In this document: one piece after another, positions 1 through 12,607 of the stretch
How positions within the stretch are numbered: the first letter of the stretch is position 1
How the letters are laid out: each line of letters begins with the position of its first letter
DNA from: a virus
Taxonomy: Duplodnaviria > Heunggongvirae > Uroviricota > Caudoviricetes
DNA: 12,607 bases
Virus record (IMG/VR): IMGVR_UViG_2695420412_000012
Direction: 5' to 3' (one strand)
Notes under the pieces: model-generated
What the model was told of the DNA's origin: nothing
Seen by the model: the letters and a program-made list of their open reading frames with translations, nothing else
The model's database searches: none
Position numbers and translations under genes: made by a program

Positions 1-135
1 GGCTGCCAGCCCTCTTTCAGTTTGTGTGTCAGCTTTTCCGCAAGGTCTGACGGCGACGCCGCCCTGACAACATCATAATGTTTAAATGTCATTATTCCTC
101 CCGGCCGGGATAGTGTATTAAATCAGATATGGAGT

Positions 136-180
136 GGGCTGTAGTCCGGAAGCCTGAATGACACACGGGGACTACAGCCC
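136..180. repeat. Perfect 12-bp inverted repeat (gggctgtagtcc / ggactacagccc, 136-147 and 169-180) around a 21-nt loop
   Basis: Read directly from the sequence; the arms are exact reverse complements. No ORF of 60 aa or more covers it. Confidence 0.5.
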
Positions 181-276
181 AAGAAATGAAAAAAGGCCAC
201 GCAGTTGCGCAGCCTGATAAACCCTGGTTAAAATCCACACGATAACAACACAACAATATCAGTATCTCATGCTATT

Positions 277-301
277 GCCCGAACCCATTCGGGCATTTTT
301 T
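277..301 (+). terminator. Rho-independent terminator (gcccgaa-ccca-ttcgggc followed by attttttacc)
   Basis: 7-bp GC-rich stem, 4-nt loop, then a T-run on the + strand. Confidence 0.55.
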
Positions 302-307
302 ACCCAT

Positions 308-338
308 AAAAAATGCCCCTCCGGAGAGGGGCATTTTT
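308..338. terminator. Bidirectional rho-independent terminator (A-run, atgcccctc-cgga-gaggggcat, T-run)
   Basis: Perfect 9-bp stem flanked by an A-run upstream and a T-run downstream, so it can terminate either strand. It would end the leftward (minus) late/accessory transcript. Confidence 0.65.
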
Positions 339-535
339 GCATGCACATTCTTTTTCTTGCATGGTGCCGGGTGCCTCCCGGTGAATTCAGTATCAGCACC
401 TGAATCCGCGATTATCACATATACCTACTTGCTGATTGCCCCTCCGCACAGGGGGATTCACCATGCAGTAGTATTTTTAATAAACAGCAAATAAAAAAAT
501 CAAGCATTATGCAGGCTGTTTCTTTTTATCACCGG

Positions 536-667
536 CTACAGCAATACCACAATGCCGCAGACCAGCACCCCATCCGCCAGCACCGACATGATTCTGCTGG
601 TGAAATCCACCATCACCACCAGAAACAGCAGGAGTGCAGCCACAGCCAGGCGCAGTTTTACCGTCAC
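536..667 (-). CDS. Small hydrophobic peptide, 43 codons from GTG (VTVKLRLAVAALLLFLVVMVDFTSRIMSVLADGVLVCGIVVLL)
   Basis: Hand-translated ORF. Its GTG overlaps the TerB-like stop in a GTGA arrangement; mostly hydrophobic residues consistent with one TM helix. Not in the ORF track because it is under 60 aa. Confidence 0.25.
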   Translation of the reverse strand: MTVKLRLAVAALLLFLVVMVDFTSRIMSVLADGVLVCGIVVLL

Positions 668-1059
668 AGGTGATTCTCCAGACGAAGACCCAGAACACCG
701 GCAATCTCTTCCAGCACCTTGCGCTCTTCCGGCTCAATTTCGCCGTCTGCCTCCGCAATGGCCACCGCCACATCCAGCACATCTTCCGCTTCACGCGTAT
801 CGTGTTTCACATCCTCGATCTCACGTAACGCCGCACGACGACCAGTTTTAAAGTTCGTATCCAGCTGACCGATAATGGTTGCGCTAATCGCATTAATTTC
901 TGACGTAAACGCGGACAGCGCAGGCTGATTACGCAGTACCTGTTCGATCTTCGCTTTCTAGGAAGCCTCACATTCACCATCTGCACAGGCCACCAGGTAG
1001 GCAGCATTAATAACCGCCTGTGCCAGATCGCGTTTCTCAAACTTTCCTTTTTCCGGTTA
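664..1059 (-). pseudogene. TerB-like (tellurite-resistance TerB fold) gene remnant interrupted by in-frame stops
   Basis: Minus-strand translation reads ...FEKRDLAQAVINAAYLVACADGECEAS*KAKIEQVLRNQPALSAFTSEINAISATIIGQLDTNFKTGRRAALREIEDVKHDTREAEDVLDVAVAIAEADGEIEPEERKVLEEIAGVLGLRLENHL*. The two ADGxxxxxE-type motifs resemble the TerB fold. There is a TAG at 958-960 and a TAA at 1057-1059 in frame, and no ATG in the frame. Confidence 0.4.
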
Positions 1060-1159
1060 ACGTGACACACCAATAACTCTTGTCGAAAAAGCCAGCAAGC
1101 TGAAAGACCGGTATTCACAACCACCAGCGCGTTTACTGTACTGGCGTGATTTCAGTCAT

Positions 1160-1183
1160 AAAAAAACCCGCCTGGCGACGGGT
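1160..1183 (-). terminator. tR'-like intrinsic terminator downstream of the late promoter
   Basis: On the minus strand, hairpin cccgtc-gcca-ggcggg followed by a T7 run (+ strand A-run at 1160-1166). Confidence 0.6.
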
Positions 1184-1218
1184 GTAAAAAATCTTCTAAC
1201 GTCAGGCATAAAACGCCC

Positions 1219-1258
1219 ATCGTTAGGGCAAATTTACCACAGATTCGGGAAAAATCAA
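1219..1258 (-). promoter_or_regulatory. Lambda-type late promoter pR' with pause/qut-like element
   Basis: Minus strand has TTGATT (-35, + coordinates 1253-1258), a 16-nt spacer, TAAATT (-10, 1231-1236), then ttgccctAACGATggg. This resembles the lambda pR' region as I recall it (ggtaaatttgactcaacgatggg). It lies directly 3' of Q. Confidence 0.6.
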
Positions 1259-1263
1259 CAAAG

Positions 1264-2085
1264 CTATCTGGTCACCTTTTTCAGTTGTTGTTCTGCCCAT
1301 GCTTCTTCAATATCAAACTGCACCACCAGCGTATCGTAAAAACGTTTAACTGTTTTTTTCCATGTATCAAGAGATATGGCATCGGTTACATTACATATGG
1401 CATTAAATGCCTCCGTTGAAGGTAATCTTTCATAGCCACGACCACCACAACGCTGGCAGTCTCTGATAACAGGCATACCACGTTTTACCGACTCTTCACG
1501 ATGAATGGCAACACCGCGCCCACGACAATCTTTACAGGCGGTGGAAACCTCCCCCTTCCCTCCACACTCCGGACAGGCAACTTTTACCACCTCCCTGACT
1601 TTTTTCCATTCCTCCCAGTAAGACGGATACACGCCTTTTGTGCACTTTGCCCACACTGGCGGCTTACCATCCGGATACTGGATCTTGTTTGTAAAAACCT
1701 CGCTTTCAATAAATTTTTTTCCGTGACAACAGGGGCACTGTTTTTTGCTCGCCGCGCTACGGGCATAATCTTCAAACGCATACGAAGCCATAATACGCAT
1801 CACTGCCGGTTTTATTTCTGCCGGGAGTTTTCTTAACGCCGCCACGCGATCACACCGACTGAGTGCATATTCTGTCAGCAATTCTGTTGCCCGCTCTCTG
1901 TCATTCATACTAATGCCCATTTTCCCAAGGAACGCAGAAAACCCCATCTCAGCCCAATTCTGTGTCATGCCCTGCGCGGCCATCACATCAGTGATACTCA
2001 GCGTATCTTTCGACGTTGAGGCCGATGCATCAGTCAGGCCGAGGGATTTTGGGGAGTAGTATTTCGGTAAATCTTCCAGTTTCAT
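1264..2085 (-). CDS. Q: Late-gene antiterminator Q (lambda Q family, 273 aa, with multiple CxxC zinc-binding pairs)
   Basis: ATG at 2083-2085. N-terminus ...YSPKS...TDVMAAQGM... and C-terminus ...LPSTEAFNAI...VKRFYDTLVVQ parallel lambda Q. Cys pairs CPCCHG, CPECGG, CKDCRG, CQRCGG. Followed by the pR'-like promoter. Confidence 0.9.
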   Translation of the reverse strand: MKLEDLPKYYSPKSLGLTDASASTSKDTLSITDVMAAQGMTQNWAEMGFSAFLGKMGISMNDRERATELLTEYALSRCDRVAALRKLPAEIKPAVMRIMASYAFEDYARSAASKKQCPCCHGKKFIESEVFTNKIQYPDGKPPVWAKCTKGVYPSYWEEWKKVREVVKVACPECGGKGEVSTACKDCRGRGVAIHREESVKRGMPVIRDCQRCGGRGYERLPSTEAFNAICNVTDAISLDTWKKTVKRFYDTLVVQFDIEEAWAEQQLKKVTR

Positions 2086-2456
2086 TTTTTGACCTGCCCT
2101 TCAAGCATTATGGGGTAAATCTTCCCCCCCAGACGTCCACCAGATACTGGCTGACCACGAACGATATTGATTTCATCAAACTGCTCATCGTCCATTAACA
2201 CTCCCGCATGCGTCAGCGCATCCAGCGGTGCTTTCAGGATATTGTCCAGGTCGCGACGACGCTTATCCGGTGGCTCCACAATAATCCTGATCGCCAGCCT
2301 TCCGGACAGATTTAATTTCAGTCGCTGCTGGCGAACAATAAGCGCCACATCACGGCGATAACGCTCACCGGCTTTTGATACAAAATATGTGCTGCCACGA
2401 CGTCGCCAGTAGGTGTTCACCGTCGGCGGGTAAGGCAAAACAAACTCTATACGCAT
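2082..2456 (-). CDS. rusA: RusA Holliday-junction resolvase (124 aa)
   Basis: ATG at 2454-2456. Motif [15 protein letters not shown] ... [30 protein letters not shown] is typical of the RusA family. Its stop overlaps the Q start (ATGA). Confidence 0.9.
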   Translation of the reverse strand: MRIEFVLPYPPTVNTYWRRRGSTYFVSKAGERYRRDVALIVRQQRLKLNLSGRLAIRIIVEPPDKRRRDLDNILKAPLDALTHAGVLMDDEQFDEINIVRGQPVSGGRLGGKIYPIMLEGQVKK

Positions 2457-2468
2457 CAGTAACCCCTT

Positions 2469-3500
2469 TTACCCAAGCACGCCGGTTGCAAAGGCGTGAT
2501 CAAGAAAACGAAAAATTAAATCAACCTGAGAACCATGCTTTTCTTCGAACGCCAGCGGATCCGCATGAAGCTCGTTGTGATGCTCCCGACACAGCGGTAG
2601 CGTGAAAATATCGTGGGATTTTGTTCCCATTCCGCCCTGACCATGACCAATCAGGTGATGGGGATCGTCGGCTGGCTTACTACAACACGCACACGGCTGT
2701 GTCTTCACCCAGCGTGTGTATTTCTCGTTAACCCAGCGGCGACGTTTAGGTCGTTTCATGAAAGATTCCGGAGACTCAGGATCAACGGCAATGCTGACCA
2801 CCGTCTTTTCCTGTGGTGGGTTCTGTTGCTGGTGGGCGTGAGGCAGCGGCGCAAGATTTTTTGTGCGCTGTTTCAGTATGCTGGTGGCGGTCTGCTCTCC
2901 CGGTACGATGTCGCTTTCACGGTACATTGAGCGGATTTTTTCTGCACGCAACCCCAGCGAACGACGTAATACCGCTTCCGGTAGCGCGTCCGCCACCTGA
3001 TTGCGGACCGCCCACCAGGATAATTCAGCCAAAGATAATTCACGCTCCTGCGTACCGCTTATTGCGTGACCAGGCGGCTTACCATCCGGATACTGGATCT
3101 TGTTTGTAAAAACCTCGCTTTCAATAAATTTTTTTCCGTGACAACAGGGGCACTGTTTTTTGCTCGCCGCGCTACGGGCATAATCTTCAAACGCATACGA
3201 AGCCATAATACGCATCACTGCCGGTTTTATTTCTGCCGGGAGTTTTCTTAACGCCGCCACGCGATCACACCGACTGAGTGCATATTCTGTCAGCAATTCT
3301 GTTGCCCGCTCTCTGTCATTCATACTAATGCCCATTTTCCCAAGGAACGCAGAAAACCCCATCTCAGCCCAATTCTGTGTCATGCCCTGCGCGGCCATCA
3401 CATCAGTGATACTCAGCGTATCTTTCGACGTTGAGGCCGATGCATCAGTCAGGCCGAGGGATTTTGGGGAGTAGTATTTCGGTAAATCTTCCAGTTTCAT
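2469..3500 (-). CDS. Chimeric in-frame ORF: Q N-terminal 143 codons fused to the C-terminal ~200 codons of the YdfU-like protein
   Basis: 3072-3500 matches the 5' part of Q at 1657-2085; 2469-3071 matches the 3' part of the 349-aa gene at 6204-6806. The breakpoint is at 3071/3072 (gtgacc|aggcggcttacc). The 343-aa ORF reads through it. Confidence 0.7.
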   Translation of the reverse strand: MKLEDLPKYYSPKSLGLTDASASTSKDTLSITDVMAAQGMTQNWAEMGFSAFLGKMGISMNDRERATELLTEYALSRCDRVAALRKLPAEIKPAVMRIMASYAFEDYARSAASKKQCPCCHGKKFIESEVFTNKIQYPDGKPPGHAISGTQERELSLAELSWWAVRNQVADALPEAVLRRSLGLRAEKIRSMYRESDIVPGEQTATSILKQRTKNLAPLPHAHQQQNPPQEKTVVSIAVDPESPESFMKRPKRRRWVNEKYTRWVKTQPCACCSKPADDPHHLIGHGQGGMGTKSHDIFTLPLCREHHNELHADPLAFEEKHGSQVDLIFRFLDHAFATGVLG

Positions 3501-3871
3501 TTTTTGACCTGCCCTTCAAGCATTATGGGGTAAATCTTCCCCCCCAGACGTCCACCAGATACTGGCTGACCACGAACGATATTGATTTCATCAAACTGCT
3601 CATCGTCCATTAACACTCCCGCATGCGTCAGCGCATCCAGCGGTGCTTTCAGGATATTGTCCAGGTCGCGACGACGCTTATCCGGTGGCTCTGCAATCAC
3701 CTTTATCGCCAGCCTTCCGGACAGGATTAATTTCAGCCGCTGCTGGCGAACAATAAGCGCCACAGCCCGGCGATAACGCTTTCCCTCCTCCGAGATAAAA
3801 TATGTGCTGCCACGACGTCGCCAGTAGGTGTTCACCGTTGGCGGGTAAGGTAAAACCAAATCTATGAGCAT
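3497..3871 (-). CDS. rusA: RusA resolvase, divergent copy (124 aa, MLIDLVLPYPP...)
   Basis: ATG at 3869-3871. Same family motifs as the other two copies but with several substitutions (N-terminus, IKVIAEPP, KRYRRAVALIV). Confidence 0.9.
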   Translation of the reverse strand: MLIDLVLPYPPTVNTYWRRRGSTYFISEEGKRYRRAVALIVRQQRLKLILSGRLAIKVIAEPPDKRRRDLDNILKAPLDALTHAGVLMDDEQFDEINIVRGQPVSGGRLGGKIYPIMLEGQVKK

Positions 3872-3883
3872 CAGTCACCTCTT

Positions 3884-4933
3884 TTACCCAAGCACGCCAG
3901 TTGCAAAGGCGTGATCAAGAAAACGAAAAATTAAATCAACCTGAGAGCCATGCTTTTCTTCGAACGCCAGCGGATCCGCATGAAGCTCGTTGTGATGCTC
4001 CCGACACAGCGGTAGCGTGAAAATATCGTGAGATTTTGTCCCCATTCCGCCCTGACCATGACCAATCAGGTGATGGGGATCGTCGGCTGGCTTACCACAA
4101 CACGCACACGGCTGAGTCTTCACCCAGCGTGTGTATTTCTCGTTAACCCAGCGGCGACGTTTAGGTCGTTTCATGAAAGATTCCGGAGACTCAGGATCAA
4201 CGGCAATGCTGACCACCGTCTTTTCCTGTGGTGGGTTCTGTTGCTGGTGGGCGTGAGGCAACGGTGCAAGATTTTTTGTGCGCTGTTTCAATATGCTGGT
4301 GGCGGTCTGCTCTCCCGGTACGATGTCGCTTTCGCGGTACACCGAGCAGATTTTTTCCGCTGGTAATCCCAGCGAGCGACGTAATACCGCTTCCGGTAGC
4401 GCGTCCGCCAGCTGATTGCGGACCGCCCACCAGGATAATTCAGCCAGAGATAATTCACGCTCCTGCGTACCGCTTATTGCGTGACCGATGACGTCAATCA
4501 TCCATGCTGACAGGTTTTGATGAGCAAGTTGCTCGAGTGATTCGGATGTCTGGTCACGCAGCTGGTTGTCGCAGTGCCAGCACAACACCATTGCGCCGGT
4601 ACCATATCGGTGAATAACGGTTTCGCTGTGATGATAATCGCCGTGTGGCCACTGGCAGGATTTAATATGGCGCAACAGCCAGTCAGACAATGCACCAGCA
4701 CCACCAGCAGCACGAATTACCCGTGCGTTACTGAAAAACGGCAGCAATGTTTTGTCTTCCACCAGCGGCTGGCGAACGGCAGGAACGACCCCGGACGGCA
4801 GATTACGCATGCTTTTCGGTTCCGGCTCCACCAGTAACCGGGTATTGTGGAATACCGGCATGGATTCACGGCCCGGCTTAACGATCACCAGCCCGAGTTC
4901 CGGTACCAGAACAGGTCGAAGTAATACCCGCAC
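3884..4933 (-). CDS. YdfU-like 349-aa protein with two Cys/His clusters (DUF968-type, putative HNH-like nuclease), divergent copy
   Basis: GTG at 4931-4933 with GGAGG 4 nt upstream. Cys/His clusters CQWPHGDYHH...CWHCDN and CACC...HHLIGHGQGG...CREHHNELH. Length and position (between a small gene and rusA/Q) match Qin prophage YdfU as I recall it. Confidence 0.8.
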   Translation of the reverse strand: MRVLLRPVLVPELGLVIVKPGRESMPVFHNTRLLVEPEPKSMRNLPSGVVPAVRQPLVEDKTLLPFFSNARVIRAAGGAGALSDWLLRHIKSCQWPHGDYHHSETVIHRYGTGAMVLCWHCDNQLRDQTSESLEQLAHQNLSAWMIDVIGHAISGTQERELSLAELSWWAVRNQLADALPEAVLRRSLGLPAEKICSVYRESDIVPGEQTATSILKQRTKNLAPLPHAHQQQNPPQEKTVVSIAVDPESPESFMKRPKRRRWVNEKYTRWVKTQPCACCGKPADDPHHLIGHGQGGMGTKSHDIFTLPLCREHHNELHADPLAFEEKHGSQVDLIFRFLDHAFATGVLG

Positions 4934-4934
4934 G

Positions 4935-5213
4935 TTACCTCCAGATGCGTTGCTGGAATGTGCGGGACGGACGCGGTGGGCGTTCGGAGTAAGGAAGCCT
5001 GACGGAGATTATCCAGTGACGGTAGTCGAGGCTAAGGGCTTTTTTAACCTCGTATCCGCGCCTGCGGTAACACTGAATTATCCATTCAGCCTGCTCTTCA
5101 GTGCATGGTGGATGCTGGAACCAGTCCGATTTGAATGCATGAAAACGCCGTCCGCACCTGCTGGCAAAGACGGCAGAATCATCAGAATTGTGTAATTTGG
5201 TATCGTGCGCCAT
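4935..5213 (-). CDS. Small protein (92 aa, MAHDTKLHNSDD...) in the position of Qin rem
   Basis: ATG at 5211-5213. Its stop abuts the GTG of the 349-aa gene. Second copy at 7255-7527. The longer 129-aa track ORF is an upstream extension without support. Confidence 0.55.
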   Translation of the reverse strand: MAHDTKLHNSDDSAVFASRCGRRFHAFKSDWFQHPPCTEEQAEWIIQCYRRRGYEVKKALSLDYRHWIISVRLPYSERPPRPSRTFQQRIWR

Positions 5214-5399
5214 CGGTTGTCTCTTCTGGCGCAGCAGGTGCCAGTTGTTCAGGCTGGCGTATAAAGTATAAATAAACTGGTTCCAGTGTAAAGCCCCTAC
5301 ATTAATGGAATAAAAGTCAAACAACAGATTGCTGGGATAAACACAACGCTTATTATTAAAAGCGATTAGATAAATTAAATTTTAATGTTATGCAATTTT

Positions 5400-5570
5400 A
5401 GGTAATGACTCCAACTTATTGATAGTGTTTTATGTTCAGATAATGCCCGATGACTTTGTCATGCAGCTCCACCGATTTTGAGAACGACAGCGACTTCCGT
5501 CCCAGCCGTGCCAGGTGCTGCCTCAGATTCAGGTTATGCCGCTCAATTCGCTGCGTATATCGCTTGCTGA
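5400..5570 (-). mobile_element. insB: IS1 remnant: right terminal inverted repeat plus the 3' end of insB, 171 bp
   Basis: ggtaatgactccaacttattgatagtg... is the IS1 terminal IR. The encoded tail ...[47 protein letters not shown] is the InsB C-terminus. IS1 identity stops at 5570, where Q sequence begins. Confidence 0.9.
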
Positions 5571-5820
5571 ACGCCGCCACACGATCGCACCGACTGAGTG
5601 CATAATCTGCCAGTAATTCTGTTGCCCGCGCCCTGTCATTCATACTGATGCCCATTTTCCCCAGGAACGCAGAAAACCCCATCTCAGCCCGATTCTGTGT
5701 CATGCCCTGCGCGGCCATCACATCAGTGATACTCAGCGCATCTTTTGACGTTGAGGCCGATGCATCGGTCAGGCAAGGGGATTTTGGGGAGTAGTATTTC
5801 GGTAAATCTTCCAGTTTCAT
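5416..5820 (-). pseudogene. Truncated Q (first ~83 codons, divergent allele) fused in frame to the insB 3' end
   Basis: 134-aa ORF: [30 protein letters not shown]...SRCDRVAA then IS1-derived [14 protein letters not shown].... Junction at 5570/5571. Confidence 0.85.
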
Positions 5821-6191
5821 TTTTTGACCTGCTCTTCATGCATTATGGGGTAAATCTTCACCCCCAGACGTCCACCAGATACTGGCTGACCACGAACGAT
5901 ATTGATTTCATCAAACTGCTCATCGTCCATTAACACTCCCGCATGCGTCAGCGCATCCAGCGGTGCTTTCAGGATATTGTCCAGGTCGCGACGACGCTTA
6001 TCCGGTGGCTCCACAATAATCCTGATCGCCAGCCTTCCGGACAGATTTAATTTCAGTCGCTGCTGGCGAACAATAAGCGCCACATCACGGCGATAACGCT
6101 CACCGGCTTTTGATACAAAATATGTGCTGCCACGACGTCGCCAGTAGGTGTTCACCGTCGGCGGGTAAGGCAAAACAAACTCTATACGCAT
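5817..6191 (-). CDS. rusA: RusA resolvase (124 aa)
   Basis: Almost identical to 2082-2456 except at the 3' end ([15 protein letters not shown]), where the overlapping Q allele differs. Confidence 0.9.
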
Positions 6192-6203
6192 CAGTAACCC
6201 CTT

Positions 6204-7253
6204 TTACCCAAGCACGCCGGTTGCAAAGGCGTGATCAAGAAAACGAAAAATTAAATCAACCTGAGAACCATGCTTTTCTTCGAACGCCAGCGGATCCGCA
6301 TGAAGCTCGTTGTGATGCTCCCGACACAGCGGTAGCGTGAAAATATCGTGGGATTTTGTTCCCATTCCGCCCTGACCATGACCAATCAGGTGATGGGGAT
6401 CGTCGGCTGGCTTACTACAACACGCACACGGCTGTGTCTTCACCCAGCGTGTGTATTTCTCGTTAACCCAGCGGCGACGTTTAGGTCGTTTCATGAAAGA
6501 TTCCGGAGACTCAGGATCAACGGCAATGCTGACCACCGTCTTTTCCTGTGGTGGGTTCTGTTGCTGGTGGGCGTGAGGCAGCGGCGCAAGATTTTTTGTG
6601 CGCTGTTTCAGTATGCTGGTGGCGGTCTGCTCTCCCGGTACGATGTCGCTTTCACGGTACATTGAGCGGATTTTTTCTGCACGCAACCCCAGCGAACGAC
6701 GTAATACCGCTTCCGGTAGCGCGTCCGCCACCTGATTGCGGACCGCCCACCAGGATAATTCAGCCAAAGATAATTCACGCTCCTGCGTACCGCTTATTGC
6801 GTGACCGATGACGTCAATCATCCATGCTGACAAGTTTTGGTGAGCAAGTTGCTCAAGTGATTCTGAGGTCTGGTCACGCAACTGGTTGTCGCAGTGCCAG
6901 CACAACACCATTGCGCCGGTACCATAACGGTGAATGACGGTTTCACTGTGGTGATAATCACCGTGTGGCCACTGGCAGGATTTAATATGGCGCAACAGCC
7001 AGTCAGACAGTGCACCAGCGCCGCCAGCAGCACGAATCACACGCTCATTGCTGAAAAATGGCAGTAATGATTTATCCTCCGCCAGCGGCTGGCGAACGGC
7101 AGGGACGACTCCGGATGGCAGGCCGCACATGCTTTTCGGTTCCGGCTCCACCAGCACTCGAGGATTATGAAATATCTGTATGGATTCACGGCCCGGCTTA
7201 AGGACCACCAGCCCAAGCTCAGGCACCAGAACAGGTCTAAGTAATACCCGCAC
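6204..7253 (-). CDS. YdfU-like 349-aa Cys/His-rich protein (DUF968-type, putative HNH-like nuclease)
   Basis: Full-length copy. Its 3' 600 bp is identical to 2469-3071. Confidence 0.8.
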   Translation of the reverse strand: MRVLLRPVLVPELGLVVLKPGRESIQIFHNPRVLVEPEPKSMCGLPSGVVPAVRQPLAEDKSLLPFFSNERVIRAAGGAGALSDWLLRHIKSCQWPHGDYHHSETVIHRYGTGAMVLCWHCDNQLRDQTSESLEQLAHQNLSAWMIDVIGHAISGTQERELSLAELSWWAVRNQVADALPEAVLRRSLGLRAEKIRSMYRESDIVPGEQTATSILKQRTKNLAPLPHAHQQQNPPQEKTVVSIAVDPESPESFMKRPKRRRWVNEKYTRWVKTQPCACCSKPADDPHHLIGHGQGGMGTKSHDIFTLPLCREHHNELHADPLAFEEKHGSQVDLIFRFLDHAFATGVLG

Positions 7254-7254
7254 G

Positions 7255-7527
7255 TTACCTCCAGATCCGTTGCTGGAAAGTGCGGGACGGACGTGGTGGG
7301 CGTTCGGAATAAGGCAGCCTGACAGAGATTATCCAGTGCCGATAGTCGAGACTGAGAGCTTTCTTAACCTCGAACCCGCGCCTGCGGTAAGAATGAATCA
7401 GCCATTCGGCCTGTTCTTCAGTACATGGTGGGTGTTGGTACCAGTCGGTTTTAAATGCGTGTGAACGCCGCTCATGCCGGATGGCAAGGTCGGTATCAGA
7501 ATTGTGAAATTTGGTTTTGTGCGCCAT
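7255..7527 (-). CDS. Small protein (90 aa, MAHKTKFHNSDTD...), rem-position gene
   Basis: ATG at 7525-7527. Paralog of 4935-5213. Confidence 0.55.
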   Translation of the reverse strand: MAHKTKFHNSDTDLAIRHERRSHAFKTDWYQHPPCTEEQAEWLIHSYRRRGFEVKKALSLDYRHWIISVRLPYSERPPRPSRTFQQRIWR

Positions 7528-7597
7528 CTGTTTTCTCTGCTGGCGCAGCAGGTGTCAGGTGTTCAGGCTGACGTGCGAATTGTAAACCAGAATGCCA

Positions 7598-7626
7598 GGA
7601 AAAAACAAAACCCGCCGAAGCGGGTT
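7598..7626 (-). terminator. Rho-independent terminator downstream of hok (aacccgc-cgaa-gcgggtt then T-rich tract on the minus strand)
   Basis: Perfect 7-bp stem at 7609-7626. The + strand A-rich run at 7598-7610 becomes the T-run for minus transcripts. Confidence 0.65.
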
Positions 7627-7694
7627 AAGTGCGGGTGCGTTGAGGATGCCTGACACATCAGAGGTGGCGAGGGATTTCTCCCCCGCCAGGTCTC

Positions 7695-7850
7695 TTACTC
7701 CTCAGGTTCGTAAGCTGTGAAGACAGCGACCTCCGTCTGGCCGGTTCGGATTCGTACCTCGCAGAGGTCTTTCCTCGTTACCAGTGCCGTCACTATGACG
7801 GTTAAACAGATGACGATCAGGGCGATTAACATCGCCTTTTGCTGCTTCAT
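7695..7850 (-). CDS. hok: Hok-family membrane toxin (51 aa, HokD/RelF-like)
   Basis: MKQQKAMLIALIVICLTVIVTALVTRKDLCEVRIRTGQTEVAVFTAYEPEE shows the Hok signature (TM helix, TRKxLCE, EVAxFxAYE). AAGGAG lies 9 nt upstream. An in-frame upstream ATG at 7905-7907 would give a 70-codon mok-like extension. Confidence 0.9.
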   Translation of the reverse strand: MKQQKAMLIALIVICLTVIVTALVTRKDLCEVRIRTGQTEVAVFTAYEPEE

Positions 7851-8109
7851 AGCCTGCTTCTCCTTGCCTTTCGGCACGTAAGAGGCTAACCTAGATTTGC
7901 CGTTCATAGATTGAGCCTCAGATTAATGTTAAGCGTCTTGCAGGACGCGTAATGTTAACTGGGGCTTTTCTCTATCTGCCTTTTGGTGTTCATGCCTGAG
8001 ACAGATAGCCTCAAGCACCCGCAGTCATTCTACTTAACTAAGATTTCCCCGCAAACCGTTTTTGTCCGGCACAGTAAATATCCAACTAAACCAATGGCGT
8101 TCGCTGTAT

Positions 8110-8289
8110 TTACCGCCAGTATTCAATGCACATGACCGCCATGAACACCCCTAAAAAAAGGGCATTTATATATCCAAATATTAATATCAAAACATCAACT
8201 TTTTCCATATACCTTGCTGTGAAGATGATGGGCATACATGATACGAACAACCAGAACGCAACAAACAAAAACTGCAATGCGTTTTTCAT
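8110..8289 (-). CDS. Small membrane protein (59 aa, two predicted TM segments) in an AT-rich island
   Basis: ATG at 8287-8289 preceded by AGGAGG 4 nt upstream. Sequence MKNALQFLFVAFWLFVSCMPIIFTARYMEKVDVLILIFGYINALFLGVFMAVMCIEYWR. The surrounding 8100-8420 is markedly AT-rich. Confidence 0.5.
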   Translation of the reverse strand: MKNALQFLFVAFWLFVSCMPIIFTARYMEKVDVLILIFGYINALFLGVFMAVMCIEYWR

Positions 8290-8459
8290 TATTCCTCCTA
8301 CAATCAATGTGCAATTACATTTAAACACACCTCAATTTGGCCGGACATATAAATATCTAAACCAGAAAAAATCACTTACATAGCGTTACAAACTCTTTAG
8401 TCTAAATATTCATCGTAAAACATTCCCCATACTTATCAGCCCGTTCTGCGCCAGGTAGC

Positions 8460-8776
8460 TCATTGCCTTATCTGGGAATCTGTAATCAGGTTTCCGGATG
8501 CTGGTGGATTTTCGCGTTTTAGTTGTTCATAAAAGTGCACAGCTTTAACCAGTTCTTCTGATGTAACCGGGACTGGCGGGGCAGTGAATAAGGCCTGAAT
8601 TTCATAGTTCGGCCTGTCGTTACAATCCTCTTTTTTCGGTACATATTTCCAGTCACCAGACCACTACTTCCCCTGAAAGTCCGTAACGCCTTTTTTTTCA
8701 CGTAGCGATATCGCCATGCCACTGTTTTTGCTTGCCCCGCCGTTTCATGCCCTTCCTGATAATTAACCTCGCTCAT
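8460..8776 (-). pseudogene. Apparently frameshifted gene (about 110 aa if repaired) with the shift at a T6 homopolymer (8631-8636)
   Basis: Frame 1 gives MSEVNYQEGHETAGQAKTVAWRYRYVKKKALRTFRGSSGLVTGN then low-complexity sequence. The alternative frame after the A6/T6 run gives a protein-like tail ...EDCNDRPNYEIQALFTAPPVPVTSEELVKAVHFYEQLKRENPPASGNLITDSQIRQ* ending at 8460. Confidence 0.3.
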
Positions 8777-8949
8777 TCATCGCCCCACTCATCACAATAT
8801 GCTTCGACCGGAGTTTTTCCTGCTTCATAATCATCACGCCATGCTTCAGCATCAGCAGCACTGCCACCACGTAACTCTGCATAGTCCATTAACAGTTCAT
8901 GCCATTCTTCAAAACTGACGTTGTATTTAGTTGAACCAAAATCAGCCAT
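8773..8949 (-). CDS. Small acidic protein (58 aa, MADFGSTKYNVSFEEWHELLMDYAELRGGSAADAEAWRDDYEAGKTPVEAYCDEWGDE)
   Basis: Hand-translated. Its ATG overlaps the stop of the upstream acidic ORF (ATGGCTGA), suggesting translational coupling. Confidence 0.45.
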   Translation of the reverse strand: MADFGSTKYNVSFEEWHELLMDYAELRGGSAADAEAWRDDYEAGKTPVEAYCDEWGDE

Positions 8950-9124
8950 TTTGTTCTTCCTCTTCGTCTTTTATTTCGTGATATGAGTAATTGCAGTAGT
9001 TAAAGAAAATATCTTTTGCTTCGTCATGTATTTCATCAGGCGTCGCATCATCATCCACTTCGAATTCATCCTCGAAATCTCCACCGGCTATTCCCGTTTC
9101 AATAATTATTTTAAACTTTCGCAT
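8942..9124 (-). CDS. Small highly acidic protein (60 aa, ...GGDFEDEFEVDDDATPDEIHDEAKD...EIKDEEEEQNG)
   Basis: ATG at 9122-9124. An AGGAGG on the minus strand is separated from the ATG by the perfect hairpin ccgccc-tttc-gggcgg (9132-9147). Confidence 0.5.
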   Translation of the reverse strand: MRKFKIIIETGIAGGDFEDEFEVDDDATPDEIHDEAKDIFFNYCNYSYHEIKDEEEEQNG

Positions 9125-9217
9125 TTAACTACCGCCCTTTCGGGCGGCCTCCTGATGTTCTGAGGGTGCAGAAATCCCTCCGGTTAAGGATTAAATTTTT
9201 AACAGAGCTAAATTTAA

Positions 9218-9574
9218 TTATTCAGTTCTGGATTTTGTCGCCCTGCGTATCCGCGCTTTCGCGTTACGCTCAATCTGAATTAGCTTTTCTATATTTTTTC
9301 GCCTTTCCCGCTCCTCCTGACGCAAGAGCCTTACATCATCTGCCAGTCTGGTTTCTCTTTTCGCCACAGAGAACATCCAGTCAAATGGCTCCACAACTGC
9401 ACCGCAGATTTTACAGCGGACCTGACGCTCTTTTTCGTCAACCCGGACAGAGGCGTGATGACAATATGGTCTTTCCGATGGCTCATAAAGAAAATTAACC
9501 TGATTACGAGGGTCATCCTCTTTTACCGGAAATAAAACGATATTGCTTAACTCATCCTCTGGTTTTATTTCCAT
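9218..9574 (-). CDS. Hypothetical 118-aa protein with a CHH...CxxC zinc-ribbon-like motif and a basic C-terminal tail
   Basis: Start chosen at the ATG at 9572-9574, which has AAGGAGAGGAGC directly upstream. The track ORF starts at a GTG at 9631 with a poorly spaced SD. Confidence 0.6.
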   Translation of the reverse strand: MEIKPEDELSNIVLFPVKEDDPRNQVNFLYEPSERPYCHHASVRVDEKERQVRCKICGAVVEPFDWMFSVAKRETRLADDVRLLRQEERERRKNIEKLIQIERNAKARIRRATKSRTE

Positions 9575-9631
9575 GCTCCTCTCCTTTGATGCGAATGCCA
9601 GCGGTAATTGAAGCCTGATAGCTAATTTCAC

Positions 9632-10054
9632 TCACAGTACCGCCTCCTGAAAATTACCCTGATAGAAAGCCAGTACACGCTGCATAGCTTCACTCTTCCG
9701 GCACTCGCGACAGATTATGTTTAGGCGACTGTCGTAGCGACGTATTTCTCCGTCAGGTAACGACCAGATAAGGTCCGGATCAACCACAACCGGTTTCTTC
9801 AGCTTTGCCCTCGATAATTTTTTGCGGGCATTTTGCCAGTCTTTACGAGCCTGTTCAGACGGGAATAACCCGTAGCCAGAATTGTATACATCGCCACTGG
9901 CAACCAGCTCTCTGGCCAGAACGCTCATCAGATATCTTGTTACCCCAGTTTTAGTTTCCAGTTGTCGTAACGTCTCGCGCCCACTCTGGCGTACGAGTTC
10001 AACAACCTGTCCTTTAATTTTTTCCCGCTCTTCTTGTGTAAAAACTTTTGCCAC
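9632..10054 (-). CDS. Hypothetical 140-aa protein, possibly HTH-containing
   Basis: GTG at 10052-10054 with AGGAGG 4 nt upstream. Protein-like composition; possible HTH around TLRQLETKTGVTRYLMSVLAREL. Confidence 0.6.
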   Translation of the reverse strand: MAKVFTQEEREKIKGQVVELVRQSGRETLRQLETKTGVTRYLMSVLARELVASGDVYNSGYGLFPSEQARKDWQNARKKLSRAKLKKPVVVDPDLIWSLPDGEIRRYDSRLNIICRECRKSEAMQRVLAFYQGNFQEAVL

Positions 10055-10094
10055 AAGCCCTCCTGAAAATTACCTCATGACCAGAAATTAACAC

Positions 10095-11165
10095 TTACCC
10101 CCTGAAGCCCGGCGGAATTTCGTTATCCGGTTCAGAAATATGATTCACACAACGCTGGTTGTTCGTGCCGCTTACCGGGAGCAACCAGGGGTTCTCAAAA
10201 TTCCGGTCCGGTCCAAAAAACGTCGTCGCTCGCTGAACAAATTCCGTTCCCGTTTTCCCGGTAGCCGCCAAGTATCTTGCGTAACGCCTCACGCCATCCA
10301 GCATGGCCTCTGGTGGCACCCCCTCGCGTAATCTGGCCTTCCATGCACTGAAAGCGGATTTCTTCGGGTTTGCTCCGGCACGCAACGGGTACTCCCGCCA
10401 GACCTGTTCGAACACATCCGGATAATCCACTCGTCCCACAGACAGCCCGGTGTTTTCCGGGACTACCCGATCGGCTTCCCGCTGAATGGCGGAATCGGCT
10501 TCGGGCTGCTGCAGTTGGTGTGATTGCTCCAGCCTTGCGGTCATCACCTGCTGCACAGCGCCCGAATCGGCTTTCAGCGCATACGCTGAATCGGCTTCCG
10601 GTGTCGTGCCTGCTGGCTGACCAGGATTGACGGTCTGAACATCCCCTGCCTGGTTCGTGGCGTTTTTTACGCCATGGACCATAGTGTTTTGATCTTCTTG
10701 ATCTGTATCTTTATCTGTATCTTTATCTGTCGTGACTCGTCGTGACATGTGCGTGACATTTCGTGACGCGCCGTGACAATCGCCATTTTGTTCCCGCTTT
10801 CTTTCCCTCTCTCGCTGCGCCCTCTTGCGCTCTGCAGGAGATTTTGCGGTTTGCGAAATATTGCCGTTGTCCTCTTTAAGCACCTGGCGTTTTTCCCATC
10901 CAGTGATTAAATCACCATCAAGTACCCGCCCCTGCATCGTCTGCAAAATTGAATCAATTACCTCTTCTGTCACGTCGAGCGCACTTGCCAAATCTTCTGT
11001 CGTGACATCAATGTGACCTCGCGTGACATTTCGTGACGCGCTCACCAGGAGGTGGATATACACTGCCATCACTGTTGCAATTGGCTGCCCTGACACCCTG
11101 GCAATTGTTCGCCACTTAGGGTCATTTGGCATGTCATGCCATAATCTGAGCCAGGCGTTAGCCAT
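10095..11165 (-). CDS. Replication initiation / replisome-organizer protein (lambda O / Rac YdaU-like, about 356 aa) containing the origin iterons
   Basis: ATG at 11163-11165 with GAGGTGA upstream. N-terminus NAWLRLWHDMPNDPKWRTIAR... resembles replisome-organizer N-domains. Two iteron clusters lie inside the gene, as ori lies inside lambda O. Confidence 0.75.
   Translation of the reverse strand: MANAWLRLWHDMPNDPKWRTIARVSGQPIATVMAVYIHLLVSASRNVTRGHIDVTTEDLASALDVTEEVIDSILQTMQGRVLDGDLITGWEKRQVLKEDNGNISQTAKSPAERKRAQRERERKREQNGDCHGASRNVTHMSRRVTTDKDTDKDTDQEDQNTMVHGVKNATNQAGDVQTVNPGQPAGTTPEADSAYALKADSGAVQQVMTARLEQSHQLQQPEADSAIQREADRVVPENTGLSVGRVDYPDVFEQVWREYPLRAGANPKKSAFSAWKARLREGVPPEAMLDGVRRYARYLAATGKTGTEFVQRATTFFGPDRNFENPWLLPVSGTNNQRCVNHISEPDNEIPPGFRG
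10701..10777. repeat. Iteron cluster 1: 12-bp tandem repeat (atctgtatcttt, 2.5 copies) then five CGTGAC motifs spaced about 10 bp apart
   Basis: CGTGAC at about 10732, 10741, 10752, 10762 and 10772. The repeats translate as ...RRVTTDKDTDKDTDQ... in the linker of the replication protein. Confidence 0.65.
10999..11040. repeat. Iteron cluster 2: four (C/T)GTGAC motifs spaced about 10 bp apart
   Basis: cgtgac / tgtgac / cgtgac / cgtgac. The 21-mer gcgtgacatttcgtgacgcgc is shared exactly with cluster 1. Confidence 0.6.
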
Positions 11166-11236
11166 ACTCACCTCTTCTGATACCGAATCTTTTTACTCAC
11201 GAGTTGCCGGAAGCGATTCGATATGGCTATTGTCAG

Positions 11237-11662
11237 TCAATGTACTGCCACAGCATTTCCTGCCGGGCCACCACGGTTCATCTGATTGAAACCGGCGATT
11301 GCCACTGCGACAAAATCATCAGCGTCTCTCACCAGTCGCTCCCGCGTCTCCACCAGCTCCCGAAAATAAGCTGAACTGTGGCTGCGCATTCTGGCCACCA
11401 GCAAAGGTGGCATTGCCTTTTCGATCGCTGGTAACAACGCCTGAATTTTTTCAACTGCATCAGGGGTGTCTTTCTCTACCCAGCGGAAAATTTTCTGGGT
11501 ATTGCGAGCCAGGGCTTCCGGATGGCTGTCGTCATACAGTTCTGGGAACGTCATACCCAGTTCAAAATAAGCCCTGGTTATTTCAGCTGCCGGAACTTTT
11601 TCACCGTCCGGATGCGCCCAGGCATTCATCGCCATGCGGATGTGTTCATGCTTGATTTTCAT
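11237..11662 (-). CDS. YdaT-like 141-aa protein (Rac-type early gene)
   Basis: ATG at 11660-11662 with AGGAG 8 nt upstream. Overlaps the Cro-like gene by 17 nt. Same size and position as Rac YdaT, directly after the Cro-like gene. Confidence 0.65.
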   Translation of the reverse strand: MKIKHEHIRMAMNAWAHPDGEKVPAAEITRAYFELGMTFPELYDDSHPEALARNTQKIFRWVEKDTPDAVEKIQALLPAIEKAMPPLLVARMRSHSSAYFRELVETRERLVRDADDFVAVAIAGFNQMNRGGPAGNAVAVH

Positions 11663-11927
11663 GAATCAAGCTCCTAGAAAGTGGTTGTGTTAACGTTTTG
11701 GTATCTTCCAGCTCGGGCCAAATATTCATCCAATCAAAAGGCCTTAGTTGCTGACGTGTAACTTCACCATTACTGGCTCGCTCAATAAGGACGCATAACG
11801 ATGCCCCTAACACTTGACCTTTACTCAATGCCTTTCTTAGATAACCGATGCTGGTACCACACTCGCATGCAAACATACGCTGTTCATCTGACGAAAGAGA
11901 ATTGAGAAATATTCTTAATTCTTCCAT
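11646..11927 (-). CDS. Cro/YdaS-like HTH regulator (93 aa)
   Basis: ATG at 11925-11927 with AAGGAG 5 nt upstream. HTH-like segment CGTSIGYLRKALSKGQ. Divergent from the repressor gene across the operator region. Confidence 0.7.
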   Translation of the reverse strand: MEELRIFLNSLSSDEQRMFACECGTSIGYLRKALSKGQVLGASLCVLIERASNGEVTRQQLRPFDWMNIWPELEDTKTLTQPLSRSLIHENQA

Positions 11928-11954
11928 AGCTACTCCTTAGTAAACACAGTAAAG

Positions 11955-11991
11955 AATACCCACAGGTAAACAAAAGTCAATACCCACAGGT
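11955..11991. promoter_or_regulatory. Operator-like direct repeats (aatacccacaggt twice, centres 24 bp apart) in the divergent repressor/cro intergenic region
   Basis: Exact 13-mers at 11955-11967 and 11979-11991. An inverted repeat aggtaaacaa / ttgtttacct flanks the second copy. Confidence 0.6.
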
Positions 11992-12027
11992 TGTTTACCT
12001 TGCGGTAATCGCATCTATTATTTACCT

Positions 12028-12447
12028 ATGGACAAATATGAATTTAGACGACAGCAACTCATCAAAATTCGTGATGAGAAATGCGATGGTAAAGCGGTTA
12101 ACGTGGCCAGAAAGATCGGGCGCGAGCCTTCTTATGTATCAAGAATGTTGTACCCAGAGGGGAAAAAGGGAAAAAAACGGATCGCTGATGATATGGTGGA
12201 GATTATCGAAGAGTCCTTTGGGTTACCCCGGGGATGGATGGATGGTATCGTTTCATCATCAACGAACACAGCCTCCAGTTATGAAACAAGGGTTCTAACG
12301 CCACGACAACGTATTTTTTTAGATCTCTTAGACGAACTGCCAGAAAGTGAAGCGGATAACTTATTAAAAACTCTTGAAGAGAAAAAACAGTATTACAATA
12401 TGATCTACGAAGAAATCCGTAAAAAGAAAGCACAAAACGCATCATAG
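12028..12447 (+). CDS. Prophage repressor-like HTH protein (139 aa, RacR/CI-position)
   Basis: ATG at 12028. HTH-like segment KAVNVARKIGREPSYVSRML. It is the only clear + strand gene and is divergent from the cro-like gene. No obvious S24 peptidase motifs. Confidence 0.7.
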   Translation: MDKYEFRRQQLIKIRDEKCDGKAVNVARKIGREPSYVSRMLYPEGKKGKKRIADDMVEIIEESFGLPRGWMDGIVSSSTNTASSYETRVLTPRQRIFLDLLDELPESEADNLLKTLEEKKQYYNMIYEEIRKKKAQNAS

Positions 12448-12483
12448 CTCACCAAACAACTAGTCACCAGTTAAGACACCGCA

Positions 12484-12520
12484 AAAAGTTACCCATGGGT
12501 ATTTACTTTTTAAATACCTA
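12484..12520. promoter_or_regulatory. Second pair of operator-like sites (acccatgggtat and acctatgggtat, 25 bp apart) downstream of the repressor gene
   Basis: Palindromic acccatgggt at 12484-12495 and a near-copy at 12509-12520. Both are related to the reverse complement of the 11955 motif (acctgtgggtat). Confidence 0.5.
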
Positions 12521-12607
12521 TGGGTATCCTTCTTTTCATACCAACCCACCCCGCCCCACAGAATGCAGGGCAATACTTCGAGTTACCAGGCAGTGGTCAG
12601 GGGTTAA

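Follow-up and report, generated by a model that had tools for sequence, protein, structure and literature searches.

The window analysed here is the whole 12,607-nucleotide stretch of a Caudoviricetes virus record (IMG/VR IMGVR_UViG_2695420412_000012), and all of the genes at its left end are on the minus strand. Their order on that strand is the antiterminator gene Q (1264-2085), an intrinsic terminator (1159-1183), a two-gene cassette, and the start of nanS-p at position 92. The region from 536 to 1045 is very probably a decayed copy of the tciA-tciB cargo cassette of lambdoid prophages, having lost function in three steps while in a Q-dependent late position. Judged by sequence comparison, the cassette is a lambdoid relative of the tciA-tciB pair of phage P1 in decayed form. 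Relative to intact alleles, it carries three lesions: an amber codon at codon 46 of tciA, a deletion of ~1.56 kb at the 5' end, and an amber codon at codon 44 of tciB. The alignment used to define these lesions comprised the window, five intact alleles (JLK-2012, PPyecE_EH1910, FSIS11705876, G8 and OkiPb01692) and four decayed alleles.

The tciA remnant and the truncated tciB gene

The tciA remnant (TerB family; 664-1041, minus strand) contains codons 19-143 and the stop codon and lacks a start codon. A sequence-only reading of this DNA had claimed a TerB-like frame at 664-1056 on the minus strand. Indeed, this frame, which reads PEKGKFEKRDLAQAVINAAYLVACADGECEAS*KAKIEQ...LRLENHL and contains an in-frame TAG at 958-960, matches Pfam PF05099 (TerB) once the TAG is masked, with an E value of 9.5e-11 and 42.5 bits against a cut-off of 24.4. 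The match covers positions 2-109 of the 118 in the profile. With this score and that of the DUF3927 profile described below, the raw observation is real and lies far outside what chance would give. The amber is found at Glu46 (GAG to TAG) and represents a single G-to-T change relative to FSIS11705876, the closest intact allele, which has TCC GAG at this site. Codon-by-codon comparison with the FSIS11705876 allele revealed nine substitutions in the remnant: seven synonymous changes, Val27Ala and the nonsense change. Residue 27 is alanine in the window and in the other intact alleles examined, and valine in FSIS11705876. Across the aligned stretch, the remnant is identical to the allele of RM6927.

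No uninterrupted TerB reading frame with a start codon is left in the remnant. The longest start-to-stop piece is a 48-codon GTG ORF (664-810), which corresponds to residues 96-143. In identical genomes, RefSeq labels the gene 'tellurite resistance TerB family protein' and marks it as a pseudogene with an 'internal stop'. TciA cannot be produced from the window copy, as the start and codons 1-18 are deleted and codon 46 is a TAG. Thus, the earlier proposal that the gene is now inactive is correct, with the start lost and ambers in both tciA and tciB. A PHROGs family of 48 positions, phrog_3920, also matches residues 96-143 of intact tciA (E 1.5e-35). This family is an annotation artefact: gene calls on the tail of dead tciA are so frequent that they make up a family of their own.

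Intact lambdoid TciA is 143 aa in length, and its N-terminus (MFGIFKKKTRRAA.EIKKFEKRDL) is absent from the window. Among phage genomes, tblastn matches were obtained to the annotated tciA and tciB of phage JLK-2012 (98%), to the 'TciA/TerB-like protein' of PPyecE_EH1910 (96%) and to P1 TciA (38%). The intact allele matches phrog_632 ('tellurite resistance') with an E value of 1e-68. TerB of terZABCDE, for which a structure has been solved (PDB 2JXU), has the same Pfam domain, and the intact allele is similar to it in sequence across the whole domain (E 2.9e-7). Unlike in terZABCDE, ter genes such as terC and terD are absent from the surroundings of the cassette, which is a phage cargo pair. 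With NCBIfam, intact TciA gave only sub-threshold partial matches to DjlA and YmfL. A known anti-phage defence system was considered and rejected for lack of PADLOC support: among the PADLOC defence models, intact TciA had one partial match (13.9 bits, E 0.005) and TciB had none. Relatives of TciA that are 65-71% identical are found in Erwinia jumbo phages, with more distant relatives in Vibrio, Pseudomonas, Klebsiella and Salmonella phages. The alternative-frame ORFs at 807-1124 and 507-794 (minus strand) and at 552-851 and 509-673 (plus strand) have no Pfam match and were discarded as spurious.

The truncated tciB gene (DUF3927; 536-667, minus strand) retains 43 of 55 codons and terminates at a stop codon at 536-538. 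Its GTG start overlaps the tciA stop codon within the sequence GTGA (664-667), and a GGAG ribosome-binding site is found 8 nt upstream of the GTG. The ORF matches DUF3927 (PF13064) with an E value of 6.8e-12 and 45.6 bits against a cut-off of 25, and also matches the TciB-like family phrog_1470 in PHROGs (E 1.6e-21). The DUF3927 match extends over profile positions 2-41 of 53, the last 12 residues being lost to the amber. A single G-to-A change converts Trp44 (TGG) to TAG at 536-538, and tciB is otherwise identical to the FSIS11705876 allele. Past this stop, the former frame runs on unchanged to the old stop codon at 500-502, and the alignment to P1 TciB passes through the amber and reaches position 515. 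The sequence-only reading had described a 43-codon hydrophobic ORF overlapping the TerB stop. The overlap is there, but the reading missed that the ORF is itself truncated by a nonsense codon. Its suggestion that the peptide could be a membrane partner agrees with the phrog_1470 match, which identifies the ORF as a homologue of TciB, the partner gene in P1.

Intact TciB proteins are 52-55 aa in length and have two hydrophobic segments, both of which are kept in the window. The truncated peptide ends at the last residue of the second segment, so that a basic tail present in every intact tciB allele examined is removed. The mutated Trp44 is the tryptophan of a WP(I/V)(L/I)K motif that is common to P1 TciB. 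At most, the window could give rise to a tail-less 43-aa TciB. In identical genomes, RefSeq calls the truncated tciB an intact 'DUF3927 family protein' (WP_001344632.1); its listing as an intact protein is an annotation artefact, and the gene is a nonsense-truncated tciB.

We considered whether the 43-aa TciB could still be a working small membrane protein, in which case the cassette would be reduced rather than dead. A residual peptide is possible because the GGAG site, both hydrophobic segments and the RefSeq call of an intact gene are retained. Additionally, the GTG start is present, the DUF3927 model is matched above its cut-off, and the allele occurs in 95 records. However, only one substitution, G to A, separates this allele from an intact one, and the resulting stop both hits the tryptophan of the motif and deletes the basic tail. 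The partner gene is dead as well, and the GTGA overlap no longer provides translational coupling. Residual function of the 43-aa TciB is thus possible but unlikely, and we regard a reduced but working cassette as improbable. A decayed, non-functional cassette is the reading we retain.

Small RNAs, nanS-p and lysis genes downstream

Directly downstream of tciB, beginning 44 nt past its stop codon, is the small RNA STnc100 (302-492, minus strand), a full-length match to Rfam RF02076 with 146 bits against a gathering score of 47. Its terminator hairpin is found at 309-338 and folds with -22 kcal/mol (z -4.1). Convergent with STnc100 is the anti-GcvB sponge RNA AgvB (240-301, plus strand), which equals the family consensus of Rfam RF02702 (96.5 bits against 56) and has a terminator hairpin at 276-295. 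Strong hairpins with T-runs are present at 276-301 on the plus strand and at 302-338 on the minus strand, and both fold well. The terminators placed at 277-338 by the sequence-only reading do exist as hairpins with T-runs, but they are the ends of STnc100 and AgvB and not terminators of the cassette. Convergent anti-sRNA pairs have been described 3' of PR' in the moron site of Stx phages (Tree et al. 2014, PMC4104026), and the window likewise carries AgvB and STnc100 as such a pair. STnc100, AgvB and TerB genes were reported to be common prophage-sRNA neighbours in a 2026 preprint (10.64898/2026.05.13.724894).

The position of STnc100 immediately downstream and on the same strand, together with a remnant that is nearly unchanged in hundreds of genomes, would fit a role of the remnant as RNA in cis, either as part of the late-transcript leader or as precursor or promoter context for STnc100. 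We find such a role quite unlikely. The conservation is explained by recent common descent, and, lesions aside, the remnant differs from intact alleles almost solely at synonymous sites. Additionally, 536-1045 has no structure or family match, and STnc100 occurs without tciAB in many other settings (10.64898/2026.05.13.724894). Similarly, we consider it very doubtful that the 43-aa TciB, or else the tciA remnant as a transcript, has taken on a new function of its own, for instance as a small membrane peptide or as a leader influencing STnc100 or the late genes. If true, this would explain why the triple-lesion allele has been kept, and not deleted, in ~95 finished genomes. The remnant at present is probably a transcribed spacer between tR' and the STnc100/AgvB pair, and nothing more.

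The left end of the window (1-92, minus strand) contains the first 30 codons of nanS-p, a yjhS-like gene for a SASA-family sialate O-acetylesterase (translation MTFKHYDVVRAASPSDLAEKLTHKLKEGWQ). Window positions 1-2100 are 99.8% identical to, and collinear with, the genomes of RM14723 and FDAARGOS_293. In both genomes the nanS-p start is collinear with a SASA esterase gene, which separates the cargo slot from the lysis cassette. Beyond the left edge of the window, the collinear genomes carry nanS-p, a class II holin gene, a lysozyme gene and Rz within 0.4-5 kb, with the class II holin and lysozyme genes ~2.4-3.6 kb further on. Given this collinearity and the nanS-p start at the window edge, the lysis genes are expected ~2.4 kb past the left edge. 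The sequence-only reading had placed the cassette where lysis genes belong and had raised the possibility that these genes lie past the left edge. The placement was wrong, as nanS-p, holin, lysozyme and Rz follow in the collinear genomes, and the lysis genes are indeed found past that edge in RM14723 and FDAARGOS_293.

The hydrophobic ORF at 536-667 had also been suggested to be a holin-like relic. It is small, has two hydrophobic segments and lies downstream of Q. However, its matches are to DUF3927 and the TciB-like family, with no holin match from Pfam, PHROGs or NCBIfam; a separate class II holin gene is located further downstream in collinear genomes, and in P1 its counterpart is the partner of tciA, far from the lysis genes. 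A holin origin is therefore hardly credible, and we treat the ORF as truncated tciB.

Two further structures are present in this part of the window. The 5' untranslated region of nanS-p contains a perfect 13-bp inverted repeat (135-147 with 169-181) with 21 nt between its arms, and a terminator-like hairpin with a T-run is found at 194-215 on the minus strand (-14.9 kcal/mol, z -3.2).

The intact order, as found in phage JLK-2012, PPyecE_EH1910 and numerous prophages, is Q, the tR' leader, orf65 with a methylase or helix-turn-helix (HTH) gene and tRNA genes, tciA, tciB, nanS-p, holin, endolysin and Rz. The tciA-tciB pair occupies the late cargo ('moron') slot, which lies between pR'/tR' on one side and nanS-p with the lysis genes on the other. 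Synteny with JLK-2012 and PPyecE_EH1910 bears out the position claimed by the sequence-only reading, namely that of a cargo gene under Q control in the slot taken by stx. In Stx phages, stx is located in the same zone between Q/pR'/tR' and nanS-p/S, and in the window the cargo is dead tciAB.

Q, the post-tR' leader and the deletion junction

The Q protein encoded upstream of the cassette (1264-2085, minus strand) is 273 aa in length, matches Pfam PF03589 (Antiterm) with an E value of 4.7e-50, and is annotated as 'antitermination protein' in identical genomes. From the arrangement of the sequence, we infer that Q would drive the late transcript running through the tciA-tciB remnant. A putative pR' (1219-1258, minus strand) was read directly from the sequence and consists of TTGATT (1258-1253), a 16-nt spacer, TGG-TAAATT with the -10 element TAAATT at 1236-1231, and AACGAT at 1224-1219. 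A consensus promoter scan did not call this promoter, which has 8 of 12 hexamer matches where the tool minimum is 9, so it is placed by eye only. We take the stretch from 1258 to 1219 to resemble pR' of lambda, and AACGAT to resemble the lambda pR' pause element. A terminator scan identified a tR'-type intrinsic terminator (1159-1183, minus strand), in which a 7-bp G+C stem (1166-1183) is followed by seven T; it folds with -12 kcal/mol (z -3.0).

Alignments show that the terminator is followed by a conserved leader (1046-1158, minus strand). The leader contains both the TAA at 1057-1059, which the sequence-only reading had taken as a second break inside the gene, and the LAGFFDKSYW reading, which it had taken as an N-terminal piece in another frame. 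Neither belongs to tciA. The TAA is found 4 codons upstream of the deletion junction, and the sequence containing LAGFFDKSYW precedes an unrelated ORF of 65 codons elsewhere: in UTI89, PPyecE_EH1910 and RM6927, the same leader is continuous with the ribosome-binding site and ATG of this ORF (orf65). The leader segment at 1043-1190 matched ~2,250 E. coli records, mostly without an annotated gene beneath it. The leader (1046-1190) follows at least three types of Q: the 273-aa type found here, a 381-bp type in PPyecE_EH1910 and a DUF1133-type in RM6927. Immediately behind the T-run of the terminator, the leader begins with a mini-ORF (ATG ACT GAA ATC ACG CCA GTA CAG TAA).

Homology to tciA stops sharply at 1041-1045 in the alignments, i.e. 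at codon 19. Here, a deletion junction with a 4-nt AAAG microhomology (1042-1045, minus strand) joins the leader to codon 19 of tciA. Relative to the layout of RM6927, the deletion comprises ~1,561 bp and removes orf65, a helix-turn-helix gene, three tRNA genes and tciA codons 1-18. The region usually found upstream of intact tciA (orf65, an HTH or methylase gene, and tRNA genes) is absent from the window, and no tRNA genes were found within the window. The tRNA genes that usually precede tciA were lost with the ~1.56 kb deletion.

The sequence-only reading had instead described a full-length TerB gene broken by two nonsense codons and a frameshift, with LAGFFDKSYW as its N-terminus in the other frame. 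There is a superficial likeness between LAGFFDKS and the true N-terminus, MFGIFKKK. However, the leader is the same base for base before orf65 in UTI89, PPyecE_EH1910 and RM6927, where tciA is either missing or at another location, and homology to tciA ends sharply at 1042-1045. A frameshifted full-length gene is thus extremely unlikely. The 5' lesion is the ~1.56 kb deletion, and there is no frameshift.

Further upstream, the DUF968-RusA-Q module (1264-7574) is present as three partial tandem copies, with repeat pairs 1658-3071 and 3073-4486 (96.5%), 1829-3071 and 5564-6806 (98.3%), and 3244-5260 and 5564-7574 (91.3%). The ORF at 2469-3500 (minus strand) fuses the N-terminus of Q to the C-terminus of DUF968 (Pfam Antiterm and DUF968). 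A search of 5,426 complete E. coli genomes and of a one-genome-per-species collection did not find this Q::DUF968 junction, and the window as a whole has no collinear counterpart among the complete E. coli genomes. The repeats may have arisen by local amplification or may be an artefact of assembly. A third Q copy (5416-5820, minus strand) is truncated, with ~84 of its residues joined to the C-terminal ~53 residues of an IS1 transposase (Pfam DDE_Tnp_IS1, E 7.6e-26, covering 79-131 of the 131 profile positions); this fusion marks where an IS1 insertion or deletion took place. The Rfam sok antitoxin RNA (112 bits) was found at 7845-8020 on the minus strand. It is part of a hokD/sok-type toxin-antitoxin locus, whose annotated counterpart in related prophages lies at the corresponding position.

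Lesion order, related systems and biological meaning

Comparison with intact homologues, which the sequence-only reading had proposed as a way to date the lesions, placed all three of them, and intermediate alleles suggest their order. RM6927 carries a full-length tciA with the TAG only; its 5' end is normal, the upstream tRNA genes are present and tciB is intact. The O157:H7 strain Rafaela_II has both the TAG and the deletion junction, and its 55-codon tciB is intact. All three lesions are found in the window, RM14723, the O157 strain FDAARGOS_293 and the O121:H19 strain FWSEC0006. Thus, the states of RM6927, Rafaela_II and the window indicate the order tciA nonsense, deletion, tciB nonsense. 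On the simplest reading of these alleles, an amber would first have arisen at codon 46 of tciA. A deletion of ~1.56 kb at the AAAG microhomology would then have fused the leader to codon 19, with loss of the start codon, orf65, the regulator and the tRNA genes. Lastly, an amber at codon 44 of tciB would have cost the gene product its conserved Trp-Pro-x-x-Lys motif and its basic tail. This order presupposes descent and not recombination between alleles, and lambdoid prophages recombine freely.

To count the markers, we used 20,395 records from 5,426 finished E. coli genomes. The in-frame TAG at 958-960, reported by the sequence-only reading and seen here, is contained in an exact 61-mer found in 521 records. 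The deletion junction is spanned in 476 records, and an exact 61-mer around the tciB TAG occurs in 95. The dead allele is common in O157:H7, O55:H7, O145, O121, O103 and related strains. With the intact 5' end of tciA as query and a coverage of at least 80%, we found 793 records from 790 of the 5,426 finished E. coli genomes. That the stop codons are sequencing or assembly errors in otherwise intact genes has virtually no chance of being true: nothing specific speaks for it beyond the unusual tandem structure elsewhere in the window, and error is excluded because identical lesions recur in hundreds of independently finished genomes (521, 476 and 95 records).

Intact lambdoid cassettes (PP_41/PP_42 of JLK-2012; PPyecE_EH1910; WP_001302123.1 with WP_000216636.1) contain the same genes as the window at 96-99% identity and have the same downstream neighbours, i.e. 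the sRNA pair, nanS-p and the lysis genes. Compared with them, the window copy has lost the start and codons 1-18 of tciA, carries ambers at tciA codon 46 and tciB codon 44, and lacks the upstream genes through deletion. In P1, too, a TerB-family gene overlaps a small gene immediately downstream whose product has two hydrophobic segments. P1 TciA and TciB both have tblastn matches in the window in the same order, and over the aligned parts, TciA is 38% and TciB 55% identical. Both TciB proteins carry the pattern DFTS...SVL.DG...WP..K. P1 TciC had no tblastn match in window positions 1-1300 at E values up to 10; STnc100 is found there instead, and in intact lambdoid cassettes no gene is annotated at the tciC position. 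The lambdoid cassette also differs from P1 in its location, lying in the late-operon cargo slot whereas the P1 operon is expressed from C1-repressed ban promoters upstream of ban. Additionally, the window copy differs from that of P1 in being non-functional.

P1 tciA, tciB and tciC were non-essential in a CRISPRi screen, and their function was assigned by homology (PMC10695390). Among P1-like phage-plasmids, one P1 subgroup has lost the tciABC operon in about half of its members (PMC9603915). In the literature we searched for tciA and tciB, function was given by homology only and an experimental function was not found. Because the intact pair is located downstream of Q/pR'/tR', we infer that it is made from the Q-antiterminated late transcript. 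This transcript would yield a soluble TerB-fold TciA of 143 aa and a TciB of 55 aa; the position of the pair is observed, and its expression is predicted from it. TciB, with its two hydrophobic segments and basic tail, would anchor TciA at the inner membrane. The anchored pair would then modify envelope or stress physiology, or the entry of colicins or phages. We offer this membrane-anchored function as a working model drawn by analogy from TerB homology and the annotation of P1.

The dead tciA-tciB copy in the window is ordinary and is already represented in public annotation and in the literature. Its biological weight is very small, being that of one more prophage cargo gene decaying stepwise. 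For annotation, the finding is of value in that truncated tciB is routinely called intact and the tail of dead tciA is called as a gene. The three intermediate states provide a clean series of markers for recombination among lambdoid prophages of EHEC. At the level of the family, intact tciAB is found in the stx-type slot of ~790 of 5,426 finished E. coli genomes.

Follow-up and report, generated by a model that had tools for sequence, protein, structure and literature searches.

The Q antiterminator gene and its surroundings

The window is the whole stretch of DNA that was analysed (12,607 nt; IMG/VR record IMGVR_UViG_2695420412_000012). The genes near the late promoter pR' are all carried by the minus strand. 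The gene adjoining pR' encodes a Q antiterminator of the Q-lambda family (1264..2085, minus strand; 273 aa) and ends with a TAG stop codon (1266-1264). In a Pfam search, the 273-aa ORF matched PF03589 (4.7e-50), the family that is also matched by lambda Q and that is distinct from the Q21 (PF06530) and Q82 (PF06323) families (PMC9388147). BLASTP aligned the window Q with lambda Q end to end (32% identity, E 3e-39). Lambda Q was also the closest solved homologue (7ubm, 2.2e-39), with residues 1-113 and 182-273 of the window Q aligned. The intervening 68 residues (114-181), inserted where the zinc-ribbon 'arm' of lambda Q begins, contain extra CxxC pairs and a match resembling the DnaJ CXXCXGXG motif. 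The window Q has kept the conserved N-terminus, G39 included, as well as the C-terminal VTR. The ORF is full length, and is 99-100% identical to the Q of hundreds of prophages. More distant relatives, 260-277 aa long and 55-70% identical to the window Q, are widespread in Enterobacteriaceae and, judging from their lengths, probably carry the same 68-aa arm insertion.

Upstream of this gene the sequence is rearranged. An exact direct repeat of 619 nt (1658-2276 = 3073-3691) creates a chimeric ORF (2469-3500, minus strand), which starts with 143 aa identical to Q and continues into the C-terminal part of a DUF968 protein. The junction (3072/3073) was spanned by 0/5,426 complete E. coli genomes, and the Q::DUF968 chimera either arose by a rearrangement private to this prophage or is an artefact of assembly. 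No complete E. coli genome matched the window over its whole 12.6 kb. A third DUF968 + RusA unit (region 5416-7253, minus strand) is 93% identical to the second and is followed by a further copy of Q (5416-5820, minus strand), in which an IS1 transposase fragment takes the place of the C-terminal part. These rearrangements do not touch the intact Q next to pR'. Further upstream lies a sok antitoxin RNA (7845-8020, minus strand; Rfam RF01794, 112 bits). It is probably part of a hok/sok-type locus, as hokD is found in the equivalent stretch, upstream of DUF968, of a related O157 prophage.

The late promoter and its spacer

The original prediction described TTGATT-16 nt-TAAATT followed by a terminator directly 3' of Q. 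Reading of the minus strand confirmed this arrangement: the -35 hexamer TTGATT (1258-1253; TTGACT in lambda) begins 5 nt past the Q stop codon (intervening letters cttTG) and is separated by a 16-nt spacer (1252-1237; tttcccgaatctgtgg, that is TTTCCCGAATCTGTGG) from the -10 hexamer TAAATT (1236-1231), which is identical to that of lambda pR'. The letters TGCCCT separate the -10 hexamer from the pause hexamer, and this 6-nt gap is the same in lambda. A -35-like element, TTGCCC (1226..1231, minus strand), lies 1 nt upstream of the pause element and is the counterpart of TTGACT in lambda. At this segment sigma region 4 is repositioned in the loading complex of Q-lambda (PMC9388147); TTGCCC would be the equivalent site in the window, and it fits the consensus less well than the lambda TTGACT.

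The composite motif TTGAYT-N16-TAAATT-N6-AACGATGGG occurs a single time in the window, even with two mismatches allowed, and was found in 0/200 dinucleotide shuffles. A generic sigma-70 promoter scan did not list the pR' site, because the -35 and -10 hexamers match the consensus at only 8/12 positions (own count; 9 for lambda pR') and the threshold of the scan was set at 9 consensus positions.

The spacer was compared in 67 unique modules from the long-Q clades, in which Q is 59-62% to 100% identical to the window Q. The block TTTTCC(C/G)GAA(T/A)CTGTG was at least 95% conserved, and in the same modules variation was found in the 6-nt gap that follows the -10 hexamer and throughout the sequence past about +10. 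This is the pattern expected for a Q-binding element. The conserved spacer, of which the window element (CCCGAATCTGTG) is dissimilar to the lambda spacer, is thus the candidate Q-binding element of the long-Q subfamily.

Predicted start site, pause element and pause site

The known lambda start (44587) is the first A of AACGAT. By analogy, the same 6-nt gap after TAAATT being present, the start site in the window was placed at A1224. From this position the pause element AACGAT (+1 to +6) and GGG (+7 to +9) occupy 1224-1216 (minus strand) and are identical to lambda +1 to +9. From the -10 hexamer through +9, the window (TAAATTTGcCctAACGATGGG) and lambda (TAAATTTGaCtcAACGATGGG) are equal at 17/21 positions, in the same register and with the same spacing. 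Together with the PF03589 Q gene, this match supports the earlier reading of the site, in which pR' was taken to be of the lambda type and AACGAT to be its pause element.

Among relatives, the pause hexamer varied between AACGAT, AATGAT, AATAAT, AACTAT, AACAAT, AAAGAT and TACGAT. A2 and T6 of the hexamer, G7-G8 and T17-G18 did not vary among 39 distinct leaders; A2 and T6 correspond to the -10 positions that are most critical for sigma region 2. A TATG sequence at +15 to +18 (1207..1210, minus strand) fits the TNYG pause-site consensus, which is represented in lambda by TTCG at +14 to +17. With the consensus of the scrunched sigma-dependent pause given as T+14 N Y+16 G+17 (PMC9191641), the TATG places the predicted pause at +17/+18, 1 nt later than in lambda. 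A palindrome, GCCC-TAACGAT-GGGC (1215-1229, minus strand), brackets the pause hexamer and the predicted start; it was picked up as a weak terminator-like site by the terminator scan and is not present in lambda.

The terminator and the leader RNA

An intrinsic terminator, tR', lies at 1160..1183 (minus strand). Its hairpin, ACCCGTC-GCCA-GGCGGGT (1183-1166), is found 33 nt beyond the GGG and is followed by a U-run in the RNA (the T-run ends at 1160). The terminator scan gave 7 pairs (5 G-C), a loop of 4 and T7, and RNAfold returned the same 7-bp stem with its GCCA loop. The distance of tR' is unchanged in close relatives, among which at least three hairpin sequences occur.

The RNA initiated at A1224 and terminated at tR' is predicted to be 63-65 nt. 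Folding of the predicted 65-nt RNA with RNAfold gave -21.3 kcal/mol (z = -2.6) and three parts: a predicted 5' hairpin (+1 to +27; 1198..1224, minus strand), in which AACG pairs with CGUU and the 5' end is sequestered, a 14-nt single-stranded A/U-rich linker (AGAAGAUUUUUUAC; 1184..1197, minus strand) and the terminator. A similar 5' hairpin was predicted in 7/8 other Q-lambda-family leaders that were folded, including the first 25 nt of the lambda leader. In the 39 distinct variants, the pairing of the 5' hairpin was kept in 93% of cells, against 30-43% in slid-partner controls. The same variants held no compensatory double changes and column shuffles equalled the observed values, so that the 5' hairpin is plausible but unproven. 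In relatives with a 90-100% identical Q, the leader is nearly invariant to about +40.

Genes downstream of the terminator

The 1.1 kb between the module and the end of the window (1..1124, minus strand) would be the start of the Q-dependent transcription unit. Its contents were established by mapping onto the window the annotation of an O157 prophage that is 99.8% identical to it across 2.1 kb, by Rfam searches and with the terminator scan. The first gene past tR' is a TerB-family pseudogene (about 1026-664, minus strand) with an internal stop, and it is annotated likewise in the O157 relative. It is followed by a DUF3927 ORF (667-536, minus strand), an STnc100/PasD-like sRNA (492-302, minus strand), AgvB, an anti-GcvB sRNA (240-301, plus strand), and the first 92 nt of a sialate esterase gene, which starts at 92 (minus strand) and runs off the window end. 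The STnc100 and AgvB matches face each other shortly before the esterase gene and within the Q-dependent unit. Two terminator-like hairpins were found (329-316 and 215-194, minus strand), which would be further obstacles to a Q-modified polymerase.

Between Q and the window end (2.1 kb), the sequence is 99.7-99.9% identical to that of hundreds of E. coli prophages. In O157 strain FDAARGOS_293, Q is followed by the TerB-family pseudogene, DUF3927, SASA/sialate esterase, holin, lysozyme, Rz-like, terminase, portal, capsid and tail genes. The Stx2a phage Stx2_EH1910 carries the same Q, and the 231-nt segment comprising the Q end, pR' and tR' is 100% identical to the window; the module is followed there by a methylase gene, three tRNAs, stx2A, stx2B, esterase, holin and endolysin genes. 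Going by these near-identical prophages and phages, the late genes probably lie downstream of the module, although the window itself holds only the 92 nt of esterase.

These results bear on three earlier statements. The Q-utilisation architecture that had been expected is present: Q, pR', the pause element and tR' are all intact at the level of sequence. The length of about 60-65 nt that had been given for the leader agrees with the predicted 63-65 nt from A1224; the short distance that had been remarked on is not unusual, since predicted leaders of the family cluster at 53-74 nt (see below). The statement that no late genes follow was an effect of the window edge, since relatives carry lysis and structural genes after the same module: inside the window, coding and RNA genes do follow tR', and the late genes would be found just beyond the window end.

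A segment of the Stx2a phage WGPS2 (L003, 4001-4087) is 86% identical to window positions 1187-1100, which take in the tR' hairpin and the following 80 nt. In Stx2a phages, this shared segment sits after an unrelated Q-like gene and two reverse-oriented ORFs, which points to a mosaic (recombination) joint at tR'.

Leader length across the Q-lambda family

Four Q proteins were used as seeds: the window Q, a Klebsiella Q (62% identical), a 260-aa Q (59%) and lambda Q. The DNA past each Q stop codon was extracted, yielding 396 loci and 154 unique modules. A scan of one genome per species gave 2 loci and an alignment-based IMG/VR scan gave close relatives only; the diversity in Q came from separate scans seeded with the Klebsiella, 260-aa and lambda Q proteins. 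The terminator finder misses the long-loop tR' of lambda itself, and lambda-like leaders were therefore sorted separately by motif.

A promoter, an AACGAT-like hexamer with GG(G), a GC-rich hairpin and a T-run were common to every Q clade. Predicted leaders measured 62-66 nt in the window clade (42 unique modules), 56-74 nt in the Klebsiella type (33 unique modules) and 53-61 nt in the 260-aa type (37/42 unique modules; one of the others gave 129 nt and four had no detected terminator). For lambda-type Q proteins (99-100% identical; 81 loci, including lambda itself), the predicted leader was 55-58 nt at 37 loci and lambda-like (about 190 nt) at 34, while 10 were unclassified, one inspected example of which looks lambda-like. 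The predicted leaders cluster at 53-74 nt; a predicted tR' at this distance from the start is thus the norm in the Q-lambda family, and the 194-nt 6S RNA of lambda the outlier.

Among the IMG/VR loci with a lambda-identical Q (L325-L404), about half have a leader of 55-58 nt and a different terminator. The body of the 6S RNA would therefore be dispensable for Q-lambda function in nature.

Comparison with known systems

The best-known relative of the module is the lambda Q-pR'-qut-tR' region, in which qut comprises the QBE and the pause element and from which the 6S RNA is made. The two share a PF03589 Q gene immediately upstream, the -10 hexamer TAAATT, the 6-nt gap, AACGATGGG at +1 to +9, a TNYG pause motif about 10 nt past the hexamer, and an intrinsic terminator before the late genes. 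Lambda pR' reads TTGACT-17 nt-TAAATT-TGACTC-AACGATGGG. The window differs from lambda in its leader (63-65 nt, against 194 nt), in its Q (273 aa with the 68-aa arm insertion, 32% identical to lambda Q), in its spacer (the putative QBE, 16 nt and unrelated in sequence to the 17-nt TATTGAATAAAATTGGG of lambda), in its pause motif (shifted by +1) and in the distance at which the promoter starts past the Q stop codon (5 nt, against about 45 nt). Moron genes and sRNAs between tR' and the lysis genes are a further feature of the window type, unlike lambda.

The window-like architecture is also found in phages with the Q of lambda itself (IMG/VR loci such as L389 and L356, with a short leader) and in phages of Klebsiella, Enterobacter, Citrobacter and E. 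coli with a 'long Q' of 260-277 aa, which share the spacer TTTTCCCGAATCTGTG with the window. As in the window, both groups have predicted leaders of 53-74 nt, starting with a 5' hairpin of AACG and CGUU and ending with the terminator; they differ from the window in the sequence past about +10 and in the terminator hairpins. The Klebsiella-type and 260-aa groups have the -10 hexamer TAATTT and the -35 hexamer TTTACT, unlike the window. No experimental studies of short-leader lambda-Q modules or of long-Q phages were found in the literature.

The Stx phages 933W and Sakai (Sp5/Sp15) use a Q of another family. Their pR'-tR' region resembles the window module in having a constitutive late promoter that is terminated early in lysogens, releasing a short RNA. 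There the RNA is StxS, a 258-nt primary transcript that is processed by RNase E to 74 nt (PMC7547250). The late promoters of phages 82 and 21 belong to equivalent cassettes (Q, promoter, sigma-dependent pause and terminator; PMC9388147), with other QBE arrangements. An alignment with lambda, 82 and 21 had been proposed as a check of the module. Lambda and the window agree at 17/21 positions. Phages 82 and 21 are not relevant for this purpose, because their Q proteins (PF06323 and PF06530; PMC9388147) share no homology with the window Q.

Interpretation of the module

The module is very probably a Q-lambda-type cassette that controls the late genes of a lambdoid E. coli prophage. The mechanism is that described for Q-lambda (PMC9388147 and PMC9191641); for the window its steps, from promoter activity and the position of the pause to Q binding and read-through, are inferred by homology with lambda. 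RNA polymerase carrying sigma-70 would initiate constitutively at pR' (about A1224), and sigma region 2 would re-bind the -10-like AACGAT (+1 to +6) on the non-template strand. The complex would scrunch and pause near +17/+18, at the TATG. When Q is not present, the polymerase would escape and terminate at the hairpin and U-run, 42-65 nt from the start, releasing an RNA of 63-65 nt. After induction, Q (1264-2085) would be made, would bind the conserved spacer between the -35 and the -10, and would be loaded with NusA on the paused complex, forming a nozzle on the RNA-exit channel. The modified polymerase would then read through tR' and further terminators into the morons (TerB, DUF3927, sRNA and esterase) and on into the lysis and morphogenesis genes. 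Features counted against this explanation were the spacer unlike that of lambda, the 68-aa arm insertion in Q, the match of pR' to only 8/12 consensus positions, TTGCCC, which is weaker than the lambda TTGACT, and the rearranged surroundings with a pseudogene as the first gene downstream.

A chance resemblance to lambda pR', with a hairpin that merely terminates the Q transcript, would account for the lack of a score in the generic promoter scan, and a terminator is expected anyway after the last gene of an operon. This explanation is hardly credible: the composite motif was absent from all 200 shuffles, the match to lambda is in the right register, and the same architecture follows Q across the 154 unique modules of four Q clades, a family-wide conservation that effectively refutes it on sequence grounds. 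It is far less improbable, while still quite unlikely, that the cassette is intact in sequence and functionally dead, a relic from which at most the short RNA is made. The Q::DUF968 chimera, the IS1-truncated Q and a pseudogene as the first gene downstream indicate that the prophage may be rearranged or defective, or the assembly chimeric. The chimeric junction is missing from the complete E. coli genomes, the internal stop in the TerB-family gene is shared by relatives, and the window stops before any lysis gene. Against a dead cassette stand the full-length Q, the perfect identity with Stx2_EH1910 over 231 nt, and the near-identity of the 2.1 kb from Q to the esterase gene with prophages that have complete late operons; all elements of the cassette are intact.

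A different question is whether the pR' leader of 64 nt has an additional role in lysogens, as a trans-acting, Hfq-binding regulatory sRNA resembling StxS. StxS shows that pR' leaders can be regulatory, and its authors propose antiterminated phage promoters as a source of sRNAs (PMC7547250), so that such a role is possible; we regard it as unlikely in the window. The predicted architecture (5' hairpin, A/U-rich single-stranded linker and terminator with a U-tail) is sRNA-like, and the leader is nearly invariant to about +40 in relatives with a 90-100% identical Q. The pause elements are, however, enough to account for the conservation from +1 to +18, the close relatives differ too little for selection to be told from recent ancestry, and the 5' hairpin is without compensatory covariation. 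Searches for known RNAs did not favour this role either. Rfam gave no match at gathering thresholds within 1160-1260, and no paper was matched when the leader sequence was used as a full-text literature query. HnrS (EcOnc10-12), a 66-nt multicopy prophage sRNA, was ruled out because the leader has no 15-mer complementary to mazF; a complement of at least 11 nt to the mazF 3' end (last 15 nt) was absent from the window and from a related 30-kb prophage (L001). PasA-D were ruled out as well: these sRNAs adjoin esterase or holin genes, and the leader is not at the positions given for them in a 2026 preprint. PasD is related to STnc100 according to the same preprint, and STnc100 matches 302-492, not the pR' leader.

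A broader version of this idea would make the two-hairpin leaders of 53-74 nt across the family, including that of the window, stable Hfq-associated sRNAs that are constitutive in lysogens and regulate host or phage genes, with the hairpin selected for stability. We consider this somewhat more doubtful than a regulatory role for the window leader.

Implications

As a member of the Q-lambda antitermination systems the cassette, though uncharacterised, is ordinary and mainly confirms textbook biology. For the family, the comparison indicates that the 194-nt 6S leader of lambda is atypical, with tR' placed 53-74 nt out in most Q-lambda-family phages, many of them carrying the Q of lambda itself. 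For the 'long-arm' Q subfamily (260-277 aa), candidate control elements are now defined, namely the spacer, the pause hexamer and the TNYG site. At least one Stx2a phage has the identical module ahead of stx2AB, and its strength and responsiveness to Q would there bear on toxin output. A regulatory leader sRNA, if real, would add to the phage-encoded regulators of Shiga-toxin-producing E. coli, given that stx2AB lies behind the identical module in some Stx2a phages.

Follow-up and report, generated by a model that had tools for sequence, protein, structure and literature searches.

An apparent triple rusA–DUF968–Q array in an Escherichia coli record is very probably a scaffold of contigs from two similar lambdoid prophages

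The window, by which we mean the whole stretch of DNA analysed (12,607 bases), contains between 1264 and 7527 three rusA genes, two full and one partial DUF968 (ydfU) genes, and one full and two partial Q antiterminator genes, all on the minus strand (Table 1). PF03589, PF05866, and PF06147 matches lie in conserved order, with hok/sok adjoining. Exact proteins are found on 835 contigs for the full Q, on 518 for DUF968_B, and on 535 for RusA_C. This inventory agrees with the initial annotation except for its two rem-position genes: the 90- and 92-aa ORFs lack a Pfam match at E <= 0.001, leaving the Rem family (PF27490) unmatched, and on contig L012 a separate 83-aa Rem gene (PF27490) adjoins the homologue of the 92-aa ORF. 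Judged from their sequences, neither ORF is Rem. The window also holds the right end of an IS1 element, missed earlier, which is 99.4-100% identical to IS1 in contigs L020 and L006 and whose boundary with the prophage is also present in contigs L015-L017. A complete IS1 (~768 bases, both terminal inverted repeats) is absent from the window, where this one end is all that is found; the genome probably carries a full element that was not assembled in this record. H31 (AP025220) was rejected as a match to the IS1 junction, being a Qin remnant whose IS1B lies elsewhere.

Table 1. Features of the window, in order of position. P1 and P2 denote the two prophages to which the sequence types are assigned.
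Feature	Coordinates	Strand	Details
Contig block cA	1..3071		Late-region leader, full Q, mosaic rusA, 3' 603 bases of DUF968 gene; ends at N 3072; 1-2276 P2 type, 2277-3071 P1 type
Q, full-length antiterminator	1264..2085	-	273 aa; PF03589, E = 4.7e-50
rusA copy A	2082..2456	-	124 aa; PF05866; 3' end P2 type, 5' two thirds P1 type
151-base run in rusA	2126..2276, 3541-3691, 5861-6011		Identical in all three copies
DUF968 3' fragment	2469-3071	-	
Annotated 'Q::DUF968 fusion' ORF	2469..3500	-	343 aa; spans N at 3072
Scaffold gap J1	3072		N in CYFU01000082.1; joins DUF968 middle to Q middle
Contig block cB	3073..5569		Piece of P2: Q 5' 428 bases, rusA_B, DUF968_B, 92-aa ORF, upstream spacer, 169 bases of IS1 end
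Q 5' fragment, middle	3073-3500	-	428 bases
rusA_B (P2)	3497..3871	-	124 aa; PF05866
DUF968/ydfU_B (P2)	3884..4933	-	349 aa; PF06147, E = 6.4e-77
92-aa ORF, 'rem position' of P2	4935..5213	-	
IS1 right end	5401..5569		169 bases, terminal inverted repeat included; cut by scaffold gap
Scaffold gap J2	5570		N in CYFU01000082.1; joins IS1 interior to Q codon ~83
Contig block cC	5571..12607		Piece of P1: Q_C 5' 250 bases, rusA_C, DUF968_C, 90-aa ORF, hok/sok; early region with DUF7167, DUF977, YdaT-like and YdaS-like genes, repressor
Q_C 5' fragment, P1 allele of Q	5571..5820	-	250 bases
rusA_C (P1)	5817..6191	-	124 aa; PF05866
DUF968/ydfU_C (P1)	6204..7253	-	349 aa; PF06147
90-aa ORF, 'rem position' of P1	7255..7527	-	

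Repeats were mapped by self-BLAST of the window together with the positions of mismatches. The middle and right copies (3244-5260 versus 5564-7574) are 91.3% identical, confirming that the middle copy is a divergent allele. The left copy, copy A (1658-3071), differs from 3073-4486 at 49 positions, every one within 2277-3032, and over 1829-3071 it differs from 5564-6806 at 21 positions, every one within 1831-2125. Its left part (1658-2276) is exactly the middle copy (3073-3691) over 619 bases, and its right part (2126-3071) is exactly the right copy (5861-6806) over 946 bases, the switch from P2 type to P1 type falling within the 151-base run at 2126-2276. The copies are thus not simple duplicates, as had been noted, the left one being a mosaic of the other two. 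The match of the middle Q 5' fragment to the full Q was also correctly recognized, with the fragment starting at 3073 rather than 3072, whereas the stated identity of 2082-3071 to 5817-6806 is broken by three mismatches (2098, 2104, and 2125) and is exact only over 2126-3071. Directly from these alignments, copy A has zero private bases; since all of its bases recur unchanged in the middle copy or in the right one, copy A adds no independent sequence. This redundant copy lies in a block whose repeats, shared with the two blocks joined to it, are able to mislead read-pair links. P1 and P2 have exact runs of 151, 145, 83, and 65 bases in common.

The window covers record CYFU01000082.1 (12,607 bases) from end to end; this record belongs to the draft E. 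coli assembly GCA_001286305.1. Window and record differ at just two positions, 3072 and 5570, both 'N' in the record and 'A' in the window. The gap characters stand exactly at the block joins, and both array-forming junctions are unsequenced, with a single N at each in place of determined sequence. The two points had been mapped before the Ns were seen, 3072 as an orphan base between flanks with zero homology (self-BLAST) and 5570/5571 as the place beyond which sibling contigs no longer match the window. Of the 12,607 positions, precisely these two carry the single Ns, a coincidence that chance does not explain. Because the Ns lie at both non-homologous junctions, the record consists of three contigs placed in a scaffold (1-3071, 3073-5569, and 5571-12607), and no observed sequence puts the three blocks next to one another. 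One N could in principle represent a lone ambiguous base within a true junction. We also asked whether the contigs end at branch points of a de Bruijn graph and rejected this idea, given that 3073 and 5571 lie outside the shared runs and 3071 alone lies inside one, 39 bases into the 65-base run common to P1 and P2. Two models that took the array as real were dropped because the junctions are Ns. In one, a tandem duplication of 1,415 bases was followed by gene conversion in which the right copy served as donor; in the other, homologous deletion came after a duplication of 3.7 kb.

We therefore conclude, with a probability of about 0.9, that the apparent triple array is an assembly artefact in which contigs of two similar prophages were joined across one-base gaps. 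An assembly chimera of several prophages had been offered earlier as an alternative, and this part of the suggestion stands; for the 'collapsed assembly' put beside it, 'scaffolding join' is the more exact term. It is extremely unlikely that the array is real, i.e., that two resident lambdoid prophages recombined into a three-copy mosaic with an in-frame Q::DUF968 fusion gene, either by illegitimate and homologous recombination or by template switching in replication, each N being an uncalled base. Such an origin would accommodate the head-to-tail arrangement of the three copies in a single orientation and the activity of IS1 in the lineage, and the 151-base identical run could support a RecA-mediated crossover. 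However, neither junction is sequenced, both being N; a genuine new junction contains k-mers found nowhere else and is easy to assemble, and an unclosed one-base gap suggests that no read bridges it. A real array would also require two illegitimate joins without microhomology plus a crossover, three rare events independent of one another and each unique to this assembly, and would have left copy A with zero private differences. That the J1 join is in frame speaks for a real array, but this is a 1-in-3 coincidence.

Comparison with related genomes, proposed initially as a way of following the array, gave the same answer, as J1 and J2 have no occurrence in 5,426 complete E. coli genomes and, with any base permitted at the N, no match in metagenome or species-representative collections; neither junction thus recurs in independent assemblies or closed genomes. 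The relatives directly display one module per prophage, with the blocks lying apart or arranged more simply. When 1-1657 is joined to 3073-5569, eight contigs from other assemblies (L011 and L013-L019) match across the breakpoint at 99.93-100%, and the same model aligns with CP074756, a closed chromosome, at 99.93% identity over 3,985 bases, where the annotation gives a single Q, a single RusA, and a single DUF968 in the order of the module. In other assemblies, a 100% match runs from inside IS1 to 3073 and then continues with window positions 1657..1. On the other side, sibling contigs L002-L006 and L008 are 99.97-100% identical to the window as far as position 5571, beyond which they contain the remainder of Q and the late genes of P1. 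Because these P1 contigs carry the gene on past 5571, Q_C is cut by the contig end and not by a biological break; the fragment at 5571-5820 is, as initially suggested, a different allele of Q. Modules B and C are found on separate contigs in three other drafts (L003/L015, L004/L016, and L008/L017), and in those three drafts the prophage around module C is complete, its genes including those for integrase, lysis, and terminase. The initial suggestion of two different alleles from two lambdoid prophages was right. The proposed tandem mosaic triplication by recombination between lambdoid phages is not supported, on three counts, by junctions that are Ns, by a redundant copy A, and by relatives with one module per prophage. 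The triplication is not a real feature and is biologically of no importance; the real content of the record is ordinary, two lambdoid prophages with modules ~91% identical and an IS1 insertion.

Lambdoid prophages residing in the same chromosome are known to recombine in pathogenic E. coli, and a further reading accepts the joins as false and takes cA as a true third sequence. In that case cA could belong to a hybrid prophage that arose when P1 and P2 exchanged homologous sequence within rusA, perhaps in only some of the cultured cells, or to an additional prophage with Q, mosaic rusA, and C-type DUF968. The stretches common to P1 and P2 are recombination substrates, and the exact RusA_A protein is shared by this contig with just one other, an unrelated Logan contig, so the combination is viable. 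Because the protein exists in that one unrelated sample, a mosaic allele like RusA_A is biologically possible. We rejected the Logan contig as independent read support, as it comes from another sample and its DNA is just 95.8% identical to cA, marking it as a different recombinant. Moreover, cA matches cB and then cC exactly and switches inside the one run that short reads cannot phase, which is the signature of a wrong-branch walk, and the sibling assemblies show the parental P2 arrangement with no cA-like contig. We regard a true third sequence as quite improbable.

In the scaffolding explanation that we prefer, the isolate carries two related lambdoid prophages. P1 reads early region, hok/sok, 90-aa ORF, DUF968_C, rusA_C, Q_C, and late genes, and P2 reads IS1, 92-aa ORF, DUF968_B, rusA_B, Q, TerB/DUF3927/DUF1737-SASA, and late genes. 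With exact stretches of up to 151 bases shared between their modules and beyond short-read phasing, short-read assembly yielded cC from P1, cB from P2 with its end within the multi-copy IS1, and cA. The last is the late-side piece of P2, which we infer took the P1 allele instead of that of P2 at the 151-base run in rusA. Since 619 bases of cA and cB and 946 bases of cA and cC are identical, read pairs would link all three contigs, and a greedy scaffolder may then have lined them up with a single N per join that was never closed.

As to the software that might have made the joins, a single N in SSPACE denotes a zero or negative estimated gap. A literature search on SSPACE negative-gap handling returned no usable statement, and a search by assembly accessions found no assembler or scaffolder for GCA_001286305.1. 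In a pipeline of Velvet, SSPACE, and GapFiller, an N separates joined contigs, and greedy tools 'can lead to false joins' (Page et al. 2016, PMC5320598); GapFiller extends contigs from each end, and the gaps that remain open are mostly in repeats (PMC3446322).

The Ns were later turned into 'A', thereby producing the apparent triplication, an apparent in-frame Q::DUF968 fusion gene, and an apparent Q::insB hybrid ORF. The 343-aa fusion is an annotation artefact. Its codon at the gap is CCN, which encodes Pro whichever base is present, and among about 15 billion proteins it is found on 1 contig, this one; it is nevertheless present in protein databases (CTZ88690.1 / WP_409976112.1). More generally, records labelled as contigs can retain single-N scaffold gaps, and when Ns are made ordinary bases before a scan, the false joins become invisible and resemble rearrangements, gene fusions, or mosaic alleles. 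Scan pipelines should therefore keep or flag Ns.

The window resembles the false joins of greedy short-read scaffolders such as those described for SSPACE/GapFiller (PMC5320598), in which repeat-sharing contigs stand in a row with N between them. Here too the joins lie in prophage and IS repeats, and the contig ends are redundant, as would follow from two-sided gap extension; the pipeline description fits the window and is not tied to GCA_001286305.1. With real enterobacterial tandem duplications that have short-junction endpoints, the window shares head-to-tail copies and a junction between unrelated sequences. In those duplications, however, the junction is sequenced and the copies are initially identical, whereas in the window the junction is N and the extra copy is a two-allele patchwork. 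The genes themselves correspond to the hok / DUF968 (ydfU) / rusA / Q (quuQ-type) module of Qin-/Rac-like prophages, with the same order and the same families (PF01848, PF06147, PF05866, and PF03589). Thousands of genomes contain this module as one unit of 3.06 kb, and once the scaffold joins are removed, the alleles of the window show no difference from it.

The window is the reverse complement of an entire 12,607-base record, CYFU01000082.1, which belongs to GCA_001286305.1, a draft E. coli assembly. The two differ at exactly two positions, 3072 and 5570, where the deposited record has N and the window has A. Both sites (3072 and 5570/5571) had been located as breakpoints independently, before the Ns were known: 3072 is an orphan base between the middle of DUF968 and the middle of Q, with flanks that share no mutual homology, and 5570/5571 is the point where the match ends for every related contig of P1, one of two related lambdoid prophages (P1 and P2). 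Because both array-forming joins are N in the record, they are scaffold gaps and were never sequenced, and the record is made up of three contigs, cA (1-3071), cB (3073-5569) and cC (5571-12607). The initial annotation described a tandem mosaic triplication of a rem-ydfU-rusA-Q module at 1264-7527; the repeat pattern is present in the window, but with N at both joins it does not amount to a real array. Scaffolding produced the tandem array as well as the Q::DUF968 fusion and the Q::insB hybrid ORF.

All genes of 1264-7527 lie on the minus strand, and Q, RusA, DUF968 and Hok were all recognised in a Pfam search. No Pfam family was found for the 92- and 90-aa ORFs, which had been described as rem-position genes, and locus L012 has a true Rem gene (PF27490) of its own adjoining the 92-aa ORF. 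These ORFs, upstream of DUF968, are distinct from Rem and very widespread, each exact sequence occurring on 1,000 or more contigs. DUF968 copy B also has a weak, sub-threshold match to PF16784, a putative HNH nuclease family (E = 1.1e-4, residues 271-319), which agrees with a His/Cys-rich motif near its C-terminus.

Genes and RNAs of the repeated region and its surroundings
Feature	Coordinates	Strand	Family
Q, full, 273 aa	1264-2085	-	PF03589
rusA copy A, 124 aa	2082-2456	-	PF05866
rusA copy B, 124 aa	3497-3871	-	PF05866
rusA copy C, 124 aa	5817-6191	-	PF05866
DUF968/ydfU copy B, full, 349 aa	3884-4933	-	PF06147
DUF968/ydfU copy C, full, 349 aa	6204-7253	-	PF06147
343-aa ORF, Q residues 1-143 joined in frame with the 200 C-terminal residues of DUF968	2469-3500	-	
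Q 5' fragment	5571-5820	-	
92-aa ORF ('rem position')	4935-5213	-	no Pfam match
90-aa ORF ('rem position')	7255-7527	-	no Pfam match
Hok toxin gene and sok antitoxin RNA	7695-7907 and 7845-8020	-	PF01848; RF01794
AgvB (anti-GcvB sRNA)	240-301	+	Rfam
STnc100	302-492	-	Rfam

Self-BLAST and base-by-base comparison of the window defined the repeat relations. Segments 1658-3071 and 3073-4486 repeat with a period of 1,415 bases and 49 mismatches, all confined to 2277-3032; 1829-3071 and 5564-6806 differ by 21 mismatches, all within 1831-2125; and 3244-5260 is 91.3% identical to 5564-7574. Between 2082-3071 and 5817-6806, previously called identical, there are three base differences. Copy A, the left unit, is a patchwork because it equals the middle copy B exactly over 1658-2276 and the right copy C exactly over 2126-3071, the switch from B-type to C-type falling within a 151-base rusA stretch identical in all three copies. 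Each base of 1658-3071 has an exact duplicate in cB or cC. That cA is a true third module despite false joins, as a hybrid of P1 and P2 or as an additional prophage, is unlikely. One unrelated Logan contig does encode the RusA_A protein, yet its DNA has just 95.8% identity to cA; relative to cB and cC, cA shows no difference of its own.

Three further draft genomes have modules B and C on different contigs. Module C is located in complete prophage P1 (for example L002-L006 and L008), ordered integrase, early region, hok, 90-aa ORF, DUF968_C, rusA, Q, DUF3927, PmrD, holin, lysozyme, terminase and portal; as far as 5571 their identity to the window is 99.97-100%, and beyond it they carry the remainder of Q. 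Module B, of P2, is located on short contigs (L015-L017) whose starts lie within the same IS1 end; they are 100% identical to the window as far as 3073 and pass from there directly to window 1657..1. A model joining window 1-1657 to 3073-5569 is matched uninterrupted across the breakpoint by 8 contigs of other assemblies (99.93-100%) and by the closed chromosome CP074756 (99.93% over 3,985 bases), where the annotation lists a single copy each of Q, RusA, DUF968 and the 92-aa ORF, plus hokD. Most matching complete E. coli genomes carry a single 3.06-kb module. Neither join is present in 5,426 complete E. coli genomes or, with any base permitted at the N, in the metagenome and species-representative collections. 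It is very improbable that the array is real and that a single base went uncalled at each junction: two illegitimate joins plus a crossover would be required, each of them peculiar to this isolate, and reads would have had to fail on one base at exactly those joins. The real content is unremarkable: a pair of lambdoid prophages whose hok/DUF968/rusA/Q modules are paralogous, and one IS1 insertion.

The 343-aa fusion protein was found by exact look-up among ~15 billion proteins on one contig only, CYFU01000082.1, and the same search showed the unmixed alleles to be common (DUF968_B on 518 contigs, Q on 835, RusA_C on 535). The fusion ORF was annotated across the gap because the codon CCN encodes proline for any base. 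This artefactual entry, spanning a scaffold gap, is deposited as CTZ88690.1/WP_409976112.1, in a UniRef cluster that bears the name of a DUF968 protein.

The IS1 end (5401-5569), overlooked in the initial annotation, marks an insertion upstream of the P2 92-aa ORF, with a boundary common to several related drafts (the starts of L015-L017). The sibling L006 has an IS1 end (1-115) in the P1 early region; IS1 has been active in the prophages of this lineage. The P1 Q is called as a truncated 101-aa product in some relatives (L002-L004) and in full, at 273 aa, in others (L006, L007, L009, L010); next-gene spacing is unchanged beside the short form, so the truncation is likely a point mutation or frameshift, and Q is likely a pseudogene in part of the lineage.

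Around the module, Hok and the sok antitoxin RNA (112 bits) form a hok/sok type I toxin-antitoxin locus. AgvB (96.5 bits) and STnc100 (146.2 bits), both prophage-borne sRNAs scoring above gathering, lie ~0.8-1.0 kb past the Q 3' end, in the late-leader region. A 47-base imperfect direct repeat (10726-10771 and 10996-11041, 85% identity) within a 358-aa early-region ORF (10095-11171) may represent origin iterons inside a replication gene, or chance. At 11237-12447, YdaT-like (PF06254) and YdaS-like (weak PF15943) genes diverge from a 139-aa repressor-like ORF, whose L002 homologue carries HTH_3; this is a Rac-type immunity region.

The useful lesson is methodological. Replacing N with A hid the scaffolding origin of the joins; should such replacement be routine ahead of scanning, scaffold gaps may be concealed in further windows too. 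In SSPACE scaffolds, a lone N stands for a gap estimated at zero or below. Most likely, the artefact arose as follows. The P1 and P2 modules are ~91% identical, with exact shared runs of 151, 145, 83 and 65 bases, and IS1 is multi-copy. Contig cA runs along P2 from the late side to the 151-base rusA run and then along the P1 allele, a switch expected if the extension was greedy or took the wrong branch of the graph. Identical sequence common to cA and cB amounts to 619 bases, and that common to cA and cC to 946, so the three contigs would be tied together by read pairs in an overlapping geometry that makes no sense, and a scaffolder would then line them up in a row. The Velvet, SSPACE and GapFiller pipeline for large bacterial collections places N between joined contigs, and its authors warn that greedy tools 'can lead to false joins' (Page et al. 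2016, PMC5320598); GapFiller extends contigs from each end, and gaps left unclosed lie mostly in repeats (PMC3446322). By description, the N-separated joins and open repeat gaps of an SSPACE/GapFiller-type pipeline (PMC5320598, PMC3446322) fit the picture in the window.

Follow-up and report, generated by a model that had tools for sequence, protein, structure and literature searches.

The gene at positions 3884..4933 on the minus strand of the window, that is, the entire 12,607-bp contig CYFU01000082.1 of assembly GCA_001286305.1, is a YdfU-type DUF968 gene encoding a delayed-early protein of a lambdoid prophage. The last ~95 residues of its product are a predicted zinc-stabilised HNH (ββα-metal) domain, the active site of which is conserved across the family. 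The object itself is already known: the protein is one ordinary allele within a prophage family that is very common and has been classified computationally.

Genomic context and duplicated copies of the gene

The window belongs to a lambdoid prophage and spans its early-right and nin region, the genes being on the minus strand. Read from right to left, it carries a cI-like and a cro-like gene, YdaT, a replication gene, DUF977, several small ORFs, and hokD with sok, to the left of which a module made up of a small ORF, DUF968, rusA and Q occurs in three partly repeated copies. ORF calling, Pfam, PHROG and RefSeq support the DUF968 gene at 3884..4933 (349 aa plus stop), and a second full YdfU-type copy at 6204..7253 on the same strand encodes a protein with 95% aa identity. 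Both 349-codon copies, as well as the two Cys/His clusters in each of them, read exactly as an earlier note on this DNA had described. The comparison of the two alleles that this note proposed revealed 332 identical residues out of 349, with 54 synonymous and 18 non-synonymous differences (dN/dS 0.088). This ratio was low throughout (0.05-0.10 within each of three protein regions), indicating that both copies are real genes under purifying selection. Furthermore, RefSeq annotates an identical 349-aa product in other E. coli genomes (WP_001265036.1).

The GTG start codon of the DUF968 gene is placed 1 base past the TAA that ends the small ORF before it, with a GGAGG stretch just 5', consistently with the coupling between both genes that had been claimed. 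This start is supported by the conservation of residues 1-20 among relatives with identities as low as 27% in a 28-sequence alignment. On the other side, rusA (3497..3871, minus strand; Pfam RusA, E 1.3e-16) begins 12 nt beyond the DUF968 stop, and the gene does lie directly before rusA in the window, as anticipated. Further rusA copies map to 2082-2456 and 5817-6191, and an intact Q antiterminator of 273 aa with DnaJ-type zinc repeats to 1264..2085 (Pfam Antiterm, E 4.7e-50), all on the minus strand. Rfam models scoring above their gathering score were those of the AgvB anti-GcvB sRNA (window 240-301, plus strand), the STnc100 sRNA downstream of Q (302-492, minus strand), and the sok antitoxin RNA over the hokD leader (7845-8020, minus strand).

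The small upstream ORF spans 4935..5213 on the minus strand (92 aa from an ATG; the mechanical ORF extends to 5324), and its second copy 7255..7527 on the same strand (90 aa). It is a conserved ORF that belongs to PHROG 1212 and has no Pfam match, and the product of 4935..5213 is 100% identical to that of the gene RefSeq annotates upstream of DUF968. Its previous identification as rem does not hold, as a BLASTP search at E <=100 produced no alignment to K-12 Rem. In the Qin prophage of K-12 MG1655, an intact homologue, 80% identical, is found between rem and ydfU (L005, 4310-4585), unannotated in that record. The PHROG 1212 ORF is present in only 16 of 80 related loci.

Family membership and distribution

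The HMM search suggested in the earlier note matched Pfam DUF968 (PF06147) over residues 160-346 (E 6.4e-77; 257.8 bits vs a cutoff of 27.8), and the full-length protein matched PHROG 96, 'HNH endonuclease' (E 9.5e-175). YdfU from the Qin prophage of E. coli K-12 is 87% identical across all 349 residues. The two loci have in common the domain order, the small upstream ORF and the place ahead of Q, but rusA is missing between ydfU and Q in Qin, a purely allelic difference. Of 5426 complete E. coli genomes, 4546 (84%) contain DNA at least 80% identical to the gene, at up to nine places per genome. Homologues are also carried by the viable phages SfV, SfII, mEp460, ST64B and Stx2 phages, as well as by Klebsiella, Yersinia and Vibrio phages, and the homologue in phage P1 is PdcB.

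A 2017 paper that names YdfU assigned DUF968, together with DUF1364/YbcO, to the His-Me finger superfamily (group 7) and suggested a NinG-like recombination role (PMC5714182). The statement that the family is uncharacterised must therefore be revised: it is YdfU/DUF968, with a published His-Me finger classification (PMC5714182) and with studied relatives in P1 Ref and ΦNM1 Gp16 (PMC12817073). Our literature search found no experimental work on YdfU and no assay of any DUF968 protein. NCBIfam and PADLOC searches returned no matches, and nothing significant was retrieved by PDB sequence searches with the single protein, the family profile or the N-domain profile.

The C-terminal region is a predicted HNH domain

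The C-terminal domain comprises residues 255-349 (3887..4171, minus strand) and contains a Cys/His cluster at residues 276-318, CACC(G/S)KPADDPHHLIGHGQGG...LCREHHNELH, in both copies. Within it, C276, C279, C310 and H313 correspond to the HNH zinc ligands, and H287, H288, D303, H314 and H318 to the active site. Conservation of these positions was scored in 120 distinct full-length family members. The zinc site was kept to a large extent (C276 in 116, C279 in 108 and C310 in 108 members), with His in 80 and Cys in 24 members at position 313, a His/Cys interchange that is the behaviour expected of a metal ligand. The catalytic set was similarly conserved, with H287 in 111, H288 in 112, D303 in 117, and both H314 and H318 in 111 of the 120 proteins. 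An AlphaFold2 model, built from the 28-sequence alignment (27-95% identity), reached a mean pLDDT of 84.9, and of 93-97 over residues 260-349. It displays the ββα-metal fold of His-Me finger nucleases, and neither copy lacks any of the catalytic residues H287/H288, D303, H314 and H318. In the predicted assignment of roles, H287/H288 supply the general base, D303 replaces the HNH Asn, and H314/H318 are the metal ligands of the helix.

Profile-profile alignments with hhalign related this HNH module to ΦNM1 Gp16 (95.4%, E 1.8e-8, 39% identity across 57 columns), to P1 Ref (78%, E 1.8e-5) and to YbcO (85%). Scores against the corresponding Pfam families fell below the cutoffs for HNHc_6 (PF16784; E 1.6e-5, 21.4-25.1 bits vs 26.6) and RecA_dep_nuc (PF16786; E 0.017, 15.7 bits vs 26.9), so that the protein is a member of neither; despite this low Pfam score, Ref is its best structural neighbour. 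The NinG/Rap family (PF05766) yielded no Pfam match at E <=10 and hhalign values of only 6.7% and 3.7%, placing the protein outside it. Profile searches, fold and hhalign thus agree with the original reading of the C-terminal cluster as an HNH nuclease motif.

The N-terminal domain holds a second, structural zinc site

Residues 1-158 (4460..4933, minus strand) make up an N-terminal domain that belongs to no Pfam family. Its Cys/His cluster, residues 93-123 (4565..4657, minus strand), includes C93, H101, C118, C121, D122 and N123, and the stretch from residue 92 to 123 reads SCQWPHGDYHH...LCWHCDN in both copies. Among the same 120 proteins, C93 and C118 were each conserved in 118, D122 in 108, position 101 was His in 94 and Cys in 22, and position 121 Cys in 71 and His in 48. 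When modelled alone, residues 1-158 reached a pLDDT of 90, and the AlphaFold2 models show a ββα arrangement near the ligands (strands 105-110 and 113-118, helix 119-125). The safe statement is that this cluster is a predicted structural zinc site formed by C93, H/C101, C118 and C/H121.

A comparison of the N- and C-domains by hhalign placed their ligands in consistent register, at a sub-threshold 15% probability (E 1.7e-3). Position 102, which would hold the catalytic His, is His in just 50 of the 120 members and hence not conserved, and searches with the N-domain retrieved no match in Pfam, PDB or BFVD, and no DNA-binding or transcription-factor fold. Given the unconserved position 102, the 15% hhalign probability and the empty BFVD search, we regard the N-domain as a possible but unproven degenerate HNH duplicate. 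Of the earlier description of this cluster as HNH- or zinc-finger-like, the conserved zinc site on a ββα arrangement stands, whereas the resemblance to HNH stays below threshold.

Both domains are connected by a helical middle region with a low-confidence basic linker (residues 159-254; 4172..4459, minus strand), to which the first half of the Pfam DUF968 model aligns and which has pLDDT values of 47-65 around residues 190-250. A NinB/Orf-like region has been proposed for Gram-positive 'DUF968' proteins (PMC4118853). For the middle region of YdfU we rejected such a likeness, as hhalign gave 0.1% to lambda NinB and 0.2% to the N-domain of Gp16.

DUF968 genes precede late-gene regulators and frequently lie near rusA

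Gene neighbourhoods were examined in 80 loci of 42-95% identity from Enterobacterales genomes, collected with a 10-sequence alignment and with the flanking ORFs called. A late-gene regulator follows DUF968 in nearly all of the 74 downstream neighbours scanned (Phage_antitermQ in 46, Antiterm in 15 and DUF1133 in 17, counts that may overlap), and RusA does so in 2. The 76 upstream neighbours scanned are varied, including ANT/Rha antirepressors (27), RusA (19) and KilA-N (12), and the start of DUF968 overlaps with the stop of the preceding gene in the majority of loci. The conserved downstream neighbour is Q, and rusA downstream of DUF968, as in the window, is the minority order. The order pdcB-lpa in phage P1, where pdcB lies directly upstream of the gene for the late promoter activator Lpa (L088, 2405-3989), mirrors the position of DUF968 before Q antiterminators of three Pfam families in lambdoid prophages.

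As revealed by tblastn, RusA is encoded within 4 kb of DUF968 in 57 of the 80 loci, upstream in 55 of those, which lends weight to the link with recombination drawn in the earlier note. The same searches detected lambda NinG, NinB, NinE and NinH in none of the 80 loci, and the Pfam list of the whole contig contains neither NinB nor NinG. With RusA frequent and the Nin genes absent, DUF968 plus RusA looks like a substitute for the lambda NinB/NinG set. The 'NinG slot' in which the gene had been placed is only a loose positional analogy, and the protein itself falls outside the NinG family; a closer match by both position and homology is the YbcO slot, directly upstream of rusA in DLP12. We also considered an HNH protein of the packaging type (of the HK97 gp74 kind) and rejected it, as the gene resides in the nin region upstream of Q, away from terminase.

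Rearrangements involving Q and DUF968

The window further contains an in-frame chimera of Q residues 1-143 and DUF968 residues 150-349 (2469..3500, minus strand; 343 aa), recognised by both Pfam Antiterm and DUF968. The 603 nt of its DUF968-derived part (2469-3071) are identical to 6204-6806. A 1415-bp unit is repeated in tandem at 1658-3072 and 3073-4487 with 96.5% identity, and the module of rusA, Q N-terminus and DUF968 C-terminus is found in triplicate (1658-4487 and 5564-6806). The Q::DUF968 junction at 3071-3073 exhibits no microhomology and one odd base, and it is missing from every one of the 5426 complete E. coli genomes. The tandem unit gives rise to this in-frame fusion, which represents the scar of a rearrangement in one genome and fits a tandem duplication. 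The chimera with the C-terminal domain is therefore present, as had been noted, but the lack of microhomology and of further occurrences in the 5426 genomes leaves its evolved recruitment into Q unsupported. De Bruijn misassembly was judged an unlikely source of the junction, for its two sides have no k-mer in common.

A second Q gene is truncated to about 81 residues, which run in frame into the final 53 residues of IS1 InsB (5416-5820, minus strand; IS1-derived part about 5416-5575, Pfam DDE_Tnp_IS1). This Q::InsB fusion records a rearrangement between two prophage modules that IS1 mediated. In database proteins, the YdfU N-domain is joined to fragments of tail tip J, tail fibre, portal and capsid (P0141, P0192, P0193, P0125, P0171), which we rejected as clues to function and read instead as deletion scars of decayed prophages; internal duplications were seen in P0001 and P0002. 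ydfU seems to be a frequent deletion or duplication endpoint in decaying prophages or their assemblies. In P0033 (607 aa, from a 4.68-Mb contig), an arrangement found in some E. coli genomes, a full YdfU is read through into a full Q with no rusA between them, the reverse of the domain order in the chimera of the window.

Discussion

Two relatives of the HNH module have been studied experimentally. ΦNM1 Gp16 binds RecA, which stimulates its nickase activity, and mutants of its zinc site are inactive (PMC12817073). P1 Ref is a RecA-dependent HNH nuclease that cuts only RecA-bound DNA and D-loops (PMC4330346, PMC3973344). The homologous modules of YdfU and Gp16 share the CxxC...H...CxxHH...H spacing and a near-identical LCREHHNE(L/Q)HA motif, and the gene for Gp16 lies in a staphylococcal phage early region that also has RusA. 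However, Gp16 has a predicted NinB-like N-domain in place of the unrelated 158-residue zinc domain and helical middle of YdfU, and within the HNHc_6 family, which includes Gp16 and the Listeria Orf-HNH proteins, the HNH core alone is homologous to YdfU (95%). Ref (PDB 3PLW), in turn, has 186 aa and a disordered basic N-terminus that YdfU lacks. YbcO (DLP12 and phage 82; DUF1364; PDB 3G27) consists of a 96-aa HNH core only, with a CCCC zinc site, devoid of the N-terminal and middle regions of YdfU. Lambda NinG/Rap is likewise a nin-region His-Me finger nuclease for recombination intermediates and is mutually exclusive with DUF968 in the 80 loci, but family-level similarity between them is undetectable (hhalign 4-7%).

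The homology of P1 PdcB to the protein is full-length (26% identity over 91% of the query; N-domain hhalign 99.9%), yet neither the HH pair nor the helix histidines H314/H318 are present in its HNH domain. Since PdcB and a few other members have kept the N-domain and lost the HNH catalytic histidines, the common function of the family may not need HNH catalysis.

As Ref and Gp16 are RecA-dependent or RecA-stimulated nickases, a RecA-dependent nickase is our best mechanistic guess. We consider it probable that YdfU is an HNH nickase with a part in the recombination or replication of the phage; if so, its dependence on RecA is a possibility, albeit one that falls short of an expectation. By analogy with Ref and Gp16, YdfU would probably nick DNA at recombination intermediates, and probably in or with RecA filaments or D-loops. 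Such nicks would feed recombination-dependent phage replication and RusA would resolve the resulting junctions, with the DUF968 and RusA pair standing in for lambda NinB and NinG in these nin regions. The N-terminal zinc domain would most likely provide DNA or partner binding, not catalysis. Both the nuclease activity and the RecA dependence are extrapolated from relatives that have only the ~60-residue HNH core in common with YdfU. Counting against a nickase are the absence of RusA from 23 of the 80 loci and from K-12 Qin, the lack in YdfU of either a Ref-type basic N-terminus or a Gp16-type NinB-like N-domain, and the case of PdcB, which lacks the catalytic histidines and is dispensable in P1 (PMC10695390).

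A different enzyme would fit part of this evidence. YdfU could be a RecA-independent, structure-specific endonuclease working like lambda Rap/NinG or YbcO, which would cut D-loops or branched DNA unaided while its N-terminal zinc domain recognises the branch. The homology to YbcO and its shared position directly upstream of rusA in DLP12 speak for this, together with the 0/80 count of NinG in DUF968-bearing nin regions and the NinG-like role already proposed (PMC5714182). The protein is nonetheless not of the NinG family by sequence, with hhalign values of 4-7% and no Pfam match, YbcO is itself uncharacterised, and the nearest characterised relatives are RecA-dependent; we hold this explanation to be somewhat unlikely, if deserving of attention. 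That the nuclease is aimed at the host, nicking its DNA to stop host replication as reported for ΦNM1 Gp16, or serves in inter-phage conflict, is suggested by the arrest of growth and nucleoid condensation upon Gp16 overexpression (PMC12817073) and by the strong Rho-dependent terminator 5' of K-12 ydfU, cited among the silencers of toxic prophage genes (PMC9160355). Such a role appears improbable for a gene that 84% of E. coli genomes keep intact, frequently as several copies and with no obvious immunity gene adjoining, that matches nothing in PADLOC, and for which our literature search found no report of toxicity.

The constant neighbourhood raises still another explanation, in which the protein would act mainly by binding DNA or by regulation, without catalysis, in connection with the late switch; the N-terminal zinc domain would be its functional core and the HNH domain an accessory. 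The late-gene regulators found almost everywhere downstream (46, 15 and 17 hits to the three Pfam families in 74 loci), the placement of pdcB just upstream of lpa in P1, the rank of C93 and C118 as the most invariant residues of the whole protein, and the PdcB-type members with an N-domain and no HNH catalytic residues would all suit it. However, the HNH catalytic residues are conserved in >92% of members, the adjacency to Q may merely reflect the end of the nin operon, and the N-domain has no detected DNA-binding or transcription-factor fold, which makes this explanation very improbable.

Returning to the HNH nickase, its domains and neighbours can be combined into a more elaborate scheme, which we put forward as speculative and, taken as a whole, unlikely. 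YdfU would be a two-module enzyme in which a catalytically dead, HNH-derived N-domain recognises a recombination or replication intermediate or a partner, for example RecA, and directs a C-terminal Ref/Gp16-like nickase. With RusA it would form a recombination module of enterobacterial temperate phages that replaces NinB/NinG, and its position before late activators would time nicking to the early-to-late switch.

No new family is added by this analysis; its by-products are an unclassified N-terminal zinc domain and the pairing of DUF968 with RusA in place of NinB/NinG. Among E. coli prophage genes, YdfU/DUF968 is one of the most frequent, and its carriers include Stx-converting, Shigella serotype-converting and Klebsiella phages. 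The Gp16 result (2026) supplies a concrete and cheap hypothesis for the K-12 'y-gene' ydfU. If the two-module scheme were true, a large class of enterobacterial temperate phages would use a YdfU and RusA recombination module, and nicking timed to the switch from early to late development would be the reason for the fixed place of the gene before late activators that are unrelated to one another (three Q families and P1 Lpa).

Follow-up and report, generated by a model that had tools for sequence, protein, structure and literature searches.

The window, a 12,607-nt stretch of Caudoviricetes DNA (IMG/VR record IMGVR_UViG_2695420412_000012), almost certainly carries a type I toxin-antitoxin cassette of the hok/mok/sok kind, complete in its parts and belonging to a lambdoid (Rac/Qin-like) prophage, on the minus strand at 8055-7599. 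Judged by its sequence, the cassette is of the same type as mokW/hokW/sokW of phage 933W/Sp5, and the encoded toxin is identical to HokD. It is already known as a kind: an ordinary, intact hok/sok copy of the sort common in lambdoid E. coli prophages, annotated since the 933W genome, widespread in E. coli, and with a close homologue, hokW-sokW, that has been experimentally characterised. As a discovery the cassette is of little weight, and its use lies in annotation. The PGAP annotation of an identical locus consists of 'hokD' alone, with mok, sok, and the RNA elements missing, so the locus can pass for an orphan toxin. The preliminary description had recognised a hok-type locus with a mok-like extension, and this stands; the absence of relBE and the in-frame mok, to which it drew attention, are the standard layout of the prophage cassette. 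Folding and comparison with hok/sok loci located tac, fbi, and ucb as well as a putative sok promoter, and the elements of the cassette are as follows.

8027-8055, minus strand: putative hok promoter, with -35 TTTGCG (8055-8050), a 17-nt spacer, and -10 TAGAAT (8032-8027)
7599-8020, minus strand: full-length hok mRNA, predicted at about 422 nt, with G8020 as 5' end and the terminator as 3' end
7845-8020, minus strand: hok leader, Rfam RF01794 (named 'sok'; the model is in hok-sense orientation)
8009-8020, minus strand: tac (translational activator) element GGGUGCUUGAGG at the mRNA 5' end, pairing with fbi in the full-length fold
7961-7966, minus strand: ucb (anti-Shine-Dalgarno) box AGCCCC, pairing with the mok Shine-Dalgarno sequence in the full-length fold and with tac in the truncated fold
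7916-7919, minus strand: mok Shine-Dalgarno sequence GAGG, 8 nt 5' of the mok ATG and invariant in alignment A2
7695-7907, minus strand: mok ORF, 70 codons in frame with hok; the product is MNGKSRLASYVPKGKEKQA followed by Hok
7882-7887, minus strand: dcb box AGCCUC, pairing with the mok Shine-Dalgarno region in truncated folds ending at 7655/7660
7857-7863, minus strand: hok Shine-Dalgarno sequence GGAGAAG (from sequence reading), where homology to K-12 hokD begins
7850-7695, minus strand: hok toxin ORF, 51 aa, identical to HokD (WP_000813254.1)
7666-7687, minus strand: 3' UTR hairpin GGCGGGGGAGAAAUCCCUCGCC, helix 15, 91% paired, with G-U/A-U/G-C variation
7633-7645, minus strand: fbi (fold-back inhibition) element CCUCAACGCACCC, pairing with 8020-8009 in the MFE and centroid folds
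7599-7626, minus strand: intrinsic terminator of the hok mRNA, a stem at 7626-7609 (7 pairs, 5 of them G-C) and then a T run
7864-7892, plus strand: putative sok promoter, with -35 TTGCCT (7864-7869), a 17-nt spacer, and -10 TAACCT (7887-7892)
7899-7969, plus strand: Sok antisense RNA, predicted at about 71 nt, with coordinates from the sokW misc_RNA of AF125520

Toxin gene and 3' end of the hok mRNA

The Hok ORF is intact, as had been described. It encodes the 51-aa peptide MKQQKAMLIALIVICLTVIVTALVTRKDLCEVRIRTGQTEVAVFTAYEPEE and matches the Pfam family HOK_GEF (PF01848; 3e-23, 81.6 bits against a cut-off of 22). It falls below the cut-off of the NCBIfam Hok subfamily model (48.5 versus 73), which appears to be built around other Hok subgroups. 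The protein accession WP_000813254.1 is annotated both at the 100%-identical locus of E. coli JNEC-KY173 and for K-12 hokD. The gene also has its own intrinsic terminator, again as first described: in the terminator scan the stem at 7626-7609 is followed by TTGTTTTTTC, and this minus-strand stem and T run form the sole terminator-like site within 7400-8500. By analogy, the hairpin at 7666-7687 is likely the protective end of the processed (truncated) hok mRNA; in R1, the last stem-loop of the truncated hok mRNA (Tr-hok) shields it against exoRNases (PMC9841398).

Codon 47 of hok (Tyr, UAC) and the G that follows it form a UACG motif (7709-7712, minus strand) that falls in an unpaired linker of the predicted fold. 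The hokD mRNA, like that of hokB, has been reported to undergo A-to-I editing that recodes Tyr to Cys, and the HokD coding sequence is toxic upon expression (preprint, bioRxiv 10.1101/2025.08.07.668861). On the plus strand, a 59-aa ORF (7474-7653), which is a RefSeq hypothetical protein at the identical locus, overlaps the hok terminator and fbi; it is probably spurious.

Promoter, leader, and folding of the hok mRNA

The leader matches RF01794 over the full model (positions 1-157; 112.4 bits against a gathering threshold of 59, E = 1.8e-25), and the 16-nt insertion relative to the model is exactly the tip of the GCGUC...GACGC hairpin. We infer that the hok transcript starts at G8020 because the Rfam model starts there and the homologous GGCGCUUGAGGC stands at the start of the R1-type mRNA. 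The transcribed leader would then span about 113 nt (8020-7908), not the roughly 200 nt first proposed, and 8021-8109 would be promoter and intergenic DNA. The motif GTAGAAT lies 6 nt 5' of the GGGTGCTTGAGG start in nearly all of 52 upstream variants. Judged from sequence, the hok promoter is weak. A consensus promoter scan of 7400-8500 returned nothing at threshold, both the hok and the sok promoter falling below it, so both were placed via homology and spacing and are given as putative.

Two inverted repeats had been noted in the leader, and both are present. GCGTC/GACGC lies at 7933-7937/7944-7948, one base from the position given earlier, and CTATCTG/CAGATAG (7972-7978 and 8002-8008) forms a stem in the 5' leader adjoining tac. 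The suggestion that the leader carries the regulatory folds of a hok mRNA was borne out by the Rfam match (8020-7845) and by the tac/fbi, ucb/Shine-Dalgarno, and Shine-Dalgarno/dcb pairings in the predicted folds.

The 422-nt hok mRNA has a predicted MFE of -173.2 kcal/mol, compared with -127.5 +/- 6.3 kcal/mol for dinucleotide shuffles (z = -7.28), and its MFE and centroid structures agree. Both contain a long-range tac/fbi helix of 12 pairs (8020-8009 with 7645-7633). For RNAs shortened to a 3' end of 7655 or 7660, the MFE structure in RNAfold has tac/ucb and Shine-Dalgarno/dcb pairing instead; shortening to 7650 or 7665 does not make the open tac/ucb form the MFE structure, so the predicted switch hinges on the position of the processing site. 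In isolation, the nascent leader folds into a local hairpin, 8018-8008/8002-7992 (RNAfold). The R1 hok mRNA adopts metastable, closed full-length, and open truncated conformations (PMC9841398), and the three conformations predicted for the window RNA are these same ones.

The Sok antisense RNA

A plus-strand, Sok-like antisense RNA between 7850 and 8000 had been suggested, and sokW of 933W indeed maps to 7899-7969, where we predict Sok. In the 933W record sokW is a 71-nt misc_RNA overlapping the first 9 nt of mokW, and its coordinates were transferred via the gap-free part of the 933W alignment. The 5' end of the predicted Sok, from 7899 to about 7912, is a single-stranded tail antisense to the start codon of mok; a long hairpin (7913-7966), tipped by GCGUC/GACGC, comes next, and the 3' end is U-rich. 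The candidate folds with -33 kcal/mol (z = -5.8). With sokW mapped in this way, the GCGTC/GACGC repeat is the tip of the Sok hairpin, mirrored in the hok mRNA. The -10 TAACCT of the putative sok promoter ends 7 nt before 7899, and the promoter has the position and spacing of TTGCGC-17-TATCCT in the R1-type locus L004. In hokW-sokW, mutation of the sokW -10 abolished the antitoxin effect (PMC8621323).

The mok reading frame

The in-frame ATG at 7907-7905 pointed out in the preliminary description does open a 70-codon ORF for an N-terminally extended Hok. PMC9841398 makes no statement on the reading frame of mok, and the frame was read from the sequences themselves. A 70-codon in-frame mok is found in 67 of 78 relatives, and in the remaining 11 mok has 19 codons, is read in another frame, and ends in a TGA over the hok ATG (cTATGA). 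The carriers of the 19-codon form are L007 and 10 other IMG/VR loci, those with the ATGCGACACATAGAG allele. In 933W, mokW and hokW have a common stop codon (AF125520), and mok is in frame in hokC as well. No part of the locus varies more than codons 2-5 of mok. From this variability and the other-frame mok we infer that the amino-acid sequence of Mok probably does not matter and that the function of mok is translational coupling, which accords with PMC8621323 and bioRxiv 10.1101/2025.08.07.668861.

Comparison with known systems

The mokW/hokW/sokW cassette of the Stx2 phage 933W and the Sakai prophage Sp5 (AF125520; Takada et al. 2021, PMC8621323) is 92% identical to that of the window over 440 nt and has the same architecture. 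The tac, ucb, and fbi elements, the hok Shine-Dalgarno sequence, and both sok promoter hexamers are identical, and 933W likewise has a 70-codon in-frame mok and an extended Sok hairpin with the GCGUC/GACGC tip. The Hok C-terminus, ...FTAYEPEE in the window as in HokD, is substituted in 933W. The two also differ in the Sok 5' tail and mok codons 2-5 (AACGGCAAATCT in the window, CTGAACACATGT in 933W), and the terminator hairpin sequence of the window is missing from 933W. The window cassette lies between the replication/ydaT region and DUF968-rusA-Q, whereas that of 933W lies elsewhere, by a ygiW-like gene. hokW-sokW is a functional type I system in which HokW is toxic and is neutralised by sokW expressed from its own promoter, with partial dependence on RNase III and Hfq; after mitomycin C, sokW is lost and HokW appears, and the system contributes two-fold to Sp5 phage release (PMC8621323).

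The hokD gene (relF) of K-12 Qin, part of the relB-relE-hokD operon, encodes the identical 51-aa toxin and is near-identical to the window from the hok Shine-Dalgarno sequence through fbi and the terminator. Its homology to the window starts about 15 nt 5' of the hok ATG, and relBE stands in place of the promoter, tac, ucb, mok start, and sok. The relB-relE-hokD arrangement was not found in the window, which has the full leader and no similarity to RelB/RelE: tblastn of the K-12 proteins against the window gave a best match of 7 residues (E = 2.2), in keeping with the earlier observation that relBE is absent. The upstream neighbour of the cassette is instead an unrelated 72-aa ORF. By sequence comparison, K-12 hokD is a derived, truncated, and leaderless fragment that was captured behind relBE and kept its fbi.

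The hok/sok system (parB) of plasmid R1 and of R1-type IncF plasmids has the same element order and belongs to the same Pfam family. The same folding is predicted for the R1-type sequence, including tac/fbi closure, ucb/Shine-Dalgarno pairing, and a Sok hairpin opposite the mok start. As read from the sequence, the mok of the R1-type locus L004 is likewise in frame, and the sok promoter spacing there is 17 nt. HokW, a close relative of the window Hok, has 44% protein identity with R1 Hok (PMC8621323). The R1 tac/fbi differs from that of the window by compensatory changes, the Sok hairpin of the window is 16 nt longer than the Rfam consensus, and the window element belongs to a prophage whereas R1 is a plasmid. 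The chromosomal hokC/mokC/sokC (gef) of E. coli has the same tac and fbi, leader layout, and in-frame mok as the window, with about 82% DNA identity across hok. It differs in its short Sok hairpin, which lacks the 16-nt insertion, in its Hok residues, and in its fixed chromosomal site by dnaJ, the copy in the window being in a prophage.

Distribution and conservation

E. coli JNEC-KY173 has a 100%-identical copy of the 571-nt region that spans the cassette. Of 5426 complete E. coli genomes, 2748 have the region at >= 80% coverage; the median is 2 places per genome and the maximum 10. Among phages, vB_EcoS-640R1 and 813R8 match it at 99.5% identity, and 933W/VT2-Sakai, whose annotation includes mokW, hokW, and sokW, at 92%. 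Identical HokD is encoded by 80 IMG/VR viral contigs, 77 of which have the GGGTGCTTGAGGC leader; of the other three, two show the relE junction of K-12 and the third a different upstream sequence. The absence of relBE is thus the normal state. The 13-mer GGGTGCTTGAGGC, which contains tac, is exact in 77/77 leader-bearing loci.

Conservation of the predicted structure was measured in alignment A2, which holds 68 distinct homologues. The A2 sequences are close relatives of one another and one of them supplied the structure, so the A2 figures lean toward structure: the full-length structure is kept in 94.4% of cells, compared with 34-43% when partners are slid by 1-3 columns, and 14 pairs are changed on both sides, a number reached by 0/500 shuffles. 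The tac/fbi helix (helix 1) is 100% paired in the 68 sequences, its four variant cells all being fbi-side C-to-U changes that give G-U pairs, and ucb is invariant in all 68. A more independent check is provided by the R1-type locus, which folds alike with GGCGCUU/AAGCGCC, two compensatory changes relative to the window.

A 14-nt tac motif was also used to scan genome contigs (596 Gb), and the matches listed were from mostly unrelated taxa; since a 14-mer matches by chance in 596 Gb, the scan gives no taxonomic census. Among the matches listed, hok loci of Citrobacter braakii and Rahnella inusitata have an identical tac at their head and encode quite different Hok proteins. In E. coli 2014C-3075 (L206, NZ_CP027447.1, 780-1140), the leader is present with tac, ucb, mok start, and sok promoter, and the hok CDS is cut exactly at its ATG by an ISNCY-family element. 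This IS-inactivated copy is the reciprocal of K-12 hokD, where the CDS stayed and the leader went.

Prophage surroundings

The window covers the early and nin region of a lambdoid prophage. In addition to the hok cassette and a cI-like gene, it encodes YdaT, DUF977, small ORFs, DUF968, RusA, and antiterminator Q. The 72-aa hydrophobic ORF 5' of the cassette (8110-8328, minus strand) has no Pfam or NCBIfam match. Further features located are listed here.

12028-12447, plus strand: cI-like gene
240-301, plus strand: AgvB (anti-GcvB sRNA), Rfam match of 96.5 bits, well above threshold
302-492, minus strand: STnc100, Rfam match of 146 bits, well above threshold

The adjacent AgvB and STnc100 matches, both known prophage-borne sRNAs, lie just beyond the Q gene.

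Around the cassette the prophage seems to have been rearranged: it contains an IS1 fragment and a triplicated module. The DUF968-RusA-Q module lies in three tandem copies with junction chimeras (1264-7527, minus strand). By Pfam, ORF 2469-3500 fuses the N-terminal half of Q to a C-terminal DUF968 domain, and in ORF 5416-5820 the N-terminus of Q is joined to an IS1 transposase C-terminus. Repeats at 1829-2128 and 3244-3543 are 100% identical, and that at 5564-5863 is 93% identical. The colinear triplicated arrangement was found in no complete E. coli genome, the best match consisting of 5 pieces that span 9.1 kb for 12.25 kb of query; the triplication reflects either recombination between prophages or an assembly artefact.

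Proposed mechanism and alternatives

By analogy, the window cassette most likely works as R1 hok/sok does. The mechanism is drawn from R1 hok/sok, for which the folding pathway of the mRNA has been described (PMC9841398), and from hokW-sokW; what is shown for the window is the sequence and folding features alone. The weak promoter would yield a stable hok mRNA of about 420 nt. A metastable local hairpin would hold tac during synthesis. Once the mRNA is complete, its 5' tac would pair with the 3' fbi and ucb would hide the mok Shine-Dalgarno sequence, and this closed form would allow neither translation nor Sok binding. Slow 3' trimming would strip fbi, upon which tac would move to ucb and the mok start region would be displayed in a hairpin. 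The short-lived, constitutive Sok (plus strand, about 7899-7969) would bind the mok start region via its 5' tail, blocking mok and hence the coupled translation of hok, and the duplex would be marked for RNase III. Should transcription of sok cease, because the element is lost or the prophage is induced, Sok would decay, mok and hok would be translated, and the 51-aa Hok would depolarise the inner membrane.

Other readings of the locus concern its parts or its activity. The leader repeats lie in the region directly 3' of the 72-aa ORF ending at 8110, and could represent protein-binding operators or the terminator of that upstream gene (8110-8328). We give this almost no credence: both repeats belong to the stretch matched by the Rfam hok-leader model and make up helices of it, compensatory changes are seen among homologues in helices 2 and 4, neither repeat is followed by a T run on the minus strand, and the terminator scan has no terminator-like site at them. 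As a terminator for the upstream ORF, the repeats were rejected on the Rfam match and the terminator scan. It is also very unlikely that the 70-aa Mok-Hok fusion is itself the relevant protein, a longer toxin isoform and more than a by-product of coupling. With mok in frame, as in the 67 relatives, 933W, and hokC, each mok translation event must give an N-terminally extended Hok, and residues 6-19 of the extension (RLASYVPKGKEKQA) are fairly conserved. However, this stretch overlaps the sok promoter, dcb, and the hok Shine-Dalgarno sequence, and its conservation can be ascribed to these nucleic-acid constraints. Moreover, codons 2-5 are hypervariable, and the other-frame mok of 11/78 close relatives, with its TGA over the hok ATG, is the classic coupling layout.

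A cassette that is structurally complete yet silent, like the chromosomal hok loci of K-12, is in our judgement unlikely; in this reading it would be a hok locus of the chromosome, domesticated or in decay, that never releases its toxin. Relatives have been visibly inactivated (K-12 hokD is without the whole leader, and 2014C-3075 has ISNCY at the hok ATG), and the host prophage region is rearranged. Some chromosomal hok loci were inactive in post-segregational killing tests (earlier work summarised in bioRxiv 10.1101/2025.08.07.668861), and for this reason we keep an intact but silent locus as a rival. However, all elements of the window cassette are intact and match those of inducible phages (99.5% identity with vB_EcoS-640R1, 92% with 933W/Sp5), and hokW-sokW is active in Sp5 (PMC8621323). 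The substitutions across the 68 homologues preserve structure, which argues for purifying selection on the fold. A working cassette of the R1 kind remains our preferred reading.

Sok recognition tails and significance

The roughly 25 nt from the mok Shine-Dalgarno sequence to mok codon 5, which include the Sok 5' tail and target loop, have at least 10 alleles among 78 loci with identical HokD and near-identical leaders (window 7893-7912 and its equivalents in L006-L085). The window allele, AACGGCAAATCT, is a minority one, found in 7/78 loci including the window itself. Two pairs of prophages from the same genome are available, one with a common Sok tail allele and one with differing alleles. 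This hypervariable Sok recognition tail on an invariant toxin is the one slightly new angle of the locus. Tentatively, and with considerable doubt, we suggest that the tail alleles may reflect diversifying selection for the specificity of each Sok to the hok mRNA of its own prophage.

From an evolutionary perspective, the textbook K-12 hokD is the fragment, and the complete cassette the common phage form. Candidate biological roles for the cassette here are maintenance, phage release, or defence. If the tail alleles are indeed selected for specificity, co-resident prophages would neither cross-protect nor cross-activate, and the Sok tail would constitute an 'immunity-type' system for type I toxin-antitoxins.

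Follow-up and report, generated by a model that had tools for sequence, protein, structure and literature searches.

Several described classes of small phage-encoded proteins can be compared with the gene presented in this study, a 59-codon open reading frame (ORF59) of an Escherichia coli prophage. A phage moron in the strict sense of Hendrix and Juhala possesses its own promoter and terminator, as outlined in a review (PMC3594210). ORF59 resembles the morons of that review in being one small, presumably non-essential gene on a short insert of deviant composition, which is variably present between conserved genes; it differs from them in having no detectable flanking promoter or terminator and in being co-directional inside the early-right operon.

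The Hok/Gef proteins (PF01848) are likewise small inner-membrane proteins of lambdoid prophages, encoded in an equivalent position and likely made upon induction. In phage Sp5, the prophage hokW-sokW locus is switched on by RecA-dependent induction, and HokW increases phage release (PMC8621323). Hok, however, has one transmembrane (TM) helix followed by a cysteine-bearing periplasmic tail and is under mok/sok/fbi RNA control, whereas ORF59 has two predicted helices, and starts at an ATG behind a plain Shine-Dalgarno sequence; conserved RNA structure is lacking, and Pfam gave no match for it. The GhoT/OrtT proteins (PF10753), at 57 aa against the 59 aa of ORF59, also have two predicted TM helices and are very hydrophobic; unlike them, ORF59 has no Pfam match and no evident cognate antitoxin or regulator. 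Class II holins and pinholins of lambdoid phages share with ORF59 the predicted two-helix N-in/C-in hairpin and a length of about 60–70 aa, but ORF59 lies outside the lysis cassette (in matching genomes, the holin and lysozyme genes are several kb beyond Q), lacks the dual-start motif, and has no Pfam or PHROG holin match. In addition, class II holins carry a highly charged C-terminal tail, whereas ORF59 ends in only IEYWR, with the charges E56 and R59. Finally, the superinfection-exclusion proteins T4 Imm and HK97 gp15 are small phage-encoded integral membrane proteins, as predicted for ORF59, which has no detected homology to them and is sited outside the immunity region.

Gene neighbourhood and the cassette carrying ORF59

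The window, that is, the whole stretch of 12,607 nucleotides analysed in this study, corresponds to the early-right arm of a lambdoid prophage from E. coli, and all of its genes lie on the minus strand. The gene order is Cro/CI-like, YdaT-like, replication O-like, DUF977, small nin-type genes, DUF7167, a frameshifted gene, ORF59, and then hok/sok, continuing with rem-like, DUF968, RusA, and Q genes. The features around ORF59 are as follows.

8410..8776, minus strand: upstream gene, frameshifted at an A8 run (8691–8698); PGAP treats it as a pseudogene ("frameshifted; internal stop") in E. coli loci identical to this one
8068..8409: AT-rich accessory cassette carrying ORF59 (342 bp, 35.4% GC), bounded by composition and by comparison with the related prophages L090 and L091
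8110..8289, minus strand: ORF59, 59 codons, ATG 8289..8287 and TAA 8112..8110, encoding a predicted two-helix inner-membrane protein
8032..8027, minus strand: −10 element TAGAAT of the putative hok promoter, assigned from the sequence
7845..8020, minus strand: region of the hok mRNA leader and sok, directly following the cassette (full-length match to Rfam RF01794 at 112 bits)
7907..7695, minus strand: mok, with hok at 7850..7695 on the same strand (Pfam HOK_GEF, E = 3e-23)

Intact versions of the upstream gene, encoding 129–141 aa, occur in L093 and L090, and the hok gene is annotated as hokD by PGAP in loci identical to that of the window. The hok −35 element follows about 55 nt after the end of ORF59. 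Rfam over the whole window, together with a permissive scan of 7600–8900, returned nothing within the cassette and only the hok/sok leader RNA adjoining it. Elsewhere in the window, downstream of Q, Rfam identified the AgvB (anti-GcvB) sRNA at 240–301 on the plus strand (96 bits) and STnc100 at 302–492 on the minus strand (146 bits).

The DUF968 and RusA gene pair is present three times in tandem in the window (ORFs 2082–3500, 3497–4933, and 5817–7253), and only one such pair occurs in the complete genomes that match best. The segments 1658–2128 and 3073–3543 are 100% identical at a spacing of 1415 bp and give rise to a chimeric minus-strand ORF (2469..3500), in which the N-terminus of Q is fused to the C-terminal part of DUF968. 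A third copy of the repeat (5564–5863) is 93% identical and adjoins a truncated Q-like ORF (5416..5820). This triplicated region could reflect recombination between prophages or an assembly artefact.

The original prediction had regarded the region as an AT-rich moron. The deviant composition was confirmed, since the GC content is 35–38% in 200-nt windows across 8100–8500 against about 45–57% on either side. The cassette edges are also sharp: one directly follows the stop (8412..8410) that terminates the upstream gene, and about 13 nt separate the other from the hok −35 element. In the related prophage L090, the match with the window breaks off after 8067 and resumes at 8410, with 74 nt replacing 8068–8409, and L091 carries other cargo of 699 nt between 8044 and 8501. 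In the O157-type prophage L094, nothing but the side of the hok promoter is retained, and a DUF551 gene precedes it. The flanks are 79–98% identical among prophages that differ in the presence of the cassette. This presence, absence, or replacement with sharp breakpoints means that 8068–8409 behaves as an accessory cassette in a cargo-exchanging slot. Thus, the composition and the exchangeable nature expected of a moron were found, but neither a promoter of its own above shuffles nor a terminator before hok.

The slot between the nin-type early genes and hok/sok in lambdoid prophages of E. coli and Shigella is a variable, cargo-swapping hotspot, in which ORF59, an 87-aa protein (L091), a 27-codon mini-ORF (L090), and relBE, which occupies it in the K-12 Qin prophage, appear as alternative cargoes. 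A relB gene was also seen near the slot in L003 and L005. Regarding these other cargoes, the L091 segment (42% GC) encodes at 1705–1968 of that locus, on the minus strand, the soluble-looking hypothetical protein WP_001176099.1, which gave no PHROG match. The 74-nt filler of L090 (1668–1745, minus strand) contains the unannotated 27-codon ORF MTWPEAFTTTGIAMAVALVVYSICRWG, which has the look of a single TM helix and whose start codon overlaps the preceding stop as ATGA; the window keeps only the first three codons of this mini-ORF (ATG AAT ATT TAG).

The upstream gene of L092 and L093 shares only about 78% identity with that of the window, against about 97–98% for the cassette, which indicates a recent horizontal spread of the cassette. 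A 341-nt region is present in 1569 of 5426 complete E. coli genomes, with every copy at 95% identity or more, and also in three sequenced phages; the exact ORF59 protein is encoded on at least 1000 contigs. In 42 retrieved Qin-like loci (L003 and L005 among them), the homology with the window ends at the mok start (~7910), so that ORF59 and the hok leader remain; there, an IS-transposase fragment and an HTH gene replace the hok coding sequence.

For the expression signals, a sigma-70 consensus scan upstream of ORF59 on the minus strand gave no promoter. With a promoter position weight matrix (PWM), no candidate in either lineage of the gene (see below) exceeded the shuffles, and none stood at conserved aligned positions; the best scores were 6.7 and 6.4 against a shuffle mean best of 6.8. 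The hok promoter used as a control likewise fell within the shuffle range, so the scan has low power and ORF59 may still have a promoter of its own. On the plus strand of the cassette, no PWM candidate was above chance. No terminator or stable hairpin was found between ORF59 and hok (8015–8125), RNA folding of the ORF59 leader and of the ORF–hok spacer gave z values near 0 (between −0.35 and +0.2 for the leader), no structure beyond the shuffles, and the Shine-Dalgarno sequence was not sequestered beyond chance in the folded leader. As the neighbours are co-directional, the Shine-Dalgarno sequence is strong, and no promoter or terminator is detectable, ORF59 is most likely a product of the early-right transcript.

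Coding status of ORF59

A minus-strand ORF of 59 codons, preceded by AGGAGG at 4 nt from the ATG, had been described in the original prediction, and the sequence carries precisely this arrangement (8289..8110, with AGGAGG at 8299..8294). The translation is MKNALQFLFVAFWLFVSCMPIIFTARYMEKVDVLILIFGYINALFLGVFMAVMCIEYWR (59 aa). Three further features concern this ORF.

8294..8299, minus strand: Shine-Dalgarno sequence AGGAGG, assigned from sequence, with a 4-nt spacer (AATA) before the ATG at 8289
8153..8159, minus strand: T7 run within ORF59, the source of the frameshifted variants P0022, P0023, and locus L089
8126..8383, plus strand: antisense shadow ORF of 85 codons, whose third codon positions coincide with those of ORF59; not a gene

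The Shine-Dalgarno sequence varies in one respect: position 8296 is changed from A to G (minus strand) in L092 and L093, giving AGGGGG, and both of these loci encode the I31/M37/H40 variant of ORF59.

An exhaustive phmmer search with ORF59, covering 1.84 billion proteins, found as its only relatives a second lineage (lineage B, P0037/P0043), MRKILMYLCISIWIVISCVPIILTSEYLTEASIMALMFGHANALCIGVFISIIYIECWR, which is also 59 aa in length and aligns without gaps at 42% identity. Word-indexed searches returned only near-identical E. coli and Shigella copies of ORF59 together with frameshifted variants, and a two-lineage profile search of a 5.8-billion protein set and of metagenome contigs gave no third lineage. 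The family found is restricted to Escherichia and Shigella, with two lineages only. Lineage B also settles the start codon: a GTG at 8328 gives a 72-aa form of ORF59, used by some GenBank submitters, but the 59-aa form is the conserved one, since lineage B has an in-frame TAA 18 nt upstream of its ATG.

Lineage B is present in 1045 of the 5426 complete E. coli genomes, including JJ1886, where its ORF sits in an AT-rich unannotated prophage remnant between an integrase fragment at ttcA and uspF. In JJ1886 (L096), the remnant at 5213–6800 is deeply decayed, has about 30–33% GC, and occupies the attachment site of Rac in phylogroup B2 strains. The longest intact ORF of the remnant is that of lineage B (6230–6409), which is without PGAP annotation. 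About 55 nt downstream of this ORF lies the decayed 3' half of a hok gene, which matches at 50 of 62 nt with a score of 64 against a shuffle maximum of 27. Since ORF59 stands 5' of hok in both lineages, which have diverged to 42% protein identity, the linkage is old.

The two ORFs share 59% nucleotide identity, distributed as 58%, 71%, and 47% over codon positions 1, 2, and 3, respectively, and their comparison gives a pS of 0.70, a pN of 0.34, and a dN/dS of about 0.23. The flanks of the two lineages align only with indels, and the ORF itself without any. In neutral simulations with an equal number of random substitutions, 2.4% of the sequences remained stop-free, and none of these reached the observed pN/pS. 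As judged from these substitution patterns, the between-lineage comparison shows long-term purifying selection on the protein, and ORF59 is, on the same comparative grounds, a genuine protein-coding gene.

The opposite view, in which ORF59 is open by chance alone as part of a non-coding spacer rich in AT and biased to T (such as the upstream sequence of the hok promoter), and its hydrophobicity would merely mirror T-richness, is very improbable. An ATG ORF of at least 59 codons did arise in 15% of 5000 first-order Markov shuffles of the cassette, and RefSeq PGAP made no call in the records inspected; nevertheless, only 0.12% of the same shuffles combined such an ORF with GGAGG or AGGAG at 3–13 nt before it (P of about 0.001). 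The T-richness is also uneven across codon positions, with T at position 2 in 32 of 59 codons. Also against a chance frame, lineage B retains exactly 59 codons without gaps at the 59% nucleotide identity, and the order of identity over codon positions (2 > 1 > 3), the dN/dS, and the rarity of open frames in the simulations all contradict it.

The within-lineage polymorphism, in which most changes are non-synonymous, is the remaining point that favours a chance frame. Seven non-synonymous sites and one synonymous site segregate in ORF59 of lineage A (the lineage of the window), and three and none, respectively, in lineage B, so that in the pooled count of 10 against 1 purifying selection is not visible in present-day polymorphism. 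The substitution density of lineage A is modestly lower in the ORF (8/180 sites) than in the flanks (12/190), and that of lineage B is equal (3/180 against 3/183). As this polymorphism fits the neutral expectation and would be unlikely under a dN/dS of 0.23, the constraint on ORF59 looks relaxed in present populations. Several of the replacements, namely I37M, Y40H, and Y57C, give the residue of the other lineage.

An intact ORF59 was counted in 134 of the 136 lineage-A loci that were informative, a figure biased toward intact copies because the loci were retrieved by protein similarity, and the hok coding sequence is gone in 42 of these 134. Frameshifted copies exist, and their frameshifts cluster at the T7 run. 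Locus L089, considered as a divergent homologue ("53% identical"), was rejected as such, being a decayed copy with several frameshifts.

The original prediction had also named the plus-strand ORF 8126–8383 (85 aa) as a possible real gene in place of ORF59, and this can practically be dismissed: although no ORF in the cassette is longer and the GenBank records of three phages call it (as "hornerin" or hypothetical in vB_EcoS-640R1, vB_EcoS-813R8, and PhiR42_1), its homologous frame in lineage B contains two stop codons, its ATG has no Shine-Dalgarno sequence, it runs opposite to all neighbouring genes, it has no homologues or family matches, and its sharing of third codon positions with ORF59 is the usual frame of a shadow ORF. 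The two stops in lineage B mean that the minus-strand ORF59 is the real one and that the plus-strand ORF is its shadow.

Predicted topology and family searches

The hydropathy profile of ORF59 has two hydrophobic segments, at roughly residues 4–24 and 33–55, with a GRAVY of 1.3, and the AlphaFold2 model places helices at residues 2–24 and 31–58 with a mean pLDDT of 73. The reading of the product as a double-TM protein in the original prediction thus agrees with both analyses. In the lineage B protein, the N-terminus carries a charge of +2 and the loop one of −2, so that the positive-inside rule points to an N-in/C-in orientation. These data are consistent with a product predicted to be an N-in/C-in helical hairpin in the inner membrane, with a short periplasmic loop.

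The residues invariant between the two lineages are W13, S17, C18, P20, I21, I22, T24, L36, F38, G39, N42, A43, L44, E56, W58, and R59. They form, in the predicted structure, a polar Ser/Cys/Pro/Thr and Gly/Asn patch in the loop-proximal half of both helices, with W13 to T24 belonging to helix 1 and F38 to L44 to helix 2, and an E-x-W-R motif is conserved at the C-terminal, predicted cytoplasmic end. Polar patches in membrane proteins usually mediate helix–helix association.

The homology search that had been proposed for the protein yielded the second 59-aa lineage at 42% identity and no described family. Nothing significant was obtained for ORF59 in Pfam, PHROGs, PADLOC, or NCBIfam: Pfam gave no match at E <= 1 for ORF59, nor at E <= 10 for 11 family members, and PADLOC-DB gave 0 families at E <= 1 for ORF59. 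The below-threshold candidates DUF4212 (E = 0.03), TIGR04104, and phrog_2720/6298 were rejected as hydrophobic-composition matches. None of these family searches links ORF59 to the superinfection-exclusion, abortive-infection, or Kil-like factors considered in the original prediction. A PDB profile search with ORF59 gave 0 matches at E <= 10, and Foldseek of the hairpin model against BFVD returned generic two-helix proteins at a best E of 1.3, which is uninformative. Literature searches with ORF59 peptide strings and UniProt identifiers found 0 papers, and hok-neighbouring genes are not discussed in a survey preprint on Hok (10.1101/2025.08.07.668861). ORF59 thus belongs to no described family, and in kind it is a familiar small membrane accessory protein of prophages.

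Possible roles of ORF59

The explanation that best accounts for the whole of these data, to which we assign a probability of about 60%, is that ORF59 is a genuine gene on an accessory cassette, encoding a helical-hairpin inner-membrane protein that is expressed with the early-right genes and acts as a non-essential membrane effector. We infer this function from the position of the gene and from its residue pattern. After prophage induction, ORF59 would be translated from the early-right (nin-to-Q) transcript, which would run on into hok; the protein may then self-associate in the membrane, or dock on a host membrane protein, via its Asn/Gly/Ser/Thr face, and would subsequently act as a non-essential membrane effector. 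Within this explanation, the role ranked first, at odds clearly short of even, is that of a membrane-perturbing Kil- or Hok-like helper in lytic growth.

The role ranked second, and held with distinctly less weight, is that of a superinfection-exclusion or abortive-infection protein expressed in the lysogen, in which case ORF59 would be a true moron with a weak promoter of its own, blocking DNA entry or killing the infected cell. Such a role is in line with the small size and predicted membrane location of the protein and with its coding on a horizontally mobile, AT-rich cassette in a slot that varies between prophages, and the 120 nt of AT-rich sequence upstream could hide a non-consensus promoter. 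The persistence of an intact ORF59 in the 42 loci with a destroyed hok and in the otherwise fully decayed B2 remnant also fits a benefit to the host. However, the intactness in B2 can be explained by low divergence, the B2 polymorphism being neutral-like, and the retrieval of loci by protein similarity favoured intact copies. Exclusion genes usually sit in the lysogeny module, whereas ORF59 lies in the early-right operon and not in the immunity region. Furthermore, no promoter above chance and no terminator were detected, and the PADLOC and PHROG searches gave no match.

A GhoT/OrtT-like or type I membrane toxin, kept silent by an antisense RNA or through the structure of its mRNA, is unlikely. 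In favour of a toxin, the protein has 59 aa, is very hydrophobic, and adjoins a type I toxin locus in both lineages; another toxin–antitoxin pair, relBE, fills the same slot in Qin, and relB lies nearby in L003 and L005. On the other hand, Pfam gave no GhoT/OrtT or Hok match, the Shine-Dalgarno sequence is unsequestered with leader structure at the shuffle level, and no plus-strand promoter stood above chance. A toxin translated from an unrepressed, consensus Shine-Dalgarno sequence would be hard to maintain in 1569 genomes.

A slightly smaller chance is given to a broader proposal, in which ORF59 would be the ancient partner of hok/sok in a two-protein membrane module, or the copy in the B2 ttcA remnant would be a domesticated small protein with a host function. 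In the partner form, one induction-dependent transcript would encode both proteins, and the hairpin would tune the membrane damage driven by Hok and hence the timing of phage release. Taken strictly as a functional partner, that is, a co-transcribed membrane component tuning Hok action or lysis timing, ORF59 is a shade less probable again. The old position immediately 5' of hok in both lineages, on one strand and with no terminator between, speaks for a partnership, but this common synteny may be simple inheritance. In the related prophages L090, L091, and L094, hok occurs without ORF59, and conversely ORF59 is intact where the hok coding sequence has been lost (the 42 loci and lineage B). Plasmid hok/sok loci are not known to have a partner of this kind.

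Nothing at present indicates an unusual mechanism for ORF59. The interest of the effector proposed here lies rather in its missed or mis-stranded annotation, in the old linkage with hok in two lineages, and in its intact survival in a decayed B2 remnant. ORF59 was left unannotated by PGAP in every RefSeq record inspected, some GenBank submitters list it, with 59 or 72 aa, under the names "hypothetical" or "putative membrane protein", and in three phage records the annotation is on the wrong strand, which bears on catalogues of small proteins and on prophage annotation. ORF59 represents a conserved family of small membrane proteins; of the complete E. coli genomes, about 29% carry its own lineage and about 19% carry lineage B. 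Should ORF59 turn out to modulate the integrity of the membrane, the action of Hok, or the entry of phages, it would represent a new effector of compact size.

Follow-up and report, generated by a model that had tools for sequence, protein, structure and literature searches.

Two small, strongly acidic proteins are encoded back to back in the early region of a lambdoid prophage, and the AGGAGG Shine-Dalgarno (SD) sequence preceding the first of them lies 23 nt from its start codon, with a hairpin in between. How is the first gene translated from such a start region, and what might the two proteins do? A preliminary description of this locus had proposed that the two ORFs are translationally coupled, that the hairpin either brings the SD close to the start codon or gates translation, and that the pair is a candidate counter-defence module. 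We followed up these proposals in the window, that is, the whole 12,607-nt stretch of Caudoviricetes DNA that was analyzed (IMG/VR record IMGVR_UViG_2695420412_000012), and in related phages, prophages, and plasmids. The two acidic ORFs, their 8-nt overlap, the AGGAGG, and a perfect 6-bp hairpin at 9132–9147 all lie on the minus strand, exactly where that description had placed them. The genes and their start signals are as follows.

9148–9153, minus strand: AGGAGG Shine-Dalgarno sequence, 23 nt (linear distance) upstream of the ORF1 ATG at 9124, read from the sequence.
9131–9148, minus strand: hairpin with a perfect 6-bp core (CCGCCC-GAAA-GGGCGG, 9132–9147), extended to 7 bp by a terminal G.U pair, from the predicted fold.
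9125–9130, minus strand: spacer AGUUAA, giving an effective SD-to-AUG distance of 6–7 nt with the hairpin formed, from the sequence and a composite motif scan.
8942–9124, minus strand: ORF1, a 60-aa acidic protein of the DUF7167 family (Pfam PF23768, phrog_1997).
8958–8962, minus strand: GAGGA, an SD of ORF2's own, located 8 nt before its ATG in a poly-Glu stretch of ORF1 codons, read from the sequence.
8942–8949, minus strand: ATGGCTGA, the 8-nt stop/start overlap of ORF1 with ORF2, read from the sequence.
8773–8949, minus strand: ORF2, a 58-aa acidic protein, predicted to be three-helical, of PHROG 519 (by its phrog_519 match), with no Pfam family.

Read on the minus strand, the window represents the early region of a Qin/DLP12-type lambdoid prophage from E. 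coli. Two further features place the pair within it.

12028–12447, plus strand: cI-like repressor, at the start of the gene series.
8519–8776, minus strand: ORF3, a third coupled ORF that overlaps ORF2 by ATGA, a frameshifted remnant of a 119–171-aa gene.

After the cI-like gene come cro, a cII/YdaT-like gene, an O-like replisome organizer, and a DUF977/Ren-like gene, then a 137-aa zinc-ribbon protein, ORF1, ORF2, the short ORF3, and hok/sok; the series closes with DUF968, RusA, and antiterminator Q. The same order was found in a prophage region of E. coli FDAARGOS_536 (99.9% identical over a 1.2-kb query) and in phage vB_EcoS-640R1. From the gene order in these three sequences, the ORF1/ORF2 pair lies in the nin-like delayed-early part of the pR (early-right) operon, between the replication genes and hokD/DUF968/RusA/Q. 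ORF3 is labeled a pseudogene by RefSeq in the near-identical (99.9%) prophage region, and its position in other contigs is taken by intact versions of 119–171 aa or by Ead/Ea22-like replacements. A scan for terminators and promoters returned nothing on the coding strand near the two genes. The preliminary description had mentioned neither the GAGGA of ORF2 nor the ATGA overlap between ORF2 and ORF3.

Next, we considered the two proteins themselves. ORF1 contains 20 Asp+Glu and 5 Lys+Arg residues (net charge –15, pI 4.05), and ORF2 contains 16 and 4 (net charge –12, pI 4.05); the corresponding Asp+Glu fractions of 0.33 and 0.28 compare with 0.04–0.18 in ten neighboring genes. Judged by their substitution patterns, both ORFs are real genes under strong purifying selection: pN/pS was 0.087 for ORF1 versus 6.2 in a +1 frame control (39 distinct intact alleles from phage contigs), and 0.168 for ORF2 versus 1.5 in the control (45 distinct intact alleles from phage contigs). 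Such selection on both ORFs indicates that they are useful to the phage or to the lysogen. Coding on the opposite strand (an ORF at 9026–9163, plus strand) was rejected, since pN/pS favors the minus-strand frames. The earlier characterization of the two products as small, acidic, early phage proteins thus agrees with their net charges of –15 and –12, their conservation, and their position in the early-right operon of a lambdoid prophage.

Family membership was directly observed for both. ORF1 matched Pfam PF23768 with 55.1 bits (gathering threshold 24.4), its residues 2–53 covering model positions 1–60 of 60, and matched phrog_1997 with an E-value of 9e-31; RefSeq likewise names it a DUF7167 family protein. 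In an alignment of 56 DUF7167 sequences, the positions conserved in at least 90% are M1, V6, I8, E9, T10, F21, E22, D25, A27, T28, I32, A36, F40, C44, and Y46, and ORF1 carries every one of them except V6, where it has Ile. It therefore shows the conserved DUF7167 pattern IET...FEV.DDAT...C.Y, and it has the form of the family, a single-domain protein of about 55–60 aa. An AF2 model (pLDDT 88.6) predicted a β-hairpin packed on one helix, followed by a disordered acidic tail. The only structural matches in BFVD, a library of viral structures, were uncharacterized phage proteins of ~57 aa from phAPEC8, Lactococcus phage 949, and a Streptomyces phage. ORF1 is thus in no way distinct from DUF7167/PHROG 1997, a family that itself has no assigned function.

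ORF2 matched phrog_519 with an E-value of 4.5e-23, at profile positions 76–137 of 143 only, i.e. the C-terminal module; no family was found for it in Pfam (E-values up to 0.1) or NCBIfam. Its AF2 model (pLDDT 82.9) is a three-helix bundle. A profile search of 1.84 billion representative proteins recovered only 73 clusters, nearly all of them stand-alone proteins of 50–65 aa.

The overlap between the two genes fits the proposed translational coupling: ORF1 immediately precedes ORF2 in 79 of the 80 E. coli phage contigs, and the overlap is kept. We noted, however, that the TGA within the overlap is an out-of-frame part of the ORF2 codons ATG GCT GAT, and that two other genes stop at the ORF2 junction, DUF1187 of IncI2 plasmids and, in a Klebsiella plasmid, an unrelated ORF of 140 aa. 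Since DUF7167, DUF1187, and the 140-aa ORF all end at this built-in TGA, the 8-nt overlap is, on the sequences compared, a property of ORF2 alone. ORF2 would be translated from its own GAGGA and, probably, also by termination-reinitiation at the ATGGCTGA overlap.

The adjacency of the two genes is likewise confined to one lineage. The copies of ORF1-ORF2 in the E. coli phage contigs are near-identical descendants of one module. DUF7167 genes occur with no adjacent ORF2 in Klebsiella lambdoid phages, Guernseyvirinae, and Enterococcus Herelleviridae, and an E. coli-type ORF1 homologue (79% identity) has kept the hairpin but has no ORF2. Conversely, ORF1 is missing where ORF2 relatives occur in Ackermannviridae, a KP34-like podovirus, large Klebsiella plasmids, and ~400 conjugative IncI2 plasmids, in the last of which the ORF2 relative follows the DUF1187 gene, next to SPFH and NfeD genes. 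Across divergent lineages the two families did not co-occur, and they were adjacent in the E. coli lineage only; a scan of one genome per species yielded just three DUF7167 loci, too few for synteny. In the genomes compared, therefore, ORF1 and ORF2 are paired only by linkage within one lineage. A toxin-antitoxin pair was rejected, as both proteins are acidic and the two are not co-distributed.

Within that lineage the unit is widespread. Of 5426 complete E. coli genomes, 1749 covered at least 80% of a 388-nt cassette spanning the locus, at 90–100% identity and in up to four copies per genome. The preliminary description had made its proposal depend on conservation in related prophages, and this frequency together with the low pN/pS values establishes such conservation. 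The copies lie in early accessory regions of lambdoid prophages. The nin-like site described here is one such location; Stx phage ArgO145 instead has the cassette in its ea22-type region on the early-left side, where methyltransferase, anti-repressor, HNH, and toxin-antitoxin genes are its neighbors. In ArgO145-type phages, 4 nt separate AGGAGG from the end of an unrelated gene upstream, which defines a mosaic junction to within about 5 nt. The cassette boundaries are thus directly visible, and because the upstream one lies only a few bases 5' of AGGAGG, the SD and the hairpin belong to ORF1 and not to the upstream gene.

We then asked how ORF1 could be translated from this start region. The mRNA 5' of ORF1 reads AGGAGG-CCGCCC-GAAA-GGGCGG-UAGUUAA-AUG. 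The hairpin has a predicted stability of –14.4 kcal/mol and is the dominant element in both the minimum-free-energy and the centroid folds; the natural variants seen retain about –6 to –14 kcal/mol. Perfect GC-rich 6-bp hairpins are, however, about five-fold more frequent in the window (10) than in Markov simulations (1.9 ± 1.7). In a composite scan for an SD, a hairpin, a gap of 4–9 nt, and an ORF start (with 40 aa as the minimum ORF length), this was the only site found, versus 0.16 sites per window in the simulations, 12% of which had at least one. By itself, then, the arrangement is only mildly unlikely by chance, and the conservation data carry the argument. Rfam gave no match at the hairpin. 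An intrinsic terminator was rejected, as no T run follows the hairpin, and so was a boxB/nut-like element, given the wrong location, the different loop, and the movement of the element with the cassette. Further upstream, a 5-bp hairpin (GAGGG...CCCUC) is not conserved, its variants breaking pairs.

Nucleotide diversity (π) was computed among 58 haplotypes for the following elements.

AGGAG: π = 0.014.
ORF1 codon positions 1 and 2: π = 0.013.
G-rich 3' arm of the hairpin: π = 0.048.
C-rich 5' arm of the hairpin: π = 0.16.
ORF1 four-fold degenerate sites: π = 0.19.

The distant AGGAG is therefore under the strongest constraint of any non-coding position, level with codon positions 1 and 2 of ORF1. 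In the hairpin, variation in the 5' arm is mainly C to U, with G.U pairs preserved, and 94% of cells are paired across the 26 distinct hairpin variants. Six distinct haplotypes have an A.C mismatch in the stem, and one haplotype, found at seven loci, has a compensatory change of G-C to A-U. Covariation in the stem was not significant among the 26 distinct variants: every measure was reached by 252–286 of 500 shuffles. Six loci whose ORF1 is intact have neither AGGAGG nor most of the 5' arm, and retain a 4-bp stem of –8.3 kcal/mol. More distant DUF7167 genes have ordinary starts coupled to the upstream gene, and no hairpin.

These data bear on two readings of the hairpin. Probably, ORF1 is started from a split ribosome-binding site, in which the hairpin folds the SD near the AUG: a GC-rich, GAAA-looped hairpin would form between AGGAGG and AUG and reduce the linear 23 nt to an effective 6–7 nt. 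Such strong constraint on a non-coding pentamer 24–29 nt from the start is otherwise hard to explain, and AGGAG is thus likely the ribosome-binding site; since it lies so far from the AUG, the hairpin would be needed to shorten the spacing. The asymmetry between the arms, with C-to-U changes in the 5' arm that keep G.U pairs, is what selection for pairing predicts. The compensatory haplotype and the hairpin kept by the 79%-identical ORF1 homologue also favor this reading; the non-significant covariation, the A.C mismatches, the six loci that lack AGGAGG, and the ordinary starts of more distant DUF7167 genes count against it. Alternatively, the hairpin may act as a gate. The 3' arm contains GGCGGU, which resembles an SD (a single mismatch to GGAGGU) at a distance of 6 nt from the AUG; were this the true ribosome-binding site, the stem would hide it, and ORF1 together with the coupled ORF2 would be kept low until the stem was opened, e.g. 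by ribosomes, a helicase, temperature, or a factor. The far higher conservation of the 3' arm than of the 5' arm (0.048 vs. 0.16) is in keeping with this, as are the six loci that lack the upstream AGGAGG and retain only the weaker 4-bp stem. Nevertheless, we consider a gate unlikely: a hidden downstream SD leaves the constraint on the distant AGGAG unexplained, GGCGGU makes a poor SD, tolerance of G.U pairs in a selected structure would produce the arm asymmetry just as well, and a stem of –14.4 kcal/mol over the sole SD would all but shut off a gene on which purifying selection is strong. The suggestion in the preliminary description that the hairpin brings the SD near the start has accordingly gained support, from the conserved distant AGGAG and from the precedent of T4 genes 38 and 25 (PMC3014915).

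In that precedent, mutational analysis proved that a split ribosome-binding site shortens the spacing from 22 to 5 nt for gene 38 and from 27 to 11 nt for gene 25 (PMC3014915). The resemblance is close: in both cases the SD is too far from the AUG (23 nt here), and the stem-loop lies wholly between the two, leaving a spacing of 6–7 nt here. As with gene 25, the arrangement is limited to one close lineage, and distant homologues have ordinary starts. The two systems differ in that the gene studied here belongs to a cassette of temperate lambdoid phages and is not a T-even late gene, in that its start site is known from sequence alone, and in that the element here is portable with its gene between genome positions. 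A hairpin-bridged SD that travels with the cassette would make the cassette translatable whatever DNA lies upstream. The start region is the best-supported of the functional assignments made here; the conservation of its SD and the stability of its hairpin are observed, and from them we infer the mechanism.

We next turned to the possible functions of the proteins. Apart from DUF7167 and the unnamed PHROGs, scans of Pfam, PHROG, NCBIfam, and PADLOC yielded no functional family, and searches of Pfam, NCBIfam, PADLOC, PDB sequences, and PDB folds found no anti-defence or DNA-mimic family match for either ORF. PDB sequences were searched both with single sequences (phmmer) and with profiles, with no match for either ORF, and the PDB fold search found no resemblance to a known DNA mimic. 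Membership of the Ocr, ArdA, or Gam families was excluded, Pfam giving only DUF7167 (for ORF1) at E-values up to 0.1. No sequence or fold relation was detected to the anti-RecBCD proteins λ Gam, T7 gp5.9, and P22 Abc. The homology to Ocr, ArdA, or anti-RecBCD families that the preliminary description had put forward for checking was therefore not found, in sequence or in fold, nor was similarity to any other solved protein. Neither the Pfam nor the PHROG identifiers are listed in the supplements to a 268-protein anti-defence catalogue, and a literature search with DUF7167, the RefSeq accessions, the PHROG identifiers, and peptide strings found no functional study. In general character, ORF1 and ORF2 do resemble Ocr, ArdA, λ Gam, and T7 gp5.9, being small, of very low pI, and sited in early or accessory regions of mobile elements. 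Charge, size, and location are the grounds for a DNA-mimic or anti-defence reading, from which the blocking of bacterial defences would have to be inferred.

Most likely, though tentatively, each of these small acidic proteins may by itself bind a protein of the host or of a competitor, or serve as a decoy for it, the target perhaps being one that binds nucleic acids; its role would be in host takeover or counter-defence rather than enzymatic or structural. Their extreme acidity and their small, confidently predicted folds with no enzyme-like features are consistent with such a role, and their location in early accessory regions and on conjugative plasmids points to host-factor binding or counter-defence. 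The KP34-like phage phiKDA1 carries an ORF2 relative between its genes for DNA polymerase and 5'-3' exonuclease. T7 has small inhibitors of host factors in a slot between polymerase and exonuclease genes. A NADAR protein of the 111-kb phage EP_H11 ends in an ORF2-type domain, a rare fusion seen in only 4 of 646 phage records. Phage NADAR has been proven to counteract DarTG1 enzymatically, and the EP_H11 fusion recalls AdfN (the phage NADAR that counters DarTG1) and the two-domain DarG antitoxins in joining an enzyme domain to an acidic partner-binding domain (PMC11825919); unlike these, ORF2 here is stand-alone and has no NADAR domain, and no PADLOC DarG model matches the ORF2-type domain. PHROG 519 in Kuttervirus genomes was flagged as a candidate anti-CRISPR by the machine-learning tool PaCRISPR (PMC9409062). 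ORF2 relatives in Ackermannviridae adjoin the major capsid gene rather than lying in an obvious early region, which counts against a role in host takeover or counter-defence.

Two other accounts of the proteins have to be weighed against independent decoys. The main alternative is a role in the phage's own DNA metabolism, in which the proteins, instead of being directed at the host, would serve as small acidic adaptors for, or regulators of, a nuclease, recombinase, or replication protein of the phage. Several neighborhoods hint at this: in Guernseyvirinae a DUF2800/PD-(D/E)XK exonuclease gene begins within the DUF7167 gene, which lies near a Gp2.5-like SSB gene, the DUF7167 gene of Enterococcus Herelleviridae follows a DUF3850/ASCH protein annotated as an exonuclease, the phiKDA1 slot is flanked by DNA polymerase and exonuclease genes, and the cassette here comes after the replication genes. 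But the neighbors differ in every lineage and no partner is consistently conserved; the flanking genes in E. coli are Ead/Ea22-like or unknown ORFs, and those of ORF2 in IncI2 plasmids are DUF1187, SPFH, and NfeD genes. We therefore regard a phage-internal role as improbable. The other account, closer to the preliminary description, is an obligate two-component counter-defence module whose members would jointly mimic DNA against restriction-modification or RecBCD-type nucleases. Net charges of –15 and –12 in ~60 aa each, the near-invariant adjacency (79 of 80 contigs), the early accessory site beside methyltransferase, anti-repressor, and toxin-antitoxin genes in ArgO145, and the machine-learning anti-CRISPR flag on PHROG 519 (PMC9409062) could all be accommodated by such a module. 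A functional pair is, however, at odds with the separation of the two families outside the E. coli lineage, and we rate an obligate module as quite improbable.

Taken as a whole, the reading that the cassette is a mobile accessory unit of lambdoid coliphages, which carries its own translation start signals and two unrelated acidic proteins, has in our estimate about an even chance of holding jointly for the cassette, the split ribosome-binding site, and the role of the proteins. A bolder version, doubtful but worth stating, is that this is an unrecognized host-takeover or counter-defence unit in about one third of E. coli genomes: two independent acidic decoys, each directed against a different nucleic-acid-binding protein of the host or a competitor, would be supplied with portable translation signals, namely the hairpin-bridged SD and the stop/start built into ORF2.

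In kind, the locus is ordinary: split ribosome-binding sites have been described before, and so have accessory genes for small acidic proteins. The start region would be a further natural hairpin-bridged ribosome-binding site outside the T-even phages, and one with population-level conservation. Gene callers that expect an SD 5–10 nt from the start may miss such starts; in alleles that lack the in-frame TAA, they extend ORF1 to 87–93 aa. Collectively, our results describe a common and conserved cassette, made of members of two catalogued families and likely equipped with a split ribosome-binding site, that is a reasonable target for experiments. Both proteins are small enough to be screened readily against sets of defence systems. 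The cassette brings together two families with no assigned function in a very common prophage element of E. coli, Shiga-toxin phages included.

The opening codons of ORF2, the 58-aa acidic protein of PHROG 519, read ATG GCT GAT and contain an out-of-frame TGA. This TGA serves as the stop codon for three unrelated upstream genes:

window 8942-8949: gene for the 60-aa acidic DUF7167 protein (ORF1)
L091 7001-7008: DUF1187 gene, IncI2 plasmids
L092 5001-5008: 140-aa ORF, Klebsiella plasmid

With three unrelated genes stopping at this TGA, these 8 nt constitute a portable stop/start junction. An ORF2 homologue (88% identity) is carried by ~400 IncI2 conjugative plasmids. On NZ_CP011294.1 (L091, 6348-8662), genes for a CaiF/GrlA-family regulator, DUF1187, the ORF2-like protein, SPFH and NfeD all lie on the same strand, and in this one IncI2 plasmid examined the run has repA on one side and the type IV secretion genes on the other.

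Upstream of ORF1, we noted that in some alleles of window 9125-9130 and related loci TAGTGAAATG replaces TAGTTAAATG, and the in-frame TAA directly 5' of the ATG is thereby lost. This loss probably accounts for the fact that databases also list the protein at 87-93 aa; in those entries the annotation seems to have been over-extended through the hairpin that precedes the start codon.

The gene downstream of ORF2 is labeled a pseudogene by RefSeq:

8519-8776, minus strand: ORF3, 85 aa, basic, with ATGA coupling to ORF2

ORF3 is what a frameshift has left of a 119-171 aa gene (MSEINYQEGHETAGQAKPVAWRYRYVKK...); at this position, other contigs carry either the gene in intact form or Ead/Ea22-like genes. 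The window also contains a hok/sok type I toxin-antitoxin locus, two prophage sRNAs downstream of Q, and a hydrophobic ORF between ORF3 and hok:

7695-7907, minus strand: Hok/Gef ORF
7845-8020, minus strand: sok RNA
302-492, minus strand: STnc100 prophage sRNA
240-301, plus strand: AgvB, anti-GcvB prophage sRNA
8110-8328, minus strand: 72-aa hydrophobic ORF (MFKCNCTLIVGGIMKNALQFLFVAFWLFVSCMPIIF...)

The last of these has no match among Pfam or PHROG families, and may encode a small membrane protein.

Three copies of a DUF968-RusA-Q block occupy window 1264-7527. Within them, a 300-nt repeat at 1829-2128 is 100% identical to that at 3244-3543, with a third copy (5564-5863) 93% identical. Two chimeric ORFs were found here:

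2469-3500, minus strand: Q N-terminus fused to DUF968 C-terminus
5416-5820, minus strand: Q N-terminus, truncated

The block is single-copy in the reference prophage; its threefold presence in the window may reflect either genuine amplification in tandem or an assembly error.

Lastly, Escherichia phage EP_H11 (L090) encodes an ORF2-type domain as part of a larger protein:

L090 1506-2162: NADAR + ORF2-type fusion, 218 aa

A NADAR domain spans residues 16-160 (E 7e-27) and the ORF2-type domain forms the C-terminus. Among 646 phage records matching either the NADAR part or the ORF2-type domain, only four covered at least 80% of the fusion. The ORF2-type domain matched no DarG model; in layout, nevertheless, the EP_H11 protein is reminiscent of two-domain DarG antitoxins.

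Follow-up and report, generated by a model that had tools for sequence, protein, structure and literature searches.

Why would a replication initiator gene carry, within its own coding sequence, two separate arrays of the same six-base motif? The gene in question (Table 1) belongs to a lambdoid E. coli prophage and lies in a stretch of 12,607 nucleotides, here called the window. Its product is named "phage replisome organizer" by NCBI and matches phrog_3729, "replication initiation protein" (E 2e-256); a GAGGTGA ribosome-binding site, read from the sequence, lies ahead of the ATG at 11165. A first-pass annotation of this DNA held that iterons inside the initiator gene mark the likely origin of the prophage. 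The evidence assembled below points the same way: the phasing of the repeats, codon bias, invariance at synonymous sites, matched cores and an AT-rich tract together suggest that this region is probably the replication origin of the prophage, placed inside the coding sequence of its own initiator.

Two arrays of one hexamer

The repeated core reads CGTGAC on the plus strand and GTCACG in the direction of the gene. In cluster 1, which is promoter-distal, plus-strand copies start at 10731, 10741, 10752, 10762 and 10772, with spacings of 10/11/10/10 bp (10/10/11/10 bp in the gene direction, gene nt 389-435). Next to them, at 10696-10730, TRF finds 2.9 copies of the 12-bp tandem repeat TCTTTATCTGTA with 95% matches, so that cluster 1 has the composition first ascribed to it: a 12-bp tandem repeat plus five sites at helical-turn spacing. 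Cluster 2 lies across a gap of ~230 bp. Its exact copies, starting at 11001, 11022 and 11032, number three; a degenerate copy, the third in the gene direction, reads GTCACA (TGTGAC on the plus strand, core GTGAC) at 11012-11017, and the "four more" sites once counted here are reached only if this degenerate copy or the inverted one is included. The inverted copy is also found in Pseudomonas phage phi1. The two clusters do share an identical 21-mer, as had been claimed, and it is the sole repeated 21-mer of the window past position 7600.

Table 1. Features of the initiator gene and of the proposed origin within it (positions in the window).
Feature	Position	Strand	Remarks
Replication initiator gene, "phage replisome organizer", 356 aa	10095..11165	-	ORF and translation
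Inverted repeat, 13-nt arms (85% complementary), 5-nt loop	10651..10681	.	just past the AT-rich tract
AT-rich, purine-strand-biased hexamer/12-mer repeat, gene strand ACAGATAAAGATACAGATAAAGATACAGATCAAGAAGATCAAAAC	10687..10730	-	candidate DNA unwinding element
Iteron cluster 1, promoter-distal, codons 130-145, five direct GTCACG copies	10731..10777	-	proposed core-origin iterons
21-mer GCGTGACATTTCGTGACGCGC, spanning two iterons	10751..10771	.	identical to 11021..11041
Inverted iteron core, GTCACG, codons 65-66	10969..10974	+	26 bp past the last direct cluster 2 copy
Iteron cluster 2, promoter-proximal, codons 43-55, four direct GTCAC(G) copies	11001..11037	-	spacing 10/10/11 bp
21-mer GCGTGACATTTCGTGACGCGC, second copy, in cluster 2	11021..11041	.	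offset 270 bp

Could so short a motif pile up by chance? CGTGAC occurs 17 times in the window, whereas 200 shuffles gave 5.6 +/- 2.5 sites and never more than 13; 9 of the 17 fall within 307 bp. Runs of at least three GTGAC/GTCAC within 45 bp occur only at the two clusters, which is true of the window and of 27 kb from a near-identical prophage. The repeats are thus real and non-random, and they are set at helical-turn spacing.

How do the arrays lie relative to the protein? An AlphaFold2 model, of low overall confidence (mean pLDDT 59.8), predicts an N-terminal DNA-binding domain (~aa 1-126), a disordered linker (~aa 128-243) and a C-terminal domain (~aa 245-356). Cluster 1 maps to where the N-domain passes into the linker; cluster 2, inside the N-domain, covers the last part of a predicted helix and a stretch modelled with low confidence (aa 46-52). 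An earlier suggestion that the clusters bracket a protein domain thus applies, if the model is right, to the second half of the N-domain and not to the domain as a whole. A fold search of the model against the PDB gave no match below E = 1, only vague helix-turn-helix proteins, and sequence and profile searches of solved structures gave no match for the N-domain, only for a DnaT-like tail described below.

A DNA signal within a coding sequence

Repeats inside a gene might reflect the protein, and one feature of these looks that way: the 21-mer lies in the same frame in both clusters and encodes the identical peptide ASRNVT. Both clusters also occupy length-variable segments of low predicted structural confidence, as would be expected if the repeats were a by-product of peptide repeats or of replication slippage in a permissive loop or linker, with no function in DNA. 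The period of the arrays does not fit this account: steps of 10-11 bp are not whole numbers of codons, and within the prophage gene copies of the core begin at codon phases 0, 1 and 2 (103/94/71 over 40 genes). Codon choice also favours the motif. The prophage gene contains 9 GTCAC, against 1.66 +/- 1.15 expected from 5000 synonymous resamplings that keep the same protein (maximum 6).

The same preference is seen in the synonymous sites of 24 GTCACG-type genes, which come from many genera and are phylogenetically related. The mean top-base fraction at four-fold-degenerate codons is 0.89 in the repeats and 0.46 outside (Mann-Whitney p = 9e-6). Cluster 2 synonymous sites are invariant in 23/23 homologues; in cluster 1, TCA is kept in 24/24 and GTC in 24/24. 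Even the inverted copy leaves a mark: among GTCACG-type homologues with Val retained at position 65, where it lies, the codon is GTG in 20/20, and no other synonymous site beyond the direct repeats is completely fixed. Such fixation extends across genera whose other synonymous sites are saturated. Three-frame cores, codon bias and fixed synonymous sites led us to reject peptide repeats as the source of the pattern; it is a signal in the DNA and not one in the protein, and the by-product account, already largely refuted, is extremely unlikely. The NVTRGH.DVT and NATERGRTQ peptides are mere translations of three or four phased cores, and they are probably conserved because the underlying DNA is a protein-binding array. 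The prophage initiator gene is a clear example of dual coding.

Family layout and the likely reader of the repeats

Is the two-cluster arrangement peculiar to this prophage? It had been called unusual, but it turns out to be a conserved trait of the family as a whole, which spans alpha-, beta- and gamma-proteobacteria. In 37/48 homologous genes a hexamer is found two or more times in each of the two cluster regions (2/48 for control region pairs), and in 27/48 three or more times (0 for controls); because the homologues are phylogenetically related, these counts overstate the number of independent observations. Successive cores are spaced by 10 bp 126 times and by 11 bp 29 times. The proximal cluster keeps the same gene position, nt ~129-166, in most homologues, and the distal cluster lies at gene nt ~355-450 family-wide; it is kept even in L039, which lacks cluster 2. 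Together with L029, L032 and L043, this lineage has no obvious repeats in the proximal region, and cluster 2 is thus not universal. The inter-cluster distance gives a Rayleigh R of 0.44 at a 10.0-bp period and of 0.25 at 10.5 bp over sequences that are not independent; with relatedness taken into account, the case for a preferred helical phase is not convincing. A search of open-access full texts found no paper on the origin of this initiator family.

At least three core types exist (GTCACG, GTAACG and CGAACGC). The core differs between lineages, yet both clusters of one gene always carry the same one, as expected if one co-inherited protein reads both; the comparison would thus sort the initiator family into at least three specificity classes. 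Repeat-encoded residues aside, only position 117 (Q, Y/F or W) tracks iteron type, with one exception (L026), and we treat it as a lead.

Which protein would that be? The initiator is not the only candidate: a host factor, or another phage protein such as a DUF977 HTH or CII-like protein, could bind the repeats instead, and the weak structure model, in which no recognition surface is apparent, leaves some room for this. The neighbourhood of the gene argues for the initiator. Downstream of it, the prophage encodes a DUF977 protein and small proteins without assigned function; relatives with 46-51% identity have a DnaC-like gene adjacent to the initiator, and the neighbour in phage phi1, a large gene, is annotated "replication protein P". 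Through all these changes of neighbour, and in hosts ranging from alpha- to gamma-proteobacteria, the repeats accompany the N-domain, which makes the initiator the probable binder. Related Enterobacterales prophages differ in core (GTCACG vs GTAACG), a difference that a host factor common to them would leave unexplained, and no DnaA box (TTATCCACA, up to 1 mismatch) occurs anywhere in the window. Binding by a factor other than the initiator is, on this record, very unlikely.

The family is large: the N-domain is found in 2,252 cluster representatives (E <= 0.001), and about half of the complete E. coli genomes (2,699/5,426) match the initiator gene. In the plasmid collection, no small plasmid uses the N-domain, and the gene with its repeats is not the sole replicon of any; the 11 plasmid records that contain it are all large records or phage-sized circles. 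Phage Tritos carries an initiator gene ~98.5% identical to that of the prophage, with the same clusters, and forms plaques on E. coli K-12 (PMC9928086); the module thus works in a live phage, in which the predictions made here are directly testable.

What lies beside the arrays? The first-pass annotation advised looking for an AT-rich element next to cluster 2; the tract adjoins cluster 1 instead. GC falls to 0.30-0.35 at 10680-10739, the minimum of the initiator gene, and an AT skew is also seen there; the tract itself (Table 1) encodes an TDKDTDKDTDQEDQN linker. Directly after the distal cluster, nearly all of 40 homologues carry an (A/T)CAGATAAAGATAAAGA consensus; it accompanies every iteron type and is not confined to one reading frame. 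This GATAAA repeat tract is AT-rich (0.62 vs 0.45 for the gene) and purine-biased in all iteron types. The number of AT-rich repeats differs among E. coli alleles; an IMG/VR scan kept 80 loci, all near-identical E. coli copies and informative for this copy number alone. Just past the tract, the inverted repeat is conserved in the closest subfamily: a ~40-nt block, AAACAC..TGGTNCATGGCG-AAAAA-CGCCA..GAACC, hardly varies among four homologues whose proteins are 46-51% identical, and its variable codon falls in the loop. A promoter/terminator scan of the region returned counts at chance level, and its "terminator-like" match is this inverted repeat, which may be a third origin element.

A proposed origin and its known counterparts

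How would such an origin work? In the mechanism that we propose, the replisome organizer contacts the GTCACG cores through its N-terminal domain; with successive cores 10-11 bp apart, all would lie on one helix face, and the initiator could thus oligomerise along each array. The core origin would comprise the distal array and the adjoining GATAAA/GATACA tract, in which the duplex would open. The proximal array and the inverted copy (10969-11037) would form a second, accessory binding block, probably part of the same nucleoprotein complex through DNA looping or wrapping. The C-terminal domain would recruit the host DnaB/DnaC helicase system, a step proposed because the module itself encodes neither a helicase nor a loader. 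We infer all of these steps (initiator binding, unwinding, looping, helicase recruitment and origin activity) from sequence.

The repeats could also be bound by the initiator and yet serve, in one or both clusters, a regulatory purpose such as autoregulation, a transcription roadblock or copy control by pairing ("handcuffing"), with the real origin, or part of it, elsewhere. Iteron plasmids such as P1, which have a second, purely regulatory iteron array, set a precedent, and two further points leave space for this reading: origin activity is deduced here, and cluster 2 is absent in some lineages. The AT-rich tract and the inverted repeat, in contrast, adjoin cluster 1 in the classical origin order, and neither the window nor 27 kb of the near-identical prophage contains another motif cluster; no cluster falls within a promoter region. 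As an account of the whole region, regulation is unlikely; it is more plausible for cluster 2 alone.

The preferred reading, an origin inside the initiator gene, can be taken further, into a joint proposal to which we give only a small chance: a bipartite looped origin in which both arrays are needed and bridged over ~230 bp, the GATAAA tract acts as a single-stranded DNA track, and the cores define specificity classes. If this were so, initiator oligomers would bridge two arrays dual-coded within the sequence of a DNA-binding domain. The GATAAA hexamers would be more than an easily melted stretch: they would form a periodic single-strand track captured by the initiator after opening, akin to DnaA on DnaA-trios or to DnaT filaments, which would account for a hexamer kept by every iteron type and in different reading frames. 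GTCACG, GTAACG and CGAACGC would then denote separate replication-specificity (incompatibility) groups of proteobacterial prophages. Short of this, the layout suggests a candidate sequence rule by which origins in such prophages could be located: a pair of phased arrays with a 6-7 bp core, followed by GATAAA repeats.

Where does this layout stand among known origins? The first-pass annotation likened it to the origin within lambda O, and the likeness holds for placement: in lambda, as in Stx phages and the P22 gene 18 type, the origin lies within the initiator's own gene, and the annotated lambda iterons occupy O gene nt 349-433, about as far into the gene as the distal cluster here (nt 389-435). 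The order of elements is also alike, with an AT-rich tract promoter-distal of the iterons in both (PMC7466680). The lambda iterons encode part of an inter-domain linker and number 4, against 6 in Stx phages (PMC7466680); here, too, the repeats encode part of such a linker, and copy number varies among relatives. The likeness does not extend to the protein or to the detail of the arrays. Membership of the initiator in the lambda O family was considered and rejected: the full protein has no Pfam match at E <= 0.01, and the N-domain profile aligned to lambda O (hhalign) with 0.09% probability. No counterpart of the lambda-type P partner gene is present in the prophage module. Lambda has annotated 18-bp iterons, spaced by 20-24 bp in one contiguous array; the prophage has a 6-bp core, spacing of 10-11 bp, two arrays and an inverted copy. 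If it is an origin, as is most likely, the two-cluster arrangement is a two-part version of the lambda layout.

[quoted passage not shown] The N-domain aligns to model positions 1-119 of 121 of PF09681 with 16.4 bits, below the cut-off of 23.3 (E 0.0096); sub-threshold matches are also found in 7/21 relatives (best E 9.8e-4), and the initiator scores 15.4 bits against TIGR01714, below the cut-off of 49.8. [quoted passage not shown] In SPP1, a further copy of the origin, oriR, lies at another genomic site, and the phage encodes its own loader and helicase, gp39 and gp40 (PMC6316719); the prophage differs in having its second cluster in the same gene and no such pair. At the other end of the protein, the last ~24 residues (..EPDNEIPPGFRG) resemble the C-terminus of E. 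coli DnaT (NF002770, E 6.5e-4, 19.4 bits vs a cut-off of 201, with the last 24 residues aligned only; PDB 6aep, E 0.003). The Pfam search gave no PF17948 match on the prophage initiator; mosaic relatives with the same N-domain carry PF17948, which NCBI names "DnaT-like ssDNA-binding domain". The DnaT C-terminal domain forms filaments on single-stranded DNA in replication restart (PMC13377028), and the DnaT-like tail may have a part in single-strand binding or helicase recruitment.

The closest parallels to a divided array come from elements with proteins unrelated to the prophage initiator. In Rep/iteron origins of plasmids at large, DnaA boxes accompany the iterons, a feature that the window lacks. 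Separated blocks of the same initiator-binding repeat are known in phage P4 (ori/crr) and in plasmids P1 (incC/incA) and R6K. The repeat unit in these elements is larger (8-22 bp), and the blocks flank the initiator gene or sit clear of it, separated by hundreds to thousands of bp; both prophage arrays are inside the initiator gene. In P4, P1 and R6K, the separate clusters are thought to interact through bound initiator.

The initiator gene and its repeats

The gene that contains the repeats (see the table) lies in a lambdoid early region, is classed by PHROGs as a replication initiation protein (phrog_3729, E 2e-256) and bears the NCBI name "phage replisome organizer". It is matched in 2,699 of 5,426 complete E. 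coli genomes and, at 97.8-99.4% identity, in six isolated phages; Tritos (98.5%), which plaques on E. coli K-12 (PMC9928086), also has both clusters.

Features of the initiator region and RNA matches elsewhere in the window
Feature	Position	Strand	Remarks
CI-like repressor gene	12028-12447	+	
Cro/YdaS-like gene	11646-11927	-	
CII/YdaT-like gene	11237-11662	-	
Initiator gene	10095-11165	-	356 aa; contains all repeats listed here
Cluster 2, exact CGTGAC copies	11001, 11022, 11032	+	
Degenerate core copy TGTGAC	11012	+	
Inverted core copy	10969-10974		
Cluster 1, CGTGAC copies	10731, 10741, 10752, 10762, 10772	+	spacing 10/11/10/10 bp
12-bp tandem repeat TCTTTATCTGTA	10696-10730		2.9 copies
AT-rich tract	10687-10730		GC minimum of gene, strong AT skew
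Inverted repeat	10651-10681		13-nt arms; just past AT-rich tract
DUF977 gene	9632-10054	-	next after initiator
sok antitoxin RNA (Rfam)	7845-8020	-	above gathering score
STnc100 (Rfam)	302-492	-	above gathering score
AgvB (Rfam)	240-301	+	above gathering score

The first-pass annotation had claimed five CGTGAC sites (GTCACG on the gene strand) at helical-turn spacing, a second cluster about 270 bp away, a 12-bp tandem repeat and an identical 21-mer in both clusters, and all four are present; the exact 21-mer, GCGTGACATTTCGTGACGCGC (at 10751 and 11021), is the sole repeated 21-mer in the initiator-bearing part of the window. Along the gene, cluster 2 (codons 43-55) is followed by the inverted copy (65-66), ~190 bp of ordinary coding sequence, cluster 1 (130-145), an AT-rich repeat (146-160) and the inverted repeat, an anatomy that is directly observed, as is its conservation. 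CGTGAC occurs 17 times in the window versus 5.6 ± 2.5 in shuffles (maximum 13), and groups of at least three GTGAC/GTCAC within 45 bp occur at clusters 1 and 2 only, across the window and 27 kb of a near-identical prophage. In the E. coli alleles P0003, P0022, and L004, cluster 2 is longer by 21 bp, or seven codons, with two additional iterons.

Elsewhere in the window, a DUF968 gene (343-349 aa) and a RusA gene (124 aa) form three tandem copies (1264-7253; start-to-start 1415 and 2320 bp, identity 93-100%), accompanied by chimeric ORFs that join an antiterminator Q fragment to DUF968 (2469-3500) or to an IS1 transposase fragment (5416-5820). In strain HCM-27C-1, only one DUF968/RusA copy is present in the near-identical prophage; the triplication may reflect amplification or rearrangement at this site, or may be an artefact of the assembly. 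The sok match coincides with the site of the hokD toxin gene in that prophage. Between the repressor and cro genes (11956-11991) there are two copies of ATACCCACAGGT at a distance of 24 bp, and shortly past the end of the repressor gene (12489-12527) come two palindromic relatives, ACCCATGGGT and ACCTATGGGT; these sites probably serve as operators in immunity.

DNA-level signal and its conservation

Could the iterons be a by-product of selection on the protein? Cluster 2 overlies a short protein constraint, since an Arg-Gly pair (R49, G50) is retained in nearly all family members. The 10-11 bp period is no multiple of three: GTCAC falls in codon phases 0, 2, 0, 2, 1 in cluster 1 and 0, 1, 0, 2 in cluster 2, so that different residues are encoded at each copy, and the conserved peptides NVTRGH.DVT and NATERGRTQ are no more than what three or four phased cores encode. 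When the protein is kept fixed and synonymous codons are resampled from the prophage's own pool, 1.66 ± 1.15 GTCAC are expected in the first 480 nt (at most 6 in 5000 trials), as against 9 in the gene. Homologues were collected as 60 loci with N-domain homologues from alpha-, beta-, and gamma-proteobacteria. In the 24 GTCACG-type genes, the mean top-base fraction at four-fold-degenerate conserved codons is 0.89 inside the repeats versus 0.46 outside (Mann-Whitney p = 9e-6): third bases are nearly fixed in the former (GTC 23/23, ACG 23/23, GGT 23/23, TCA 24/24, GTC 24/24) and essentially randomised in the latter. The only fully fixed synonymous site outside the direct repeats, the Val65 codon GTG (20/20), forms the inverted GTGAC copy, which is thus a conserved DNA element too. 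Judged by these codon statistics, the iterons are a signal at the DNA level, and a protein-level by-product is highly improbable.

Sequence comparison also indicates that the two-cluster layout is a trait of the family, with clusters matched within each gene. Some hexamer is present at least twice in each cluster region in 37 of 48 homologous genes (control region pairs, 2) and at least three times in 27 (controls, 0); cores are spaced by 10 bp (126 cases) or 11 bp (29) and start in all three codon phases (103/94/71). There are at least three core types: GTCACG (Escherichia, Pseudomonas, Bordetella, Aquitalea, Acidovorax, and others), GTAACG (Pantoea, Enterobacter, Marinobacter, Sphingomonas), and CGAACGC (Variovorax, Janthinobacterium, Collimonas, Methylibium, and others), and within any gene both clusters carry the identical type. 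A protein-only check found a word of at least four residues common to both regions in 47 of 122 further representatives and in none of the controls. Pseudomonas phage phi1 (L063, KT887557) has the same GTCAC clusters and the inverted copy. In a few family members the proximal region has no clear repeats; one, locus L039, has none there and keeps three distal GTCAC at 10-bp spacing, so cluster 1 appears to be central and cluster 2 an accessory element.

Two side observations concern individual homologues. The phi1 gene (L063 4001-4891) falls in a stretch of the GenBank record without an annotated CDS. Loci L044 (a Serratia MAG) and L056 (Pantoea sp.) have an insertion immediately behind the N-domain, whose motif YVYYV...GIS.NPWAR resembles, by eye, a GIY-YIG nuclease; here the repeated word CTACGTA (gene nt ~326-359) replaces the usual distal cluster.

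AT-rich tract, initiator protein, and proposed mechanism

A look for an AT-rich unwinding element beside cluster 2 had been suggested; the GC minimum of the gene places it at cluster 1 instead, where the tract is a candidate unwinding element. (A/T)CAGATAAAGATAAAGA-like hexamer repeats lie directly 3' of the distal cluster, whatever the iteron type, in nearly all of 40 genes, and in the 60 nt behind that cluster A+T makes up 62% (45% in the genes) and purines 67% of the coding strand. Translation of the motif uses more than one frame, giving D-K-D-K and Q-I-R-E-D-K, and includes a frame in which GATTAGATAAG would otherwise bring in a stop; the number of GATAAA/GATACA units differs between E. 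coli alleles (loci L069-L148 among those compared). With such a tract beside the iterons, a regulatory role in place of origin function is unlikely. Around the inverted repeat, a ~40-nt block is almost invariant in four homologues of 46-51% protein identity, while its flanks diverge; its sole variable codon lies in the loop. At this position other subfamilies show C-rich tracts or inverted repeats of another kind, and loci L005 (CCTACC/GGTAGG) and L021 (CCCACC/GGTGGG) seem to differ by a compensatory change. In lambda ori, a palindrome likewise lies beyond the AT-rich tract.

Which protein would read the iterons? That some protein other than the initiator does so is unlikely. The N-domain of the initiator matches "phage replisome organizer N-terminal" models (PF09681, TIGR01714) over their full length, below threshold. 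In an AlphaFold2 model (mean pLDDT 59.8, built on a 31-sequence alignment), helices are predicted at 2-11, 16-25, 29-49, 56-63, 67-79, and 110-126, disorder from 128 to 243, and a C-terminal domain, modelled with confidence, at ~250-330. Of the residues encoded by cluster 2, 46-52 form a low-confidence stretch at a helix end, and cluster 1 with the AT-rich repeat encodes part of the predicted disordered linker; insertions and deletions are tolerated in both segments. The last 24 residues (window 10095-10170) are similar to the C-terminal end of DnaT, a primosomal protein of the host. Homologues of 46-51% identity (loci L065-L068) are followed by a gene for a DnaC-like (IstB_IS21) loader, and in phi1 a large gene carries the annotation "replication protein P"; both are absent from the window prophage, in which DUF977 occupies the loader position, so its replication probably relies on host DnaB/DnaC, and may do so wholly.

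Residue 117 (window ~10815-10817), in the basic helix 110-126, is Q with GTCACG, Y/F with GTAACG, and W with CGAACGC cores, with one exception (L026), a pattern confounded by phylogeny; it is a possible specificity determinant.

The mechanism we favor, and consider quite probable, is that (i) the N-domain binds GTCACG cores along one helix face; (ii) cluster 1 is where the initiator oligomerises, opening the adjoining GATAAA repeat tract; (iii) cluster 2 and the inverted copy, a second binding block ~230 bp off, would strengthen or shape the complex; and (iv) the C-terminal domain would recruit the host helicase system. The proposed binding, looping, unwinding, and origin activity are drawn by analogy from lambda (PMC7466680) and SPP1 (PMC6316719).

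Comparison with known origins

A candidate origin at this place is unsurprising in principle, and we found no description of an origin in this initiator family in the searchable literature. The family would offer a clean family-wide case of dual coding that falls into at least three specificity classes; the model is testable in phage Tritos. The earlier claim of a match to ori-within-O holds for the layout and the position: in lambda ori, SPP1 oriL, and the candidate origin, repeats and then an AT-rich tract lie inside the initiator gene, and the lambda iterons occupy nearly the same gene position as the distal cluster. It does not extend to the protein, which has no detectable similarity to lambda O and was rejected as a member of that family; membership in the SPP1 G38P family is sub-threshold. 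Unlike lambda and SPP1, the candidate origin has very short cores, one helical turn apart, which are split between two arrays with an inverted copy in addition; one of the arrays lies within the DNA-binding-domain coding sequence, and the AT tract consists of hexamer repeats that are conserved in sequence.

Follow-up and report, generated by a model that had tools for sequence, protein, structure and literature searches.

Do the short repeats on both sides of a small phage repressor gene act as the operators of a lambda-like switch, and which protein would bind them? This question arises from a stretch of DNA of 12,607 nucleotides, referred to here as the window, in which a sequence-only reading had described two pairs of related sites flanking the repressor gene and had likened them to lambda OR and OL. 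Based on sequence comparisons, we consider it highly probable that the repeats are the operators of the immunity region of a lambdoid (Qin/Rac-type) E. coli prophage, with three sites in OR and two in OL. Indeed, the region shows the divergent repressor and cro genes, the multisite OR, the second cluster of the same motif at the early-left promoter and the replaceable cassette of lambdoid phages. The proposed lambda-like layout was borne out in silico by a motif that tracks the DNA-binding domain, by promoter overlap, by the position of the cassette and by gene order.

The repressor, its neighbors and the heteroimmune cassette

The genes and the exchanged segment are located as follows in the window.

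11237 to 11662, minus strand: YdaT/CII-like gene (141 aa), the second gene of the early-right operon
11646 to 11927, minus strand: cro-like gene (93 aa) with a YdaS-like HTH (PHROG 35, E = 5e-23)
12028 to 12447, plus strand: repressor gene (139 aa), encoding an HTH (aa 1 to 75), a disordered linker (aa 77 to 87) and a C-terminal helical hairpin (aa 92 to 138)
11675 to 12543: heteroimmune cassette with respect to phage Tritos (869 bp), comprising cro, OR, the repressor gene and OL/PL, with all five sites inside

The 139-aa repressor was assigned to PHROG 5736 (E = 4e-70). Comparison with Pfam gave no hit at E ≤ 0.01, PF00717 included, and no PDB chain matched significantly by sequence; the best one, ADAR Z-alpha (E = 0.076), was regarded as noise. 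An AF2 model computed with an alignment (pLDDT of 86.5) consists of the HTH, the linker and the helical hairpin, and a single-sequence AF2 model (pLDDT of 52) was set aside in its favor. The best Foldseek match to the alignment-based model was the SPC32H repressor (E = 1e-3); further matches were C-proteins, HigA and SinR (E = 0.1 to 0.5; TM-score normalized by target length of at most 0.71). The fold matches of this model are XRE-type HTH and phage-repressor proteins. Residues 1 to 86 of the repressor are 65% identical to mEp043 cI, and residues 89 to 134 align with residues 84 to 129 of DicA (33% identity, 61% positives, E = 1e-7). The alignment with DicA is confined to the C-terminal part; at the sequence level, the DNA-binding domains of the two proteins are thus unrelated. 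The DNA of the C-terminal part matches, at 75 to 81%, genes for a "helix-turn-helix domain-containing protein" in many E. coli genomes. As judged from these alignments, the repressor is a chimera of an mEp043-cI-type HTH and a DicA-like, non-cleavable C-terminal domain. It fits the DicA/Gifsy class of short prophage repressors (~135 aa), which have an N-terminal HTH and lack an S24 peptidase or Ala-Gly cleavage module.

The cro-like protein is 73% identical to gp51, the protein at the Cro position of mEp043, and scored 25.8 bits against Pfam YdaS_toxin (PF15943), which is below the cutoff of 30. The product of the second gene matched YdaT_toxin (PF06254) with 39.6 bits (cutoff of 21) and also PHROG 163, a CII-like activator. 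Most of this gene lies outside the cassette and is 96% identical to phage Tritos.

The borders of the cassette were obtained by blastn of L001 against L003, where an L001 position equals the window position minus 5199: 96% identity stops at L001 6475, and 98.7% identity restarts at L001 7345. Between these borders, only a patch of 76% in the C-terminal coding part of the repressor gene is shared with Tritos, whose CI has the C-terminal part alone in common with the repressor (39.5% identity over aa 21 to 139). Homology to Tritos restarts 17 nt past OL2, approximately at the transcription start predicted for PL, and no TACC-N4-GGTA site was found in Tritos. At least 80% of the cassette is present in 822 of 5,426 complete E. 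coli genomes (~15%).

Operator-like sites and the promoter-like elements that they overlap

The sites, the promoter-like elements and an RNA hairpin are located as follows.

11956 to 11969: OR1, ATACCCACAGGTAA, with the core TACCCACAGGTA at 11957 to 11968, 71 bp before the ATG
11980 to 11993: OR2, ATACCCACAGGTTG, with a perfect left and a degenerate right half-site, 24 bp from OR1 and 15 bp from OR3
11995 to 12008: OR3, TTACCTTGCGGTAA, with the core at 11996 to 12007 (L001 6797 to 6808), 32 bp before the ATG and overlapping the PRM-like -35 hexamer
12489 to 12502: OL1, TTACCCATGGGTAT, with the core at 12490 to 12501
12514 to 12527: OL2, ATACCTATGGGTAT, with the core at 12515 to 12526 and a right edge that enters a -10-like hexamer
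11953 to 11980, minus strand: PR-like promoter, -35 TTGACT (11980 to 11975), 16-bp spacer, -10 TATTCT (11958 to 11953); L001 6781 to 6754
11994 to 12021, plus strand: PRM-like promoter, -35 TTTACC, 16-bp spacer, -10 TATTAT ending 6 nt before the ATG
12502 to 12530, plus strand: PL/dicBp-like promoter, -35 TTTACT (12502 to 12507), 17-bp spacer, -10 TATCCT (12525 to 12530)
12490 to 12536, plus strand: terminator-like RNA hairpin formed by OL1 and OL2, with a 16-bp stem and a 5-nt loop, followed by UCCUUCUUUU

The intergenic region between the cro-like and repressor genes measures 100 bp and holds OR1, OR2 and OR3. The two exact 13-mers reported there by the sequence-only reading (AATACCCACAGGT) are indeed present at 11955 to 11967 and 11979 to 11991, 24 bp apart. 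A half-site common to all reported sites had also been claimed; in the form TACC-N4-GGTA, this holds for the reported sites except the second 13-mer, the right half of which is degenerate (GGTTG). The second 13-mer corresponds to OR2, the half-degenerate middle site, and OR3, which had been missed earlier, is a better palindrome. The exact identity of the two 13-mers appears to be incidental, since the centers differ (CGCA versus CATA) and the half-sites are kept in a 91%-identical relative. A fourth candidate lying over the start codon (TTACCTATGGACAA, 12022 to 12035) was not counted because of 2 mismatches in its core and a lack of conservation among the related loci.

On the other side of the gene, both palindromic sites described previously were recovered, and their spacing of 25 bp, together with the 24 bp between the 13-mers, agrees with the 24 to 25 bp noted for each pair. 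OL starts 41 bp past the repressor stop codon, and its second site extends 7 nt beyond position 12520, at which the region had been closed. The OL1 family consensus is TACCnnnnGGTATtga, the right edge of which enters the -35 hexamer. A half-site ATACC at 12538 to 12542, 24 bp past OL2, was rejected as a third OL site because it stands without a partner half-site and lacks conservation.

We then compared the frequency of the motif with expectation. With at most 1 mismatch, ATACCNNNNGGTAT (ATACCN4GGTAT) occurs 3 times in the window versus 0.16 expected, and none of 200 shuffles reached 3. The search of the whole prophage that had been proposed as a check was done on the 39.3-kb prophage of the identical strain NZ_CP019029. 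The exact core TACCNNNNGGTA (TACCN4GGTA) was found 4 times versus 0.59 expected, each time at OR or OL, and no exact TACC-N4-GGTA site lies outside these clusters in the 39.3 kb. The class of cores with 1 mismatch was not enriched in the prophage (10 matches versus 14.5 expected).

The promoter scan gave 3 hits versus 2.8 in shuffled sequence, and the promoter calls are therefore based on position and conservation, not on score. The PR-like promoter (9 of 12 matches) has a -35 hexamer that abuts and overlaps OR2 and a -10 hexamer that overlaps OR1, and the family consensus is arranged alike. The PRM-like promoter also reached 9 of 12 matches. We did not detect any Shine-Dalgarno-like sequence before the repressor ATG, neither here nor in any of 32 related loci (see below), and a TAnnnT hexamer ends 6 to 7 nt before the ATG in 19 of these 32. 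The repressor mRNA is thus probably leaderless, since PRM would start the transcript at or next to the ATG; cI and paaR2 are precedents (PMC8630535). The hexamers of the PL-like promoter are weak (8 of 12 matches, with a scanner threshold of 9) and were read directly from the sequence. Their register is the same as that of PR (inverted-repeat arms I1 and I3, 79 to 85%; family consensus GGTATtga) and as that of the annotated putative PL of mEp043. This promoter points rightward to ydfC-dicF-dicB-exo-int, outside the window, with DicF at L001 8506 to 8557.

Conservation of the sites and alternative readings

We surveyed a total of 37 loci with a homologous DNA-binding domain, namely, 32 loci and 5 further short-repressor loci, from the cultured E. 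coli phages mEp043 and CharmingMan and from alpha-, beta- and gammaproteobacterial genomes. The first 32 loci comprise 200.6 kb and 29 species genomes (Enterobacterales, Aeromonas, Burkholderiales, Xanthobacteraceae and Stenotrophomonas). A search of viral contigs added no comparative power, since the N-terminal 86 aa matched 80 loci that are all 99 to 100% identical there. Most of the other homologues of the DNA-binding domain are proteins of 219 to 242 aa with PF00717 (S24 peptidase).

The first 32 loci, which owing to shared ancestry are not independent samples, contain 94 exact cores versus 2.9 expected. Of these cores, 48 precede the ATG: 27 at -70 to -76, 17 at -31 to -36, 1 at -53 and 3 in OR of CharmingMan (L004). 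The CharmingMan sites were binned as "other" because the start is placed 9 nt early; after correction, one of them joins the OR1 class and another, at -33, the OR3 class. An OR1-class exact core (-70 to -76) is thus found in 27 of the 32 loci plus L004 and in 5/5 further loci, and an OR3-class exact core (-31 to -36) is found in 17 of the 32 plus L004 and in 4/5 further loci. The OR2 family consensus, derived from 23 loci, is CAATACCcacaGGttATTTAC; the site lies 25 bp (18 loci) or 24 bp (5 loci) from OR1 and, in 23/23 loci, 15 bp from OR3. Downstream of the gene are the other 46 exact cores, of which 38 form exact pairs with a spacing of 24 to 26 bp. When 1 mismatch was tolerated in each core, a downstream pair was present in 23 of the 32 loci, with a spacing of 25 bp (18 loci), 26 bp (4 loci) or 24 bp (1 locus). 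Only two stray exact cores were found in the 37 loci, one in the CharmingMan repressor gene (L004 3443) and the other in L117 at +801. The half-sites are invariant while the flanks and the 4 bp at the center change freely, and the distance between OR and OL ranges from 533 to 2,640 bp, the 533 bp seen here being the shortest of the 23 measurable loci. Fixed half-sites with drifting centers and flanks and a variable OR-OL distance argue for a binding-site constraint and not for simple shared ancestry. Moreover, five Klebsiella loci have neither a Cro homologue nor OR2 and yet retain OR1, OR3 and OL, indicating that the sites follow the repressor and not Cro.

These data bear directly on other explanations of the repeats. 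That they match by chance, or persist neutrally from a common ancestor without any function, has a negligible probability: although the shortness of the sites and the homology of the loci, which are not independent samples, speak for it, all but one of the 94 exact cores in 200 kb lie at OR or downstream, 38 of them are paired, the half-sites stay invariant while centers, flanks and intervening genes vary, and the 4 exact cores of the whole prophage likewise exceed expectation. A different protein might occupy the sites, i.e., the cro-like YdaS-type protein alone, the YdaT/CII-like protein or a host factor. In lambda-type switches, Cro binds the same operators as the repressor, and a Cro homologue is encoded divergently upstream, alongside the motif, in 26 of 31 related loci, with OR2 occurring only where that Cro does. 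Nevertheless, we regard such a binder as very unlikely, given that the five Cro-less Klebsiella loci keep the sites and that mEp043 and the majority of the loci carry lambda-type CII or other genes in place of YdaT. For the CP-933P YdaT, a different site has been published, TTGATTN6AATCAA (PMC9986795). The sole protein feature common to all loci is the conserved DNA-binding domain, which was itself used to find them.

The pair 3′ of the repressor gene could also be primarily a Rho-independent terminator of the repressor transcript, with its likeness to OR being secondary, or, in a weaker and non-exclusive form, the OL/PL element at the DNA level and a terminator once transcribed by read-through from PRM. 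The RNA fold of the hairpin is stable (-24.1 kcal/mol, z = -4.8; 0 of 200 shuffles as stable), and the terminator scan reported the tail TCCTTCTTTT behind the stem and loop. The same scan found no second terminator from the stop codon (12447) to OL, and no other one precedes the toxic dicF/dicB operon; in mEp043, CharmingMan and the Serratia locus L117, by contrast, OL follows a canonical terminator that is separate from it. The 91%-identical loci L119 and L120, with the centers CACA and TGTG, keep a perfect hairpin. However, the hairpin needs no selection, since similar palindromes are always mutually complementary and YRYR centers stay pairable. The U-run is lost in L119, L120 and L116, in which the hairpin is kept, and the T-run is missing in most family members too. 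A terminator also leaves unexplained the half-sites identical to those of OR, the fixed spacing of 25 to 26 bp and the in-register -35/-10 hexamers. We therefore judge a primarily terminating role to be clearly unlikely and retain the operator reading.

The proposed switch and related systems

The operator reading leads us to infer the following on physical binding, the order in which the sites fill, transcription starts, cooperativity, looping and induction. A dimer of the 139-aa HTH repressor would bind the 14-bp sites (A/T)TACC-N4-GGTA(A/T). At PR, the minus-strand promoter of the cro-like/ydaT operon, OR1 and OR2 would overlie the -10 and -35 hexamers; at a PL/dicBp-type promoter for the early-left operon (ydfC, dicF, dicB, exonuclease and integrase), the -35 and -10 hexamers would lie under OL1 and OL2. 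Repressor on OR1-OR2 and OL1-OL2 would silence both early operons. OR3 would cover the -35 hexamer of PRM, and its occupancy would shut off the repressor's own promoter. The cro-like protein is expected at the same sites with the opposite preference. Induction would proceed via an antirepressor and not via RecA-stimulated cleavage, as expected from the replacement of the S24 peptidase domain by a DicA-like C-terminal domain. The best tblastn match of K-12 Rem to the window and L001 had an E value of 0.27, indicating no homologue, and no LexA box (CTGT-N8-ACAG) was found in the window; neither result lends support to an induction route. The geometry permits looping, with pairs 24 to 25 bp apart and clusters 533 bp apart.

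A more elaborate role of OL may be considered, although we hold it to be unlikely. The 38-bp OL might serve twice, as operator and PL of the dicF/dicB operon in DNA and as the only terminator of the leaderless repressor transcript in RNA. Bound repressor would then silence PL and, as a roadblock acting with the hairpin, stop PRM read-through into toxic division-inhibitor genes. Four strong sites and an OR-OL distance of 533 bp could further allow an unusually small loop, held by the DicA-type helical domain and not by a lambda-type C-terminal domain.

The arrangement recalls that of lambda in its tripartite OR, its divergent PR and PRM, a repressor mRNA predicted to be leaderless and a cassette bounded by PL and cro, with a second cluster over PL beyond the repressor gene, transcribed in the direction of the repressor. 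Lambda OR1 and OR2 are spaced 24 bp apart, as here, whereas the OR-OL distance in lambda is ~2.4 kb. Other differences from lambda are sites of 14 bp with another sequence, a two-site OL and a repressor without the S24 cleavage/oligomerization domain. OR2 and OR3 are only 15 bp apart and hence, unlike in lambda, abut on different helix faces.

The gene order resembles dicC-dicA-dicBp of the Qin prophage of E. coli K-12, in which DicC is the Cro analogue (PMC10448788), and the downstream operon is also alike (ydfC, dicF, dicB and DUF1482/ydfD). DicA, too, is a short repressor without a peptidase domain, and the C-terminal 46 aa are homologous. In Qin as well, operators lie between the divergent genes and ~40 bp past the repressor stop, over the promoter of the dicB operon; however, three OL sites were reported for DicA, versus two here (PMC10448788). 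In L114, no TACC-N4-GGTA site was detected near dicA, and the sequence at dicBp is TGTTAGCTATAGCATACA. Moreover, ydfA and ydfB are replaced here, and the window encodes no Rem homologue.

In prophage CP-933P of E. coli O157:H7 (PaaR2/YdaS/YdaT), a cro-like gene is likewise followed by a YdaT homologue, with a small leaderless repressor encoded opposite (PMC8630535, PMC9986795), and OR lies in an intergenic region of ~100 bp, with PL/OL beyond the repressor operon (PMC8630535). The CP-933P operators are nevertheless 18-bp palindromes of the GTTTAGTAA type (PMC8630535), and, according to the annotation of the identical strain, no paaA2-parE2 toxin-antitoxin genes follow the repressor gene here.

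Phage mEp043 (NC_019706), whose OR and putative PL are described by annotation only, shows, besides the 65% and 73% identities of its cI DNA-binding domain and Cro, the same three-site OR spacing and a pair of OL sites with a 25-bp spacing, which lies beneath the feature deposited as "putative PL"; CharmingMan carries the same three OR and two OL sites. The mEp043 cI differs in having 228 aa, with a C-terminal part annotated as similar to 933W cI, and the phage differs in its lambda-type CII and N and in the presence, between cI and OL, of one additional gene and a canonical terminator. Since most other homologues of the DNA-binding domain carry PF00717, mEp043 cI would be SOS cleavable. The operators of 933W were rejected as a model, because the likeness of mEp043 cI to 933W cI is C-terminal only and the N-terminal domain gives no 933W hit. 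The Gifsy repressors GfoR/GtgR (PMC3121763) and SPC32H Rep-Ant (PDB 5d50) are similar in size (~136 to 139 aa) and also lack an autocleavage motif; unlike in those systems, neither an antirepressor nor a LexA box was found in the window.

The mechanism is a textbook one that will not surprise a specialist, and the repressor type is widespread. Its operator sequence was not found described in the literature searched: publications on the motif and on mEp043 yielded no operator description and no binding experiment for any member of this repressor family. What is gained is an operator code open to testing, (A/T)TACC-N4-GGTA(A/T), together with the positions of the sites for a DNA-binding domain that Pfam misses: in OR, three sites keep fixed distances to the start codon of a probably leaderless mRNA, and in OL, two sites are spaced by 25 bp. 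This domain reaches phages and prophages of alpha-, beta- and gammaproteobacteria. It points to a natural domain swap, in which the same DNA-binding domain and operators are combined either with an S24 (SOS-cleavable) or with a DicA-like, non-cleavable domain, a swap that would change prophage induction and not the repression targets. In carrier strains, the module would control the cell division inhibitors DicF and DicB. Finally, the code should improve the annotation of immunity regions and make cross-immunity predictable, for example, with phage mEp043.

Putative operators flanking the repressor gene

The window belongs to a lambdoid prophage of E. coli, and its segment 11200-12607 is 100% identical to many complete genomes, e.g., NZ_CP019029, in which the prophage adjoins tRNA-Ser and mtfA. 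In that genome, the prophage genes comprise Q, RusA, DUF968, hokD, a YdaT-family gene, a "transcriptional regulator" and a 139-aa "hypothetical protein," followed by ydfC, dicB, DUF1482, an exonuclease and an integrase. The 139-aa protein is the repressor considered here; a Pfam search gave no family for it.

Genes around the putative operators (window positions)
11237-11662 (-): YdaT/CII-like gene, 141 aa (Pfam, YdaT; PHROGs, CII-like activator)
11646-11927 (-): cro-like gene, 93 aa (Pfam, weakly YdaS; PHROGs, transcriptional repressor)
12028-12447 (+): repressor gene, 139 aa (PHROGs, transcriptional regulator)

The sequence-only reading had described two exact 13-mers between the divergent genes, and both copies of AATACCCACAGGT are present (11955-11967 and 11979-11991, 24 bp apart; sites OR1 and OR2). 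The two palindromes that it had reported 3' of the repressor gene were also recovered, 25 bp apart, at 12489-12502 (OL1, TTACCCATGGGTAT) and 12514-12527 (OL2, ATACCTATGGGTAT), except that OL2 overshoots the end assigned to the region by 7 nt. We observed an additional site, OR3 (TTACCTTGCGGTAA, 11995-12008), absent from that reading, which is the second perfect TACC-N4-GGTA core between the divergent genes; in the second 13-mer, the right half is degenerate (GGTTG) and the core imperfect. A search with ATACCNNNNGGTAT at one mismatch or fewer returned 3 matches against 0.16 expected. The motif search across the prophage that had been proposed was run on the 39.3-kb prophage of NZ_CP019029: the exact core TACCNNNNGGTA occurred four times (0.59 in shuffles), twice between the divergent genes and twice 3' of the repressor gene, and one-mismatch cores were not enriched there (10 versus 14.5 expected). 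An E. coli relative of 91% identity has two different centres in OR1 and OR2 (CGCA and CATA), so the exact identity of the two 13-mers is incidental.

A further match, TTACCTATGGACAA, lies over the repressor start codon (12022-12035). Its left half-site and centre are good, its core has 2 mismatches, and it is 86% identical to the left part of OL2; it is not conserved across related loci. A weak autoregulatory site confined to this allele would explain it, as would chance.

Elsewhere, the window carries a DUF968/RusA repeat array (1264-7527) in which a DUF968-like gene (343-349 aa) is present as three tandem, partly diverged copies (2469-3500, 3884-4933 and 6204-7253), together with copies of a RusA-like gene (124 aa; 2082-2456, 3497-3871 and 5817-6191) and an extra partial copy (1264-2085). 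The repeat units lie 1415 and 2320 bp apart and are 100% and 93% identical across 300 nt; a single pair is annotated in the strain identical over 11200-12607. The copies could reflect real amplification or an assembly artefact. Three RNAs scored above the Rfam gathering threshold: the sok antitoxin RNA of a hokD-type hok/sok module (7845-8020, -), the sRNA STnc100 (302-492, -) and the anti-GcvB sRNA AgvB (240-301, +).

Site map across related loci

By tblastn against phage genomes, residues 1-86 of the repressor share 65% identity with the cI protein (228 aa) of the cultured lambdoid phage mEp043 and about 65% with a protein of phage CharmingMan. Each phage carries three sites of the TACC-N4-GGTA type between cro and cI, spaced as in the window, and two sites 25-26 bp apart 3' of cI; in mEp043, the downstream pair lies under the depositors' "putative PL" feature. 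A species scan (one genome per species, queried with the domain alignment) gave 29 loci from Enterobacterales, Aeromonas, Burkholderiales, Ferrovum, Hydrogenophilaceae, Xanthobacteraceae and Stenotrophomonas. Together with mEp043, CharmingMan and the window (200.6 kb), these contained 94 exact cores against 2.9 expected.

Exact cores by position
-70 to -76 relative to the ATG: 27
-31 to -36 relative to the ATG: 17
-53 relative to the ATG: 1
CharmingMan OR sites: 3 (binned as "other," its start being set 9 nt early)
downstream exact pairs, 24-26 bp spacing: 38 cores
downstream single exact cores: 8

Among the downstream singles, six loci have a partner with 1-2 mismatches, locus L104 has one at 24 bp with 1 mismatch, and that of CharmingMan is intragenic. 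Five further short-repressor loci showed the same site map. Of all exact cores in the 37 loci, just two fell outside the OR and OL classes: the intragenic one of CharmingMan (L004 3443) and one at +801 in a Serratia locus (L117). This conserved map bears out the lambda-like OR/OL layout around the repressor gene that had been suggested. The half-sites are invariant across loci, the central four bases and flanks are variable, and the OR-OL distance, shortest in the window at 533 bp, reaches 2640 bp elsewhere, with different intervening genes. A Cro homologue (73% identity in mEp043) stands alongside the DNA-binding domain in 26/31 loci; five Klebsiella loci lacking it also lack OR2 and keep OR1, OR3 and OL, indicating that the sites track the DNA-binding domain of the repressor. 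Judged by this comparison of sequences, the repeats are a real feature, and their interpretation as operators is very probably correct.

Predicted promoter geometry and the exchangeable cassette

Predicted promoters (window positions)
11980-11953 (-): PR-like promoter of the cro-like/ydaT operon, TTGACT-16-TATTCT (promoter scan)
11994-12021 (+): PRM-like promoter of the repressor gene, TTTACC-16-TATTAT (promoter scan)
12502-12530 (+): PL-like promoter, GGTA-TTTACT-N17-TATCCT (sequence 3' of the repressor gene)

In the predicted PR, OR2 covers the -35 hexamer and OR1 the -10 hexamer. OL1 and OL2 lie over the putative rightward PL (consensus across related loci, TACCnnnnGGTATtga ... TACCnnnnGGTAt..TT) in the same register, and the OR and OL modules are mutual inverted repeats over 20-24 nt. 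OR1-OR2 and OL1-OL2 are spaced 24-25 bp. The lambda pairs are likewise 24-25 bp apart, with 23 bp between OR2 and OR3. Here, OR2 and OR3 start 15 bp apart in 23/23 measurable loci (L002, L004 and L085-L113 among those examined), leaving a single-bp gap between the 14-bp sites (window 11980-12008), far tighter than in lambda; the two sites therefore abut on different helix faces. These spacings suggest cooperativity within the 24-25-bp pairs and none between OR2 and OR3. In the predicted PRM, OR3 covers the -35 hexamer. Only 6 nt separate the -10 hexamer from the ATG and no Shine-Dalgarno sequence was found there, implying a leaderless repressor mRNA, as for lambda cI and paaR2 (PMC8630535). 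A TAnnnT hexamer precedes the ATG by 6-7 nt in 19/32 loci.

The OL palindromes are also mutually complementary, giving a 16-bp RNA hairpin followed by UCCUUCUUUU, and no other terminator was found between the repressor gene and the dicF/dicB operon. However, any two similar palindromes whose centres are YRYR yield such a hairpin automatically, close relatives lack the U-run, and other family members have a separate terminator. Termination is a possible add-on role of the pair in this allele and cannot replace the operator reading.

As an operator-covered promoter, the putative PL faces ydfC, DicF (Rfam match 1.2 kb downstream in the identical genome), dicB, the exonuclease and the integrase; its target is the early-left operon, the equivalent of Qin dicBp (PMC10448788). 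Homology to the heteroimmune phage Tritos ends at window 11674 and restarts at 12544, 17 nt past OL2 and about at the predicted PL start; inside, the sole homology is a 76% patch in the C-terminal coding part of the repressor. Given these boundaries, cro, OR, repressor and OL/PL form one exchangeable immunity cassette.

Directly after PL, a leader of ~160 nt (window 12544-12607 and beyond) is 98.7% identical between this prophage and Tritos (L001, the identical strain's locus, 7345-7503; L003, Tritos, 3468-3626), and a 28-nt piece of it (ccgctaccccggcgttaagggga...) also occurs upstream of ydfA in Qin (L114 2971-2998). This leader may act on the dicBF transcript as a nut-like or processing element. 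Just beyond the window, a small gene for an "ECs_2282 family putative zinc-binding protein" (L001 7653-7853, -) lies antisense inside the predicted PL transcript, between OL and ydfC, with a consensus-like promoter, TCGAGA-16-TACAAT, on its strand (L001 7870-7843).

A chimeric repressor

An AF2 model of the repressor, built with a 57-sequence alignment (pLDDT 86.5), has helices at residues 3-18, 23-30, 34-40 (HTH) and 54-63, a disordered linker (77-87) and a helical hairpin (92-138). Foldseek matched the model best to the repressor of Salmonella phage SPC32H, which is controlled by an antirepressor (5d50; E 1e-3), and to HTH proteins of the XRE type. Residues 89-134 are 33% identical to residues 84-129 of DicA (E 1e-7). 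From both homologies, the repressor is a chimera of an mEp043-cI-type DNA-binding domain and a DicA-type non-cleavable C-terminal domain. Some 135-136-aa database proteins (P0015, P0016 and related) begin MNLDDSNSSKF..., a +1-frame ORF (window 12038-12298), before passing into the repressor frame; they resemble products of frameshifted or mis-called repressor genes in some E. coli genomes.

The architecture is common to lambda OR/OL, Qin dicC-dicA-dicBp and CP-933P ydaS-paaR2 (PMC8630535, PMC10448788). Unlike those systems, this one has its own operator sequence, a 3 + 2 site count, abutting OR2/OR3, a very short OR-OL distance and the domain chimera. No description of a TACC-N4-GGTA operator or of the mEp043 operators was found in the literature searched, of which coverage was incomplete.

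Induction would proceed via an antirepressor, by analogy with DicA/Rem and the Gifsy repressors (PMC10448788, PMC3121763); neither a Rem homologue nor a LexA box was found in the window. A search of 5.8 billion proteins found two kinds of fusion for the N-terminal domain, whose invariant core is REPSYVSRMLYPEGKKGKKRIADDM. Proteins of one kind (133-145 aa) end in a short C-terminal part; those of the other (219-242 aa) carry an S24 peptidase domain (PF00717) and come from Salmonella, Edwardsiella, Yersinia, Klebsiella, Pantoea and others. Both types (repressor, 12028-12447; homologues P0031-P0117) share the operator layout. The two fusions amount to a natural exchange of the induction module while the specificity module stays constant.
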